From Spirochaetota bacterium (GTDB taxonomy: Bacteria > Spirochaetota > UBA4802 > UBA5550), in contig CAXXHB010000003.1 of the NCBI GenBank assembly GCA_963664815.2, forward strand, positions 4,064,001 to 4,128,000: a stretch of 64,000 nucleotides of DNA, written 5' to 3'. The translations under genes were made by a program, and so were the position numbers. Below are positions 1 through 64,000 of the stretch, one piece after another. The number at the start of each line of letters is the position of its first letter. Within the stretch, counting starts at the first letter, position 1. The notes beneath the pieces are model-generated. The model ran no database searches and was not told the origin of the DNA. It worked only from the letters and a program-made list of their open reading frames with translations.

Positions 1-1380
1 ATTGCCGAGTCTTATATAAAAAGAATTAAAGATATTGATAATGTAATAAACTCCTATATTACTTTTGATGAAGAAAGATTAATAAAAGAAGCAGAAATTT
101 CAGATGCCAGAAGGTCTGCCGATAAAACCCTTTCTCCTTTTGACGGAATTCCTGTTGCAATAAAGGATAATATTAATACCAAATATATAAGAACAACCTG
201 CGGTTCCAGAATACTGGAAAAATTTATCCCCCCTTTCAATGCCACAGCATACGAAAGACTCCTTGAAAAAGGAATCATTGCACTTGGGAAAACAAATCTT
301 GATGAATTTGCTATGGGCTCTTCAACTGAAAACTCATTTTTCGGACCAACCAAAAATCCATACGACACATCAAGAGTTCCGGGAGGGAGTTCAGGTGGAT
401 CAGCTGCATCAGTAGCAGCATTCATGGCGCCAGCATCACTTGGATCGGATACAGGTGGTTCAATACGTCAACCAGCATCTTTTTGCGGAATAACAGGAAT
501 CAAGCCAACATACGGGAGAGTCTCCAGATATGGTCTTGTCGCATTTGCTTCATCGCTTGATCAGATAGGTACATTCGGACGAAATGTTTCAGACGCCGCA
601 ACACTCCTCCAGATTATCAGCGGATACGATAACATGGATTCAACATCAATAAACAAGGATGTTGATATAGATGCCGGTAAGCTAACAAGAAAAGTTGAAG
701 GATTGAGAATTGGCATCCCTGCAGAGTATCTTCTTGGTATAGACAGCGAGATAAATGATTGCATTGAGCAGAAAATAAATGAGCTTGAAAAACTCGGCGC
801 TGAGATTAAAAAAATAAATCTGAGATTTACTGAATATGCAATACCTGTATATTATCTCATTGCAACTGCCGAAGCTTCATCAAACCTTGCGAGGTATGAT
901 GGAGTAAAATACGGATACAGATCAAATAACATTAATGATCTCTCATCATTATACGTTAAATCAAGAAGTGAAGGCTTTGGCAAAGAGGTTAAGCGAAGAA
1001 TAATTCTTGGCACTTTTTCATTAAGTTCAGGATATTACGACGCTTATTATCTGAAAGCACTTAAAGGGAGAAAACTGATCATCAATGATTTTAAAAATGC
1101 TTTCTCGCAGGTTGATGCGATAATTGCACCAATTACTACAACAACAGCATTTAAAATCGGCGAGATGATAAACGATCCTCTCAAGATGTATATGTCGGAC
1201 ATTTTATCCGTGTCAGCAAACCTTGCCGGTATTCCTGCTCTCTCAATACCGGTTGGACTTGACAGCAACGGACTCCCTATAGGAATTCAGATTATGGGAA
1301 ATCATTTTCATGAGCAGAGAATTTTAAATATAGCAGCCGCATTAGAAGATACATGTGATGAAATTTCACCGTCAATTTAG
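1..1380 (+). CDS. gatA: Asp-tRNA(Asn)/Glu-tRNA(Gln) amidotransferase subunit A (5'-truncated by window)
   Basis: Frame is open from base 1 (IAESYIKRI...GIPVAIKDNI...GKTNLDEFAMGSSTENS); amidase signature GGSSGGSAA...LGSDTGGSIRQPA; ASSNLARYDGVKYG. Confidence 0.97.
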   Translation: MAESYIKRIKDIDNVINSYITFDEERLIKEAEISDARRSADKTLSPFDGIPVAIKDNINTKYIRTTCGSRILEKFIPPFNATAYERLLEKGIIALGKTNLDEFAMGSSTENSFFGPTKNPYDTSRVPGGSSGGSAASVAAFMAPASLGSDTGGSIRQPASFCGITGIKPTYGRVSRYGLVAFASSLDQIGTFGRNVSDAATLLQIISGYDNMDSTSINKDVDIDAGKLTRKVEGLRIGIPAEYLLGIDSEINDCIEQKINELEKLGAEIKKINLRFTEYAIPVYYLIATAEASSNLARYDGVKYGYRSNNINDLSSLYVKSRSEGFGKEVKRRIILGTFSLSSGYYDAYYLKALKGRKLIINDFKNAFSQVDAIIAPITTTTAFKIGEMINDPLKMYMSDILSVSANLAGIPALSIPVGLDSNGLPIGIQIMGNHFHEQRILNIAAALEDTCDEISPSI

Positions 1381-1879
1381 TTTAATACTGCTTATTTTAT
1401 TGCCATTTCCATCTTGCAGTTCTTATAATGAAATGGTAATCAGTAACAGAATTCATTTACCTGGTGAAATTTCAGAGTTTAATTTTAGTGATAAAAGTAA
1501 AATACAGGAATATAAATCCAGAACCGGAAAAGATAAAAGTTTACTGATAGAATCAAGAAAATATCTGGCAAAATGTAAAAGTTTAAATCCTGAATCTGAG
1601 ATTGTGGATGCCGGAATCAGGGAAGTGCTGAAGGGAAATTATAATGAGGCGGAAATTCTTTTTAAAGAAGTTCAGGATAGTATTCCCGACGGATCAGTTG
1701 AGAATAACCTTGCAGTTATATTTGAGTTAACCAGAAGAAAAAAAGAAGCGATGATAATGTACTCAAAGGCTTTGTTCAAATCTCCCAATAATTCCGGTTT
1801 CAAATATAACTTAATATCATTTATCAATCTTAATTATTACAGTTTGGAAAACCAGTTTAATTTAAATACGGTAAAATAA
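1358..1879 (+). CDS. Putative lipoprotein with TPR-like motif
   Basis: Hydrophobic N-terminus ending LPFPSC; TPR-like segment GNYNEAEILF...NNLAVIFE...EAMIMYSKAL; overlaps the gatA end and abuts moaA. Confidence 0.6.
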   Translation: MKFHRQFSLILLILLPFPSCSSYNEMVISNRIHLPGEISEFNFSDKSKIQEYKSRTGKDKSLLIESRKYLAKCKSLNPESEIVDAGIREVLKGNYNEAEILFKEVQDSIPDGSVENNLAVIFELTRRKKEAMIMYSKALFKSPNNSGFKYNLISFINLNYYSLENQFNLNTVK

Positions 1880-2878
1880 ATGCTTACAGACAATTTTTTA
1901 AGAAAACATAATTACCTCCGGATTTCGGTTACTGATAAATGCAATCTAAGATGCAGGTATTGCATGCCTCCTCAAGGTGTCAAATTCATGTCACATGATG
2001 AAATTTTAAGAAATGAAGAATTCATAAAGATTATAGATATATTCGTCACAATGGGTATAAATAAAATAAGATTTACGGGAGGAGAACCTCTGATAAGAAG
2101 AGGATTTTTTGATATTATCTCGGAAACTGTGAAAGTTCACCCCGAAACAGATCTCTGTGTTACGACAAATGGCACCTTACTGGGTGATCATATTTCTGAC
2201 CTGAAAAGATACAATGTAAGAAAGCTTAATATAAGTCTTGATACAATGTCTCGTGAGAAATTCAGGGCATTAACAGGGATGGACTCTTTCAATACTGTTA
2301 TAAACAATATAGAAAAATCGCTAAATGAGAAATTTTTTAATGTTAAAGTAAACGGAGTTTTGCTTAAAAGTACTCTTGGAGAAATTGATGATTTCCTCAA
2401 CTATTTTGCTGATAAAAATGTTACGCTGAGATTTATTGAACGAATGCCCATAATTGAGCAGGATGTGTTTAACGAGTTTATTCCTTCAGATGAACTTATA
2501 CGTATACTCAAAGACAAGGGAGAGCTAACTCGAAAAAATGGTGATGATACTGATGTCTCTCTGAGATACGATCTTAAATATAAAAATAAGATTATAAGAA
2601 TAGGAATAATCCCCCCAGTTACTCACAGATTCTGCGCAACATGCAATAGAATCCGAATAACCGCCGACGGTAATCTTAAAACATGCCTTTACTCCGATAA
2701 ACTCTACAACCTTAAAGACCTTATCAGAAGTAAAACAACCGAAAGTGAAATTATGCAATATATTGTTTCAACAATAAAGGAAAAAGGGGAAGGGCACACC
2801 ATCAAATGTACAGCAGACAACTCAGGGTGCAGGTCTATTACTGCGATATTCAAGTCTATGTCAAGCATCGGCGGATAA
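1880..2878 (+). CDS. moaA: GTP 3',8-cyclase (molybdenum cofactor biosynthesis, radical SAM)
   Basis: YLRISVTDKCNLRCRYC, RFTGGEPL, C-terminal FCATCNRIR..C cluster and terminal IGG. Confidence 0.95.
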   Translation: MLTDNFLRKHNYLRISVTDKCNLRCRYCMPPQGVKFMSHDEILRNEEFIKIIDIFVTMGINKIRFTGGEPLIRRGFFDIISETVKVHPETDLCVTTNGTLLGDHISDLKRYNVRKLNISLDTMSREKFRALTGMDSFNTVINNIEKSLNEKFFNVKVNGVLLKSTLGEIDDFLNYFADKNVTLRFIERMPIIEQDVFNEFIPSDELIRILKDKGELTRKNGDDTDVSLRYDLKYKNKIIRIGIIPPVTHRFCATCNRIRITADGNLKTCLYSDKLYNLKDLIRSKTTESEIMQYIVSTIKEKGEGHTIKCTADNSGCRSITAIFKSMSSIGG

Positions 2879-2879
2879 A

Positions 2880-3701
2880 TTATTTAAATGCTGCAAGCTT
2901 TCCCGTTCTGTCTATCCCAAGGCTTTTAAGAAAATGTACATTCTCAGCACGAATTCTGTTTCCAAAACTTTCCGGTTTAATCAGATTAATTTTATTTAAA
3001 ATATCGCTTCTCACCTTCATAAACTGTGTTGTATAAAAAAAATAACCTTTAAGAGTTCTGTCATAAATAAATATTTTATGAATACTGTAATCTCCTGAGT
3101 TGAATATTTTCATACCAAATTTTGTTGAATTACCAATTGAAGTATTATTTACAATAAAATTATCCCCATTGTTAATAAACTCACTCCTGAAGTAAAGAGA
3201 GCCAAGTCTATTATCCTTAACAGCAAAATGTGAAATTATTTTCTCAGGAATATCTCTATCTTTGGTATTTATTACTACATTATCTTCCGGAGATTTTATT
3301 TTATACCCATCAAGAATCAATGTCGAGATTGTCCCTTGAGTTTGAGAATAGTAACTCATCCCTTTTAGCGCGGAAAAACCTGTTAATGTTCTGTATATTT
3401 TAAGTCTATTTGCTTTGCTCACTTCCATGTAAAAAAAACCTTTTTCAACAGCTACTATATCATAGTCAGAAGATGTCTCGGTAAAATAATAATTTTTAAC
3501 AGGCAAAATATTCTCTACACCGGGAGTATAGACCTCACCTTTTCCATTCAATATAACTGATGTCAGGAACTCTCCGCTTAGAACAATCTTCATCTCTGCT
3601 GATGTAAAAAATAGTTTTGACGATATTTCAGAAGCAGGATAAAGTAATGAAGATATAAATATAAAAATTATTGTATTTAAAAAATTTTTTATACTTAACA
3701 T
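2880..3701 (-). CDS. Exported protein resembling spirochaete DUF6675 family
   Basis: Signal-like N-terminus; LKGMSYYS...TLILDGY, DNRLG and SFGNRIRA motifs recalled from spirochaete DUF6675 proteins (not searched). Confidence 0.55.
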   Translation of the reverse strand: MLSIKNFLNTIIFIFISSLLYPASEISSKLFFTSAEMKIVLSGEFLTSVILNGKGEVYTPGVENILPVKNYYFTETSSDYDIVAVEKGFFYMEVSKANRLKIYRTLTGFSALKGMSYYSQTQGTISTLILDGYKIKSPEDNVVINTKDRDIPEKIISHFAVKDNRLGSLYFRSEFINNGDNFIVNNTSIGNSTKFGMKIFNSGDYSIHKIFIYDRTLKGYFFYTTQFMKVRSDILNKINLIKPESFGNRIRAENVHFLKSLGIDRTGKLAAFK

Positions 3702-3719
3702 GGCTTCATGGATATTATT

Positions 3720-4418
3720 TTATATTCCGCGGATGAAGCAGAAATCGGTAAATTTTTCCGTTTCATTTTTCAACAAATTCAGATATTCAGATGTGTAAGG
3801 TTTGAGCTGTTTTAGCCTGTCGTCAAGAAGAGTATTTATGTTTACAAACTGTTGTAAGTAATATTTTTTCACTCTCCCTGTTGATTCGCCTATTTTTATT
3901 ATATCATTAACAGTTACAAATCCCGGGACACAGGTTGTTCTTATTTCATAATCAATTAATGATTTTTTAAGTATATCCAGTGTTGTAACAATTTCGTTAA
4001 AAGAAAAATCCCTTCCTGTCAATAAAGGATATTTCTCCGGAGAAGTCTTTACATCAACAGCAACATAGTCCACTAACCCTTTTTCAATACATTCCGAAAT
4101 AACATGAGGAAGAAAACCGTTTGTATCAAGTTTGACATGAAGTCCCATAGAGTTAACTCTTTCCAAAAATGGAATTAGCCCACTGTCTATTGCCGGTTCT
4201 CCTCCTGTAACAGTTATTCCATCTATTAACCCTTTTCTTTTTTCTATAAAAGAAAAAATTTCCTCATCTTCAAATTTTTCCAGATCAGAGCTATTCATCG
4301 CAAGTTCAGGATTGTGGCAATAACCACACCTTAAATTGCAACCCCCGGTAAATATAACCGAACATATCTTCCCGGGGTAGTCTATCAGGGAAGTTTTAAA
4401 CAGCCCTCTTATATTCAT
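3720..4418 (-). CDS. nrdG: Anaerobic ribonucleoside-triphosphate reductase activating protein (radical SAM)
   Basis: SLIDYPGK..FTGGCNLRCGYCHNP, TGGEP, KLDTNG; lies in the nrdD operon. Confidence 0.93.
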   Translation of the reverse strand: MNIRGLFKTSLIDYPGKICSVIFTGGCNLRCGYCHNPELAMNSSDLEKFEDEEIFSFIEKRKGLIDGITVTGGEPAIDSGLIPFLERVNSMGLHVKLDTNGFLPHVISECIEKGLVDYVAVDVKTSPEKYPLLTGRDFSFNEIVTTLDILKKSLIDYEIRTTCVPGFVTVNDIIKIGESTGRVKKYYLQQFVNINTLLDDRLKQLKPYTSEYLNLLKNETEKFTDFCFIRGI

Positions 4419-4575
4419 TTAGTGAGTATACTTTATCTGTCAGATTAGAATCAATAGAATATTCCCTTCTTTCAGAAAATTCCTCCTGTTTTCCTTTATT
4501 CCATTGGTTAACCGGCCTGAAATAACCGACGACTCTTGAATATACCTCTGTACAAACCACAATTTCTTTTTTCAT
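4396..4575 (-). CDS. Stand-alone glycyl-radical domain of class III RNR (59 aa; absent from the ORF track)
   Basis: Manual translation: MKKEIVVCTEVYSRVVGYFRPVNQWNKGKQEEFSERREYSIDSNLTDKVYSLNEYKRAV*. Contains the NrdD RVxGY glycyl-radical motif; SD AGGAG 7 nt before the ATG; overlaps the nrdG start by 23 nt. Confidence 0.9.
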   Translation of the reverse strand: MKKEIVVCTEVYSRVVGYFRPVNQWNKGKQEEFSERREYSIDSNLTDKVYSLNEYKRAV

Positions 4576-4617
4576 CTTATGTCTCCTACAGGATTGAATA
4601 TCATTTAATACTATATA

Positions 4618-6648
4618 TTACTTATCGACCTCTATCCCGTATTTCAATAGCTCTTCCGGAGTATGATCGAAGGGACAGTATTTATGTTCCCCGGAAATAT
4701 ATCCATGTATTGGACAAATACTGAAAGTAGGGGTTAGAGTAAAATAGGGGAGTGCATAATTTTCTGATATTTTTCTTACAAGCGATTTGACCACCTCTAT
4801 ATCATCAATCTTTTCACCAAGAAAAAGATGAACAACCGTACCGCCTGTAAATTTAGTTTGAAGTGAATCCTGATGATCAAGAACTTCAAAGAGATCATCT
4901 GTATATGATACCGGGAGATGAACCGAATTTGTATAATATGGTTCATTTTTACCTGCGGTTTTTATTTCAGGATAGCGGGCTTTATCACTTCTGGCAAATC
5001 TATATGTTACACCTTCAGCTGGAGTTGCCTCAAGATTGTAAAAGTGACCCGTTTCCTCCTGGTACTTCATTATCTTATCTCTCATAAAATCAAGAACTTT
5101 AAGTGCAAAGGTTTTGCCCTCAATTGTTGAGATATCAGCATTGAGAAAATTAACACATGCCTCGTTCATTCCCACAAGTCCTATGGTAGAGAAATGGTTA
5201 CCCCAGTATTTTTTATCCCTGTCCCATACTCCTGAAAGATAATATCTTGTATATGGATAAAGATCACTTGATGTAAAATTTTCAAGAGCCTTCCTTTTAA
5301 TTTCGAGGGAGTTCTTTGCAAGTATCATCAAATTTTCTAGTCGTATAAAAAAGTCCTCTTCATTTTCAGCAAGAAATCCTACTCTTGGCAGATTAATTGT
5401 AACAACCCCGATGCTGCCGGTAAGAGGGTTTGCTCCAAACAGACCACCTCCTCTTTTACGCAACTCCCTGTTGTCAAGACGTAACCTGCAGCACATTGAT
5501 CTCGCATCTTCCGGATCCATGTCGGAATTAACAAAGTTGGCAAAATATGGAATTCCGTATCGTGCAGTCATTTCCCATATCTTATTTAGATTCGGATTAT
5601 CCCACTCAAAATCCTTGGATATGTTATATGTAGGAATCGGAAAAGTGAATATTCTGTTTTTTGCATCGCCTTCCGTCAGACACTCAGCAAAGGCGGAGTT
5701 GAATATATCCATCTCTTTAGTAAATTCACCATAGGTCCTGTCCATCAGCTCTCCGCCAATAATAACATACTCTGCAGCAACAGTTGATGGAGGTATCAGA
5801 TCAAGAGTAACATTTGTAAATGGCGTCTGAAATCCAACCCTCGTTGGTATGTTCATGTTGAAAACAAATTCCTGGAGGGATTGTTTAACTTCATCATATT
5901 CAAGATTATCGTAGTAAATAAAAGGTGCAAGATATGTGTCAAAATTGGCAAAAGCCTGTGCTCCTGCTGACTCTCCCTGCAGTGTGTAAAAAAAGTTTAC
6001 CACCTGGCCGAGTGCACTTCTGAAATGCTTTGCCGGTTTACTTTCTACTTTTCCCGGAACTCCTGAAAAACCTTTTATAAGCAGATCCTTCAAATCCCAT
6101 CCAACACAATAAGCTGACAGAAGTCCGAGATCATGAAGATGAAAATCACCATTGATATGTGGTTCTCTGACTTCCGGTGGATATATTCTTTCAAGCCAGT
6201 ATTTTGCTGTAAGCGAAGTCGATATATGATTATTGAGCCCCTGGAGAGAATAGCTCATGTTACTATTCTCATTTACCCTCCAATCAGACCTGTCGAGATA
6301 ATTGTCAATAAGTTCAAGTCCTTCGTTTAGAAGATCTTTCCCGTCCCTGATCCTTCTATGCTGTTCTCTGTAAATAATATATGCCTTTGCAACCTTGGCG
6401 TGTCCTCTTTCAATGAGCATTTTCTCAACAAGATCCTGAACATTTTCTACTGTGGGGATTCTGCCGTCTTTATATACTATACTCAATATATCCTGAACAG
6501 AACATGCAACTTTTTCAGCTGTATCACGGCTTGTTCCACCCACAGCTTGTGCCGATTTAAAAATTGCATCTGTTATTTTATCGATATTAAAAGGAACAAT
6601 ACGACCGTCCCTCTTACGGATATATCCAAGATCTGTTTCATCTTTCAT
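4618..6648 (-). CDS. nrdD: Class III (anaerobic) ribonucleoside-triphosphate reductase large subunit lacking the C-terminal glycyl-radical domain
   Basis: N-terminal ATP cone (IRKRDGRIVPF...VENVQDLVE), HLHDL, RSMCCRL finger loop, NLEATPAEG, TGGTVVH, CPIHG..CPFDH; no RVxGY in the ORF. Confidence 0.95.
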   Translation of the reverse strand: MKDETDLGYIRKRDGRIVPFNIDKITDAIFKSAQAVGGTSRDTAEKVACSVQDILSIVYKDGRIPTVENVQDLVEKMLIERGHAKVAKAYIIYREQHRRIRDGKDLLNEGLELIDNYLDRSDWRVNENSNMSYSLQGLNNHISTSLTAKYWLERIYPPEVREPHINGDFHLHDLGLLSAYCVGWDLKDLLIKGFSGVPGKVESKPAKHFRSALGQVVNFFYTLQGESAGAQAFANFDTYLAPFIYYDNLEYDEVKQSLQEFVFNMNIPTRVGFQTPFTNVTLDLIPPSTVAAEYVIIGGELMDRTYGEFTKEMDIFNSAFAECLTEGDAKNRIFTFPIPTYNISKDFEWDNPNLNKIWEMTARYGIPYFANFVNSDMDPEDARSMCCRLRLDNRELRKRGGGLFGANPLTGSIGVVTINLPRVGFLAENEEDFFIRLENLMILAKNSLEIKRKALENFTSSDLYPYTRYYLSGVWDRDKKYWGNHFSTIGLVGMNEACVNFLNADISTIEGKTFALKVLDFMRDKIMKYQEETGHFYNLEATPAEGVTYRFARSDKARYPEIKTAGKNEPYYTNSVHLPVSYTDDLFEVLDHQDSLQTKFTGGTVVHLFLGEKIDDIEVVKSLVRKISENYALPYFTLTPTFSICPIHGYISGEHKYCPFDHTPEELLKYGIEVDK

Positions 6649-6925
6649 CAAAGTTGAACCTCGTAGTTACAAATAAAAAAAATAAAGAATACCATATTCA
6701 GCAATTTTCTACTGCAGAAAACAGGGAAATAAAGTTGTTTATATTTATTTACGTAGGTAATGCACGATTGAGCTCTCAATCCATTAATTAGATTTTGCAA
6801 AATTCTGCATTTAAGTCAATCAAAAATATTATGTCTCAAAAAAAATATTATAAAAAAATGTTAGGATGCCGATAGAAAAATTAGAGAAGTGTATCCCTTA
6901 ATATTATACTATTTTGGAGCTAAGC

Positions 6926-7447
6926 ATGAAAAGACATTCAATCCTGATAATATTCGTTTTAACAATTGCAACAGTATTTATAAGCAGCTCAGGAGCTATG
7001 TACAGTTCTTCAATAATTGAGAAAATAAAACCGATCTCAGATGAGATTCCCACAGGATATATGTTTGGCCAGGTTCCTGAATTTGCGCGTAGTTTACTGA
7101 AAAGCAATCCATGGACCCTTGATCAAACAGCAATTAAAAAGCTTACAAACAGAATATATCCCGGGGGTGAATATACAAAAGTATCAGATCTCCACATGAC
7201 CATAATTACCAACAAAAAGAATCCTTATGGTGATGATATTGTATGTTACATATTTATTTTCAGAAATGAAAAATCAGCCCAGGAAGAATTGGTTAAACTG
7301 AATGAACATGTCAATTACAACAGTGACAGAGCAATTATTATTGAGAAAAAAAATCTTGCTGTTTACCTCCATGTTGACAGTGTAAAGGATTTCGAGTACA
7401 TAAAAGCAATGTCCGAATCTATGAAAAAGAGACTTGAAACACTATAG
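6926..7447 (+). CDS. Hypothetical exported protein
   Basis: GGAG SD before ATG 6926; MKRH followed by a hydrophobic signal peptide; 173 aa. Confidence 0.65.
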   Translation: MKRHSILIIFVLTIATVFISSSGAMYSSSIIEKIKPISDEIPTGYMFGQVPEFARSLLKSNPWTLDQTAIKKLTNRIYPGGEYTKVSDLHMTIITNKKNPYGDDIVCYIFIFRNEKSAQEELVKLNEHVNYNSDRAIIIEKKNLAVYLHVDSVKDFEYIKAMSESMKKRLETL

Positions 7448-7451
7448 AAAA

Positions 7452-8870
7452 TCAGCTTAAATAACGTATTATACCTTTCGCGGCCTCTCTTCCATGATGT
7501 ATAGCCCAGACTACCAATGATGCGCCGCGTACAGAATCACCTGCGGAGAAAACCCCATCAACTGAAGACATAAAATTTCCGTCTATCTCTATATTGCCAT
7601 TTTTATCAAGTTTCAGACCAAAGTCTTTTACAAGCCCTTCATGTGCTACATGTAAAAAGCCCATAGATAAAAACACTAGATCTGTCTGAAGTTCGAATTC
7701 AGTTCCAGGTATTTCTTTCATCACTTCATTTCCATTATCATCCTTCTCCCGTGTAACTCTTACTGTTGAAATTTTTTTTACATCACCCCTCTCGCCGGAA
7801 AATCTAATTGTCTTTACCCCCCATAACCTCTCACATCCCTCCTCGTGAGAACTTGACGTTTTCTTTACTTTAGGCCATAGCGGCCATGGATCTCCGGATG
7901 TTCTATGATCTGGTGGTTCAGGAAGAATTTCTATCTGAGTTACACTGCTGGCTCCCTGCCTGATTGCATTCCCCACGCAATCAGAGCCGGTATCACCTCC
8001 TCCTATAACCACTACCTTTTTATTAATTGCTTTAATCACTTCATCTTCAGAGATTTGGTCTCCCCTTACACGCCTGTTCTGCTGTTCAAGGTATTCCATG
8101 GCAAAATGGATTCCGCCAAGAGTTCTGCCCCCTATCTCCATATCTCTGGGAGTTCTTGCACCTATAGCAATCATTACGGCATCAAATGATTTTAAGAGTT
8201 CTTTTACACTTATATCTCTTCCCGCCTTAACCCCGGTTTTAAATTGTATCCCTTCTTTCATTAATATATCTACTCTGCGATCTATTATCTTTTTGTCGAG
8301 CTTAAAGTCCGGAATTCCAAACCTCAAATATCCGCCAATGCTGTCCTCAGATTCAAGTACGGTTACCAGAAGTCCTTCCCTGTTCAGCATATCTGCACAA
8401 GCTAGACCTGCAGGGCCACTCCCCACTACCACAACTTTTTTCCCATTCCTTACAATAGGTGGTTCAGGTTTAACATATCCAAGCTCGAAAGCTTTCTCAA
8501 TCACTGCGAGTTCATTCTGCCTTATTGTTACAGGTTCATCGTTTATCGAAAGGACACATGATGCTTCACACGGTGCGGGACAGACTCTGCCTGTAAACTC
8601 AGGAAAATTATTTGTTTCCCTCAGAATTTCATAAGCACCTTTCCAGTCTTTTCTGAAAATCATATCCTGCCACTCAGGCATGATGTTCCCCACCGGACAT
8701 CCCCAGTGACAGAAAGGCACTCCACAATCCATACACCTGGACGCCTGCAGTTCTCTTTCACTTTCAGGGAGCAGGATTTCAACTTCTTTATAATCATTTA
8801 CTCTTACTTCAACAGGTCTGTAGCCCGATTCCTTACGTCTTATATTTAGAAAACCTTTTGGATCTCCCAT
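7452..8870 (-). CDS. gltD: Glutamate synthase small subunit
   Basis: MGDPKGF, RCMDCGVPFC, FPEFTGRVCPAPCE, GSGPAGL, IGGGDTGSDC, SLVVWAI; translationally coupled to gltB. Confidence 0.96.
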   Translation of the reverse strand: MGDPKGFLNIRRKESGYRPVEVRVNDYKEVEILLPESERELQASRCMDCGVPFCHWGCPVGNIMPEWQDMIFRKDWKGAYEILRETNNFPEFTGRVCPAPCEASCVLSINDEPVTIRQNELAVIEKAFELGYVKPEPPIVRNGKKVVVVGSGPAGLACADMLNREGLLVTVLESEDSIGGYLRFGIPDFKLDKKIIDRRVDILMKEGIQFKTGVKAGRDISVKELLKSFDAVMIAIGARTPRDMEIGGRTLGGIHFAMEYLEQQNRRVRGDQISEDEVIKAINKKVVVIGGGDTGSDCVGNAIRQGASSVTQIEILPEPPDHRTSGDPWPLWPKVKKTSSSHEEGCERLWGVKTIRFSGERGDVKKISTVRVTREKDDNGNEVMKEIPGTEFELQTDLVFLSMGFLHVAHEGLVKDFGLKLDKNGNIEIDGNFMSSVDGVFSAGDSVRGASLVVWAIHHGREAAKGIIRYLS

Positions 8871-11800
8871 TAGTAAATCTCCTGTAGCTGTTCTTCTTCT
8901 CTTATTGCTTTCAGCTTTTCATCAATCAGTGCTGTTTTCATCTCATTAAGCGCACGCTTATATTCAAGAGGCAGTACCCTGACAAACTTTGGCAGATATT
9001 CATACCACCTATTGATAATATCTCTTGCCAATATACTCTCCGTATAATGTATATGCTTTTTCAACATATCAATTATAAGTTCCTGGTCATCGAAATCCCT
9101 GATCTGAGATAACTCCACCATCCCTTTATTACAAAAATACTCAAAATCTCCATCCATATCAAGAACATAGGCAATTCCGCCGCTCATACCTGCCGCAAAA
9201 TTTCTTCCCACTTTCCCAAGAACCAGAATCCTCCCTCCGGTCATATACTCTGCACAATGATCTCCAGTACCCTCAACTACGGCATAAACACCACTGTTCC
9301 TTACACAAAATCTCTCTCCTGCAATTCCCCGTATATATGCCTCACCGGACGTCCCTCCGTAGAGAACTGTATTGCCTACAATTATATTCTCACTCGCGTT
9401 AAAGGATGATTTTTTAGGGGGTAATACAATTAACTTTCCGCCGGAAAGTCCTTTTCCGAAGTAATCATTTGCATCACCCTCCAGCCTGAAGGTTACACCC
9501 TTTGCCAGAAAAATTCCAAAGCTCTGGCCCGCACTTCCATGAAATGTACAATTTACAGAATCGTCCGCCAGCCCCGTTTCTCCACATTTTCTGGATATCT
9601 CATACGATAACATCGCTCCAACCGAACGGTCTGTATTGTGTATAGGCATCTCAATATATGCATTTACTTCTCTTCCTGCATCAAGTGACGGTTTTATTCT
9701 TTCCAATAGTCTCCTGTCGAGAACATGCTCAATTTTATGATGTTGATCTTTCACACAACGTGTTGCATATTTTAAAGATTCTTCCGGTCTGAAAAGAATC
9801 CCTGAAGAGTCTACATACTTCGCTTTCCAGTGATCTATATCTCTTCTTTTAAGCAGATCTGTTCTCCCTACAAGATCCTCAAATTTTTTTACTCCCAACC
9901 CAGCCATAATCTCCCTTGTTTCCTGGGCCATAAAACGAAAATAGTTTATAAGATATTCCGGTTTTCCATTAAATCTTTTTTTTAATTCGGGATCCTGAGT
10001 CGCAATACCCACAGGGCATGTATTAAGGTGACATTTTCTCATCATCACACATCCAAGAACTATTAGTGCACCTGTACCAAATCCAAACTCTTCAGCACCT
10101 AGAATTCCGGCAATTACAATATCACGACCTGTTTTAAGCTGCCCGTCTGTCTGAAGCCTGACCCTTCCCCTGAGATCATTTCTTACAAGAGTCTGATGTG
10201 TTTCCGCCAGCCCTATTTCCCAAGGGATCCCTGCGTGTTTGATCGAACTGATTGGGCTTGCTCCTGTTCCACCGTCATATCCGCTTATAAGTATGTTGTC
10301 CGCATGAGCTTTAGCTACACCCGATGCTACAGTTCCTACGCCGGATTCCGATACCAGTTTAACGCTTATCCGCGCCATTGGGTTTGCACTCTTCAGGTCA
10401 AATATCAATTGCGCAAGATCCTCAATTGAATATATGTCATGATGGGGTGGCGGAGAAATTAAAGTAACACCTGGAGTTGAATGCCTTGTTTTTGCAATGA
10501 TCTGGTCAACCTTATGCCCAGGCAGCTGGCCACCCTCACCCGGCTTTGCCCCCTGTGAAATTTTTATCTGTATTTCGTCAGCATTGGCCAGATAATTGCT
10601 GGTTACACCAAATCTTCCGGATGCTACCTGTTTTATAGAACTTCTTGCTGAGGTCCCGTCCGGCATTTTTATAAACCGTTCAGGATCCTCTCCTCCTTCT
10701 CCGCAATTGCTCCTTCCGTGTATTGAGTTCATTGCTATAGCAATAGCTTCATGAGCATCTCTGCTTATTGAACCGAAAGACATAGCCCCTGTAGTCAACC
10801 TCTTCATTATTTCAACTTCCGTTTCAACATCATCAAGTGGGATTGCCCTTGAAGGATTAAAATCAAAAAGCCCCCTGATACAATGTGGTTTTCTGTTCTG
10901 TTCATCAACAATCGCAGTAAACTCTTTATATTTCTCATAATCATTGGTCCGTGTAGCCCACTGGATCATGAAGATCGTCTCCGGATTCCATGCATGTTTT
11001 TCCCCACCTTTCCTGTAACTATAAACTCCGTCAGATTCAGGAAATTTTATCTCTTCAACGTATGCCTTGTTATACCGCATTAAGCATTCAACGGCAATCA
11101 TGTTGGCTCCAATACCCGATATCTTAGTCGGAGTACCGGTGAAATATTTATTTATGATATCTTCGGATAATCCCACTGCTTCAAATACCTGCGCACCACG
11201 ATAACTTCTTATTGTAGATGTTCCCATTTTTGACAGAATCTTCAAAAGACCCTTATTCAATGATTTTATATAATTCCCTTCACTTTCATCATAGCCTCCG
11301 GGCATATTTATTCTTCTGCTCTTTACAAGTTCACTAATTGTTGCAAAAGCAACATACGGATTAACAGCATCAGCACCATAACCCAGGAGAAGAGCAAAAT
11401 GCATAACCTCTCTAGCTTCACCTGTCTCTATAATTATTCCGGTTCTTGTCCTCTTTTTAACTCTGATCAGATGATGGTGAACAGCTGCGCATACGAGTAG
11501 CGAGGGAATGGCCATTTTATTCTTATCTGCTTTTCTGTCTGAAATTATTATTATATTAAATCCGGCATCAACAGACTTCTCCGCTTCAATACAAATCTCA
11601 TCAATCCTGCTTTCAAGCAAACCATCTTTTTTTTCTGCAGGAAACACCGAGTTGATTATTACTGTTTTAAATGCGGGATTTTCTCCCAGATAAACTTTTG
11701 CTGTTTCTTTATTGGAAAATATCGGGGAAAAAGTCTTGATCAGCTTGCAATGTTCCGGAGTCTCCTCAAGAAGATTTTTTCTAGGACCAATATAGCCAGT

Positions 11801-13414
11801 TAGGCTCATAACAAGTTCTTCCCGTATTGAATCTATTGCGGGGTTTGTAACCTGAGCAAAAACCTGTTTAAAATAATTGAAAAGAGTCTGGGGTTTATCA
11901 GAGAAAACCGCAAGCGGAGTATCAGTACCCATAGAACCTACAGGTTCCTGGGCATTCACTGCCATCGGGATTATTATATCTTCGATATCCTCACGACTAT
12001 ATCCAAAGCTTACCCTCAGTTTATGGAGTTTCTCCTTTTCAATTTCAACTGAAACATCTTCCGGATCAGGTATATCATCAAGCACAATTCTGTTATTTTC
12101 AACCCACTCCCGGTATGGCTTGCTATGGGCTATCTTCTTTTTCACTTCACTATCAGGAATTATTCTTCCTTCTACAGTATCAACCAGAAGCATTTTGCCC
12201 GGCATAAGTCTCCCTTTTAATTTTATATCTTCTGGCAAAAAATTCTGTACCCCGACCTCTGATCCCATTACTATCATACCGTCTTTAGTTACAACATATC
12301 TTGAGGGCCTTAAACCATTTCTATCCAGCGTACCACCGATATACCTGCCATCACAAAACACCATCGAAGCCGGGCCATCCCAAGCCTCCATGAATGTGGA
12401 GTGATACTCATAGAAATATTTAAGGTAATCAGGAATAGGATTCTTGTCATTCCACGATTCAGGAATCATCATCATCAGGGCATGTGGTATCGATCTCCCG
12501 GCTGCGACAAGAAGTTCAACAACATTGTCAAATGATGCGGAATCGCTCTTACCCGGTTCAATAACCGGAAATATCTTTTCCAGGTCGTCACCTAAAATTT
12601 CAGATCTGAAGTCGGATTCCCGCGCCTGCATCCAGAACCTGTTCCCTTTTATTGTATTAATCTCCCCATTATGTGCCATTATCCTGAAAGGTTGAGCAAG
12701 ATCCCATGATGGAAATGTATTTGTGCTGAACCTTGAATGAACAAGCGCCAAAGCACTCTCAATCCCGTCATTATATAAATCTTTATAATAACCCCCTACC
12801 TGACCAGGCATAAGCATCCCTTTATAAACAATTGTTTTTGTTGAAAGGGATGGTATATGAAAAAGATATTTTTCTCTTATCGATGATTCTCTCACCAGCC
12901 TCTCTGTTACTTTTCTTGCAATGAAAAGTTTAAGCTCAAGATTTATATTTTTCCCTGCCTCTCTACCGATGAATACCTGTTTAATTACAGGTTCCGATTT
13001 TCTGGCAATTTCTCCTATGACACTGCTGTCAACAGAAATATCTCTCCATAAAATGATGTTCAAACCTTCATCTGCCAGTGATTTTTCAAAAACTGCTTTG
13101 CATATCTTTCGGTCACTCTCATCTGCAGGAAAAAAAACAAGCCCTGTGCCATAATCTCCCGCACCTGGAAGCTCTTTAATCTCATTAGCATAAAAAGAAT
13201 GGGGAATCTGAATCATGATACCCGAACCATCGCCAGTTTTGTTATCAGCACCCTCTGCACCGCGGTGTGTCATCCTTTCAAGAACCTCAAGCCCTCTTTT
13301 AATTATATCGTGAGATTTTTCACCATTTATATTCGCCACAAAACCTATACCACATGAATCATGTTCATTGGCAGGATCATAAAGGCCGCTTTTTTCAAAT
13401 CTGTTATAATTCAT
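8870..13414 (-). CDS. gltB: Glutamate synthase large subunit
   Basis: EHDSCGIGF (catalytic Cys), HSRFSTNT, AHNGEINT, IKQVASGRFGV, GAKPGEGGQLPG, CVMMRKCHLNTC; GGAG SD favours ATG 13414. Confidence 0.98.
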   Translation of the reverse strand: MNYNRFEKSGLYDPANEHDSCGIGFVANINGEKSHDIIKRGLEVLERMTHRGAEGADNKTGDGSGIMIQIPHSFYANEIKELPGAGDYGTGLVFFPADESDRKICKAVFEKSLADEGLNIILWRDISVDSSVIGEIARKSEPVIKQVFIGREAGKNINLELKLFIARKVTERLVRESSIREKYLFHIPSLSTKTIVYKGMLMPGQVGGYYKDLYNDGIESALALVHSRFSTNTFPSWDLAQPFRIMAHNGEINTIKGNRFWMQARESDFRSEILGDDLEKIFPVIEPGKSDSASFDNVVELLVAAGRSIPHALMMMIPESWNDKNPIPDYLKYFYEYHSTFMEAWDGPASMVFCDGRYIGGTLDRNGLRPSRYVVTKDGMIVMGSEVGVQNFLPEDIKLKGRLMPGKMLLVDTVEGRIIPDSEVKKKIAHSKPYREWVENNRIVLDDIPDPEDVSVEIEKEKLHKLRVSFGYSREDIEDIIIPMAVNAQEPVGSMGTDTPLAVFSDKPQTLFNYFKQVFAQVTNPAIDSIREELVMSLTGYIGPRKNLLEETPEHCKLIKTFSPIFSNKETAKVYLGENPAFKTVIINSVFPAEKKDGLLESRIDEICIEAEKSVDAGFNIIIISDRKADKNKMAIPSLLVCAAVHHHLIRVKKRTRTGIIIETGEAREVMHFALLLGYGADAVNPYVAFATISELVKSRRINMPGGYDESEGNYIKSLNKGLLKILSKMGTSTIRSYRGAQVFEAVGLSEDIINKYFTGTPTKISGIGANMIAVECLMRYNKAYVEEIKFPESDGVYSYRKGGEKHAWNPETIFMIQWATRTNDYEKYKEFTAIVDEQNRKPHCIRGLFDFNPSRAIPLDDVETEVEIMKRLTTGAMSFGSISRDAHEAIAIAMNSIHGRSNCGEGGEDPERFIKMPDGTSARSSIKQVASGRFGVTSNYLANADEIQIKISQGAKPGEGGQLPGHKVDQIIAKTRHSTPGVTLISPPPHHDIYSIEDLAQLIFDLKSANPMARISVKLVSESGVGTVASGVAKAHADNILISGYDGGTGASPISSIKHAGIPWEIGLAETHQTLVRNDLRGRVRLQTDGQLKTGRDIVIAGILGAEEFGFGTGALIVLGCVMMRKCHLNTCPVGIATQDPELKKRFNGKPEYLINYFRFMAQETREIMAGLGVKKFEDLVGRTDLLKRRDIDHWKAKYVDSSGILFRPEESLKYATRCVKDQHHKIEHVLDRRLLERIKPSLDAGREVNAYIEMPIHNTDRSVGAMLSYEISRKCGETGLADDSVNCTFHGSAGQSFGIFLAKGVTFRLEGDANDYFGKGLSGGKLIVLPPKKSSFNASENIIVGNTVLYGGTSGEAYIRGIAGERFCVRNSGVYAVVEGTGDHCAEYMTGGRILVLGKVGRNFAAGMSGGIAYVLDMDGDFEYFCNKGMVELSQIRDFDDQELIIDMLKKHIHYTESILARDIINRWYEYLPKFVRVLPLEYKRALNEMKTALIDEKLKAIREEEQLQEIY

Positions 13415-14132
13415 TTCATGACTCCGAAAAATTTTTCTAAACATATAGATTTATTAATATAATTTAATATACCTGTTAATAATAAAAACGTGTCCTCTCA
13501 ATCAATTAAAAAAGGTTAAATGGTGTTACATTTTTGTTAAAATCTGATATATACAACATTATATGATGTTTTATAAATATTTTCTTCTCTCAAATTACCT
13601 TTACTTCACCTGTATCAAATCATTATTAATACAATAATGTAAAAGCATGCTATTTCGATTTAATAACTGTATTTTAGTTTATCTAACATTTCCCATTATT
13701 AATAAAAAACAGATTTAACAGCCATAACTGATAACCTGTTATTTAATAAATTATCCACATGGAAGATTCTGAAATTTATAAATTTCGCCGGCATATCCCA
13801 GTTTTTTCGGTTTAACTTGTATAATATAACCACATTAAAGACAATCAGGTAAAAAATCTTCAAAGTTCACTATTCATCCATCAACCCAAGAGTCATAGAT
13901 AGCATTTATTAATAATGCCTGTAATCTCCCCAGAATGATAGTCAATACAAGCCTAATAATTACACCACTTACCCCATGTACCACAATAAAAGGTTATTTA
14001 AATCAAAAAAAAATATTATTGATATAAATATATATCCGGATAAATAATAATCATAAATTGAATGAACTCTTACTCTCTCTGCCTTTTTTCTCTTTGCAGA
14101 TATAAATTGAAAAATAATAAAGAGGTCTTCCC

Positions 14133-15002
14133 ATGAATGATATACAGCCTTTAATAAAATCGTGCAACATTGAAAATGTTTCAATTGAATATCTGCATTA
14201 CCCATCTGATGGACCAGACATGATTTTAATGCATGCCACCGGCTTTCTTCCATGGTTGTGGCATCCTATTGCAAGATCACTCATCGGTCTATATAATATT
14301 TTTATTCCTTATTTCTGTAGTCACAGATATGCCGAACCTGAAGATGGAGGTCTCGGATGGAATATACTTGCAGATGATCTGTATAAATTCTGCAGTAACC
14401 TGAAACTGAAATCCCCTTTTGCAGTCGGGCACTCAATGGGAGGAACTGTGATAACGCTTTGTGCCGGTTCACACAAAATTGCGCCATCCGGAATTATCCT
14501 TATAGAACCTATATTCCTTCCTGAAACAAGCTATAGCACAAAAATCACAGTGGAACAGCATCCTCTCGCTTCAAAATCAATAAATAGACGCAGTGAATGG
14601 GGCAGCCTCGAGGAGGCTTTGTCATATCTAAAAAAAAGAAAACTCTTCAGCAGATGGGATGAGGAAATACTTGATCTCTATCTGAAGTACGGAATGATAG
14701 TTAACAACAGCGGCGGACTGACCCTCGCATGTTCACCCAGAAGAGAGGCTTCTCTTTTTATGGGGGGAAACTCGATAAACCCCTGGCCTTTACTTGGTGA
14801 AATCAAATGCCCTTTGCTCGTTGTTGAAGGTGAAATCAGTGAAAATAAATTATTTATCGATCTCAAAAAAGCTGCATCTCTCTTTCCGGATGGAACTTAT
14901 CTTGAAGTAAAAAACGCCGGGCATCTTATTCCAATGGAACAGCCTCACATCATTGCGCATCTTATAGGTGATTTCTTTTCTAAAATTAATAAACCATCTT
15001 AA
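14133..15002 (+). CDS. Alpha/beta-fold hydrolase
   Basis: HATG oxyanion motif, GHSMGG nucleophile elbow, C-terminal AGHLIPME. Confidence 0.88.
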   Translation: MNDIQPLIKSCNIENVSIEYLHYPSDGPDMILMHATGFLPWLWHPIARSLIGLYNIFIPYFCSHRYAEPEDGGLGWNILADDLYKFCSNLKLKSPFAVGHSMGGTVITLCAGSHKIAPSGIILIEPIFLPETSYSTKITVEQHPLASKSINRRSEWGSLEEALSYLKKRKLFSRWDEEILDLYLKYGMIVNNSGGLTLACSPRREASLFMGGNSINPWPLLGEIKCPLLVVEGEISENKLFIDLKKAASLFPDGTYLEVKNAGHLIPMEQPHIIAHLIGDFFSKINKPS

Positions 15003-15123
15003 TTAAATTGACATCCGGACTATTAAACTTCTTATAAATTACTTTAGGGATTTTAAAAAACAGATTTAATCCAGCATCCCCGGAATATTTTATTATTTCA
15101 ATATAATTAAGGGAGATTTAAAT

Positions 15124-15708
15124 ATGCCGTTAATTACAATGCTTAAACAAATGCTTCCCGGGCTTCTTCCGCTATTTATATTTATAATAGCTGATGAAAT
15201 ATGGGGAACTGAAACCGGTCTTTACATTGCAGTAGTATTCGGTCTTGGTGAACTTTTAGTCACAAGAATAAAAAATGGTGTATATGATAAATTTATAATA
15301 TTTGACACAACTTTTTTAGTAATTCTTGGTCTGGTATCTATAATCCTTGAAAATGATATATTTTTCAAACTTAAACCTGCATTGATTGAAGCAATACTAT
15401 GTGTTATTCTTGCAATATCCGCTTTTTCACCCGCTAATCTTCTTCTTGTCATGTCACAAAGATATATGAAAAATGTTGATATTATGTTAACCGACGCCGG
15501 TTTAAATGCCATGAAACATATGATTAAAATTATTCTTTTCATTCTTGTGCTACATACGGCTCTTACAGTTTATTCAGCATTCTATATGTCCAAGGAAGCA
15601 TGGCTTTTTATAAGCGGGGGATTATTTTACATCATTTTCGCATCAATGTTTCTTGGTCAGATTCTTTACTACAAAATAAAATTGTGGATTAATAGCCTTC
15701 ATAAATAA
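15124..15708 (+). CDS. YciB/IspZ (intracellular septation protein A)-like membrane protein
   Basis: Multi-TM protein with PLFIF and ENDIFFKLKPALIE motifs. Confidence 0.65.
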   Translation: MPLITMLKQMLPGLLPLFIFIIADEIWGTETGLYIAVVFGLGELLVTRIKNGVYDKFIIFDTTFLVILGLVSIILENDIFFKLKPALIEAILCVILAISAFSPANLLLVMSQRYMKNVDIMLTDAGLNAMKHMIKIILFILVLHTALTVYSAFYMSKEAWLFISGGLFYIIFASMFLGQILYYKIKLWINSLHK

Positions 15709-15868
15709 TATATTAATAAAGGCTATTTCATAATATTTAATTCAAACAACATCTGTCTATGCTGGTCTTTCAGAACTGGTAAAAATAAACATCTTCTCGT
15801 AATTAGACTGAACAAATGGTTGAAAAATCAATATTCACTAATTATTCCAATGTTACTATTAAAGACAA

Positions 15869-17821
15869 TTATGATTCATCTTCAGCAAGTGTTATGAGCC
15901 AGTCACTTTCGCTCAGAGTGAAGGTTTTATCTTTAGGAGGATTAACATATATACCAAAATTTTTTTCAATAACCAACTCTTCATTTTTCAACCGCACTCC
16001 GAAACATGTTTCATTTCTATTTAAAGCTGCTGCACATAGTTCGCCAAAGCTGATCTGGGGTGGAATTTCGGAAAGGAACATAGACACCAGTTTAATATAA
16101 ACCTCACTACCCTCTTCCGAAAAAAGATCATCATAAATTGTCAGAACATCCGGTTCCTCTGACACCTGCGCGTAAATCTTTGACACAAACTGATTGGATA
16201 TCAGAAAATCCTTTACTCCCGCCTCCTGTATTACTTCAATGTTTTCTGAATCTGCAACCTCGGTAATCAATTGAGTCCTAATCTCTTTTTTCATTGTTGT
16301 TTTAAAATAACTTCTGAATTCGAGAAGTTTTGCAATTGTATCGGAATCGCGAAGCTCAGAATTTCCTCCATCAGCTGAAAGAATAATAACATTGTCATAC
16401 ACTTCCGGCTTGAGTTTCGCAATTGTCGACGGATTATGAAGGTCTCCCACAAGCATCCTCATTCTTATGCTGTTGTGCGACTTTTGTGCTAAATTGAATT
16501 CCTGCTTCATCTCTTCAGATATCTCCGGAACAACAACATCTATTTTTGATCCATTTGCAAGATAATTGCTATATTCAGCGAGAATAGAGGAGGCCTTACG
16601 GCTCCATCCGACTAACAGCTGATTTTCAAGAGTTTTCGGATGAGGAACAGGAGCTTTACATTGAGGAATGGTGATTTCAAGCTTTTGCGCAAGAAATTTT
16701 ATTGCTGAATCATCTTCTGCAATTATAATTGCTTCATCATCTCCTTTAAAAACACTGCCTGAAGGAGGGTTAAGCTCAATTGTTCCATCACTCTTTCTTA
16801 TTCCAAGGACGCAACTGTCTGCAAAATGAAACATAATATCGCTATATCGCAGTCCAGCAAATCCTCTATCCGGTTTGTAAAAATAAAACTCGCATCCCTC
16901 AAATCCAACAAGATTATCATATACCTGAGCAAGCCCAGACACTCTCGAAGTCTGAACCATAAGTTTTGCCAGAATTGAATGTTCGTCTATCAGAGATACG
17001 TTTTTTGAAGATATATTTTTTGCAAGCTTACGCATGTTTTCGAGATGGATCTCTGCTATAACCGGCGGAATTTTATCTTCACCGGTACAGGATATCATTG
17101 CCAGAATAGTTTTAAGAACTCTCGCGTCGGCAAGAGATTTTTCCTCATGAGTATTATCAACAGCTGCATCACTAAGAATTATCACTGACTTAGCAGTGTT
17201 CACTCCTACTCTCTTAAGCATATTAATACTTGAAGTAGATCCGGATCTGGCTACTATTCTTGTATTTTTAAAATCAGAAATTCTGTCCCGAAAGTAATCA
17301 TCCATTTCATCTTTTTCTTTCTCCGCAAGAACCACTACAACCGGTTTCTTTTCCGATTCATTTGCGATTATAAGCTCCCTTATTATTTCGAGGGCACGGT
17401 CTCCAAAACCAAGAATAAGGGTATGATTTTTCTCAACTACATTACTTTTCCCTTTTCGAAGTTCAGCAAGTTTTGCTTCAAACTGACTTGTAATAAAAGC
17501 GACTAAGCTTGAAAAAAGAATCAGACCGGAAAAAACTGTAATAATTCCCGTTATTTTATTTAAAACATTCCCGTTTGTATCTTCAGCAATAGCACCCGCA
17601 TCTGATATCTGAAGGAAAACCTGCCAGAACTGATTAAGAACACCAGTGAGATTTTCCTGGGGTGTAATGATATTTACGATAAATCTCACAAAGGCCATAA
17701 GAATAAATGCACCAACGAATAAAAGTATAAGTGCAAAGAAAACTGAAACTCCCCCTTTCGACATAAAGTTATCAAAAGAATATTTTAGCCTTGCCTTTAT
17801 ACTGTAATCTATTGAGAACAT
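15869..17821 (-). CDS. CASTOR/POLLUX/DMI1-related ion channel with RCK-like domains
   Basis: RLKYSFDNFMSKG, TM-pore(QISDAG)-TM, LRKGKSNVVEKNHTLILG, YDDLFSEEGSEVYIK, GIYVNPPK. Confidence 0.8.
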   Translation of the reverse strand: MFSIDYSIKARLKYSFDNFMSKGGVSVFFALILLFVGAFILMAFVRFIVNIITPQENLTGVLNQFWQVFLQISDAGAIAEDTNGNVLNKITGIITVFSGLILFSSLVAFITSQFEAKLAELRKGKSNVVEKNHTLILGFGDRALEIIRELIIANESEKKPVVVVLAEKEKDEMDDYFRDRISDFKNTRIVARSGSTSSINMLKRVGVNTAKSVIILSDAAVDNTHEEKSLADARVLKTILAMISCTGEDKIPPVIAEIHLENMRKLAKNISSKNVSLIDEHSILAKLMVQTSRVSGLAQVYDNLVGFEGCEFYFYKPDRGFAGLRYSDIMFHFADSCVLGIRKSDGTIELNPPSGSVFKGDDEAIIIAEDDSAIKFLAQKLEITIPQCKAPVPHPKTLENQLLVGWSRKASSILAEYSNYLANGSKIDVVVPEISEEMKQEFNLAQKSHNSIRMRMLVGDLHNPSTIAKLKPEVYDNVIILSADGGNSELRDSDTIAKLLEFRSYFKTTMKKEIRTQLITEVADSENIEVIQEAGVKDFLISNQFVSKIYAQVSEEPDVLTIYDDLFSEEGSEVYIKLVSMFLSEIPPQISFGELCAAALNRNETCFGVRLKNEELVIEKNFGIYVNPPKDKTFTLSESDWLITLAEDES

Positions 17822-18084
17822 AAATATACCTCTCTAATATTCAACTATCAGTTCTTGAGTATTTTAACACTATAGCTATAATAGTCGCCTATATCATTAT
17901 TTAATGAATTAAAAACAGTAAAATTTATCTGATTGTTCAGATCACATCATAGTCTTTGTGTAAAATAATATCCAATAATCAGGATAAAGACTATTCTTTG
18001 TTGATTTATTCATTGAAATATTCTTATTATCATCGTCTAATTGCATATTAAGAAAATTTTTTTGAAATTAAAGGATTATAACTT

Positions 18085-18330
18085 TTGAAAGTAACAGAAT
18101 ACCTTGACAGAATGATTAACGACCTTGAGAAATCGAAAACACCGGCAGAATATATAATAATGGGTAAAAAATATTTTTACGAATGGATAATAGAACTAAC
18201 CCGCTCCGGGGACATCACTTTTAATAAAAATAAAAAAAAATACAAATTCACTCACAGAGAAATAAAAATAGTCCTTTGCGAAAGCGAGATACTTGAAGTT
18301 GTTCCCAACTCCAAATATCTTCTGGATTGA
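18085..18330 (+). CDS. Small hypothetical protein (81 aa)
   Basis: TTG start with AAGGA SD; fills the gap and converges on nfnB. Confidence 0.55.
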   Translation: MKVTEYLDRMINDLEKSKTPAEYIIMGKKYFYEWIIELTRSGDITFNKNKKKYKFTHREIKIVLCESEILEVVPNSKYLLD

Positions 18331-18333
18331 TTT

Positions 18334-19728
18334 TTACCAATTACCGCTATTCAGGTATTCAATCATACCCTTTGCAGCTTTTTTCCCAGCGCCCATTGCC
18401 TCAATTACTGTGGCCGCTCCGGTGACGATGTCGCCACCTGCAAAAACACCTTTTACTGAAGTTTTCATTGTTTCACTGTCAGCAATAATATTCCCCCATT
18501 TGTTGCATTTAAGATCTGGAGCTGTCTTCTGTAGAATAGGATTTGATCCATTCCCTATTGCGACTATCGCAGCATCAATTTTTATTATAAACTCGGAACC
18601 TTTAACTTCCACTGGTCTTTTTCTGCCTGATTCATCAGGTGTGCCAAGTTCCATTTTAACACACTCAACACCACATAGACGCCCTTGATCATTCCCTATG
18701 AGCCTCACCGGGTTTGAAAGCAGATCAAAAATTACACCCTCTTCCTCGGCATGATGAGCCTCCTCATGTCTTGCAGGCATTTCCTCTCTTGATCTTCTGT
18801 ATATCAAATGAACATCTTTACATCCAAGACGTATAGCGGTTCTTGCAGAATCCATAGCTACGTTTCCAGCTCCAAAAACAGCCATGCTCTCTCCTCTTAT
18901 AACAGGAGTGTCGTATTCGGGAAATTTATACGCCTTCATCAGGTTTACCCGGGTCAAATATTCATTAGCAGAATAGACTCCCTGCAGATCTTCGCCTGGT
19001 ATATTTAAAAATGTCGGAAGACCCGCACCGGTTGCCACAAAAGAGACATCAAATCTTTTCATTATATCGCCAAGGCTTTCAGAAAGACCAACAACCCTGT
19101 TTGTAATAAATTCAACCCCCAAAGCAGCAAGCGCATCAATTTCATAACTTACGATTTTTTTAGGAAGACGGAACTCAGGTATTCCATACACCAGAACTCC
19201 TCCGGGTGTATGCAGCGCTTCAAATACTGTTACACTGTAGCCTGCACCGGCGAGTTCACCGGCAACAGTAAGACCGGCTGGTCCGGAACCTATAATTGCC
19301 ACCTTTTTATTTTTTCTGGCACCTGCGGCAATTACCGGTAAATGTTCCTTTTCCCTTTCATAATCAGCGACAAAACCTTCGAGTTTTCCTATAGCAACCG
19401 GTTCAAATTTCTTACCAAGAATGCATTTTGCTTCACACTGCGACTCCTGAGGGCAGACCCTTCCACATACTGCTGGAAGTGAACTTGATTCCTTGATTAC
19501 TTTTATTGCACCAATAAAATTTTTTTCTGATATCTCTTTTATAAACGCCGGAATATTTATATTAACCGGGCATCCCTCAACACATAATGGCTTCTTACAT
19601 TGGAGGCATCTGCCTGCTTCAATCACTGCAGTCTCAGGAGTATATCCCAGAGGGACTTCACTAAAGTTTTTTATTCTATCTTCCGGTTTCTGTTCCGGCA
19701 TTTTCTGTCTTGGTGTTTTAGCATCCAT
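18334..19728 (-). CDS. nfnB: NfnB/SudA-like large subunit (often annotated homotetrameric glutamate synthase GltA)
   Basis: RCLQCKKPLCVEGCPV, GRVCPQESQCE, GSGPAGL, GAGNVAMD, GGDIVTGAATVI; overlaps an NfnA-like gene. Confidence 0.85.
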   Translation of the reverse strand: MDAKTPRQKMPEQKPEDRIKNFSEVPLGYTPETAVIEAGRCLQCKKPLCVEGCPVNINIPAFIKEISEKNFIGAIKVIKESSSLPAVCGRVCPQESQCEAKCILGKKFEPVAIGKLEGFVADYEREKEHLPVIAAGARKNKKVAIIGSGPAGLTVAGELAGAGYSVTVFEALHTPGGVLVYGIPEFRLPKKIVSYEIDALAALGVEFITNRVVGLSESLGDIMKRFDVSFVATGAGLPTFLNIPGEDLQGVYSANEYLTRVNLMKAYKFPEYDTPVIRGESMAVFGAGNVAMDSARTAIRLGCKDVHLIYRRSREEMPARHEEAHHAEEEGVIFDLLSNPVRLIGNDQGRLCGVECVKMELGTPDESGRKRPVEVKGSEFIIKIDAAIVAIGNGSNPILQKTAPDLKCNKWGNIIADSETMKTSVKGVFAGGDIVTGAATVIEAMGAGKKAAKGMIEYLNSGNW

Positions 19729-20572
19729 GTTGTACAACTCCATCCAGTTTACATTTATGTTTATAGTTGTCGTATGACTGAGTTTCCTCTTTGATATAAG
19801 TTTTCAATCTCAGGCTGAGATTGTCAAAATCCACCAGATGACCGTCAAACTCAGGCCCGTCAACGCACGTGAATTTCGTCTCATCACCAACAGTTACCCT
19901 GCATCCGCCGCACATACCAGTTCCGTCTATCATTACAGAATTGAGACTTACAAATGTTTTAATCCCTTTTTCTTTTGTTATACTGCTTACGGCCTTCATC
20001 ATAGCCACAGGTCCAATTGCCACAACAAGATCAACCTTTTCTCTTGAAATTACATTGTTAAGAATGTCTGTAACAAACCCTTTTTTTCCAAGTGTTCCAT
20101 CATCAGTACATACAATATTTTCATCACCTATTGCGCCAAGTTCTTTTTCAAGAATAAGAAGATTCTCAGACCTTGCTCCAAGAATATTCACTATTCTGTT
20201 TCCAGCTTCTTTCATCCCTCTGGATATAGGATAGAGCGGAGCTATACCGATCCCTCCTCCTATACACACCACTGTTCCGTATTTTTCCACTTCAGTCGGA
20301 TGCCCAAGAGGCCCGACAATATCACTGAGACTTTCACCAGCTTTCATACCGGCAAGCTTTTTTGTTGTAGTTCCGACAATCTGGTAGTAAAGAGTAATAG
20401 TTCCATTGGCTCTGTCTGCATCTGCAATGGTAAGAGGCATTCTTTCCCCGCATTCATCTATGCGCAGAATAATAAACTGACCCGCTTTTCGATATTCAGC
20501 TACATAGGGAGCGTCTACCACCATTTTACCTAGCGTGGGTTGAATTATATCATTTGAATGAATATAATGCAT
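19718..20572 (-). CDS. nfnA: NfnA/SudB-like FAD/NAD-binding [2Fe-2S] subunit
   Basis: AGQFIILR..ERMPLTIAD, GPLG, GGGIGIAP, DGTGMCGGCRV...CVDGPEFD. Confidence 0.87.
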   Translation of the reverse strand: MHYIHSNDIIQPTLGKMVVDAPYVAEYRKAGQFIILRIDECGERMPLTIADADRANGTITLYYQIVGTTTKKLAGMKAGESLSDIVGPLGHPTEVEKYGTVVCIGGGIGIAPLYPISRGMKEAGNRIVNILGARSENLLILEKELGAIGDENIVCTDDGTLGKKGFVTDILNNVISREKVDLVVAIGPVAMMKAVSSITKEKGIKTFVSLNSVMIDGTGMCGGCRVTVGDETKFTCVDGPEFDGHLVDFDNLSLRLKTYIKEETQSYDNYKHKCKLDGVVQHGC

Positions 20573-20811
20573 AGTCTTATCCTCATACTTTGAATTTATA
20601 TATTAGAAACAATCTCAATGAAGTATATTGTAAATTTCAAGAGATATTTCCAGTAGTAAATATCTGTATTTTATTATTTATTTTTAGAAGCTGGCCATAG
20701 ATATAAACTACGTGAAATAAAAAGTCGACCCGTTTTATAATTCAGAACTCTTTTTTTTAAAATATTTACAGACGCACGGTTTTCAGGAAGGTCATGCATC
20801 TGTAAATAGGT

Positions 20812-20838
20812 CTTCCGGTTGCAAAATTCAACCGGAAG
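20812..20838 (-). terminator. Hairpin downstream of gdhA
   Basis: cttccggttg-caaaatt-caaccggaag (10-bp stem) just after the stop; a second IR lies at 20763-20808; no clear U-tract. Confidence 0.5.
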
Positions 20839-20849
20839 CTCAAACACTG

Positions 20850-22355
<1,506 letters not shown>

Positions 22356-22518
22356 TTAAAAGCTGACATTAACTGTATATAATAAAATGTTTTTCAGTTT
22401 TTCTATAATCCCTATCAGACATATATTACAAAAATGTAACCATATAGCTTTTCTATTATGTTTTAGTTACAAAATTGTCTATTGATATTTATTCAAATAT
22501 TACCTTTACGTTAAAAGT

Positions 22519-25122
22519 TTACAAAGGCGTAACATTTGAAAAGCATATCAGTTTCTGAATTCCGACATCAGTTATAAGATGAAGACCTTTTTCAGTGACA
22601 TCATAGACTTTTATTGTTTCTGAATAACGTCCGGAATCAGGGATTATCTCTGGTAGTATATTTTCGGTATCTTTAAACATATTAATATTAAAAAAAACAT
22701 TATCATTTTCGGGAAAAACGGCGATATAAAAAATCCCGGTTTCAACAAGATCATGAAAAAAATGAGAACCGAAAGAAAGCTCAGGCATGATGTTTTCATT
22801 CATTCTCGCCATTTCAACAAGTACTTTAACATTATTTATTTCAGAAAATCTCGATGGAACACCAAGCTCAGGAGTTGTTGTTCCCCACCTCCCGGGTCCT
22901 ATAAGCATAACAGGAATATTATCACTCCCGGGGATCAGCCTGTTCAGCTTACCGATTATTCTCGCTACTTCATACTTTCCCGATTGCGGCAGGGCTGAAT
23001 ACATTTCAGGTTCCACATATACAATGCGTTTTATCTGCTGAACAATGCTTCCTCCAAGAAAGTTTCCCTCTGTCCTTATGAAAATGTTCTCGTCATTGAT
23101 GCCCTCCGGGATAGATATTCCTTTCTCTATACCCTTCGCCTGATAAGGCCGGCATTGAAGAAGATTTATTCTATAGTTATTGTCAGAGGAAAAATTCACA
23201 GTAAACTCAATATCCACAGGATAATTATAGTTTTCTTTCAGTGTTTTCAGCATCTCCAGCATCTTTTGCGAAAAATCCGTCCCGGAAAAAAAATTATCAA
23301 AACATATTACCCAGTGAGTTGAATCCTTCAGATTCATCTCTATTATTAAATTTGCTGTTTCATAATCCGAAACGGCTGCCATTTCCATATCTATATCAGG
23401 AATCTCGCGAAGTAGTTTCACAAGTGAAATAGTTTCCAGAACATTTTTTTCTATATTAAGCACATCAACATTATGCTGGGAAAATCTTCTCAGGTCATCC
23501 ATTCCTGCAAGCGGTCTTATCATTGGAGAATCTAGAGCCGCTATACGGGGATAATCTCCCTCAACCCTGTCTACAGATCTAGTTCCAAGACCAAAAACCA
23601 TACGGAGCATTCCTGCTTCTGGATCCATATCGCTTTTCCACACATATGTATTATATGAAAGACCGACTCCTCCAATATAAGGGAAAAAATAATTTCCCCT
23701 GTGAGCTCCTGAAACCCTCTGTACAATAAGCGCCATCTGCTCATCATTCTTGTCAAGGCCTCGCTGAATGCGGTATGCCAGAGCATCATCATTCATTGTG
23801 CTTGCATAGACCTTTCTTATTGCGTTAATAAAATCATTAAATCTATCCTCCGGGTTTCCCTGGTTTACGCAGAAGTGACTTTCATATTTTCCGGCAAATG
23901 CATGACCATATGTATCTTCAAGCAGGCTGCTTGATCTTACTATAAAAGGTGACTGACCGAAATACTCTATAATCTGCTGAAGCTTTTCTTTTACTTCATC
24001 TGGGAAAGAACCACTAAGCATTTGTTCTCTCAATTCAGGAGCTGTTTTGAAATAACCATCGCTGCTTTTATGTTCGAGAAAAAGTTTCCACAAACCGTTC
24101 TGGACAATGTATGTATAAAAAACATCTGAACCGATATAGAATGAATCATGAGGTTCAAGAACTTTATCCCATCTGTTTTTACTGTCATTATCAAGTATTT
24201 TACGTGCAATTATCATACCTGCTGCTTTCCCCCCGATAAATCCGGACCCGATGAGACGTGAATTGATAACTGCAAAATCTTTGAGCTTCAGATTTTTAAA
24301 AGCAAGATTCAAAATTCTTTCATCCCGGCCGATTAGAAGCCTGCAGAGTCGATTTACCATCTTTCTTCTGTCCTCATCCGCCGGGTTCCCCGAAATCATA
24401 TCATCAACTTCAATAAAAAGTTTATCCCAGAAATCAAGATTTCTTCTTGCCATCTCAGAAGTTAGCCTCTGCAGATAATTTATAAAATCCGCAACATCGG
24501 CACTATTAAGCATAGGATGAAAAGAGTAGCCCTCTTTTTTATGAGGAAAAAACATTGTTGGAGAATATCTGTTCCATACCTTGAGAGGATGTACAAAAAC
24601 ATTCCCTTCAAAACTATGTATATCTATAAGAAGTTGTGTGGTCTCCCTTATTCTTGCAACGGTTTTAAAATCATGATTATTTCGCAAAATGGCAAAGTAG
24701 GCAACAGTATTGAGTTCAAACAGGTAGGGACAGGTGATTTTAAAAAAATTTCCTATCATCAAATCCGTCGCCCATGCTGAAAGAAGATCAGACAAGGAAT
24801 CAAAAACATAGAAAGCCTTTTCACCCGCTTCGGCTATAATTCTGTGAACCTCTATAGCAAATGATTCAAAACCATAAAACGCATTCAGCTTGCGGGTATT
24901 CACCCGGATATCATCAATCTCAAAAAGCGGCTTATGACTTGCAAATCTCATGTAGATTATTTTTCTTCCATCAGTATACGATTTTTCTACAAAAGGAATT
25001 ACAAACTCACTGTAATCAGCGATAGAATCCACCTGCCAGACAACATTATCCCCGAGATTAAGATTATTAATAATTTTATCAAAACCAGTAAATCCGCTGC
25101 TTACCTGAGTTATCTGACCCAT
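22519..25122 (-). CDS. PEP/pyruvate-binding (PPDK_N, ATP-grasp) domain protein with N-terminal degenerate RecA/KaiC-like domain
   Basis: IGGKAAGM, IVRSSSLLED..FAGKYES, MALIVQRV, GLGT, DIEF, LLQCRP, GPGRWGT, SFGSHFFHDL; N-terminal SSGFTGFDKII..LNLGDNVVW. Confidence 0.8.
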   Translation of the reverse strand: MGQITQVSSGFTGFDKIINNLNLGDNVVWQVDSIADYSEFVIPFVEKSYTDGRKIIYMRFASHKPLFEIDDIRVNTRKLNAFYGFESFAIEVHRIIAEAGEKAFYVFDSLSDLLSAWATDLMIGNFFKITCPYLFELNTVAYFAILRNNHDFKTVARIRETTQLLIDIHSFEGNVFVHPLKVWNRYSPTMFFPHKKEGYSFHPMLNSADVADFINYLQRLTSEMARRNLDFWDKLFIEVDDMISGNPADEDRRKMVNRLCRLLIGRDERILNLAFKNLKLKDFAVINSRLIGSGFIGGKAAGMIIARKILDNDSKNRWDKVLEPHDSFYIGSDVFYTYIVQNGLWKLFLEHKSSDGYFKTAPELREQMLSGSFPDEVKEKLQQIIEYFGQSPFIVRSSSLLEDTYGHAFAGKYESHFCVNQGNPEDRFNDFINAIRKVYASTMNDDALAYRIQRGLDKNDEQMALIVQRVSGAHRGNYFFPYIGGVGLSYNTYVWKSDMDPEAGMLRMVFGLGTRSVDRVEGDYPRIAALDSPMIRPLAGMDDLRRFSQHNVDVLNIEKNVLETISLVKLLREIPDIDMEMAAVSDYETANLIIEMNLKDSTHWVICFDNFFSGTDFSQKMLEMLKTLKENYNYPVDIEFTVNFSSDNNYRINLLQCRPYQAKGIEKGISIPEGINDENIFIRTEGNFLGGSIVQQIKRIVYVEPEMYSALPQSGKYEVARIIGKLNRLIPGSDNIPVMLIGPGRWGTTTPELGVPSRFSEINNVKVLVEMARMNENIMPELSFGSHFFHDLVETGIFYIAVFPENDNVFFNINMFKDTENILPEIIPDSGRYSETIKVYDVTEKGLHLITDVGIQKLICFSNVTPL

Positions 25123-25208
25123 TGATTCGCCACCTCCAGCCATCAGTCATATCATTCATTACCATGACAAGATGCCATTCTCCCCTATGCTGTTGCCCGA
25201 TAATTAAA

Positions 25209-26393
25209 TTACTTCATTCTGAAACTTACTGTGTCCCTGACTTTCCGCGCTTTTTCCCTTGCCTCATTAATTGTGGAACCAAGAGCAAGGGCAACTCCCA
25301 TTCTTCTATGACCACGAACTTCCGGCTTCCCGAATATTCTTATAGCAGTAAAATCTTCCGAAATTGCCGCATCAAGCTTTTCATATAGAATATCATCAGA
25401 ATCGCCGTCAACAAGTATAGCAGCTGATGCGGAAGGCCCATATTGTTTGATAGCTGTTACCGGAAGACCAAGTATCGCCCTTACATGAAGCTCAAACTCC
25501 GACATATTCTGCGATATAATTGTAACCATACCCGTATCATGAGGACGTGGAGAGACTTCGCTAAAAAAAACTTCATCCCCTTTTATAAAAAGCTCAACCC
25601 CGAAGATACCGAAACCTCCGATGCCATCAGTTATTGTTTTTGCAATTCTTTTAGACTCCATTAACGCAGTTTCAGTCATAGGATGAGGTTGCCATGATTC
25701 TCTGTAATCACCATCAATCTGAAGGTGACCAACAGGATCAACAAACGATATACCCCCACTATGCCTTACCGTGAGGAGGGTTATCTCATAATCAAAGTTA
25801 ATAAATTTTTCAATTATTACGCGTCCCGCTCCCGATCTGCTGCCTGACTGAGAATAATCCCAGGCCTTGTCAATGTCACTCTCTGATTTTATTATACTTT
25901 GCCCCTTTCCGGATGAACTCATTATGGGTTTTACTACACAAGGAATACCGGTTTCTTTAACTGCATCAAGGAAAGCACTCTTTTCATCAGCAAATTTATA
26001 TGGTGATGTCTTTAGCCCCAGATCTTCCGCAGCAAATCTTCTTATTCCTTCACGGTTCATAGTCAGTTTTGTAGCACGGGCATTCGGGATAATATTATAT
26101 CCCTCTTTTTCAAGTTCAATCAGGGTATCTGTTGCTATAGCTTCAATTTCAGGGACTATATAATGAGGTCTTACTTTTTCTATTATCTCTCTGAGTTTAA
26201 CACCATCAAGCATATTAAAAACATGAGATTCATGGGCAATCTGCATAGCCGGAGCATTCTCATACCTGTCGCATGCAATAACATAAACACCGAGCCTCAT
26301 TGCTTCGATAACGACCTCTTTTCCAAGCTCTCCGGAACCGAGCATCAGAAGTCTTGTCTGTGATTTTCCCGTGGATGTACCTATTGACGTCAT
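25209..26393 (-). CDS. purT: Formate-dependent phosphoribosylglycinamide formyltransferase
   Basis: [49 protein letters not shown]. Confidence 0.96.
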
Positions 26394-26492
26394 ATAAACT
26401 CCTTTTAATATATACTGAAATTCGTAAATCAACTTTAAAAAAGAATTAGTTACAATATATTTTCAATAAAAATCAAAAATACTATCTGCCAA

Positions 26493-27023
26493 TCACCCCT
26501 GTGAAATTTTTATTATATCTGTTTTATTCTTTAAAGCAAGATTCCGGTATATTTTTTTTGCAGCATTCCACTCCACTTTATGTTTTTCCTGAACATCACC
26601 TTTTTCTATAGCTGGCACCCCGGCATAAATCTTTCCAGGAGGAACGGTTTGGTTTCGTTTAATCAATGAATGCTCTGCAACTATAGACCATTCTCCAACT
26701 TTTGAATAATCCGTCACTGTTGAATTCATACCAATTACAGCATTATCTCCTATTGTTGTATTATGAATCATTACATTATGCCCTATTGTAACATCTTTCC
26801 CGATTCTTGTGCAATCTCCCGGTCTTGCGTGAATTGTAACATTTTCTTCAATAGCTGTCCCATCTTCAATAATTATTGTTCCGTAATCACCCCTGATTAC
26901 AGCCCCCCATCCAATATAACAATTTTTACCTATTAGAACATTCCCAATTATGTCAGCAGAGGGAGCTACCCATGATGATGAATCTATTTCCGGCCTTTTA
27001 CCATTTGATTCATAAAGTGACAT
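26493..27023 (-). CDS. Gamma carbonic anhydrase / hexapeptide-repeat protein
   Basis: WVAPSADIIGNV, AVIRGD, TIH...VTIGHNVMIH His triad. Confidence 0.88.
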   Translation of the reverse strand: MSLYESNGKRPEIDSSSWVAPSADIIGNVLIGKNCYIGWGAVIRGDYGTIIIEDGTAIEENVTIHARPGDCTRIGKDVTIGHNVMIHNTTIGDNAVIGMNSTVTDYSKVGEWSIVAEHSLIKRNQTVPPGKIYAGVPAIEKGDVQEKHKVEWNAAKKIYRNLALKNKTDIIKISQG

Positions 27024-27234
27024 TTTTCACCCCTTTTATGATGATTTTCAATATTATTTTATTTATAAACACATAATGAAAACTGACATCATATTACAAA
27101 TTAATAATTAAGATAATAAGAATTATAAAGCTCAATGGTAAAATAAAAAATCATATAAATTCAAAAAAAAATGAAGTGACATATATGCTATAATTATTTA
27201 GGGTGAAACAGATTAGAAACCTGAAATAAATAAT

Positions 27235-27792
27235 ATGACTGAAAAAGCAAGATACAACTTAAAAGAAGCCCTCCTTCTTGAAAATTTCCACGACTCCGAC
27301 GAGTTGATGATGCTCAGAGATAATCCTTTACAACTCATTGATAGAGGTTATGACTACATTGACAAATGTGAGTACAGTAAAGCCTTTAAGGTATTCGCAG
27401 CAGGAGCCAATGTTGATAAAAAAGACCCGGATATACTTAACGGTCTTGGGATATGTTTATGTGAAATGGGATTATTAATAGAGGCAAAACAGGTTCTTGA
27501 ATATGCCATAAATATACATCCGGATGATCCTGTAATCTTCGCCAACATGGCTGGAGTATTGTGGGAGCAGACTGATTATGACAAGGCAATATATTATTAT
27601 ACCCGTTCCATAGAAATTGATCCAGAGATTGAAGAAACTTTTTTTAATCTTATAAACCTTTACATCGAATCCGGTTCACTTTTTATGGCTCTTATTACCT
27701 GCACAAAATTTATTGAATATTTCCCTGAAAGTGAGGAGGCAATAAATTTGCGTAATGATATAATTCTCAATCTGGGTATATCATTCATTTAA
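27235..27792 (+). CDS. Tetratricopeptide repeat protein
   Basis: Consecutive TPR motifs (ILNGLGICL..EAKQVLEYAINIHP, FANMAGVL..YDKAIYYYTRSIEIDP). Confidence 0.8.
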   Translation: MTEKARYNLKEALLLENFHDSDELMMLRDNPLQLIDRGYDYIDKCEYSKAFKVFAAGANVDKKDPDILNGLGICLCEMGLLIEAKQVLEYAINIHPDDPVIFANMAGVLWEQTDYDKAIYYYTRSIEIDPEIEETFFNLINLYIESGSLFMALITCTKFIEYFPESEEAINLRNDIILNLGISFI

Positions 27793-27840
27793 TTTTATTT
27801 ACTTCAGATATTTAATTAAAATAAATTTGGCAGACTACAT

Positions 27841-28314
27841 CTATTTTATTCTATTCATATAATCTGTTGCTTTTTTACTCTCATATGATTCTATAAGCTT
27901 TATAAAGTCATCTTTACGATCAATCTTCCAGCTATTTTTCTCTTTCTCCATTTTAAGAGCCATTGGCTGTCCAATAGCATTTTCCGAACTATGTTTAGTA
28001 AAAACAATAACAAGATAACATGAATTTCCCTCTATCTTTTTTTCTGTAATTTTATATTCCGCTCCTTCAGGGATAAAACTCAATATGTCAACTGATGTCT
28101 CTCTTTTCATTCCTGTCAATTTCATATACTTTCTCATCAGACTCACCGTTTCTGTTGTATAAAAACCGAGTACGATTTCACTGTTGCCTCTGTCCCTTAC
28201 AAATGATAATACTTCTTCCGGGGAACCGGCTTCTATTTTTTCCTTTCCACAACCAGTGAAAAGTAAAAAAAAACTAATAGTGAAACAGGAAATTATTTTT
28301 TTTTGATTTTGCAT
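27841..28314 (-). CDS. Putative lipoprotein
   Basis: Lipobox LFTGC; SPEEV near the N-terminus and MEKEKNSWKI near the C-terminus (NTF2-like signature). Confidence 0.65.
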   Translation of the reverse strand: MQNQKKIISCFTISFFLLFTGCGKEKIEAGSPEEVLSFVRDRGNSEIVLGFYTTETVSLMRKYMKLTGMKRETSVDILSFIPEGAEYKITEKKIEGNSCYLVIVFTKHSSENAIGQPMALKMEKEKNSWKIDRKDDFIKLIESYESKKATDYMNRIK

Positions 28315-28316
28315 AT

Positions 28317-28706
28317 TCAATGCATCTCTTCTTTCTGTTTTTTTTCTGTAAGATTATCAAATAATTTTAATGACTTATATTTCAGATGAAGCTCTGTAAT
28401 TATTATCTCTTTCGCTGAAATATTCAAATCATCCCACATAAAAGCAGTATTAATCATTTCCGAAAAGATAAATATCTGCCCACTTTCGATATCAAGAGAA
28501 ACAGCGTCGGCTAAAAGTGTTTTGTAACCTTTATCTGGATCATAATATGGCAATTCACAATAAATTTCACTTATTTTGTTATCAAAGGTTTTAAGTAATT
28601 CAAAAACAAACTCGGCCATAAGCATATTAACTTCAAAAGACTTGCTTTCAATTTTTATCAATTTATCATCAAATTTATCTTTATCCATTTTGATGAATTC
28701 CTGCAA
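28317..28706 (-). CDS. Hypothetical protein
   Basis: 129-aa ORF tightly packed in an apparent 3-gene operon. Confidence 0.55.
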   Translation of the reverse strand: MQEFIKMDKDKFDDKLIKIESKSFEVNMLMAEFVFELLKTFDNKISEIYCELPYYDPDKGYKTLLADAVSLDIESGQIFIFSEMINTAFMWDDLNISAKEIIITELHLKYKSLKLFDNLTEKKQKEEMH

Positions 28707-29111
28707 TCATGCGCCCTTTTTAAGAAATGGAAATTTCAGAATAGAAACAAGATGTTTTTTTTTCCGTTTACTGCTGGAATTATAGTTCATTGATAAAACC
28801 CCGTTCCTGTCAAGTGTGAAGATTAACTTTTTCAGAGTGTTTTCATCTAAGGAATCAAGCGCTCTGCCACAGATAAAATCCACACAGCCGGCCGCTCCCC
28901 ATCTATACATATCTGCACAAACATTTCCATCTTCATTTAAAAAGATACAGGATATACTCATTTTAACACCGGAGTTAGATTTACCCGATTCACTGAAGTT
29001 AAAGTTTTCAATATTAACAGTCATGCCGATTTTGCAATTACAGGAATCCAAAATTCTTTCCTTAATGTTAAGTATCATTTCTTTTTTTGAGTTTATTTCT
29101 GCAGGCGACAT
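28707..29111 (-). CDS. Hypothetical protein
   Basis: 134-aa ORF with GGAG SD; first gene of the operon. Confidence 0.55.
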   Translation of the reverse strand: MSPAEINSKKEMILNIKERILDSCNCKIGMTVNIENFNFSESGKSNSGVKMSISCIFLNEDGNVCADMYRWGAAGCVDFICGRALDSLDENTLKKLIFTLDRNGVLSMNYNSSSKRKKKHLVSILKFPFLKKGA

Positions 29112-29223
29112 AATTTTCTCCGGAAAACTGATATAGTTTATATCGGAATAATTATTAAAATGATTAAATATTATTTAAAAGATGCCACTAGGGGAATATT
29201 GCATATATTATATTAAGTTTATA

Positions 29224-29307
29224 TGCCGCGAGAGGGACTCGAACCCTCACAGGCGTACGCCTACTAGACCCTGAACCTAGCGCGTCTACCAATTCCGCCA
29301 TCGCGGC
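29224..29307 (-). tRNA. tRNA-Leu (anticodon CAG)
   Basis: GCCGCGA acceptor stem, TGGCGGAATTGGTAGACGCG D-arm, CTAGG-TTCAGGG-TCTAG anticodon arm, long variable arm, GGTTCGAGTCC T-loop; CCA not encoded. Confidence 0.96.
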
Positions 29308-29320
29308 ATAAGATAAAGTT

Positions 29321-29348
29321 CTTATAAATCCGAAGCCATATTTGTCAA
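29321..29348 (-). promoter_or_regulatory. Sigma70-like promoter of tRNA-Leu
   Basis: TTGACA-N16-TATAAG, 13 nt upstream of the tRNA 5' end. Confidence 0.6.
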
Positions 29349-29355
29349 ACTATTT

Positions 29356-32055
29356 TCAGTCATATTTTTCAATACTGGTAATTTTAAAACTTTTCTCTTC
29401 ATCGTCAATTTTAAAACTCACCTCGTCACCAGATTTTTTACCAAGCATCGCTTTAGCTATCGGAGATCTGTATGAAAGAATTCTCTTTTCAAAATCGGCA
29501 TCCCATGGTCCAAGAATTGTATAATTAATACTATTACTGTTGTTAACGTCTGAGAGAATTACTCTGGTACCGATATTAACACTTTCAGTATTGATCTTTA
29601 CCGGATCAAGTATGTCAGCTTTTTTCATCTCTTCGTCAAGCCTTGATATCGCGAGTTTCAGAACAGACTGTTTTTCCATTAGTGTATTATAATCAACGTT
29701 TTCTCTTATATCACCTGAAGCTTCAGAAACATTCGAAAGCTCTTTTGAAAGAGATACCATCTCGACATTTACCATATGCTCAAACTCTTCTTTCTTCCGG
29801 CTATATCCCTCTTTTGACACAATCAGCTTTTCGACATCGCTCTTCCACTCTTCTTCAACAAGATCGTGGGCATTCTGTATATTATCAAATCGAGATTTTA
29901 CAACTTCCTCAAACTTAACAAGCTGTGATTCCTCTGCATATGGAAGGTTCTCAAAAATATCAAATATTTTACCTACAAGCTGGCGATCGTACTTGTTGAT
30001 AATCTGTTTCAGCACCTCACAGTCATCTTCAAAAAGAATTTCTGTCATGGTATTTTTAAGCCTGTTCCCATCCACTTCAATTTTCTTCAATTCATTCATC
30101 AGCCTGAAATATGATAAAACAAAATTTTCCTGATGATAATCAAGCCAATCATAATTCCATGTTTCTGTAAAAATATTTTTTGCCACCCATATAAAAATAT
30201 CCGGGTATTGTTTTGCATCTGGAACAATCCTGTCAATAAAATGATTTATTGTATAATATTGATGCGATCTCATTAGAATGTTGACAATATATTTATGAAT
30301 TCTCACAGGTGTCTCGAAAAGAAGTTCGAACAGTATAGCAGGCCAGTCTTCCCTGTTTTCAACGATGAGATTAACAAAATCCTTTTTATAATCATATGAA
30401 CTTATTTTTATAGAGAGAAGCGGAAGCTCTTCACTGCTTTTTATGAATGAGATGACTTTTTCTTTTGGCTGATCCAGTTTTATTTTTGAAGCGTCAGAAT
30501 AATTTGCAAGATCCGACAGAATAAAATACGACAGTATCTGTCTTGTATTTGAATCACCTTTTACCTGTTCCATAAAGAAATCTATAAAGTAGGAAGCAAC
30601 ACCCTCTCCCTCCTTCTTGTCAATGTTATTGATAAACTCAATTGCTATATCAAGTTTTTCACTGAATGAATCAGTTTCAGTAAACTTTCCAAGCAATTCA
30701 TCGGCAAATGTTACAGGTTTATCCCGCATGAATACAAGATTTTTCTTTTTATCTGAAACACCAAAAATTGGATCTTTTTTTATGAGAGTCCTTGTTTTAC
30801 TCCACCACTTAACCCAATTTTTCTCTTCTACAAAATCAGGAATTAATTCATTTTTAATATCATCAACAAGAATTTCTCCGCCATATGATTTAATCAAAAG
30901 TTCAAAAAACTGCATAAAATCATTTTTAAACAATGCATCCAGTTTTTCCGGATCTTCATATTTCATCACATATATATGATCTTTTGTAATCGGCTTAAGG
31001 GAATTCAATGCCATCTGAATGGACATGTTATGACCTATTTTTTCCCTGAAATTTACAACAATTCCCTCTCCATCAATATTATCAATTATACCGAGACCCC
31101 AGGAATTATGAAATACATAATTCCCCTTATCAAAAACAATATTCTTCTCAAAATCAACTATTGCAAATTTTACCGGAGCTTTAAAGTTATTTAACTTTGA
31201 AAGTTTAAGAAACTGGCTAAACTGCGAATGACCCCCATACTTCGATTCGTAAAGCTTTACAAGTTCTCGTCTTGAATGAAGATCTTCAAATCGGTAGTTT
31301 AGAATTTTTTTAAGAAGCTCTATTGCCTGATCAGGATTTTCTTCGTCTCTATATTTATGAAGAAGAATTTTCAACAGATCCGCTGCAAGATCCTGTTGTT
31401 TAGCATCAACCAGCATTCTCTCAATCCTTTCAAAAAACTGAATATCGCTCCATGAAACAGTTACCAGTTTCTGCCAGAGAGGAGTAATCTCATCAAAATT
31501 TTTTGACTTTATAAAGCCTTCTATTGAGAGTTTCATATATTGGATACTTTTTTCCTGATCCTGATTGACAATTGCGAAAGCCAGTTTTTTCGCGACCTGT
31601 GCATCAAATCTGTCAATTTTCATAAGATTTTCCCACACAGGAATAGCTTCTTTATTTCTTCCAAGCCTCTCAAGACTTGTAGCCAAAGATCTCAGCGCAA
31701 AGCTGCTCTCTCCATATTCCAGAATTTTCTCCGCAATTATTTCCACGACTGCCCATTTATGATTATCTGTAAACTTTTCAATAAGCTTTTTCAGATATTT
31801 CTTTTCATCAATTTTTTCAAACTGATATCCAAGAAGCCCCGCTATATATGCTGCTGTAATTGATGCTGGCTGTTCTTCCAGTTGTTCCTTACATGCTTTT
31901 ATCGCCTCATCAACAACACCGTCAGCCAATATAGAATTAAAGATATCATCAAGAATTTTGAATCTCGAAATTCCTACATCTTTAGAATCTATTCTGCCCC
32001 AGGTCTCCTCTTTGAATAGCGACAAGAGCTTTTCCATTATTTTTTCTTTAGACAT
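29356..32055 (-). CDS. greA: Transcription elongation factor GreA, long spirochaete/chlamydial type
   Basis: C-terminal Gre domain (GDIRENVDY, YTILGPWDAD, SYRSPIAKAMLGK) preceded by ~740 aa of helical/TPR-like sequence with a H..WGLG motif. Confidence 0.9.
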   Translation of the reverse strand: MSKEKIMEKLLSLFKEETWGRIDSKDVGISRFKILDDIFNSILADGVVDEAIKACKEQLEEQPASITAAYIAGLLGYQFEKIDEKKYLKKLIEKFTDNHKWAVVEIIAEKILEYGESSFALRSLATSLERLGRNKEAIPVWENLMKIDRFDAQVAKKLAFAIVNQDQEKSIQYMKLSIEGFIKSKNFDEITPLWQKLVTVSWSDIQFFERIERMLVDAKQQDLAADLLKILLHKYRDEENPDQAIELLKKILNYRFEDLHSRRELVKLYESKYGGHSQFSQFLKLSKLNNFKAPVKFAIVDFEKNIVFDKGNYVFHNSWGLGIIDNIDGEGIVVNFREKIGHNMSIQMALNSLKPITKDHIYVMKYEDPEKLDALFKNDFMQFFELLIKSYGGEILVDDIKNELIPDFVEEKNWVKWWSKTRTLIKKDPIFGVSDKKKNLVFMRDKPVTFADELLGKFTETDSFSEKLDIAIEFINNIDKKEGEGVASYFIDFFMEQVKGDSNTRQILSYFILSDLANYSDASKIKLDQPKEKVISFIKSSEELPLLSIKISSYDYKKDFVNLIVENREDWPAILFELLFETPVRIHKYIVNILMRSHQYYTINHFIDRIVPDAKQYPDIFIWVAKNIFTETWNYDWLDYHQENFVLSYFRLMNELKKIEVDGNRLKNTMTEILFEDDCEVLKQIINKYDRQLVGKIFDIFENLPYAEESQLVKFEEVVKSRFDNIQNAHDLVEEEWKSDVEKLIVSKEGYSRKKEEFEHMVNVEMVSLSKELSNVSEASGDIRENVDYNTLMEKQSVLKLAISRLDEEMKKADILDPVKINTESVNIGTRVILSDVNNSNSINYTILGPWDADFEKRILSYRSPIAKAMLGKKSGDEVSFKIDDEEKSFKITSIEKYD

Positions 32056-32094
32056 TTTCCCATCCCGTAATAAGCAAATTTGACATATTATTAA

Positions 32095-32138
32095 AACAGA
32101 AAATACCCATCCTTTAACTTCGATGGGTATTTTCTGTT
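32095..32138 (-). terminator. Intrinsic terminator of the flaA operon
   Basis: Perfect 17-bp IR aacagaaaatacccatc/gatgggtattttctgtt; small ctccgg-aaaa-ccggag hairpin at 32145-32160. Confidence 0.7.
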
Positions 32139-32196
32139 ATTTTACTCCGGAAAACCGGAGATACTAAATTAAAAAATTTATTAGAAAGCCTGAGAG

Positions 32197-33117
32197 TTAC
32201 TTCTGTGTCCCTGTATTAGTACTGGACCCCTCAAAAGATTTATGTAGATCCTGCCCGTCAAAATAAACTTCATAGGTATCTGTTAAAACTTTAATCTGGT
32301 CAAAAAACACGTACACATCCTCAGAATTCCTTGTGCTGGTTCCTGAATACTCACCAGCAACAGCTGTTACTTCTCTAAGAACTATACGTACAAGTTTAGA
32401 GACTCTTGTTACAGGATAAGTATCCGATGATTGAGGCATCTTTTCAGGAATTTCAAAAGTCATTGGCCTCCACCCTACAAAGTTAACAGACTGTTTTTCC
32501 AGAATATGTACATCACCTTTATAATCTTTCACCCAGAGCTCTATTGTATATGGAAAACCTCTTGCATGTACCCACATGGATATAGCCTTCGCTCTTCCAG
32601 GAAGCTGTATTCCTCTTTCCTGTACATCCTTCCGAATAGCCTGATCATATGTCTTTACAGGTGTACGATCTTTCCAGTCAAGCTCCATTGGAGGTTCCAG
32701 ATGTACTGAATTATTGCCAGGATATCTGAATCTGAAATGCAAACCTAATGCTTTTTTCTTCTCTTTTCCAAGTCCGGTTGGAGAATATGCTTCCTCAACT
32801 TTCATATCATTAGGCCCGCTATCAACAGCTTTAATTGCAAGAGCCATTATTGGATTTTTTTTACTTTTAGTTTCTTCATCGCCTTTTGTATACTCTTTCG
32901 GATTTGATGTTACAAACCAGCCATCTTCCTCTGTTTTTGTAGAAATTTTAAGATTCTCAAAATCCTCAACAACAAGCGCCTTTGTTTCTCCTCCGCTGAC
33001 ATCAGCGGCTACATTTGTTACAATTTTTGAATCAGCATTTTTTACAGATAGATTAATTATGAAAGAAGCTGTCACGCAAAAAACAACTACAAACATTCTT
33101 TTCGTTTTAATATTCAT
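32197..33117 (-). CDS. flaA: Periplasmic flagellar sheath protein FlaA
   Basis: Signal peptide; LPGRAKAISMWVHARG, KDYKG, NFVGWRPM, VFFDQIKVLTD. Confidence 0.85.
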   Translation of the reverse strand: MNIKTKRMFVVVFCVTASFIINLSVKNADSKIVTNVAADVSGGETKALVVEDFENLKISTKTEEDGWFVTSNPKEYTKGDEETKSKKNPIMALAIKAVDSGPNDMKVEEAYSPTGLGKEKKKALGLHFRFRYPGNNSVHLEPPMELDWKDRTPVKTYDQAIRKDVQERGIQLPGRAKAISMWVHARGFPYTIELWVKDYKGDVHILEKQSVNFVGWRPMTFEIPEKMPQSSDTYPVTRVSKLVRIVLREVTAVAGEYSGTSTRNSEDVYVFFDQIKVLTDTYEVYFDGQDLHKSFEGSSTNTGTQK

Positions 33118-33145
33118 TTATGACCTCCATTCTCCTCATCAACCA

Positions 33146-33931
33146 TTACCAGTTATCCTTAATATTTTCATCACCAGTAAATTCAGAAAGATCCGTTACA
33201 ACTCTGAACTGATCCAGATAGAAATAAAAAGGTCCCGGAGCTTCAAAATTATCGCTTTCTACAAAGAAAGAAACAAAATGGAGGTTTTTATCCATAACCG
33301 CGTAATTAGAGGATTGAGGCAACCAGCCCGGAATAATCACAGACATCTCCCTCCACCCCCAGAAGTCGAGCCTGCCAATTTTAAGCTTATGCAAATGACC
33401 CCTGTAATCACGAACTTTCACATAAAGAGTATGTCTGAACTTTCTGCCGAGAACCCATACTTTCAGTTCCTTTGCTTTACCTCTTATTATGTACTCATTT
33501 GGCGGGAAGATCTCGACCCTGTCATAACCCCTGTCGAGGAAATAACTTTTTACACCAAGAACAAATGCATTTTTATGAACGATACCAGTTTCTTCTTCTT
33601 TTGTTTCATCAGCAAATTCTTTACCAACTTCACTATTTTCATTAACCGGTTGACCATCCTTCATAGGTCTCGGTTTACCGGGATATTTTCTGATTTTTGT
33701 TTCACCCAGCGGACATGTTGAAACGGCTCTCCAATCTTCGCTATCTTCAAAATCATTAAGCCAGTCAACAACAAGACCATCCAACTTCTGTTTATTGCCC
33801 CCATCGCCTGTTGTTTCACTTTTAGTTGATGCTCCTTCCTGGGCGAGCAGGTGCGAACCCCCATTGCCGACTAAAAGAACAAATGTCCCCAGAAGAATCG
33901 ACAATGCAGCCACTTTCAACTTCCTGTTCAT
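33146..33931 (-). CDS. flaA: Periplasmic flagellar sheath protein FlaA (second paralogue)
   Basis: DFEDSEDW, VLGVK, LKVWVLGR, RDYRG, LDFWGWREM, FYFYLDQFRVVTD. Confidence 0.87.
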   Translation of the reverse strand: MNRKLKVAALSILLGTFVLLVGNGGSHLLAQEGASTKSETTGDGGNKQKLDGLVVDWLNDFEDSEDWRAVSTCPLGETKIRKYPGKPRPMKDGQPVNENSEVGKEFADETKEEETGIVHKNAFVLGVKSYFLDRGYDRVEIFPPNEYIIRGKAKELKVWVLGRKFRHTLYVKVRDYRGHLHKLKIGRLDFWGWREMSVIIPGWLPQSSNYAVMDKNLHFVSFFVESDNFEAPGPFYFYLDQFRVVTDLSEFTGDENIKDNW

Positions 33932-34374
33932 CGTAAACTCCTTTAATCAATATCGATTAATTCACGCTAATATAATTGAATAATTATACCTGACTATTTC
34001 AATTGTCGGTATAAAAAAATGAAAAATTAAACAAATAATATTTAATCCTATAATAATACTCTACATTTAAATTTAAATATAACATTAATCTTTGTCAAGG
34101 AAAATAATCAGATGTAAAATTTGTATAAAAATATTCTGAAAAAAACCGTGTGATGTGACATAAAATGTTATGACTAACCTTATTCTTCTTCTCAGACTCT
34201 AAAGTTAGCAGTATCTCCTTTTTAAGTACAACTAAATAAAAAAAATATTGATAAAAAAATTAAATATTTCAGATTAAAACATAAAATATTAAAATAATCT
34301 CTATACAGGCTTAAGAAGCAGAGAGATTAAGAATAACTTTTACAAATACATTAAATACATATCCGGAGTTTTCT

Positions 34375-34890
34375 TTGAAAAAAAATAGCAATATCGATCA
34401 CCCGGTTTTTTTTAAAATAGTAATGTTGATCACAGGACTGATAGCCGGTTTTATATGCGTTAAACTTTTATTTCTGCGTATGACTGTCAGCACAGATTCA
34501 ATGAATCCTACCCTTAAAACCGGGGATAAAATAATAATCAGCAAGCTTTCAGATATAAAAAAAGGTGATATTATCGTTTTAAACAGCCCGGTCGAAGATG
34601 GAAGACTACTGATTTCAAGAGTCGTAGCTTCAGAATATGAATCTGTTGAAATACGCAATAAAGTAGTCTATGTTGATGATAAAAGCATGGAAATCATCTC
34701 TGATTCTACAAGAAATAGCGGAATTATCTATCCTATGAAATTCTGTTACAGAGATAATATGCCACCGGTAAAACTGGAAAGAAATGAATATTTTTTACTT
34801 GGTGATAATTTTGATAAAAGCTTTGACAGCAGGGCTTTCGGAAAAATTTCAAGTGCTTCAATTGTTGGCAAAGTAATCTACAAGAAATAG
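34375..34890 (+). CDS. Signal peptidase I (S26)-like protein, catalytic Lys apparently replaced
   Basis: TM anchor, SMNPTL..GD, KGDIIV, YFLLGDN..SFDSR.FG; ISRVVA instead of IKRV. Confidence 0.8.
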   Translation: MKKNSNIDHPVFFKIVMLITGLIAGFICVKLLFLRMTVSTDSMNPTLKTGDKIIISKLSDIKKGDIIVLNSPVEDGRLLISRVVASEYESVEIRNKVVYVDDKSMEIISDSTRNSGIIYPMKFCYRDNMPPVKLERNEYFLLGDNFDKSFDSRAFGKISSASIVGKVIYKK

Positions 34891-34928
34891 GTTCCTGAGA
34901 CAGGGGCCGGTTTGCCCGGGGAGGCTAA

Positions 34929-37418
34929 ATGGCAAGAGCGATTATAATGGCCGGCGGAGAGGGAACAAGACTCCGCCCTTTGACCTGTATAAGAGCAAAA
35001 CCGATGGTGCCGGTTATTAATAAACCAACCATTGAACATTCGGTAAAACTTCTTAAATCATATGGCATCACAGACATTACTCTCAGCATTTATACTCTTC
35101 CTGAAAATTTCCAGAATTACTTCGGAGATGGCTCCGAACTTGGAGTCAAAATCTCCTATTCTGTTGAAGAAAAGCCTCTTGGTACGGCAGGAGGAGTGAA
35201 AAAAGCCCTTGGAGATACTGATGAGACCTCAATAATTTTAAGTGGTGACGGCATTATTGATTTTAACATTAGAGAAATACTTCAATTTCACAGGGAAAAG
35301 CAGTCATCTATCACAATCGTCCTGAACAGAACTGATAAACCAACCGATTATGGAGTTGTTATAACAGACAGCCAGGGTAGAATAGAAAAATTCCTGGAAA
35401 AACCATCATGGAGTGAAATCTACTCCGACACAGTCAACACCGGAATGTATGTTATAGAACCATCACTCATAAAAAAATTTATTCCAGATGAAGAAAGTTC
35501 CGACTTTTCACTCGATCTCTTTCCAGTACTCAAAAAGAAAAAGATACCGATGTACGGATTCATAACAGATGGCTATTGGTGTGACATAGGAACACTTGCA
35601 ACTTATAACAATGTCCATAAAGATATACTGGACGGAAAAGTAAAAATTGATATTCCCGGGAAAAAAATTGCGCATGATATATGGGTTGGGCGGGATGTTG
35701 AGATTGATCCTGGCGCAAAAATAAAAGGGCCAATAATAATAGGTGATTTTGCACGAATAAAAAAAGGAGCTGAAATATCTGAATATTCTGTTATAGGGGA
35801 CAACTGCCTTATAGAAGAAAATTCATCTGTTAAAAAAAGCATTATTTTCCATAACACGGTCATAGGGAGAAACTGCGAACTGCGAGGCGCCATTGTAGGA
35901 AAAAGATGTGTTCTCGGAGAAAGTGTTTCAATATATGAAGACGCCGTCGTTGCAGATGACTGTTCACTCGGCTCAGGTACAGTAATCCAGTCTGGAATAC
36001 GTGTATGGCCTGATAAATCCATTGAACAGGGTACCAGGATTACAACAGACCTTATATGGGGTCAGACCGAAAAGAAAACCCTTTTCAGCTCCGATGGAAT
36101 TACAGGTACATTTAATGTCAAGATTACTCCCGAATTTGCTTCCAAAATTGGTTCCGCAGTGGGCGCGTATCTTGGAAAAAATACAAAAGTTGTCATAAGC
36201 AGAGATGTCACAAAAGCATCTTGTCTTATCAAACATGCATTGACATCAGGCCTCTTATCCATGGGAGTTGATGTTTACGATATGGACATTGAGACTGTAC
36301 CAATCAACAGGTACTGTACAAAGTTTTTAAATACCGATATGGGTATTTACATTCAGGTTACATATCTTACGGGATTACAGAATATCCAGATTCAGTTTTT
36401 CAACAGAAACGGTTTTCAGATCCCTGTATGCGAGGAAAAGAGAATCGAAAATATTTTTTTCAGAGGTGACTATCCCCGGAAAGATGTCTTTGAATCCGGA
36501 GAGGTCATCCACCCTTCACATCACATAGGTTCTTACATCAGCAATATGATAAATTACATCAACAGAGAAACAGTTAAAAAGGGGAACTGGAAAATTATTC
36601 TCGATTGTCTTAATGGCACAGCTTCCTATATCTTCCCGGAGCTGCTCGATTCAATGAACATTGAAACAACAGTGCTGCGCGGCCAGATAAAAGAAACACT
36701 CAACGAATACGACATTATGGCGGGAACCATTAAATCCATATACAATGTTGTTAACATGTCCAAGATGAACAGAGAGATCGGTGTAATCATAGGCCCTCAC
36801 GGCACTAATATTACAATCATTGACGAGATGGGAAATGTTCTCACTACCGACGATATCACTGCGATCCTAAGCCTTTTTTATTTAAAATATTCCTATTCGA
36901 AAACAATCAGCCTTCCAGTTAATTCTTCAAATGTCATAAGCCGCCTTATTGAAGATAATGGTGGAACCGTTAAATGGACATCCACAAGGCTCAGAATTCC
37001 TGAAGATTCAATAGATATATTCTTCGGCGGAAAATCAAGGCATCCGTTACTTGAGCAGAAGATTGACCCGATGATTACATTCCTGAGAGTACTTGAATAT
37101 CTCACCCTTGAACAGAAAGAACTTTATGAAGTGAGAGAATTCCTCCCCAGAACCAATCTTTTAAGCACAAGTATACAATGTACTGTTGAAGAAAAAGCTG
37201 CAATCATGGCAATGCTCTCAACAGAAACAGAAAAGAATAATGTCGAACTTATAGATGGCATAAAAATAATTCAGAACAATTCGTGGATACTTCTTCTCCC
37301 GGATTCATCACAGCCACTTATACACATCTATGCTGAGGGTGACTCGACAAAAGAGAGAGACAGACTCATAAACAGCTATTCCGAAAAGATAAAACAGTTC
37401 AGACTGGGGCATATTTAA
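34929..37418 (+). CDS. Mannose-1-phosphate guanylyltransferase-like NTP transferase + left-handed beta-helix + phosphomannomutase-like fusion
   Basis: MAGGEGTRLRPLT..KPMVPV, EEKPLGTAG, FLEKP, YWCDIG; hexapeptide repeats; C-terminal LFSSDGITG...DGIKI..W.LLLP PMM-like part. Confidence 0.88.
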   Translation: MARAIIMAGGEGTRLRPLTCIRAKPMVPVINKPTIEHSVKLLKSYGITDITLSIYTLPENFQNYFGDGSELGVKISYSVEEKPLGTAGGVKKALGDTDETSIILSGDGIIDFNIREILQFHREKQSSITIVLNRTDKPTDYGVVITDSQGRIEKFLEKPSWSEIYSDTVNTGMYVIEPSLIKKFIPDEESSDFSLDLFPVLKKKKIPMYGFITDGYWCDIGTLATYNNVHKDILDGKVKIDIPGKKIAHDIWVGRDVEIDPGAKIKGPIIIGDFARIKKGAEISEYSVIGDNCLIEENSSVKKSIIFHNTVIGRNCELRGAIVGKRCVLGESVSIYEDAVVADDCSLGSGTVIQSGIRVWPDKSIEQGTRITTDLIWGQTEKKTLFSSDGITGTFNVKITPEFASKIGSAVGAYLGKNTKVVISRDVTKASCLIKHALTSGLLSMGVDVYDMDIETVPINRYCTKFLNTDMGIYIQVTYLTGLQNIQIQFFNRNGFQIPVCEEKRIENIFFRGDYPRKDVFESGEVIHPSHHIGSYISNMINYINRETVKKGNWKIILDCLNGTASYIFPELLDSMNIETTVLRGQIKETLNEYDIMAGTIKSIYNVVNMSKMNREIGVIIGPHGTNITIIDEMGNVLTTDDITAILSLFYLKYSYSKTISLPVNSSNVISRLIEDNGGTVKWTSTRLRIPEDSIDIFFGGKSRHPLLEQKIDPMITFLRVLEYLTLEQKELYEVREFLPRTNLLSTSIQCTVEEKAAIMAMLSTETEKNNVELIDGIKIIQNNSWILLLPDSSQPLIHIYAEGDSTKERDRLINSYSEKIKQFRLGHI

Positions 37419-37601
37419 TGCAGGATAATAATTATTTCATTGTTCATACATAAATATCGCGAACAGTCTCCGGAGTAGGCGGCTTTCTCTTCAGTTGATG
37501 AAATGAATTTTAAAATAATTATTTACTGAAGCTATAATTCTGGCTATCATTTCTTGACTGAGCCAAAAGATAACACATGAAAATATTCCGCCAGTTTTTC
37601 A

Positions 37602-39113
37602 TTAATACAAAACCTGAATTATACTACCGCTGCTTTTTTCAACCAGATGCAATCCGATTCTGGTGGTATTATTAATAAATCTCCTGTCATGGCTGACTAT
37701 GATGACTGCCCCTTCAAATCCCGAAAGGGCATTTTCCAGACATTCAACAGAAGGCATATCCATATGGTTTGTAGGCTCATCCATCATTATCAGCGAAGGA
37801 GTTTTCATCAGTCCAAGTCCCAGAATTAGTTTCCGTATCTCTCCGGGGCTAGGAATTGGTGTCTGAAGAATTCTTTCAGGATCTGATCCCAACCTGTAAA
37901 CAACGGAAAGAAGTTCGCCAAGATCCTTTCCTGATAGAGTTTCAATTTCAGATTGAATTTCCCTCCATTCATCTGTACTTATCTCCTGGCTTATGTATAT
38001 AACCTTATTGTCAGGGATAGCTATCATTGACCTGATATACCTCATCAGCGTACTTTTACCGGTTCCGTTATTTCCGGTAATACTGATCCTGTCCGAAGGA
38101 AGTATTACAAACTCCGGAATCTTAATATACCGCTTTTCATTTATATATATTTTTCCGGCTGGAATCAGCGCAATTCTGTCTCTTCTCAACCGTTCCCCAT
38201 TATATGTAAAACCATCGGTTTTCCTGATTTTTACATATTTTGAAACTGCTTCACTATTAAGGTTCTCTGCCCGTTTCTCTACCATTTTTATTTTTCGTGA
38301 AGCTTTTTTATCCTTTCCTGTTAATCGCGCAAGGTCTATTTTTCCTTTGGCATCATGATCATGTTTTTTTATATTTTTTTTAGACAGTGATCCGGTTCTT
38401 CCATGCTCTTTCCTCTTTAGAAGTCTGAGACTCTTTTCAACCCTCTCCATTCTTTCTAAAGCTGTTTCATATCCTCTCTCCGCGCTTCTCTCCTCCAGTT
38501 CCTCCTGAGCCCTTCCTGAAGTGTATCCTCCCGGCCTTAATATAATTTTTCCGGGACGTACAAAAAGCGTTGAGGAGCAAAGTCGGTCAATCAGATCGCG
38601 GTCGTGACTTATGACCATTCCTATACCTTTGAAAGTTTCGAGTGCGCTGATTATCTGTTCCCTTGCACATGAATCGAGGTGATTGGCAGGTTCATCCATA
38701 ACAAGAATATCGGGTTCACGCTGAAGAGCTGCTCCTGCCTGAAACTTTTTCCGTTCACCATGACTGAGTGTATCCCATCTCTCAAGTCAGTCATTATCTA
38801 TACCAAGCAGAGATCTCAGTTCCCCTGCCCTGTTATCGCTGTTGCAAATAAACTCGGCAGCCCTGCATGGTGGAAACTCAGTAATCTGATCGCAAAAAGC
38901 TGATGATGAATTATTTAATCCGGTGATTTTCCCTTTTCCTGGAAGAAGAAGCCCGCAGGCAAGCATGGCAATGGTGCTTTTTCCAGCACCATTAGGTCCG
39001 ACAATACCTGTCCATCCACTTGTAAAATTAATAGACAGAGAGGAAATAATATTTTCCGATGAGGTACCATATGAAAATGAAACATCGATAAATCTCAAAT
39101 TAACTGACGACAT
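37602..39113 (-). pseudogene. ABC-F family ATPase interrupted by an in-frame TGA at 38787-38789
   Basis: ORFs 38787-39113 and 37602-38699 are in one frame: ...GIDND*LERWDTLSHGERKK...MDEPANHLD; two Walker A motifs (GPNGAGKST, GNNGTGKST); no TM domains. Confidence 0.8.
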
Positions 39114-39176
39114 AGCTCTCTCCTGAATCTGCAATATGCCGGTATTATCACTTCTATTCCCGGTTGGCTCTATGAA

Positions 39177-39230
39177 GAAAGAGAGAAATCCATCAGGATC
39201 CAGCTCTTTCAGTTAATCTTCTGATTTCAT
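39177..39230 (-). promoter_or_regulatory. Putative leader peptide (MKSED, 39213-39230) followed by a hairpin (39177-39210)
   Basis: AAGGAA SD-like sequence, then ATG AAA TCA GAA GAT TAA, then GAAAGAG-CT-GGATCC-TGAT-GGATTT-CT-CTCTTTC. Confidence 0.45.
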
Positions 39231-39409
39231 GTATGTTTATTTCCTTTTTTAATAAGTAGTCAATTTCTCTAATTTAAATCCTGTTATTGTCAATATTTTT
39301 TCAAATAATTTCTCTGTTTCAATAACGCCACTATGTAAACACCTGCTATAATTCTTGACAAATAATACTTCGAAGCATAAATAAATCTTCATCTGAGAGG
39401 TGAAATGAC

Positions 39410-39613
39410 ATGGACTGTAAAAAAGAAAAAAATCTCACAGGATGCAACTGCACTTACACTCCCTGTTCAAGAAAAGGTTTATGCTGTGAATGTATAACAT
39501 ATCACAGGAGGGCAAGGGAACTCCCGGCATGTTTTTTCCCGGCGAAATCAGAAAGAAGCTACGACAGATCTTATGAACATTTTTTACAACTTGTGAAAAA
39601 TGGAGAAGTTTAA
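39410..39613 (+). CDS. Small Cys-rich protein (DUF6485-like)
   Basis: [29 protein letters not shown]; GAGGTG SD; TTGACA at 39355. Confidence 0.75.
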
Positions 39614-40005
39614 TAAAAAATTTAAAACGATAAAATATACAATTTCAATATAAATAAATACAGGTTCCGGATTACCGGATAAATATTATATACAGACTAT
39701 CCCTGCTGAGACTCTGTTCCTCTCCTTAAATAATAATTTATTACAATCTTTGTAATTAACTCTGCCTTAATAAAAAATCATCTTGATTTAATCAGTCTTA
39801 TTAATTATATTTCATCAGGATTAAATATCAATTATAAAGTCCGTTTAAAAAATTTTTGACAGATTAAATTTAATATAATAAGCTTGGTATAAAAAGTCAG
39901 GTAACATTTCGACTGTAAATAAATCATAATTTCAGATTCGATTCCTGCTAAAGATTAAAAAAAGATGCTCAGCAATACAGGGTTTAAATGTAAACTGGAG
40001 GAACA

Positions 40006-40611
40006 ATGTTTCTAAGATTTTTAATATCTCTTATACTTGGCATAATCTCGGCTAAAATTTTTCATTTTTTATTTTTTTTTAAAAGTTATCTGTTATCATT
40101 CCTGATAGGAGTTCTTGTTTATTATCTCGTATATAAGATCCTGAAAGCAATTATCCCTGGTAAAGGCACCGATAAACCCTTAAGTGATCCATTTAAAGCA
40201 ATTGCCGGGGAAAAAGCCGTAAAAGAGGGATTGGAGAAACTCAGAAACCTAAGAAATAAAACCCGTATGATCACCAGCAATGAAGTAGCGACAAAAGTTC
40301 AGGATATCTGTAAAACCGGCGCCGATATCTTTGACTATCTTGGTAAAAATCCCGGTGATATATCCAAAGCACGGCAGTTCATTAATTACTACCTCGATGC
40401 AACTGAAAAGATTGTAAACCAGTATGTAGAACTCTCCGCACGTAAAGATAAAACTCCGGAAATTGAAGATTCCTTAAAAAAAGTAGAATCCATACTCGAT
40501 TCGATAAAAGATACCTATTCAAAACAACTGCAGAATCTCCTTGAAAATGATCTTCTTGACCTCAACACGGAGATCACAGTTCTTGAAAAAACAATGAAAT
40601 ATGAAGGATAA
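40006..40611 (+). CDS. XpaC-like (5-bromo-4-chloroindolyl phosphate hydrolysis family) protein
   Basis: N-terminal TMs, ARQFINYYLD, LLENDLLDLNTEITVL; directly upstream of telA as in xpaC-yaaN. Confidence 0.8.
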   Translation: MFLRFLISLILGIISAKIFHFLFFFKSYLLSFLIGVLVYYLVYKILKAIIPGKGTDKPLSDPFKAIAGEKAVKEGLEKLRNLRNKTRMITSNEVATKVQDICKTGADIFDYLGKNPGDISKARQFINYYLDATEKIVNQYVELSARKDKTPEIEDSLKKVESILDSIKDTYSKQLQNLLENDLLDLNTEITVLEKTMKYEG

Positions 40612-40635
40612 TAATTAATAATACCGGAGGACACA

Positions 40636-41733
40636 ATGGAAGGAGCAGTTCAGGAATTAAAAAAAGAACCCGCATTAAATGATCTTACAGGAGATCAGAA
40701 ACAGAAGGTCGAACAGATCATGGCGCAAATAGATGTTAATGACTCTCAGGGAATAATTCAATATGGCGTTGGAGCCCAGAGTAACATATCCAGTTTTGCC
40801 GATAGTATACTCGACCAGGTAAAAGCTAAAGACGCTGGAGAGGTCGGAGCAGTATTGACAGATCTTATGCTCACAGTTAAAAAAATAGACGTTGAATCTC
40901 TTTCCAGCGAAAGCCTGATGTCAAAGATCCCGCTGCTTGGTAATCTCTTTGCCGGGGCAAAAAAATTTATTGCACAATACCAGTCTATTGAACATCATAT
41001 TGAAGAGATAACAGACGAGATGACCAAGGCGAGAATGCAACTTCTGAAAGATATAACTCTCCTTGACTCACTTTATGAAAAAAACAAGGAATATCTCACC
41101 GAACTGGATATTTTTATACTCGCAGGGGAACTGAAACTTAAAGAGCTCCAGGATAAAACACTCCCTGAAGTAAAAGCAAAGGCCGAAGCATCAAAGGATA
41201 CACTAGATGCACAAAAGGTTCAGGATCTTTCGCAAATGATAAACAGGTTTGAGAAAAAAGTTCACGATCTCAAACTAAGCAGGATGATCGCGATTCAGAC
41301 ACTCCCGCAGGTGAGACTCATTCAGAATAATGACCAGCTTCTGGTGGAAAAAATCCAGAGTTCAATACTTAACACAATTCCTCTGTGGAAAAATCAGGTT
41401 GTTATTGCAATAAGTCTCTTCAGACAGAAAAAAGCTCTCGAACTTCAGAAAGAAGTCTCCGCCACAACAAATGATCTCCTTACAAAAAATTCAGAGCTTC
41501 TGAAAACCAGCAGTATTGAAGTAGCGAAAGAATCTGAAAAAGGTATTGTTGAAATTGAGACTCTTAAAAAAGTCCATGATAACCTGATATCAACTATCGA
41601 TGAAACGCTCAAAATTCAGGCGGAGGGTAAAACTAAACGTGCACAGGCGGAGGTTGAAATCCAGAAACTCGAAAACGACCTGAAAAATAAACTTTCTCAG
41701 GTGAAAGAATCAGGTTCACCGTTAAAATTATAG
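40636..41733 (+). CDS. telA: Toxic anion resistance protein TelA/YaaN
   Basis: YGVGAQ, QTLPQVRLIQNND..LVEKIQS..NTIPLWKNQ. Confidence 0.9.
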   Translation: MEGAVQELKKEPALNDLTGDQKQKVEQIMAQIDVNDSQGIIQYGVGAQSNISSFADSILDQVKAKDAGEVGAVLTDLMLTVKKIDVESLSSESLMSKIPLLGNLFAGAKKFIAQYQSIEHHIEEITDEMTKARMQLLKDITLLDSLYEKNKEYLTELDIFILAGELKLKELQDKTLPEVKAKAEASKDTLDAQKVQDLSQMINRFEKKVHDLKLSRMIAIQTLPQVRLIQNNDQLLVEKIQSSILNTIPLWKNQVVIAISLFRQKKALELQKEVSATTNDLLTKNSELLKTSSIEVAKESEKGIVEIETLKKVHDNLISTIDETLKIQAEGKTKRAQAEVEIQKLENDLKNKLSQVKESGSPLKL

Positions 41734-41757
41734 AAATACAACATTTACTATATCGAA

Positions 41758-42306
41758 ATGAAAGTTCTTATTCCCCTCGCTGAAGGATTTGAAGAGATTG
41801 AAGCTGTAACAGTAATAGATCTGCTCAGGCGTGCTGATATTCATGCAGTCACCGCCGCGCTGAAGAAAAATCCCGTATCAGGCACTCACGATATACTTGT
41901 TACAGCTGATTGTCTGCTCAGCAAGGTTATTTCAGAGATTGTGAACTTTGACGCTATTGTATTACCGGGTGGAATGCCAGGAAGTGCAAATCTAAAAAAC
42001 GACCCCCGTATTATTAATATAATAAAACAAATTAATAAGTCGGGGGGGCTTACCGCAGCCATTTGTGCAGCACCGATTGTACTTTCAGAAGCAAAAATAT
42101 TAACAGGGAAAAAATTCACATGCTACCCTGGTTACGAAGATGAAATAACAGAAGGTATATTTACAGATGAAAGTGTTGCTTCTGACGGATCTATTATCAC
42201 CTGTAAAGGAGCTGGTCTGGCTACTTTATTTGCTCTTGCTATTATAGAATTTATTAAGGATAAGGAAACTGCAAAAAGAATCAAAGAGCAGGTAATGTCC
42301 GCCTGA
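41758..42306 (+). CDS. DJ-1/YajL/PfpI family protein
   Basis: GFEEIEA, LPGGMPGS, AAICAAP, TCYPG. Confidence 0.92.
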   Translation: MKVLIPLAEGFEEIEAVTVIDLLRRADIHAVTAALKKNPVSGTHDILVTADCLLSKVISEIVNFDAIVLPGGMPGSANLKNDPRIINIIKQINKSGGLTAAICAAPIVLSEAKILTGKKFTCYPGYEDEITEGIFTDESVASDGSIITCKGAGLATLFALAIIEFIKDKETAKRIKEQVMSA

Positions 42307-42357
42307 TAAATTCTCCCAAAATAGTGCAAATTTGTACTTTCATTTTTAAATATAAAC

Positions 42358-42386
42358 TTGACAGATTTTCCCCTTTATTGTATAAA
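42358..42386 (+). promoter_or_regulatory. Sigma70-like promoter of the M23 gene
   Basis: TTGACA-N17-TATAAA. Confidence 0.6.
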
Positions 42387-42497
42387 AGAATAAAGTATTA
42401 TTGAAAATATGAAATTTTTTACAGTGCAAATTTGTGAATACATTTTAGCGAATAATAAATATTTTCTCAAATTAATATAACAGATAATTAAAAAAAT

Positions 42498-43517
42498 ATG
42501 GGAATAAATCCATTTAAAGATTCCAATCTTGAAGATCTTCAGCAAAATATAAGTGATTTTCTGATAGATCATTTTGTCGATAAAAAGCATCGCATAAAAG
42601 CCCTCTGGAAACGTATCAATGACAAGGGGAATGAACGCATTACGGTTATGTTCATCCCTCATTCTGAAAAGAAAATCGTAAATTTTCATATATCAATTTA
42701 TACTATCACAACAGTTGCATCGATTATTTTTATAACAGTAATAGTAACCTCTATTCTGATAATAAACCATTCATCCACAGTAAAAGAAGTTTCCATACTT
42801 AAACGGGATGGATCAGATTCCAAGGTACAGATACAAATATATAAAGAAGAGATAAACAAATTATACGATATATTCCAGAAGTTTAAACCTGAACTTACAT
42901 ATCTATATTCACTCACTCCTGACAGTAATATAGACTCACTTTGGGCAAAAGGGGGAGAGAATAATCCAAATCCCAACTCAGAACAAACTGACAATGATCC
43001 GAATGTGCCTTCAATAGAACTCCTTAATATACAGGAAGTTAAACATGAACTTGAAACCACAAAAGATGTCGTTGGAAAAATAAAAAGCTTCCTTAATTAC
43101 AGGAAAAAGATTATTGAAAATACACCCTCAATCTGGCCGGTAGAGGGATATATTGTATCCAGGTATGGCTACAGGAACTCACCCTATTCGTTTGAAACTG
43201 AATTCCATTATGGAATAGATATAGAAACATTTCCCTGTTCAGAAATTAAGTCAACCGCACCGGGAAATATCAGTGAAATAAAATGGGATCCTGCACTTGG
43301 ACTGACAGTATCAGTTCGTCATAAATATGGATTTATAACATCTTACAGTCATTGTCAGAGAGTTTCTGTCGAAGTAGGGCAGAAAGTCCTTAAGGGAGAA
43401 GTTATCGGTTATGCAGGTAAAACAGGTAAAACCACTGAATATATATGTTTCTACCAGATTAAAATCGGAACAGAATATGTTGACCCGATGCCATACCTTA
43501 ACAGAATTTCGCGTTAA
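42498..43517 (+). CDS. Membrane-anchored M23-family peptidase homologue with coiled coil (HxH motif degenerate)
   Basis: TVMFIPHS, TM, TPSIWPV, HYGID, SYSHC, GEVIGYAGKTG, VDPMPYL. Confidence 0.82.
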   Translation: MGINPFKDSNLEDLQQNISDFLIDHFVDKKHRIKALWKRINDKGNERITVMFIPHSEKKIVNFHISIYTITTVASIIFITVIVTSILIINHSSTVKEVSILKRDGSDSKVQIQIYKEEINKLYDIFQKFKPELTYLYSLTPDSNIDSLWAKGGENNPNPNSEQTDNDPNVPSIELLNIQEVKHELETTKDVVGKIKSFLNYRKKIIENTPSIWPVEGYIVSRYGYRNSPYSFETEFHYGIDIETFPCSEIKSTAPGNISEIKWDPALGLTVSVRHKYGFITSYSHCQRVSVEVGQKVLKGEVIGYAGKTGKTTEYICFYQIKIGTEYVDPMPYLNRISR

Positions 43518-43534
43518 ATAAAATTACTGAACCC

Positions 43535-43575
43535 ATATATAAAGAAGACCGGAACTACCGGTCTTCTTTATATAT
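43535..43575. terminator. Bidirectional terminator between the M23 gene and fliM
   Basis: Perfect 18-bp IR atatataaagaagaccgg/ccggtcttctttatatat. Confidence 0.8.
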
Positions 43576-43594
43576 TCTATATTTCATAATTTTT

Positions 43595-44620
43595 CTAAAA
43601 GTCATCTTCACTCCTGCTTGAAGTAAGAAGCTCATCAGGGATCTCGTCTATTTTATCTCCTACTTTTACAGCAAGCCTGTTAGAAACAAGTCCGGGAGTA
43701 CATTTATATTTTTTCCTCCCTCCGATGGTAAGTGTCATGTCATCGCCAACTTTTGTATCGGGCAGCTTTAACACATCACCAGGCCTTAATCCCAGAACTT
43801 CCTGTACTGAAATCTTCGCACTACCTATCTGGGCAACTATTGGAAGAGAAACATTCTCCAGCCTGCTCTGAATAATTGTCAGATTTTCATCCGTTGCCCC
43901 TTTTCTGATACTTGAATACATATACTGAGCTGAAAGCTTCGATATAATTGGTTCAATGGAGATATAAGGAATACAGAGATTTGTCATCCCCTCTACTTCA
44001 CCTACTTTCGTTTCAAGTGTTATTAATACAACCATGTCATTCGGAGGTACTATCTGCGCAAACTGGGGATTTGTTTCTATATTTCCCAGCCTGGGACGAA
44101 GATCAATTACATTAGACCATGCTTCACGAAGGTTTCCAAGGATCCTTACAATAATACCCTCCATAACAGAGAGCTCAATATCTGTAAGTTCCCGACTGAT
44201 TTTTGTCGCCTCTCCAAGTCCTCCAAAAAGCTTATCTATAATTGTAAAAGTAATTGATGGGTCAATTTCAAGAACCGCCGATCCCTTTAGAGGATCCATG
44301 TTTATTACCGCCAATGTAGTCGGGTTAGGAATTGATCTGATAAACTCCTCATAGGTAAGCTGATCAACAGATGCAACGTGAACGCCAACAAGCGCACGGA
44401 GCTGTGCAGAGAGAGCCGTGGTTGTAAGACGGGCAAATGTCTCATGCATCATCTGAAGTGTACGAATATGATCCTTTGAGAATTTATCAGGTCTCCGGAA
44501 GTCATAAATCTTAACTTTTTTCTGTTCTTTAACCGCTGTATAATCTGTGGTATCCACCTCTCCAGTGGATATAGCAGTCAACAGGGCATCAATCTCATCC
44601 TGTGATAATATCTCTGTCAT
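43595..44620 (-). CDS. fliM: Flagellar motor switch protein FliM
   Basis: MTEILSQDEIDALL CheY-binding peptide, YDFRRPDKFSK, ETNPQFAQIV, NLCIPY. Confidence 0.97.
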   Translation of the reverse strand: MTEILSQDEIDALLTAISTGEVDTTDYTAVKEQKKVKIYDFRRPDKFSKDHIRTLQMMHETFARLTTTALSAQLRALVGVHVASVDQLTYEEFIRSIPNPTTLAVINMDPLKGSAVLEIDPSITFTIIDKLFGGLGEATKISRELTDIELSVMEGIIVRILGNLREAWSNVIDLRPRLGNIETNPQFAQIVPPNDMVVLITLETKVGEVEGMTNLCIPYISIEPIISKLSAQYMYSSIRKGATDENLTIIQSRLENVSLPIVAQIGSAKISVQEVLGLRPGDVLKLPDTKVGDDMTLTIGGRKKYKCTPGLVSNRLAVKVGDKIDEIPDELLTSSRSEDDF

Positions 44621-45618
44621 TTTCTTCCACCCTTTGTAATACTTGCTTCAATTCCGGATACAAGCCATAAATAATCATTTTCATTGCTTTTTTCAAGCCT
44701 GTAAACATATTTCACTCTTTCACTCTTTATCATGCCGTTTCTTGAAGCGTCAACGGTGACCTGTGATGTCAGTCCATTATTGTCAATTTCTTCATTTATA
44801 ATTCTATAATCAACAAGATAATCATTCTTCCGGTTAACAAGAAACCGTATAAACTCATTTTCAATTAATTTTTTTTCATAATCATCCGCAAGATCATACT
44901 TTCTTGAATAATCAGGATAAGAATGTATAAATTTATCAATGTCGATATATTTAAGTGATCTTTCCCATTGGTTATCTCTTTCAGCGCTGAGAAGCAGGAG
45001 TATAACTTCAGAAGGTGTAAGAGTTACCCCTCCAGGTGTTTTTGCATGATATGGCATATATACTTTGTCGTTAATCACTTTAAACGACAACTCATTACTG
45101 CTTATTATTACTTTTTTTTCATCTTCTACATCACCAATAAATGGAAAGAAATGAAGTTTCAACCTGTAATTTTTTCCGGCTTCGAAATTGTATATTCTTT
45201 TGAGATTCTGTGTATGCATAAAAGTTTCGCCGGCTCCAAGCTTTACTTCGCGTTTTTTCATCCATGATACAGTCTCCAGTTTATCTTTCCCGGTGATTAT
45301 GTATGGAACTATAAGCTCTGCATTCTTACCCTTCATATCAAATACTACCGGCTTGAATGTAGTATAATCAGCATCATCTCCCCTTGCCTTGTCAAACAGA
45401 TCTGTTCTTTGAGGAGAATCATATATATAAAAAGCAATTTCATCGTTCGTTACGTTTTTCACCTGAATACTCAGCATGATATCTTCACTGTTATGAAACT
45501 TCTGCTTTTCAAGATAAAGGTAAACGCTGAAAGCATTAGTCTCCCTTCCTTCTGAAATATTCACAAGCATAAATAAAGCGCATAATATTGTTATAAAAAT
45601 ATGATAAATTCTTTTCAT
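44617..45618 (-). CDS. Hypothetical exported protein co-transcribed with fliM
   Basis: Signal peptide; ATGA overlap with the fliM start. Confidence 0.7.
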   Translation of the reverse strand: MKRIYHIFITILCALFMLVNISEGRETNAFSVYLYLEKQKFHNSEDIMLSIQVKNVTNDEIAFYIYDSPQRTDLFDKARGDDADYTTFKPVVFDMKGKNAELIVPYIITGKDKLETVSWMKKREVKLGAGETFMHTQNLKRIYNFEAGKNYRLKLHFFPFIGDVEDEKKVIISSNELSFKVINDKVYMPYHAKTPGGVTLTPSEVILLLLSAERDNQWERSLKYIDIDKFIHSYPDYSRKYDLADDYEKKLIENEFIRFLVNRKNDYLVDYRIINEEIDNNGLTSQVTVDASRNGMIKSERVKYVYRLEKSNENDYLWLVSGIEASITKGGRK

Positions 45619-45751
45619 TAAGATTACAACCGGTTTTACAAAGATATTTCTTCTTTTAAATTATCGACATAATCAAAATTTTTTATTATAAAATTATTGG
45701 GATAGATGGATAAGTAAAGATTTCAATAGAGTATTTTCAATTTTCTTCATT

Positions 45752-46402
45752 TTATTTATTGGTCATATTTTCCGATGTTTGCGACTCAACATGTGACATT
45801 CTTCCTTTACCTGTCTCTATGAGAAATTTAGATACTGACTCAGTAATTAAATCAGACGAAAGATCAGTATCCAGCAATGATATAGAAAATATATCATTAA
45901 AACGTTCTGCATTTTCTTTGTATTCATCAATGAAAAAATTGATTTCGGGATTTTGTGTGGAAAGCAGGCTCATTACACTGTGAGGATTTCCTCCAATTCC
46001 ATATTTTTTTTCAAATTCACCACCCTTGGTAAGGAGAATAAAATTACCCTTCAGATTTCTGCAATCCGCCCCCTTACTCAGAATAACGTATGCAATCAGG
46101 AATGTCTTGAATATTTTTAACATGTCAGAATCCGGAACTGCAATCAGTCCCGAGTCTATCTGGCTATCCATAATTATTGCACGTGGAAATCCATTCTCAT
46201 TTATAAAACGCAGAAGTTCTTTTCTTATAAATGCCGTTTTACCCGATTTGGCAATCCCGGTACGCATCATCTGAATAGAAGTCAATGCCGGATAATCAGC
46301 CACTATATCCAATCCAAGGCCGTTTAAAGCTATTCTGATTGGTGAAGTTATTCTGGACTTCTCGGTTATAAGGATTATTTTATTAGAAATTTCTATGGAC
46401 AT
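45752..46402 (-). CDS. Hypothetical protein
   Basis: 216-aa ORF with GGGG SD; no recognised motif. Confidence 0.6.
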   Translation of the reverse strand: MSIEISNKIILITEKSRITSPIRIALNGLGLDIVADYPALTSIQMMRTGIAKSGKTAFIRKELLRFINENGFPRAIIMDSQIDSGLIAVPDSDMLKIFKTFLIAYVILSKGADCRNLKGNFILLTKGGEFEKKYGIGGNPHSVMSLLSTQNPEINFFIDEYKENAERFNDIFSISLLDTDLSSDLITESVSKFLIETGKGRMSHVESQTSENMTNK

Positions 46403-46638
46403 TGGTGTAAATCCCCGGACAAGTTGATGTATATAATTATATTAACTTTTATAATTTTAAAGCTTGATGTCAATATAATTAAATCCCGAAATTATAATGT
46501 ATTATCCGGACGAAATAAGTCAAAAAAAAGATGTATTTACTTCAACCATCTGTGTCTAATTTCCTGACAAATAAACGACAACCCTGATATAAAAGATTTT
46601 TGAACTACCCGCAGAGCGGGTGGTTTTCGTTTCACAAG

Positions 46639-46665
46639 AAAAGGCCCACCCGAAGGTGAGCCTTT
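46639..46665 (-). terminator. Intrinsic terminator of the Fe-S oxidoreductase gene
   Basis: AAAGGCTCACC-TTCG-GGTGGGCCTTTT (C-UUCG-G tetraloop plus U-tract). Confidence 0.8.
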
Positions 46666-46696
46666 AATAATATTATACTGTTAAACGTGTTTAAAT

Positions 46697-48844
46697 TTAT
46701 TTTTCCATTGAATTAAAAACATATTCTGCAATATCAAATGTTGTAAGATTTTCTATTTCAAGCTCTGTTGCACCATCTGAAAGCATTGTAAGACAGAATG
46801 GACATGCAGTACAGATTTTTGTAGCACCGCTTGATTGGGCGTCTTTTGTCCTGAACTGATTAATCCTTGTTCCAAGATGCTCTTCAATAAACATTCTCGC
46901 TCCGCCAGCTCCACAGCAGAAGCTTCTGTCATGGTTTCTGCTCATTTCAACATATTCAGTTCCTGGTATAGCCCTGATAACATCCCTTGGCTGTGAATAT
47001 ATTTCATTGTATCTGCCGAGAAAACATGAATCATGATATGTTATTTTTTCATTAAGAGCTTCTTTAAGTTTGATCTTTCCACTCTTAATTAATTCATCTA
47101 TTACTTCTGTATGGTGGAAAACTTCAACATTATACTCAAGCGGGTTTCCATCAGAGCCCATCCCGACTTTAGCAAAAGAAGCATACTCTTTCTTAAGCAT
47201 ATTGTATCCATGAGGGCATGTTGTAATTATTTTCTTTATACCATAAGATTTAAAAGTTTCAAGATTCTGTGTTGCCAGTGAATGGAAAAGGTATTCATTT
47301 CCACCTCTCATTGCAGCATCACCACAGCATGCTTCTTCAGCTCCGAGTATACCTACTTTGAGACCGGCTTTTTTCATTACATTTAAGAGAGCTATAGCAA
47401 CTTTCTGGCTTCTCTTATCATAAGACGCCGCACATCCTACAAAATATACATAGTCAACATCAGGATCTTCTGCAAGTGTTTTTACTCCAAGATCAGCCGG
47501 GAGCCATGCGCCCCTTTCACCAAACGCAAAACCATACGGATTAAAGTTTGTTTCCATGTTCATGAAAGTTGTCTGAAGCTCTGGAGCCATATCCCCTTCC
47601 ATGAGAACTTTGTACCTTCTCATATCAATCATTTTTGGAACATGCTCAATGTTAACCGGACATGCCTGCATACATGCCGCGCAGTTTGTACATGACCAGA
47701 ATTCATCAGGCTGGACGGAACCTGAACCTTCTGTACCATCACCAATAAGAGGCAGAGTTTCAAGAGATGCCTTATCCTCAGCAACCATAAGCTGCGGAAT
47801 ACGGATATCCATATTATCTTTAACATCATTAATCATTTTTTTCGGGGATAGAGGTTTTTCTGTCAAATGAGCCGGACAATTATCCTGGCATCTTCCGCAT
47901 CTTGTACATGCATCTCCATCCATAAGCTGTTTCCAGGTATATTCTTCAACCTTGCTTACTCCAAAACTTTCAGCTACTTCAAAAACCGCAGGGTCAATTA
48001 CAGGAACAGTAAATTTTGTTTTTGGAGATTCGTTGTTAAGATTTCCATAATAAATATTAAGAAATGAGATAAGAATGTGTCCAATCTTGTCTGTGGCAAC
48101 AAGACCTATAAAACTGAAAGCTGCCAGCATATGCACCCACCAGTTAATATAGTGAGCAGTTCTGAGGCTGCTTTCACTCATAGCTGAGAAAGGCAGTGCA
48201 AAAATATAACCAAAAGGTGAAGCAAGTTTTTCAAACACCGGGAAATCTGTAATAGCAATTCTCATTGCTTCATTAACAAAACCTGAAATAATAATTAATG
48301 TTATCAGAACCAGTGCGAATGTATCGATCGCTTTTGTATCAAGTCGTGTAGGTTTAAGAACATATCTTCTGTAGATAGCCATAATAAGACCGATAAGGAC
48401 AACAATCCCGAATAAATCACCAAATAAAGACCAGATGATATAGAAATCACCATGTATAAAATGGTAATGGAAAAAGAGCCCCGTAAAGTCTTCCTGTACA
48501 ACAATAATCATTGTAACAACAAAAAGCACAATAAAACCGAAAAATATAGCAGCATGCATTATACCGGCATATTTTTCCCTTATAACTTTTGCCTGTAAAA
48601 AGGCATACTTAATAACGGCCAGAATTCTCTTTTCAGGGAAATCTGTCCTTAGTTCGCTTTTACCCTGTCTCCATATCTGCACTTTTTTAATGATTGTATA
48701 AAGCAGATAAAAAACCGCGGCAAACATAAAAATGTAAACCCCCCATCTCATAAATCCATGAGGGCCTCCGACATTAAAATAAAACTCGCGCGTAACATCG
48801 GAACTCGCCATACCAAAAGAAGCGGCAATACTCATCTGGGTCAT
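46697..48844 (-). CDS. Membrane-bound Fe-S oxidoreductase (FadF/HdrD-like, CCG domains)
   Basis: N-terminal TMs; CTRCGRCQDNCP and CTNCAACMQACP ferredoxin motifs; CCG domains (EACCGD, TCPHG, YHDSC, FCCGAGG, ACPFC). Confidence 0.88.
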   Translation of the reverse strand: MTQMSIAASFGMASSDVTREFYFNVGGPHGFMRWGVYIFMFAAVFYLLYTIIKKVQIWRQGKSELRTDFPEKRILAVIKYAFLQAKVIREKYAGIMHAAIFFGFIVLFVVTMIIVVQEDFTGLFFHYHFIHGDFYIIWSLFGDLFGIVVLIGLIMAIYRRYVLKPTRLDTKAIDTFALVLITLIIISGFVNEAMRIAITDFPVFEKLASPFGYIFALPFSAMSESSLRTAHYINWWVHMLAAFSFIGLVATDKIGHILISFLNIYYGNLNNESPKTKFTVPVIDPAVFEVAESFGVSKVEEYTWKQLMDGDACTRCGRCQDNCPAHLTEKPLSPKKMINDVKDNMDIRIPQLMVAEDKASLETLPLIGDGTEGSGSVQPDEFWSCTNCAACMQACPVNIEHVPKMIDMRRYKVLMEGDMAPELQTTFMNMETNFNPYGFAFGERGAWLPADLGVKTLAEDPDVDYVYFVGCAASYDKRSQKVAIALLNVMKKAGLKVGILGAEEACCGDAAMRGGNEYLFHSLATQNLETFKSYGIKKIITTCPHGYNMLKKEYASFAKVGMGSDGNPLEYNVEVFHHTEVIDELIKSGKIKLKEALNEKITYHDSCFLGRYNEIYSQPRDVIRAIPGTEYVEMSRNHDRSFCCGAGGARMFIEEHLGTRINQFRTKDAQSSGATKICTACPFCLTMLSDGATELEIENLTTFDIAEYVFNSMEK

Positions 48845-49038
48845 CCTCCTAAAAATATCGGTTCTATAAAATTTTTTATAGTTGGTTGCAGACAGCTCTC
48901 AGAAACCAGTACCCGGCGACTCTGATTTTCTGATCAGTATATGTTAATATGTTTAATTTCAGGTATTATACTGTAAAAAAATTGTCAACAAAATTTCAGG
49001 GGGAGGGATATTATTGGGTCTCTGCCAAAGTCAATGTC

Positions 49039-49080
49039 TATAATATTAAAAAGCGGGTTATCCCGCTTTTTAATATTATA
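49039..49080 (-). terminator. Terminator downstream of the beta-barrel gene
   Basis: Perfect IR tataatattaaaaagcggg-ttat-cccgctttttaatattata. Confidence 0.8.
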
Positions 49081-49103
49081 TTACCGTCATTGTGAAATAT
49101 TTT

Positions 49104-49640
49104 TTAAAAATTATATGCTATCCCTATATTTGCCTGCATCGCAGTATCATCTCTTGCAGCAATATCCAGGAACTTGTATCGGCCCTCAATTAATAAAGAA
49201 AGAGGTGTCCCGCCGATTTTGATATCAAGCCCGAGAAACAGGTCTACACCTGCATCTGAATCCTCATTTGCTGTATTATCATCTTCAAAGTTATAATAAT
49301 TAAGAGACGGGCCGAATCCTATAAATGGTGCTATTGCACCCTTGTCGAGAAAGTGCCAGTACCAGTCAAAATGTATTCCCCAAACATCCACGTTTTTAGT
49401 TTTATTATCAGGATTTTCGAGTGTAAACATATCAACACCCGGCCTGAAGTCCAGGCTATCAATTAAAAATTTACCCATATCAAAATAAACACCGAATACC
49501 CAGTCATTATCATAATCACTCAGGTTATCCTTAGGCATTGTATACCCACCCTTAATCCCTATTGCTTTAGCGAAAACATCATTTGTTGAATAGCCTACAA
49601 AAAGGCAAAGTGTTATTAAAAGTAATAATAGCTTCTTCAT
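49104..49640 (-). CDS. Outer-membrane beta-barrel protein
   Basis: Signal peptide, amphipathic strands (PFIGFG, IEGRY), C-terminal IGIAYNF. Confidence 0.8.
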   Translation of the reverse strand: MKKLLLLLITLCLFVGYSTNDVFAKAIGIKGGYTMPKDNLSDYDNDWVFGVYFDMGKFLIDSLDFRPGVDMFTLENPDNKTKNVDVWGIHFDWYWHFLDKGAIAPFIGFGPSLNYYNFEDDNTANEDSDAGVDLFLGLDIKIGGTPLSLLIEGRYKFLDIAARDDTAMQANIGIAYNF

Positions 49641-49896
49641 TTAAGTCTCCTTTTAAAAAAGATTATTTTAAATATAGAGCTTTTAATTATGTGCTGAATC
49701 TTTTGTCAATTTCTTTTAAGTTATCTATTTTAAAAGAAAACATTTCAGCAATTAAAGTTGTTTATAAATTAATAAGCTACATTTTATCTTTTTAATATTT
49801 TTCATTAATATCTATCCGGATTAAGCATTTCTGTGAAATTTTGCTTGAGCCTGACAAAATATTTTTTATATATTGACTAACGAGCAAGAGGATATA

Positions 49897-50991
49897 ATGA
49901 ATAGTTTTATTAAACGCAAAAAAACCCGGGTGGTAAAAATAGGATCTCTAACCATAGGGGGTGAATCACCAGTAATTGTTCAATCAATGACAAATGTTCC
50001 GATAGATGATGTTGGCAGGAATATTGCCCAGATAGAGAATCTCAAAAATAATGGCGCAGAGATTGTCAGGCTCGCAATCCGCAGTGAAAAAAGCATAGAG
50101 CCTCTATCAAAAATAATTAAAGCCTCACCAATCCCTCTTGTTGCGGACATTCATTTTGATTACAAACTCGCAATTGCATCGATTGATGCCGGTATCTCTA
50201 AAATCAGAATTAATCCGGGAAATATAGGTGATGAATATAAAATTAAAGAGGTTGTAAGAGCCGCCTCTGTGAACAACATCCCGATACGAATAGGTGTAAA
50301 CGGCGGATCAATTAATAGAAAAAAATATTCCCATGTAACGCCTGAAAGCCTGGTTGATTCGGCAATGGAAAATATAAGAATTCTTGAAGAGAATAATTTT
50401 AATAACATTGTTATATCAATTAAATGCACTGACATCTTTGATACTATCGAAGCAAACAGATTGATCTCGGAACTGAGGGATTATCCTATACATATCGGAC
50501 TTACAGAGGCAGGCTATGGCCTTTCCTGTATTGTACAGAGCTCAATTGTCACAGGACACTTACTTATGTCAGGAATTGGCGACACAATAAGAGTTTCAAT
50601 GACCGGGGATCCGGTAAATGAGGCTGTTACAGGGACAAAAATTCTTGAATCACTGAATCTCAAATATTCACCTGTACGGATAATCTCATGCCCTACATGC
50701 GGTAGAACAGCTGAAGATATAGATCTGCTTGCTATTGCCCAGGAAACAGAAAAAGAACTTACACATAAATTCAGCAAAACACTTAATGAAAGGAATGAAA
50801 AACTGACCATTGCAATAATGGGATGTGAAGTAAACGGACCTGGAGAAGCATCTGAAGCAGATTTTGGTCTTGCAGGGGGACAAAACGGTAAAATGCTTCT
50901 CTTTGCAAAAGGAGAAAGAATAAAAACAGTACCTGTAAAGGATGCCGTAAAAGAACTTATCGCTGCAATGTCAGATAAATTGTCTTTGTAG
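49897..50991 (+). CDS. ispG: 4-hydroxy-3-methylbut-2-en-1-yl diphosphate synthase
   Basis: VQSMTN, PLVADIHFD, RINPGNIG, GIGDTIRVS, SCPTCGR, MGCEVNGPGE. Confidence 0.96.
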   Translation: MNSFIKRKKTRVVKIGSLTIGGESPVIVQSMTNVPIDDVGRNIAQIENLKNNGAEIVRLAIRSEKSIEPLSKIIKASPIPLVADIHFDYKLAIASIDAGISKIRINPGNIGDEYKIKEVVRAASVNNIPIRIGVNGGSINRKKYSHVTPESLVDSAMENIRILEENNFNNIVISIKCTDIFDTIEANRLISELRDYPIHIGLTEAGYGLSCIVQSSIVTGHLLMSGIGDTIRVSMTGDPVNEAVTGTKILESLNLKYSPVRIISCPTCGRTAEDIDLLAIAQETEKELTHKFSKTLNERNEKLTIAIMGCEVNGPGEASEADFGLAGGQNGKMLLFAKGERIKTVPVKDAVKELIAAMSDKLSL

Positions 50992-51208
50992 TTTAAAATA
51001 TCAATACACTTTTACTTTATACCAGCATTGGCTGTCTTCTTCCTGCCAAGCATGGTAATGGTTTAAAAAAGAGAAAATGTTTTTCATATACTCTCTTTTG
51101 CCACACTGGTGAAATGAGAAACGAACGACATATAAAAAGGCGGAAATACTTACGAAATCATAAGATACTCTGCACTTACCAATACGATGGGGAGAATAAT
51201 ATTAATTT

Positions 51209-52129
51209 TTAGAATCCTTTTTTCAGAAATGTCTGTGGATTTATCGCCATTCCGTTTTTTCTAATCTCGAAATGAAGGTGAGGGCCTGTGGATCTGCCGG
51301 TATTCCCTGATAATGCAATAATTTCACCCGGTTTTACAATCTGACCGCTTTTTACCAGGCTCTTCCCCAGATGACCATAATAGCTTCTGTAACCAAATTC
51401 ATGTTCTATTATGACCAGTTTGCCATAACCCTCTTCATACCCGGTAAAGACTACCTCCCCTTTTCTTGCGGCATGAACTGTTGTCCCTGTATGACATCCG
51501 AGATCTATCCCTTTGTGAAATTCCATTCTTCTGCTGTTAAAAGGATTTCTTCTTGTTCCGAACCCTGATGTCTTCTGACCAAACCTTATTGGTGAAAAAA
51601 AGGCAGTGCCGAGAAAAAGCGATTTTTCTATTTTAGAGATTTTTCCACAGGGTATAAATAAAAATTTCTTATCCAGATTTTCACTTTTATTAACAGCCTT
51701 TACATATTTTATATTAATTTTCTCACCGGTTATCACTGAATAGAGTGTTTTTAAACTCTCACCAGGTATAATTACACCTCTCATATTTGGAATGTAGATA
51801 ATCGTACCCGGCTCTACCTGAAAAGGTGAAGTTAGATTATTCACCGACATCAGGGTATCCATGTCGAGTGAGCACTTTGACATCACAACCCAGAAGTTTT
51901 CATTTTCCTTCACACGATAGCTGTAAAATCTCAATTCAGGAAGATTTTTTTCCGGTCTTCCGCTTTTTACTGTATAAATAGTCTGTTTTATATCTTCTCT
52001 TATTGTTTTTAAAATCGAATTATTCTGATATATAAGATTATCCAGTTTCTCTACCTGACTGTCTGCATATCCTCTGATAGACAATAATACTCCAGACAAT
52101 AACATTAATATCATAAACTTATGTTTCAT
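51209..52129 (-). CDS. LysM + M23 peptidase
   Basis: YRVKENEN..TLMSVNNL LysM-like domain; HKGID, YYGHL, GNTGRSTGPHLHFEIR. Confidence 0.9.
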   Translation of the reverse strand: MKHKFMILMLLSGVLLSIRGYADSQVEKLDNLIYQNNSILKTIREDIKQTIYTVKSGRPEKNLPELRFYSYRVKENENFWVVMSKCSLDMDTLMSVNNLTSPFQVEPGTIIYIPNMRGVIIPGESLKTLYSVITGEKINIKYVKAVNKSENLDKKFLFIPCGKISKIEKSLFLGTAFFSPIRFGQKTSGFGTRRNPFNSRRMEFHKGIDLGCHTGTTVHAARKGEVVFTGYEEGYGKLVIIEHEFGYRSYYGHLGKSLVKSGQIVKPGEIIALSGNTGRSTGPHLHFEIRKNGMAINPQTFLKKGF

Positions 52130-52486
52130 TACGCAAAAACTCCTATGCTCTTAATTTCGGCTATATTTTAACTTTGCATTAACAAAAAATTATGTCTCAT
52201 TATGTTTAATAAATCTTTTTTACATTTTATTTTTTTTATTGTAAAAACAGAGGTTTAAACATAATGCTTTTTTCTTAGCGATAAATATTAGTAAAAATCC
52301 GGTTTATAGATTTTTTTAAACTGGAAAATAAAATAAAAAATACTTATAATAATTAGTGTTGATATCCTACCTGTTTTTGTTTGAAGCAATCAGGTCTCCC
52401 CGCCACATCAGGCAGGAGCAGAACAAAAATACCGGTTAAAAGGTTTATGTTTAATTTTTAAAATATTTTAATGAACAGGCGGGTCT

Positions 52487-54406
52487 ATGATTAAAAAAGA
52501 AATTCTTGGGCGCTGGACAGTTGAAAAATCCGAGGAGCTTTACGGGATAAAAAACTGGGGGGCCGGTTATTTTGATATATCATCCTCGGGAGAAGTAACA
52601 ATCAATCCATTCGGTAAAAAATCTGATATCAGCATAAGCCTTATGGAGATAATCTCCGGTGTAAGACAACGCGGTTTTGAGATGCCGGTGCTTTTAAGAT
52701 TTGAAAACCTGCTTGATGCGCAGATATCTCACCTGAATGAATCGTTTAAAAAAGCAATGAAAGAATCGAACTATCAGGGCGAATACCGTGGAGTTTATCC
52801 TATTAAAGTAAACCAGCAGCAGCAGGTTATCGAAGAAGTAGCAAAATATGGAGAGAGATACCATCATGGACTTGAAGTAGGAAGTAAAGCCGAGCTTATC
52901 GGGGCTCTTTCAATTATGCGGGATAAAGAGGCATGCCTTATCTGTAACGGATATAAAGACGAAGAATTTATTGATCTTGGTCTATACGCTGTCAAAATGG
53001 GATTCAAATGTTTCTTTGTAATTGAAATTCCCGGGGAACTTGAACTTATAATACAGCGTTCTGAAATTCTTCAGGTGAAACCTCTTATCGGGATGAGGAT
53101 TAAGCTCTCTTCTAAAGCAGGGGGTCACTGGACCGAGTCGGGTGGAGACAGGAGCATTTTCGGCCTCAATACAACCCAGCTTATTGAAGCGGTTGATCAG
53201 CTTAAGAAGAGGAATATGCTTGATTGCCTGAAGCTACTCCATTACCATCTTGGTTCACAAATTCCAAACATAAGGGACATTCGTTCAGCTGTTGTTGAAG
53301 GAGCAAGAATCTACGCCGGACTTGTTAAAGAAGGTGCACAGATGGGTTATCTCGATCTTGGCGGCGGCCTTGCCGTTGACTACGATGGATCTAATACAAA
53401 TTTTTCAAACAGCAGAAATTATTCCATAGATGAATACTGCGTAGACGTAATTGAAATTGTTCAGTCGACTATGGATGAAGAGAATACACCACATCCTACT
53501 ATTATAACAGAATCTGGAAGAACAACAGTAGCCTACTACTCTGTCCTGGTTTTTAATGTACTTGATGTCGCCAAATTTGAAATTGTTAACATCCCTGAAA
53601 CTCCTCCTGAAAACTCTCACGACCTTATAAAAAGTTTATACTACATTCTTAATACTATGAATCTTAAAAACATTCAGGAGTGCTACAACGATGCACTTTA
53701 CTACAGGGATGAAGTACGGGAGCTTTTCAAACATGGAAAAATTTCTCTCAGGGAGCGTTCATTTGCTGAAACTGTCTTCTGGAATATCATAAGCGTCATC
53801 GTTCAGGAAAAGAAAAAAATGAAGCAGTCACCTGTTGATCTCAGTGAGATCGAATCGGCAATCGCTGACATCTATTACTGTAACTTTTCTGTTTTCCAGT
53901 CGGTCCCCGATCACTGGGCTATTAACCAGTTGTTTCCCATTATGCCGGTTCACAGGCTCACTGAAATGCCTTCGAGAAATGCAGTTATTGCGGATATAAC
54001 CTGCGACTGTGACGGCAAAATTGACAGTTTTATAGATTTGCACGATGTAAAACATTTTCTGCCACTGCATGATCTGTCAGGAGAAAATGACTATTATCTT
54101 GGAATTTTTCTTGTGGGTGCCTACCAGGAGACGCTTGGTGACCTGCACAACCTTTTCGGCGATACAAATGTTGCGAGCTTAAGAATTTATCCGAGCGGCG
54201 AGTACGATTTTGTCCGTGAGATTGAAGGTGACACTGTTGCGGATGTACTTTCTTACGTTGAATTTAATACAAAACAGATGCTTCTTGATTTCCGGGAAAT
54301 GGCTGAACAGGCTATTCGCGAAGGACGCATAACAGTCAATGAAAGACGCGAAATAATGAAGGCTTATGATAACGGCCTCAGAGGTTATACATATTTTGAA
54401 AAATGA
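52487..54406 (+). CDS. speA: Biosynthetic arginine decarboxylase
   Basis: YPIKVNQ (PLP Lys), GLEVGSKAEL, HYHLGSQI, DLGGGLAVDYDG, DITCDCDG, GAYQETLGDLHNLFG. Confidence 0.96.
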   Translation: MIKKEILGRWTVEKSEELYGIKNWGAGYFDISSSGEVTINPFGKKSDISISLMEIISGVRQRGFEMPVLLRFENLLDAQISHLNESFKKAMKESNYQGEYRGVYPIKVNQQQQVIEEVAKYGERYHHGLEVGSKAELIGALSIMRDKEACLICNGYKDEEFIDLGLYAVKMGFKCFFVIEIPGELELIIQRSEILQVKPLIGMRIKLSSKAGGHWTESGGDRSIFGLNTTQLIEAVDQLKKRNMLDCLKLLHYHLGSQIPNIRDIRSAVVEGARIYAGLVKEGAQMGYLDLGGGLAVDYDGSNTNFSNSRNYSIDEYCVDVIEIVQSTMDEENTPHPTIITESGRTTVAYYSVLVFNVLDVAKFEIVNIPETPPENSHDLIKSLYYILNTMNLKNIQECYNDALYYRDEVRELFKHGKISLRERSFAETVFWNIISVIVQEKKKMKQSPVDLSEIESAIADIYYCNFSVFQSVPDHWAINQLFPIMPVHRLTEMPSRNAVIADITCDCDGKIDSFIDLHDVKHFLPLHDLSGENDYYLGIFLVGAYQETLGDLHNLFGDTNVASLRIYPSGEYDFVREIEGDTVADVLSYVEFNTKQMLLDFREMAEQAIREGRITVNERREIMKAYDNGLRGYTYFEK

Positions 54407-54418
54407 GGAGGTCTCAGC

Positions 54419-55597
54419 ATGGGTAAAGTTCTGATTATAGGTGCAGGTGGAGTCGGGCAGGTTGTGGCTCATAAATGCTCACAAATAGCTGCTGTTTTCA
54501 ACGAAATATGCCTTGCAAGCAGAACCCTCTCTAAATGCGAACATATTGCTTCACAGATAAAACGACCTATACGTACAGAACGTGTTGATGCTGACAATGT
54601 CAGGGAAATGGTGAACCTCATCAGAGATTTTAAACCTGATGTAGTAATAAATGTCGCTCTCCCTTATCAGGACCTGACAATTATGGAGGCATGTCTTCAA
54701 ACAAAAGTTCACTATGTTGATACTGCAAACTATGAGCCGCGCGATGAGGCCAGGTTCTGTTATAGATGGCAGTGGGAATACCAGGAACGATTTAAAGATG
54801 CCGGAATTATGGCACTTCTAGGTTCCGGTTTTGATCCGGGCGTTACAAATGTATTTACAGCGTATGCACTTAAACATCATTTCGACGAAATACATGAACT
54901 TGATATTATTGACGTTAACGGCGGAAATCACGGGCTTAAATTTGCCACTAACTTTAATCCTGAAATCAACATCCGTGAGATTACAGCTTTATGCAGACAC
55001 TGGGAAGACGGAAAATTTGTTGAAACACCGCCAATGTCCGTAAATAAAACATTCGATTGTCCTGAAAATGTGGGAACATATAACATCTATCGTCTCTATC
55101 ACGAAGAACTTGAATCGCTAGTTAAGCATATTCCGACAATTAAAAAAGCCCAGTTCTGGATGAGTTTTTCTGAAAATTATTTAAAACACCTTGAAGTTCT
55201 TCAAAATGTGGGAATGACCTCTATTGAACCGGTAAATTTTAATGGTATGAATATTATCCCTCTTGAGTTTTTGAAGGTACTTCTTCCGGATCCTGCATCC
55301 CTCGGTCCTCTGACGAAAGGAAAAACCTGTATCGGATGTGTATGCAGAGGATTAAAGGATGGGAAACCAAAAGAATATTACGTTTATAATATATGTGATC
55401 ACGAGGAGTGTTACCGCGAGGTTAAATCTCAGGCAATTTCATATACTACAGGAGTGCCTGCAATGATTGGAGCGATGATGATTCTTAATGGTTTGTGGAA
55501 GGGGGAAGGTGTCTTCAACATGGAGCAGATGAATCCTGACCCGTTTATGGATGCGCTCAATGTCCATGGACTTCCATGGAAGGAGATTTTCCTGTAA
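54419..55597 (+). CDS. Carboxy(nor)spermidine dehydrogenase (saccharopine dehydrogenase family)
   Basis: GAGGVG, NVALPYQD, DTANYE, GFDPGVT, ATNFNPEINIRE, QAISYTTGVP; upstream of nspC. Confidence 0.9.
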   Translation: MGKVLIIGAGGVGQVVAHKCSQIAAVFNEICLASRTLSKCEHIASQIKRPIRTERVDADNVREMVNLIRDFKPDVVINVALPYQDLTIMEACLQTKVHYVDTANYEPRDEARFCYRWQWEYQERFKDAGIMALLGSGFDPGVTNVFTAYALKHHFDEIHELDIIDVNGGNHGLKFATNFNPEINIREITALCRHWEDGKFVETPPMSVNKTFDCPENVGTYNIYRLYHEELESLVKHIPTIKKAQFWMSFSENYLKHLEVLQNVGMTSIEPVNFNGMNIIPLEFLKVLLPDPASLGPLTKGKTCIGCVCRGLKDGKPKEYYVYNICDHEECYREVKSQAISYTTGVPAMIGAMMILNGLWKGEGVFNMEQMNPDPFMDALNVHGLPWKEIFL

Positions 55598-55656
55598 AAG
55601 AATATTCCAGGTTTCAGATAAATGCAATTACTCCTATACTATAAAGGGCATATTCC

Positions 55657-56793
55657 ATGACAGACTTCTCTGTTTTTCAAACTCCATGTTTTGCAGTAGA
55701 TGAGGTTCTTCTGAAAAAGAACCTCGAAATACTGTCACGCATACAAAAACTGACCGGTGCGAAAATACTGCTTGCGCTGAAGGGTTTTGCCATGTTTTCT
55801 GCCGCTCCCCTTGTCAGTCAGCATCTCGCAGGAACATGCGCGAGTTCCCCCCATGAAGCAAAACTCGGCCGTGAAGAGTTTGGCGGCGAGGTTCACTCGT
55901 TCGCAGCCGCTTATAGTGACAGCGACTTTGATGAGCTTCTGGAATTCTCCGACCATATTGTACTCAACTCCATAAGCCAGTATGATCATTTTAAAAATAA
56001 AATTGAACGTACCCATAAACAGATAAAGTTCGGTCTGCGTATCAACCCCGAACACAGTGAGACTGAGATCGAGTTATACGATCCATGCTCACCTTTCTCG
56101 CGGCTTGGCATAACAAGGAAAAATTTTCCTGACATACTGCCGCAATATATAAGCGGACTTCATTTTCATAATTTATGTGAAAAAAATTCTGATTCTCTTG
56201 AACGAACTATCATTGCAGCAGAATCTAAATTCGGAGAATTTTTTCATCAGTGCCACTGGATCAACTTCGGAGGAGGACACCACATTACGAGAGAAGATTA
56301 TGATACGGGACTTCTCTCTGACCTTATCATATATTTTAAGGATAAATACCATGTCAATATTTATCTTGAACCCGGGGAGGCTGTCGCACTTAACACAGGG
56401 TTTCTAGTCTCAACCGTTCTTGATGTAATTACAAATGTAAAAAATATAGCTATTCTCGATACATCTGCGGCTGCACATATGCCGGACGTTATCGAAATGC
56501 CGTACAGGCCTTCCATCATCGGCTCGGCTGAACCCGGAGTTCTTCCATACACATACAGACTCGGCGGTCTTTCATGCCTCGCCGGAGACATTATCGGCGA
56601 TTTCTCATTCAGCAAACCTCTTGTCCCGGGGGACAGACTTGTGTTCACAGACATGGCCCACTACTCCATGGTAAAAACAAATACATTCAACGGATTAAAA
56701 CTTCCGGATATCTATTATTTCAATTCTGACACCGGCATAATTCTTCACAGGAAAAGTTTCGGTTACAGTGATTTTAAAGGGAGACTTTCATGA
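55657..56793 (+). CDS. nspC: Carboxynorspermidine decarboxylase
   Basis: LALKGF, GLRINPE, YDPC..SRLG, NFGGGH, LEPGE, CLAGD, HYSMVKTNTFNG. Confidence 0.94.
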   Translation: MTDFSVFQTPCFAVDEVLLKKNLEILSRIQKLTGAKILLALKGFAMFSAAPLVSQHLAGTCASSPHEAKLGREEFGGEVHSFAAAYSDSDFDELLEFSDHIVLNSISQYDHFKNKIERTHKQIKFGLRINPEHSETEIELYDPCSPFSRLGITRKNFPDILPQYISGLHFHNLCEKNSDSLERTIIAAESKFGEFFHQCHWINFGGGHHITREDYDTGLLSDLIIYFKDKYHVNIYLEPGEAVALNTGFLVSTVLDVITNVKNIAILDTSAAAHMPDVIEMPYRPSIIGSAEPGVLPYTYRLGGLSCLAGDIIGDFSFSKPLVPGDRLVFTDMAHYSMVKTNTFNGLKLPDIYYFNSDTGIILHRKSFGYSDFKGRLS

Positions 56794-57656
56794 CAGGAAA
56801 TATTTTTTTTCTCGAAAGCGAAGGGGGGCGCCCCGATAAGGATAAATCATTTTTTCATGTATTACCCGTTCCGTATGAGAAAACCGTATCGTACGGGAAA
56901 GGCACAGCCGGCGGACCTGCCGCAATAATTGCAGCTTCGCAGCAACTTGAAGCCTTTGATGGAATCTCTCTCCCTTCAGAAAATGGAATTTATACACACA
57001 AAGCGATTGACTGCAGCGGTGCCGATATTCATGTCTTACATGACATAGAAAAGAAGACCACATCTATACTGTCCATGGGAAAGATTCCAGTTATCCTTGG
57101 GGGTGAACATACTGTAAGTTATGGCCCCATTATTGCCGCGAAGAAACACTTTAACACAATCGGAGTAATACACTTCGACGCGCACGCTGACCTCAGAAAC
57201 AAATTCGAAGAATCTGACTTTTCTCACGCCTGTGTTATGCGCAGAGTTCATGAAAAAGGAATTCCAATTGTGCAGATAGGGGTAAGAAGCTTTTCCCTGG
57301 AGGAGCAGAAATACAGAGATGAAAACAGCGACATTATCTGTTATAACGCTTCCTGCATATACAGAAAAAACAGTTTCACTATCGATTTCCCTGCGAATTT
57401 CCCTGACGACATCTACATTTCGGTTGATGTTGATGGACTGGATCCATCTGTTATTCCACATACCGGGACACCTGTCCCGGGAGGATTATACTGGTATGAT
57501 TTTTTCAGATTTATAGAATCAATACCGGCTTCAAAAAGAATAATCGGCTTTGATGTTGTAGAACTTGCTCCTGCTGAAGGTTCAGTTGTTTCTGATTTTG
57601 CAGCGGCACAGCTTACTTATAATATTATGGGAATAATAAGCAGACGGATAAAATAG
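56790..57656 (+). CDS. speB: Agmatinase
   Basis: GGEH, HFDAHADL, SHAC, DVDGLDPS..TGTPVPGG, FDVVEL. Confidence 0.92.
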   Translation: MTGNIFFLESEGGRPDKDKSFFHVLPVPYEKTVSYGKGTAGGPAAIIAASQQLEAFDGISLPSENGIYTHKAIDCSGADIHVLHDIEKKTTSILSMGKIPVILGGEHTVSYGPIIAAKKHFNTIGVIHFDAHADLRNKFEESDFSHACVMRRVHEKGIPIVQIGVRSFSLEEQKYRDENSDIICYNASCIYRKNSFTIDFPANFPDDIYISVDVDGLDPSVIPHTGTPVPGGLYWYDFFRFIESIPASKRIIGFDVVELAPAEGSVVSDFAAAQLTYNIMGIISRRIK

Positions 57657-58109
57657 TTATTTTTCAGGGATTTTTTTCTTTATATATAATATTTTTTTCA
57701 CTGTTGCTATAACATTTCCATTATCATCTACCACATCAATCACAAACTGAGGATTAATTGATTCCCCGCTTTCGGCCAGTTTTCTTATTTCATCATAACG
57801 TTCTTCTGTAATATGATACCGGGCATGAACTCTGCTCTTTCCCGGTTTTTTAAATATAATAGATGCCTCTTTATCCCAGACTATATACTCCCTGCCGAGA
57901 TTTTCCATCAGCAGGAAGAAAAAAAACGGATCACACATTGCATAAAGAGATCCTCCGAAATGTGTTTTTACATAGTTTCTGTTCCAGAAAGTAAGCTTCA
58001 TGCTTACATCCACAGTTTTAACATCTTTTGAAATTTTAACTTTTATACCTGCTCCGAGAAATGGAGGATAAAAGCTGAACATCTTAAAAAATATTTTTTT
58101 GAAAATCAT
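57657..58109 (-). CDS. Hotdog-fold thioesterase-like protein (DUF4442)
   Basis: YPPFLGAGI, NRNYVKTHFGGSLYAMCDP, YIVWDK. Confidence 0.82.
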   Translation of the reverse strand: MIFKKIFFKMFSFYPPFLGAGIKVKISKDVKTVDVSMKLTFWNRNYVKTHFGGSLYAMCDPFFFFLLMENLGREYIVWDKEASIIFKKPGKSRVHARYHITEERYDEIRKLAESGESINPQFVIDVVDDNGNVIATVKKILYIKKKIPEK

Positions 58110-58237
58110 CTACCACCTCTTTGTAATGAAAAATATTTTATAATTTCATTAAAAAACCATAAATTCATGACGTTTTAACTGAATTTAAAATTTTCAACCA
58201 ATATTTTAAAGATGAAATACTTTAAATTAATCCTGAA

Positions 58238-58276
58238 ATAAAAAGAGCCGCATTATTTTTCTGCAGCTCTTTTTAT
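58238..58276 (-). terminator. Terminator after the acyl-CoA ligase pair
   Basis: ataaaaagagccgca...tgcagctctttttat hairpin with A/T tails. Confidence 0.6.
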
Positions 58277-58315
58277 CCATTCTTTCAGTACTTGTTGAAT
58301 TCGATGCTTGACTTT

Positions 58316-60019
58316 TTATTTCTGCTTTTTCTTAGCTGTTTTTTCCGCTTCTTCAGCTTTAAGTATTTTGCGCATGATCTTGCCGGTAGCACTTTTAGGA
58401 AGAACATCGCAGAATTCAACAACCTCCGGATGCTTATATGTTGAGAGTTCTTTTTTAGACCAGTCAATAATCTCCGCTTCAGTTACTTTCCCTTTGAAGT
58501 CAGGTTTAAGAACAATAAACGCCTTTACCTTTTCACCCTTGTAGTCATCGGGAATTCCTATTACGCAGCATTCAGAAATTGATGGGTGGTGATAGAGATA
58601 CTCCTCCACCTCTGCCGGATATACGCTGAATCCGGACACTTTAATCATCTCCTTTGTCCTTCCACAAAGCCAGAGGAAACCGTCTTCATCCATCTTAACT
58701 ATATCACCTGTCTTAAGCCACATAAAGTCGCTGTCAGGTTCTTTGAAGAAAGTCTTAGCCGTCTCTTCCGGGCTGTTCCAGTAACCTACAGCAACAGACG
58801 GGCCTCTCTGCCATAACTCGCCATCTTCTCCTATTGCCGCCTCTTTTGTTTCGTCAGTGAGATTTGTTATCCTGATATCAACAAGCGGACATGGGACTCC
58901 GATCGATCCAACCCTTGAATAACCGCTGGAGTTACAGATATTGTAAGCCATCGTTTCACTCATGCCGAAACCGTCCTGCAGTTCTGCGCCAAACAGTTCT
59001 TTGTACCTGTTAAACAGCGCCTGCGGCAAAGGCATTCCCCCTGTACCGAAAAACTTCATGGAAGAGAGATCATAATCGCTGAATTTCGGATGTTGGATAA
59101 ATGCTATATTCATGGTAGTAATACCTGTCCATACAGTACATCGGTATTTTTCAATCGCTTTATAGAGCACCTCAAGTTCAAACCGGACCAGCAGCACTAT
59201 AGTTGCACCACATAAAATCGGCGCATTCATTGAGTTGTTGGAACCATTGACATGAAAAAACGGAAGAACAGAAAGATGCACATCATCAGGCTTTGTAGGC
59301 CTCCCATATGCCGAATTTGTGGCATTGGCAAGTATATTGAAATGCGTAAGCATCGCGGCTTTCGGGTTACCAGTCGTCCCTGAGGTATACTGCAGCAGTG
59401 AGATATCTTTTTTCAAATCGAGTTTAGCAGGATCGGTCAGCGGTGTAGAACCTGCGATATCATTCCATGATATCGTATCAGGGAAAGTCATCCCTTTCAG
59501 ATCCATTATAAAAGTGACTGGAAGCTCAGGCTCAGCAGGAAGATACTCTCCAAGTGAAGTTACAATAACTTTTTCAACAGATGGAACCTGGCTCCTTATA
59601 TTCTGGAAAACAGGAAAGAGGTCATCCTCAACAATAACTACCTTTGGTTTACAATCATTCAGAACAAAACTAAGCTCACCACCTTTGTACAAAGGACTGC
59701 CTGTAATAACTATCGCACCCAGCAATATTCCGGCATAATATGCAGCTACAAACTGCGGACAGTTCTGAAGTGAAAGATAAAGCCGGTCACCTTTTTTAAG
59801 TCCATGTCTCTGCAATCCACCCGCAACACGCCACACCATATCATTCAATTCGCGGTAAGTAATAATTTTCCCGTAGAATATTATTGCAGGTTTATCCGGA
59901 ATCCGCCATGAATGATGATAAAGGTGCCATGCCAGTGAATCATCCCCATAATAAAATCTGTCAGGCCACCAGTGCGGAATATTTTTTTCCCATATTTTTT
60001 TATCCATCGGTTTGATCAT
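58316..60019 (-). CDS. Long-chain-fatty-acid--CoA ligase (AMP-binding)
   Basis: QYTSGTTGNPKA, GFGMSET, KTGD, GRTKEMIK, LPKSATGK. Confidence 0.9.
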   Translation of the reverse strand: MIKPMDKKIWEKNIPHWWPDRFYYGDDSLAWHLYHHSWRIPDKPAIIFYGKIITYRELNDMVWRVAGGLQRHGLKKGDRLYLSLQNCPQFVAAYYAGILLGAIVITGSPLYKGGELSFVLNDCKPKVVIVEDDLFPVFQNIRSQVPSVEKVIVTSLGEYLPAEPELPVTFIMDLKGMTFPDTISWNDIAGSTPLTDPAKLDLKKDISLLQYTSGTTGNPKAAMLTHFNILANATNSAYGRPTKPDDVHLSVLPFFHVNGSNNSMNAPILCGATIVLLVRFELEVLYKAIEKYRCTVWTGITTMNIAFIQHPKFSDYDLSSMKFFGTGGMPLPQALFNRYKELFGAELQDGFGMSETMAYNICNSSGYSRVGSIGVPCPLVDIRITNLTDETKEAAIGEDGELWQRGPSVAVGYWNSPEETAKTFFKEPDSDFMWLKTGDIVKMDEDGFLWLCGRTKEMIKVSGFSVYPAEVEEYLYHHPSISECCVIGIPDDYKGEKVKAFIVLKPDFKGKVTEAEIIDWSKKELSTYKHPEVVEFCDVLPKSATGKIMRKILKAEEAEKTAKKKQK

Positions 60020-60042
60020 TTAATAAACCTCCTTCTCTATTT

Positions 60043-61716
60043 TTATTTTTGTCTTTTCTCCTGCTCCTCCTCTTTCAGGAACCTCCTGGCAACTTTGCCA
60101 GTTGGCCCCTTTGGCAGGCTTGTACGAAATTCAATAGTCCTCGGGTATTTATATGGAGCCATCTGGCCTTTAGCCCATTCAACCAACTCTTCCTCCTTTA
60201 CCTTCTCCGCCCAGTCAGGTTTAAGAACCACAAAGGCTTTCACCTCTTCCCCTTTAACATCATGAGGTACCCCTATTATACAGCATTCCATGATAGCCGG
60301 ATGTGCATACATGTACTCCTCCACCTCGGCAGGAAATACGCTGTATGCGGAGGACTTTATCAGTTCTTTTAACCGACCGCATATATAGATGTAACCGTCT
60401 TCATCCATTTTCACTATATCGCCGGTGCGTACCCATCCATCTCCCAGGAATGTGTCCTTTGACTCCTCCGGATTGTTCCAGTAACCGATACCTGAACTGG
60501 GAGTCTTCACCCATAACTCACCCTCTTCGCCAATTTTAACGTCTTTGCTTAAATCATTTATATCCGCAATACGGAGATCAACCTGCGGCACAGGCAGACC
60601 GATACTCCCAAGCCTTACTGCATCACTGGGGTTGAACACGGTAGTCGCAGTAGTTTCGCTCATACCATAACCCTCAAAAAGAATAATCCCCATGTCCTTG
60701 AACTTGTTAAATACTGCCTGCGGCAGCGGGGCTCCTCCCACTCCGAAATTAACAAGGCTGGAAATATTATACTGACTGAACTTAGGATGATTTGCTATAA
60801 CAACTACAATAGGTGTGGCAACTATGCTTAATGTTCCTTTATATCTTTCGACAGCCTGCAGCCAACCCTCGGGATCAAAACGTGTAAGTATCAGCAGAGT
60901 GTTCCCTCCGAAAGCCCAGGCAAGCATATGATCGTTCATACTGGTTACATGAAACAGTGGAAGTACTGCAACAAGAACCGAATCGACCGTATTATACGGC
61001 TGTACATTGTTTATGAAACCCCCATTCAGGAGATTTTTATGAGTAAGCATCGCCCCTTTGGGTTTGCCGGTTGTCCCGGATGTGTACTGCAGCAGTGCCA
61101 CATCATTTATATCAACATCAGCCATCTTTTTAACAGGGGCGCCGGATATGAAATCCTTCCATTCAATAAGCCCTGGAAATTTTACTCCTTTTGACTTCAA
61201 ATCAGCCGGAAACGCAGGATACGGCTCTGAAGGAAGATATTCATCAAGCGATGTAACTATAACATTTTTTACTGCCGGAATTTTATCTTTAATCTCACCA
61301 TATAGAGAAGCGACAGATTCTTCAATAATCATGGTTCCGGACCCGCTGTCATTCAGAGCATACGTTACTTCTCCGGCTTTGTAAGCAGGACTGATTGCCA
61401 TGACAATAGCTCCAACCATGTGTGCAGCAAAGTATGAGATTACAAACTGCGGACAGTTCTGCATAATGAGACAAACCCTGTCACCTTTCTTAACCCCAAG
61501 TCTTTCAAGACCGCCAGCAGTTCTCATAATCTGGCCACGAAGTTCATCCCATGTAATAATTTTCCCATAATAAATGATAGCAGTGCGGCTTCTGTTTCGC
61601 AAAGAGTTATTATACAGTATATGGAAAAGAGGATCTTTCCCGTGTATATAGCCCTCTTTTATCCATGCGTCGGTCCAGCTCTTTTCCCATATTCTTTCCC
61701 ATGCTTTTACTTCCAT
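60043..61716 (-). CDS. Long-chain-fatty-acid--CoA ligase (AMP-binding), tandem paralogue
   Basis: QYTSGTTGKPKG, EGYGMSET, RTGD, GRLKELIK, LPKGPTGK. Confidence 0.9.
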   Translation of the reverse strand: MEVKAWERIWEKSWTDAWIKEGYIHGKDPLFHILYNNSLRNRSRTAIIYYGKIITWDELRGQIMRTAGGLERLGVKKGDRVCLIMQNCPQFVISYFAAHMVGAIVMAISPAYKAGEVTYALNDSGSGTMIIEESVASLYGEIKDKIPAVKNVIVTSLDEYLPSEPYPAFPADLKSKGVKFPGLIEWKDFISGAPVKKMADVDINDVALLQYTSGTTGKPKGAMLTHKNLLNGGFINNVQPYNTVDSVLVAVLPLFHVTSMNDHMLAWAFGGNTLLILTRFDPEGWLQAVERYKGTLSIVATPIVVVIANHPKFSQYNISSLVNFGVGGAPLPQAVFNKFKDMGIILFEGYGMSETTATTVFNPSDAVRLGSIGLPVPQVDLRIADINDLSKDVKIGEEGELWVKTPSSGIGYWNNPEESKDTFLGDGWVRTGDIVKMDEDGYIYICGRLKELIKSSAYSVFPAEVEEYMYAHPAIMECCIIGVPHDVKGEEVKAFVVLKPDWAEKVKEEELVEWAKGQMAPYKYPRTIEFRTSLPKGPTGKVARRFLKEEEQEKRQK

Positions 61717-62995
61717 TTTGTTATCTCCTTAATGAATTTATAAATGCTTATAAACTGTTACTGATAATGACATCCACAGTGCAAAGGCACAGCGGAGATT
61801 AATTTTAACTGTCAATTTATGAGTAGATAAATGGATAAATACTTCTGCTGATGAAAATGCCGCTTACATTATATTGTCTTTAACCATCACCTCCGGGTTT
61901 ATAAAAATTACTGAATGCTTTCTTCGTCTGAGTTAATATGAGATAAAGCGGAAAATGAATACACTTCCATCTCCGGATTCTATTAATACTATTGCAGGAA
62001 AACAAAAAGAGACATTAAATATATCTCTGCACGTTTCAAAGGTCATTTGTAAATTCCGGAAATATACTGTTCTATTCCGGAGATTTTTATCAAATTACAT
62101 AAACAAATTACTGGAATGTGGAATATTCAAATTAATAAATAATTATAACCTCTTAAACGATAAAAAATTTAACAAGTCAAACTATTTTTTTCTAATTAAA
62201 TTCGAAATGTTAATATTTTTTCTGGTGTTATTATGACTTGTCTACATGATATACAATTAATATTTAAAGTTATCATTTATTTTTTATATCATTTTTAAAT
62301 GAAATACTATAGTTTTTTATATATGCCGCTCATTCTGCCACACTATCATGTTATTGTGCTACAACATTTATCAGCCACTGAATGTTGTAAATTTGCTTAC
62401 TTTTAAATATTGATTTTCGTGCATTCGATGTCCGCATATAAGTTCTTGCTGATCCGGCAAAAACGTTCCTTACAGGGATTGAATTCTGCGACGTTCTTCT
62501 AAAAAATTCAACAGTAAAAATCATACATAAAGAATAACTGAAAATATTTTATGGCTATACATTCCGGAATCAGCGAAGAGGAAAAAAGACCATGCAACCG
62601 TATTCAACAGGTTAGACGGCCTTTAAAAAATTCTTGTCTTACAATAATGTATCTCGCCACAGTTGCCCGAATTCCTTAGGAACAAAAATGTATCTATCCC
62701 GGCAGTATCCCGGGCATAAACTGATGACCGGAATTTATCCATCCGGAACTGTTAAGATTGAATTGTTACAATTACATAAATATTTAACATCATCGTAACA
62801 ACAGTATAACATCTGTTGTATTATTATTTCATCAACGTTCCGGAACCCCATCCTGTTGAGCCCGATTGTTACCGGAATATCAATATTTAACATTAATGAA
62901 ATATCAAAGCCAGCATAACGGCTGAAATGAACTTGCCGATAAAGATTACTGATAATTAAATCACTCAAAGTATTTAATACAAAAAGGAATAACAA

Positions 62996-64000
62996 ATGAA
63001 AAAATTTATTTTTTCCGGAATGATATTTGTTGCATACTCAAATCTTTTTGCAGCAGATGCAGCACCTGCACCGGCAATAAACACAGGAGACACGGCATGG
63101 GTGCTCATGGCAACTGCTCTTGTAATGTTTATGACAGCTCCTGCTCTTGCCCTTTTCTACGGAGGACTTGTAAAACGCAAAAATGTACTGAATATTCTCA
63201 TGCAGTGTTTTATCACTCTTGCCCTGGTAAGTCTTATATGGGTCATCTATGGTTACAGCCTTGCTTTCAGCACCGGTGAGTTGATCCCCGGAATTATCGG
63301 CAACTTTCGCTGGGCATTTCTGAATGGAGTTGGCTTTACTCCACATCCATCATACGGAACGACAATACCACATCTTACATTTATGCTCTTTCAGGGAATG
63401 TTTGCAGTTATTACTCCCGCATTGATAATTGGAGCCTTCGCTGAAAGAATGAAATTTTCGACATATCTTCTGTTTACAGTATTATGGATTACCTTTGTTT
63501 ATTGCCCTGTCGCACACTGGATGTGGTCCACAGGAGGATGGTTGAATAAACTGGGGGCTGTTGATTTTGCCGGGGGAATAGTGGTACATATAATTGCCGG
63601 CATTTCCGCGCTTGTAACCTCTATTGTTATAGGCAAACGCAAATATTTAAAGCCATCACCACCTCATAATCTTACATTCACCATGATCGGCGCAGCAATG
63701 TTGTGGTTCGGATGGTTTGGTTTTAACGCCGGAAGCGCTCTTGCAGCCAATGGTCTTGCAGCCAACGCGTTCGTAACAACTAATACTGCCGCTGCCGCTG
63801 CAACAATCGTGTGGCTTCTGCTTGACTGGATTCTGGTAAAGAAACCAACAATGCTCGGAAGCGCAACCGGTGCAATAGCCGGGCTTGCAGCCGTGACCCC
63901 CGCATCAGGATTTGTAGATATGAAAGGAGCCTTGATCATAGGTATAGTTTCAAGTATTATATGCTATTTTATGGTCGTTGTTGTTAAAAACAGACTCGGT
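62996..64000 (+). CDS. amt: Ammonium transporter (3'-truncated by window; absent from the ORF track)
   Basis: Manual translation MKKFIF...NTGDTAWVLMATALVMFMT.PALALFYGGLV, FQGMFAVITPALIIGA.AER, DFAGGIVVH, PHN, LWFGWFGFNAGS; AAGGA SD. Confidence 0.95.
   Translation, partial: MKKFIFSGMIFVAYSNLFAADAAPAPAINTGDTAWVLMATALVMFMTAPALALFYGGLVKRKNVLNILMQCFITLALVSLIWVIYGYSLAFSTGELIPGIIGNFRWAFLNGVGFTPHPSYGTTIPHLTFMLFQGMFAVITPALIIGAFAERMKFSTYLLFTVLWITFVYCPVAHWMWSTGGWLNKLGAVDFAGGIVVHIIAGISALVTSIVIGKRKYLKPSPPHNLTFTMIGAAMLWFGWFGFNAGSALAANGLAANAFVTTNTAAAAATIVWLLLDWILVKKPTMLGSATGAIAGLAAVTPASGFVDMKGALIIGIVSSIICYFMVVVVKNRLG

Follow-up and report, generated by a model that had tools for sequence, protein, structure and literature searches.

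Class III ribonucleotide reductases (RNRs) are described as single catalytic chains that carry their own glycyl radical (PMC9669993, PMC2795772, PMC4390871). The locus that we describe here resembles the canonical NrdD/NrdG systems of phage T4, E. coli, Thermotoga maritima (4coi) and Prevotella copri (8p23) in its ATP-cone, its catalytic barrel and its MCCR loop, in a candidate metal knuckle before the radical loop, in the RVxGY glycine loop itself, and in the adjacent activase NrdG. It differs from them in that the radical loop is not part of the same polypeptide as the barrel, being the product of a separate 59-aa gene; in that the fourth candidate metal ligand is a histidine in C-x3-H, not a cysteine in C-x2-C; in an extra EELxKYG tail on the catalytic body; and in having three peptide genes to one body.

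A small standalone radical loop is likewise found in GrcA/YfiD and phage T4 Y06I, the autonomous glycyl-radical cofactor of pyruvate formate-lyase (PFL), and, like GrcA/YfiD, the peptide is presumably activated by its parent enzyme's activase. In contrast to GrcA/YfiD, the peptide is homologous to the end of NrdD (PF13597), not to the PFL radical domain (PF01228); GrcA is about twice as large, making the window peptide about half its size; and the peptide is obligatory here, because the body has no loop of its own. There are about even odds that the peptide is to RNR what the GrcA/YfiD spare part is to PFL, albeit in obligatory form. Phage-encoded versions exist of both (for GrcA, as described in PMC13450708), and a 2026 review presents spare parts outside PFL as an open question.

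The split class II reductase NrdJa + NrdJb of Pseudomonas aeruginosa also places a C-terminal, zinc-finger-containing module on a separate adjacent gene (PMC5704485, PMC9669993), but it belongs to another RNR class, and its detached NrdJb is described as a cysteine-rich, reductant-shuttling domain, not a radical carrier, and as a far larger module of 150-220 aa (PMC5704485). We found no description of a split NrdD with a separate radical peptide in the literature searched.

Gene order and domain content of the locus

Within the window, the 64,000-nucleotide stretch of Spirochaetota DNA that was analysed, the locus comprises the following features.

3720..4418, minus strand: nrdG, radical-SAM activase, 232 aa (TIGR02495 NrdG2, 198.1 bits, cut-off 131.15)
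4396..4575, minus strand: ORF of the 59-aa glycyl-radical peptide (NRDD 533-562; NF006126 651-683)
4525-4527, minus strand: codon of the radical glycine, Gly17 of the peptide, within EVYSRVVGYFRPVNQWNKGKQEEF (from the motif)
4576..4617, minus strand: intergenic spacer of 42 nt, with Shine-Dalgarno (SD) sequence AGGAG at 4583-4587 (from the sequence)
4618..6648, minus strand: nrdD body (NF006126, PF13597 and PF03477 matches)
4618..4620, minus strand: TAA stop of the nrdD body (from the sequence; also in contigs of two studies)
4621..4662, minus strand: C-terminal tail of the body, consensus ..[ST]xEELxKYG.. (from the homologue alignment)
4663..4716, minus strand: candidate metal site C645-x2-H648 ... 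C658-x3-H662 (CPIH ... CPFDH; from invariance)
5485..5496, minus strand: finger-loop motif M385 C386 C387 R388 (676-aa numbering; invariant in 73 aligned bodies)
6355..6624, minus strand: ATP-cone domain of the body (PF03477, residues 10-99, 81.3 bits)

The body is 676 aa long when read from ATG 6648, or 677 aa if the upstream TTG 6651 is used. Its catalytic barrel matches curated NrdD models above every cut-off given, with 1042.9 bits for NF006126 (cut-off 548; profile positions 5-653 of 684) and 511 bits for TIGR02487 (cut-off 326), and Pfam NRDD (PF13597) matches with 584 bits over positions 1-525 of 562. We found no class II (B12-dependent) barrel in the body, which matched class III models instead; class I and II RNR models touch it only at the ATP-cone (residues 9-117), far below their cut-offs. 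The finger loop reads SMCCRL and so falls within the MGCR and MCCR motif classes of class III enzymes, as defined in PMC9669993; by its motif, the MCCR loop is the site of the catalytic thiyl cysteine.

The RVxGY motif is absent from the body, which ends at profile position 653 of 684, and the peptide matches the very end that is missing, resuming NF006126 at position 651. Residues 101-603 of T. maritima NrdD (4coi) align to the body and residues 614-643 to the peptide, which matches PF13597 only and not the PFL-type Gly_radical family PF01228. The peptide has the makings of a standalone small protein, with a start codon of its own and AGGAG (4587-4583) 7 nt ahead of this ATG. Directly downstream, nrdG supplies an adjacent dedicated activase, its start (ATG 4418) overlapping the last 23 nt of the peptide ORF (4396-4418). 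The first-pass annotation had described a split NrdD without RVxGY, its loop on a separate 59-aa gene with a strong AGGAG, an overlap of that gene with nrdG, and a single in-frame TAA with 14 open codons between the two ORFs; profiles and coordinates bear out each of these statements for the window genome.

The split among relatives

The first-pass annotation had asked whether relatives keep the split. Nine of nine related loci do, their spacers measuring 29-58 nt and covering each of the three frame offsets; in six the peptide lies out of frame with the body, and one in-frame spacer contains three stops. The body stop is TAA in these nine loci and also in L025-L034. Among wider relatives the spacer measures 4-58 nt, again in all three frame offsets, with AGGAG or GGAG kept and a conserved SD and ATG ahead of every peptide. 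The fear that all close homologues might be fused proved unfounded: the best 120 body homologues all lack the motif (120/120) and have the C-x2-H...C-x3-H tail in common. The 120 peptide homologues share an invariant core, and 119 of them start with M. We checked the classification as split or fused via the body tail and its stop, because open-frame length is misleading in GC-rich genomes (L100 has a 752-aa open frame yet is split; L047, 432 aa).

In the window genome itself the two ORFs share a frame, with one TAA between them, as would be expected if sequencing or assembly had gone wrong, or if a nonsense mutation had recently struck, in a gene that is truly fused or is a dying pseudogene; we dropped this caveat, to which we now give next to no credence, because relatives vary in spacer frame and carry several stops, and it is further opposed by the uniform ending of the 120 body homologues, by a dN/dS of 0.01-0.04 for the operon peptide, by a junction at which body plus peptide run ~20 residues longer than the fused profile and hold the conserved SD and ATG, and by the TAA itself, which the contigs of two studies show without change, one being X1 (possibly the source) and the other X4, whose contig (record 9) covers 4532-4851 with 0 differences. 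Programmed recoding, whether by read-through, frameshift or ribosome hopping, would yield one fused NrdD and would suit a spacer as short as the 42 in-frame nucleotides found here. It is nonetheless very improbable, as no one rule can account for spacers that range over 4-58 nt and three frames and in one case hold several stops, and as every peptide has its own conserved SD and ATG; standalone copies elsewhere in the genome, with promoter-like hexamers upstream (by eye), and phage contigs with a lone peptide far from any nrdD also speak against it. We conclude from these comparisons that the split is genuine and old, that it is subject to purifying selection and that its parts are translated independently.

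We also considered and rejected an interruption of the junction by a group I intron or an intein, the spacer being 4-58 nt with ordinary stop and start signals on both flanks.

Candidate metal site, docking model and proposed mechanism

Across 73 aligned bodies the four candidate ligands C645, H648, C658 and H662 never vary, and they may bind a metal. Canonical fused relatives have C-x2-H ... C-x2-C at this position, from which the body differs in its last candidate ligand and in spacing. The first-pass annotation had suggested that a peptide cysteine completes a Zn site in trans. For this lineage the suggestion is unsupported, because Cys8 of the window peptide is not conserved, and the body brings four invariant candidate ligands of its own; Cys8 also lies off the canonical ligand position, and in 117 of 120 peptide homologues the residues ahead of the motif include no Cys. 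The suggestion does fit a second type of split, found in Desulfuromonadales and others, in which three ligands precede the stop of the body and a Cys kept by the peptide, five residues ahead of EVY, takes the position that the fourth Cys has in fused enzymes; there the peptide Cys may complete the Zn site.

Of the NrdD, peptide and NrdG complex that the first-pass annotation had proposed to model, we modelled the body and peptide as a pair, and they docked with an ipSAE of 0.80 (runs 0.80, 0.81 and 0.78) against 0.00 for the best control. At least 83% of contacts are common to the runs, partner pLDDT is at least 66, and body residues 666-676 contact peptide residues 2-20. Among 80 solved complexes 58 came up to this mark, as did 2 among 110 mismatched pairs, counts that hold only roughly here because our own alignments were used, with Zn riding along. 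In the model, then, the peptide docks on the body; as structures of fused NrdD have been solved, this pass may reflect likeness or memory rather than binding.

Conservation, purifying selection, translation signals, unlinked paralogues and the docking model all favour the three-component class III RNR that had been proposed for this locus. We consider it probable, at roughly 0.85, that the 676-aa body, the 59-aa peptide and NrdG are three separately translated proteins that together make up one such enzyme. The body contributes an ATP-cone, the catalytic barrel, which bears the MCCR finger loop, and a predicted Cys2His2-type metal knuckle. NrdG and SAM would take a hydrogen from peptide Gly17, with the peptide either free or docked. 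The N-terminal strand of the peptide would pair with body residues 641-645, beside the metal knuckle, and the loop would enter the barrel, where the glycyl radical would give rise to a thiyl radical on the finger-loop cysteine. Nucleotide reduction would then proceed as in fused NrdD.

Further peptide copies and possible exchange

The genome that contains the window encodes one body, no fused NrdD, three peptides and one NrdG, the single match to the NrdG model above its cut-off. The peptide thus has no full-length parent enzyme beside it in this genome and, in the absence of a fused NrdD, nothing else could provide the body with a radical glycine. A second RNR large chain is present (PF02867, 775-aa frame), so NrdD need not be essential, and one cannot take its activity to follow from the cell's needs.

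Two of the peptide copies, orphans A and B, are unlinked to nrdD and syntenic in 5-6 genomes of three genera, with dN/dS of 0-0.18 where dS is unsaturated. Their neighbours are birA for one and a sensor kinase and ECF-sigma cluster for the other, with no RNR genes, and they have Ser before the glycine where the operon form has Val or Ala. Ser before the radical glycine is a PFL feature. The orphans could serve another role, and one might go further and regard the small proteins, orphans above all, as NrdG decoys or regulators, or as carriers for another glycyl-radical enzyme, such as the 864-aa PFL-like enzyme of this genome. We find this improbable. The NrdD model is the only one that any of the three peptides matches, and the orphans keep the flanking core that is specific to NrdD, with its invariant QWN.GK stretch; the PFL-like enzyme, the only match to PF01228 in the genome, keeps a radical domain of its own; and, for the operon copy, the body has no other source of a radical.

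By eye, -35/-10-like hexamers can be seen upstream of both orphans, and GAGACATAATAT is common to the regions upstream of nrdD and orphan B. A promoter and terminator consensus scan of 3500-7000 was uninformative, since its 8 promoter-like sites fall short of the 13.0 that shuffles lead one to expect, and an Rfam scan of the three peptide loci matched nothing at E up to 1.

Of 401 genomes in the phylum 199 match the peptide, and throughout the window's order the open frames are short. In Desulfuromonadales (the order around G406) 107 of 121 genomes match, only 2 of the matches lie in frames of at least 700 aa, and the split set includes single-contig genomes; by these counts the split form dominates there. 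The best 150 cluster representatives, from 1.84 billion proteins, are all 47-192 aa long, and 147 start with M. Other architectures occur as well. In further Spirochaetota families the peptide is fused to a glutaredoxin-like domain, and two candidate-phyla-radiation (CPR) loci, L101 and L113, have an extra peptide copy beside a fused NrdD, in the form of an 87-aa ORF with zinc ribbon and radical loop ahead of nrdG; an intact enzyme with an extra copy was seen in these two loci only. The naturally fused forms L023 and L024 have the same body tail followed by a ~45-aa linker, the EELxKYG-type tail being specific to split bodies and these long-linker relatives.

Phage contigs carry the peptide alone, far from any nrdD. 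Among GenBank phages only 2 tblastn hits to the peptide were found, and in PHROGs the peptides weakly hit the end of phrog_487 (NrdD-like large subunit), with no standalone-peptide family. A 144-aa viral fragment had been interpreted as a whole viral RNR.

The split could be functional but neutral, a fixed obligate heterodimer without exchange or repair whose extra copies are differently regulated isoforms. Among the alternatives this one survives best, although we still consider it unlikely. It has a precedent in split NrdJa/NrdJb, which is not known to have a repair role (PMC5704485, PMC9669993), and at least one re-fusion, that in L024, which is nested among split forms with support 95, suggests that either state works. 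Neutrality would not lead us to expect more than one origin, yet a single clade of all split bodies is rejected (p-AU 6e-70) and the split arose more than once; nor would it lead us to expect several paralogues under purifying selection, a CPR spare copy beside an intact fused enzyme, or phages with the peptide alone.

The retention of paralogues and the extra CPR copy beside a fused NrdD point toward a spare-part role, in which the peptide would be an exchangeable part that limits O2 damage. We place at about even odds the proposal that, after O2 cleavage, a fresh carrier can take over while the existing body stays in use, for which we have the small, separate nature of the protein and its two further unlinked copies in the genome. 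The supply of peptide carriers may also be differently regulated, and O2 economy, faster activation, regulation and neutral drift could each account for the split. More broadly, we lean slightly towards the view that NrdD-type peptides make up a large family, so far unrecognised, of radical cofactors that are autonomous and can be exchanged, with an obligate three-component RNR in whole orders (the window's Spirochaetota order, Desulfuromonadales and others), a disposable carrier of ~55 aa in several isoforms, a true spare part in CPR, and phage copies that, during infection, arm or re-arm a host body.

We suggest that the detached NrdD radical loop bears on more than this locus. Split bodies are at present labelled as complete reductases, and the peptides as 'hypothetical' or 'anaerobic ribonucleoside-triphosphate reductase'. 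Phages may raise dNTP supply with a 50-aa gene. The peptide offers a minimal substrate for the question of how an activase reaches a buried glycine, and a natural system for radical-carrier exchange, which the prevalence of the split in Desulfuromonadales opens to experiment. The existence of spare parts beyond PFL becomes directly testable and, if the peptides are indeed autonomous cofactors, spare-part proteins exist outside PFL.

Three genes for one reductase

The class III ribonucleotide reductase (RNR) of the window is encoded by three separate genes with their own translation signals, and its nrdD product (hereafter the body) has, to judge by its sequence, an intact catalytic part and lacks the glycyl-radical loop:

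6648 (ATG; or TTG 6651) to stop TAA 4618-4620, minus strand: nrdD (body)
42 nt, AGGAG at 4587-4583, minus strand: spacer between nrdD and the small ORF
4575-4396, minus strand: 59-aa ORF bearing the radical loop with Gly17 (peptide)
4418-3720, minus strand: nrdG, the radical-SAM activase, with a 23-nt overlap with the small ORF

The first-pass annotation had described this split nrdD and its 59-aa ORF correctly in all details, as both profile matches and structure alignments agree with it. The body matched the curated NrdD model NF006126 (positions 5-653 of 684, 1042.9 bits against a cut-off of 548), Pfam NRDD (positions 1-525 of 562) and the ATP-cone; the peptide is exactly the end absent from the body (NRDD 533-562; NF006126 651-683); and the third gene encodes NrdG2 (TIGR02495, 198 bits, cut-off 131). 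Compared with the solved structure of T. maritima NrdD (4coi), the body aligned to residues 101-603 and the peptide to residues 614-643. With no fused NrdD in the genome, the peptide is the body's sole possible source of radical glycine, and nrdG translation is likely coupled to the peptide via the overlap. The operon neighbours, a DUF6675 protein whose N-terminus resembles a signal sequence (2880-3701, minus), a 177-aa product that matches no Pfam family (6914-7447, plus) and a GltD-like Fer4_20 and Pyr_redox_2 oxidoreductase (7452-8870, minus), have no evident link to RNR.

In this genome nrdD and the small ORF are indeed in frame, with 14 open codons and one TAA between them. The TAA, flagged earlier as needing verification, was unchanged in contigs of two public studies, which are assembled sequences and not raw reads: the region was identical with zero differences, an X1 contig, possibly the source itself, covering all 601 bases and X4 record 9 covering 4532-4851, TAA included. 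A DNA search matched 29 of 31 related genomes, and the proposed comparison of relatives found the split kept in all nine loci that hold the junction (L002-L010), each with a TAA stop, a conserved AGGAG and an ATG, with both spacer length (29-58 nt) and frame varying (three in frame, one of these with three stops, and six out of frame). When 5.8 billion proteins were searched with the last 138 residues of the body, the best 120 homologues all lacked the glycine motif and had a common tail, CP[IV]HGY..G.H..CP..H[ST].[ED][EQ]L..[YFH]G. Of 120 peptide homologues, 119 begin with methionine, and the core they share, E.YSRV.GY.RP..QWN.GK..E, varies little or not at all among the 120. The 30-codon core of the peptide is under purifying selection (dN/dS 0.009-0.038, within the genus and for unsaturated dS only). 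The split is real, and not a sequencing error or a dying gene, as the contigs of two studies, the nine split relatives, the 120 motif-less bodies and the low dN/dS all argue against these.

A candidate metal site and predicted docking of the peptide

Across 73 aligned bodies there was no variation in the finger-loop motif M385-C386-C387-R388, in the barrel cysteine C181 or in four candidate metal ligands, C645, H648, C658 and H662. Fused relatives, with the loop on the same polypeptide, have C-x2-H ... C-x2-C at this place instead, so the fourth candidate ligand appears to have become a histidine here, placed one residue later, and the body by itself seems to hold the full site. A cysteine before the motif is absent from 117 of 120 peptide homologues, and Cys8 of the window's peptide is not conserved; with four candidate ligands on the body, this argues against the first-pass proposal that a peptide cysteine completes the Zn site in trans in the window's lineage. 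The proposal does fit a Desulfuromonadales-type split, in which the body ends after three ligands (CP.HGY..GEHF.CP...) and the peptide has a cysteine five residues before EVY, the position of the fused enzymes' fourth cysteine. Because of this arrangement, the metal site may there be completed across the two chains.

L047-L117: Desulfuromonadales-type split loci; in L074, for instance, the body stops at 2923 and the peptide lies at 3001-3120

Co-folding of body, peptide and Zn gave an ipSAE of 0.80 (runs 0.80, 0.81 and 0.78) against 0.00 for the best control, with at least 83% of contacts common to the runs and a partner pLDDT of at least 66. Results reaching this mark came from 58 of 80 solved complexes and from 2 of 110 mismatched pairs, counts that are only a rough guide here because we supplied our own alignments and included a ligand. 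Peptide residues 9-13 are predicted to pair with body residues 641-645, and the body tail (654-676) to cover peptide residues 2-20. Because structures of fused NrdDs exist, this result shows likeness to them and is no proof of binding.

Distribution and evolution of the split

The peptide matched in 199 of 401 sampled genomes of the phylum, and each of the seven families in the window's order has short open frames; among the matches listed, eight lie in open frames of 710-826 aa and are fused genes (99 further matches lie beyond these). Fetched loci from five further families have the order body-peptide-nrdG, with spacers of 4-43 nt. A second split type occurs in two other Spirochaetota families, where a body of 706-720 aa keeps C-x2-C, ends in a charged helical tail and is followed by a 179-188-aa protein (x in the operon nrdR-nrdD-x-nrdG) that carries the radical loop together with an N-terminal helix and a C-terminal glutaredoxin/thioredoxin-like domain:

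L036 2598-3164, plus strand: glutaredoxin/thioredoxin-like radical-loop protein
L037 1074-1613, minus strand: the same

The long charged tail and the N-terminal helix hint at a coiled-coil handshake between both chains. Family f28 (L023, L024) has an intermediate form, in which NrdD is fused and a linker of ~45 aa connects the radical loop to a tail of the split type (C-x3-H, EELxKYG).

A genome scan across all species, from which the best 80 of 564 relatives were kept as loci and which is biased towards likeness to the peptide alignment, gave 23 fused and 57 standalone loci, the latter with a body just upstream (48), at a contig edge with nrdG (2) or without a body within 3 kb (7). Split forms among these 80 also came from Desulfuromonadaceae, Geoalkalibacter, Syntrophotalea, other Thermodesulfobacteriota, Goldiibacteriota and Victivallaceae, and this is the group with the Cys-bearing (Desulfuromonadales-type) split. 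When the order of one such genome was surveyed, 107 of 121 genomes matched, with only two matches in frames of at least 700 aa. A profile search of 1.84 billion cluster representatives found 4646 proteins at E up to 0.001, and the best 150 of these were all of 47-192 aa, 147 starting with methionine. In the AT-rich genome G043, an orphan peptide ORF on the minus strand of L032 starts inside the fused enzymes' second Cys pair (M-S-K-C-G-K-E-T-E-V-Y...), with no body in the 4.5 kb fetched.

In two candidate phyla radiation (CPR) genomes a complete fused NrdD is followed, before nrdG, by a further short ORF, of 87 aa in L101, with a four-Cys ribbon, the radical loop and a CC end. This layout is that of a spare part for an RNR, like GrcA/YfiD, the autonomous spare part of pyruvate formate-lyase (PFL).

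L101 3158-3421, plus strand: CPR extra ORF
L113 3079-3399, plus strand: CPR extra ORF

At least five split/fused changes were needed in a tree of 77 bodies, built by quick maximum likelihood (LG+G4) with SH-aLRT as the only support measure; split and fused proportions in it are not unbiased, because its sample was picked through the peptide. The window lies within an all-split clade of 20 rows (support 99). The long-linker fused L024 is nested inside the second Spirochaetota split clade (support 95), suggesting that a split gene fused again. A single clade for all 52 split bodies was rejected (p-AU 6e-70), and one clade of the two main types with the long-linker form was not (p-AU 0.39). We therefore conclude that NrdD was split independently at least two or three times, and that both main types may go back to a single old event.

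Putative radical carriers apart from their enzyme

The window's own genome (G000) has one NRDD-barrel match, one NrdG above cut-off, zero fused NrdD and three peptide genes, two of them unlinked, outside the window, and preceded by a GGAG-type Shine-Dalgarno sequence:

G000:C3:1787333-1787455 (L014 1465-1626), minus strand: peptide copy A
G000:C3:3971094-3971240 (L015 1474-1647), minus strand: peptide copy B

Copy A lies directly upstream of two genes, one for a biotin ligase/repressor of BirA type (Pfam) and one for a membrane protein, and copy B after a sensor kinase, facing an ECF-sigma-like cluster. These neighbourhoods recur across three genera of the family (both in G000, G006, G003, G011 and G016; that of copy B also in G005), and the cores are under purifying selection (dN/dS 0-0.18 where measurable). 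The residue before the glycine is serine in copies A and B, and valine or alanine in the operon copy. A 12-mer, GAGACATAATAT, occurs upstream of both nrdD (window 6826-6838, minus) and copy B (L015 ~1888-1900, minus), and could be a promoter/operator element or chance in AT-rich DNA. G000 has, in addition, genes for an RNR large chain of class I/II type (775-aa frame; G000:C3:259682-261100) and an 864-aa PFL-like glycyl-radical enzyme with its own radical domain still fused (G000:C3:3871192-3871482), both outside the window.

Among the best 80 loci of a viral-contig survey (L127-L206), 66 have a peptide ORF that is short and stands alone, with neither an NrdD body nor NrdG lying within 3 kb; the others comprise four short ORFs with a body nearby, seven fused genes and three at contig edges. 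Nine loci were compared with PHROGs, and five of these have phage genes beside the peptide; L127, L129, L155 and L173 had solely PHROGs families of unknown function or fell outside the scan.

L134, L142, ~3001-3140: peptide beside terminase large subunit
L137, ~3001-3140: peptide beside Mu-type transposition protein and Gam
L141, ~3001-3140: peptide beside helicase
L163, ~3001-3140: peptide beside primase, replication initiator and DnaB
L207 2680-3114 (GenBank KP703175.1 25525-25959), plus strand: ANMV-1 virus CDS 'anaerobic ribonucleoside triphosphate reductase'

The ANMV-1 CDS, of 144 aa, holds a Cys-rich stretch and the radical loop only; the ANMV-1 paper took it to show that the virus has an oxygen-sensitive RNR.

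No split class III RNR or NrdD spare part was described in the full-text literature and paper passages searched. A 2026 review, in the excerpt consulted, gives spare parts as known for formate lyases only and their existence elsewhere as undetermined (PMC13450708), and the sections seen of an analysis of 1,375 class III sequences give the radical domain as C-terminal and mention a split for class II alone (PMC9669993).

By analogy with class III RNR and PFL/GrcA chemistry, NrdG and SAM would form the Gly17 radical on the peptide, which would dock through strand pairing beside the metal knuckle, and the radical would move to the finger-loop cysteine. Overall, the best description is that of a class III RNR with three components, one of them an autonomous glycyl-radical peptide, and the enzyme belongs to a large family that has apparently gone undescribed. 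Its detached, multi-copy carrier may permit replacement after cleavage by O2, or a regulated carrier pool.
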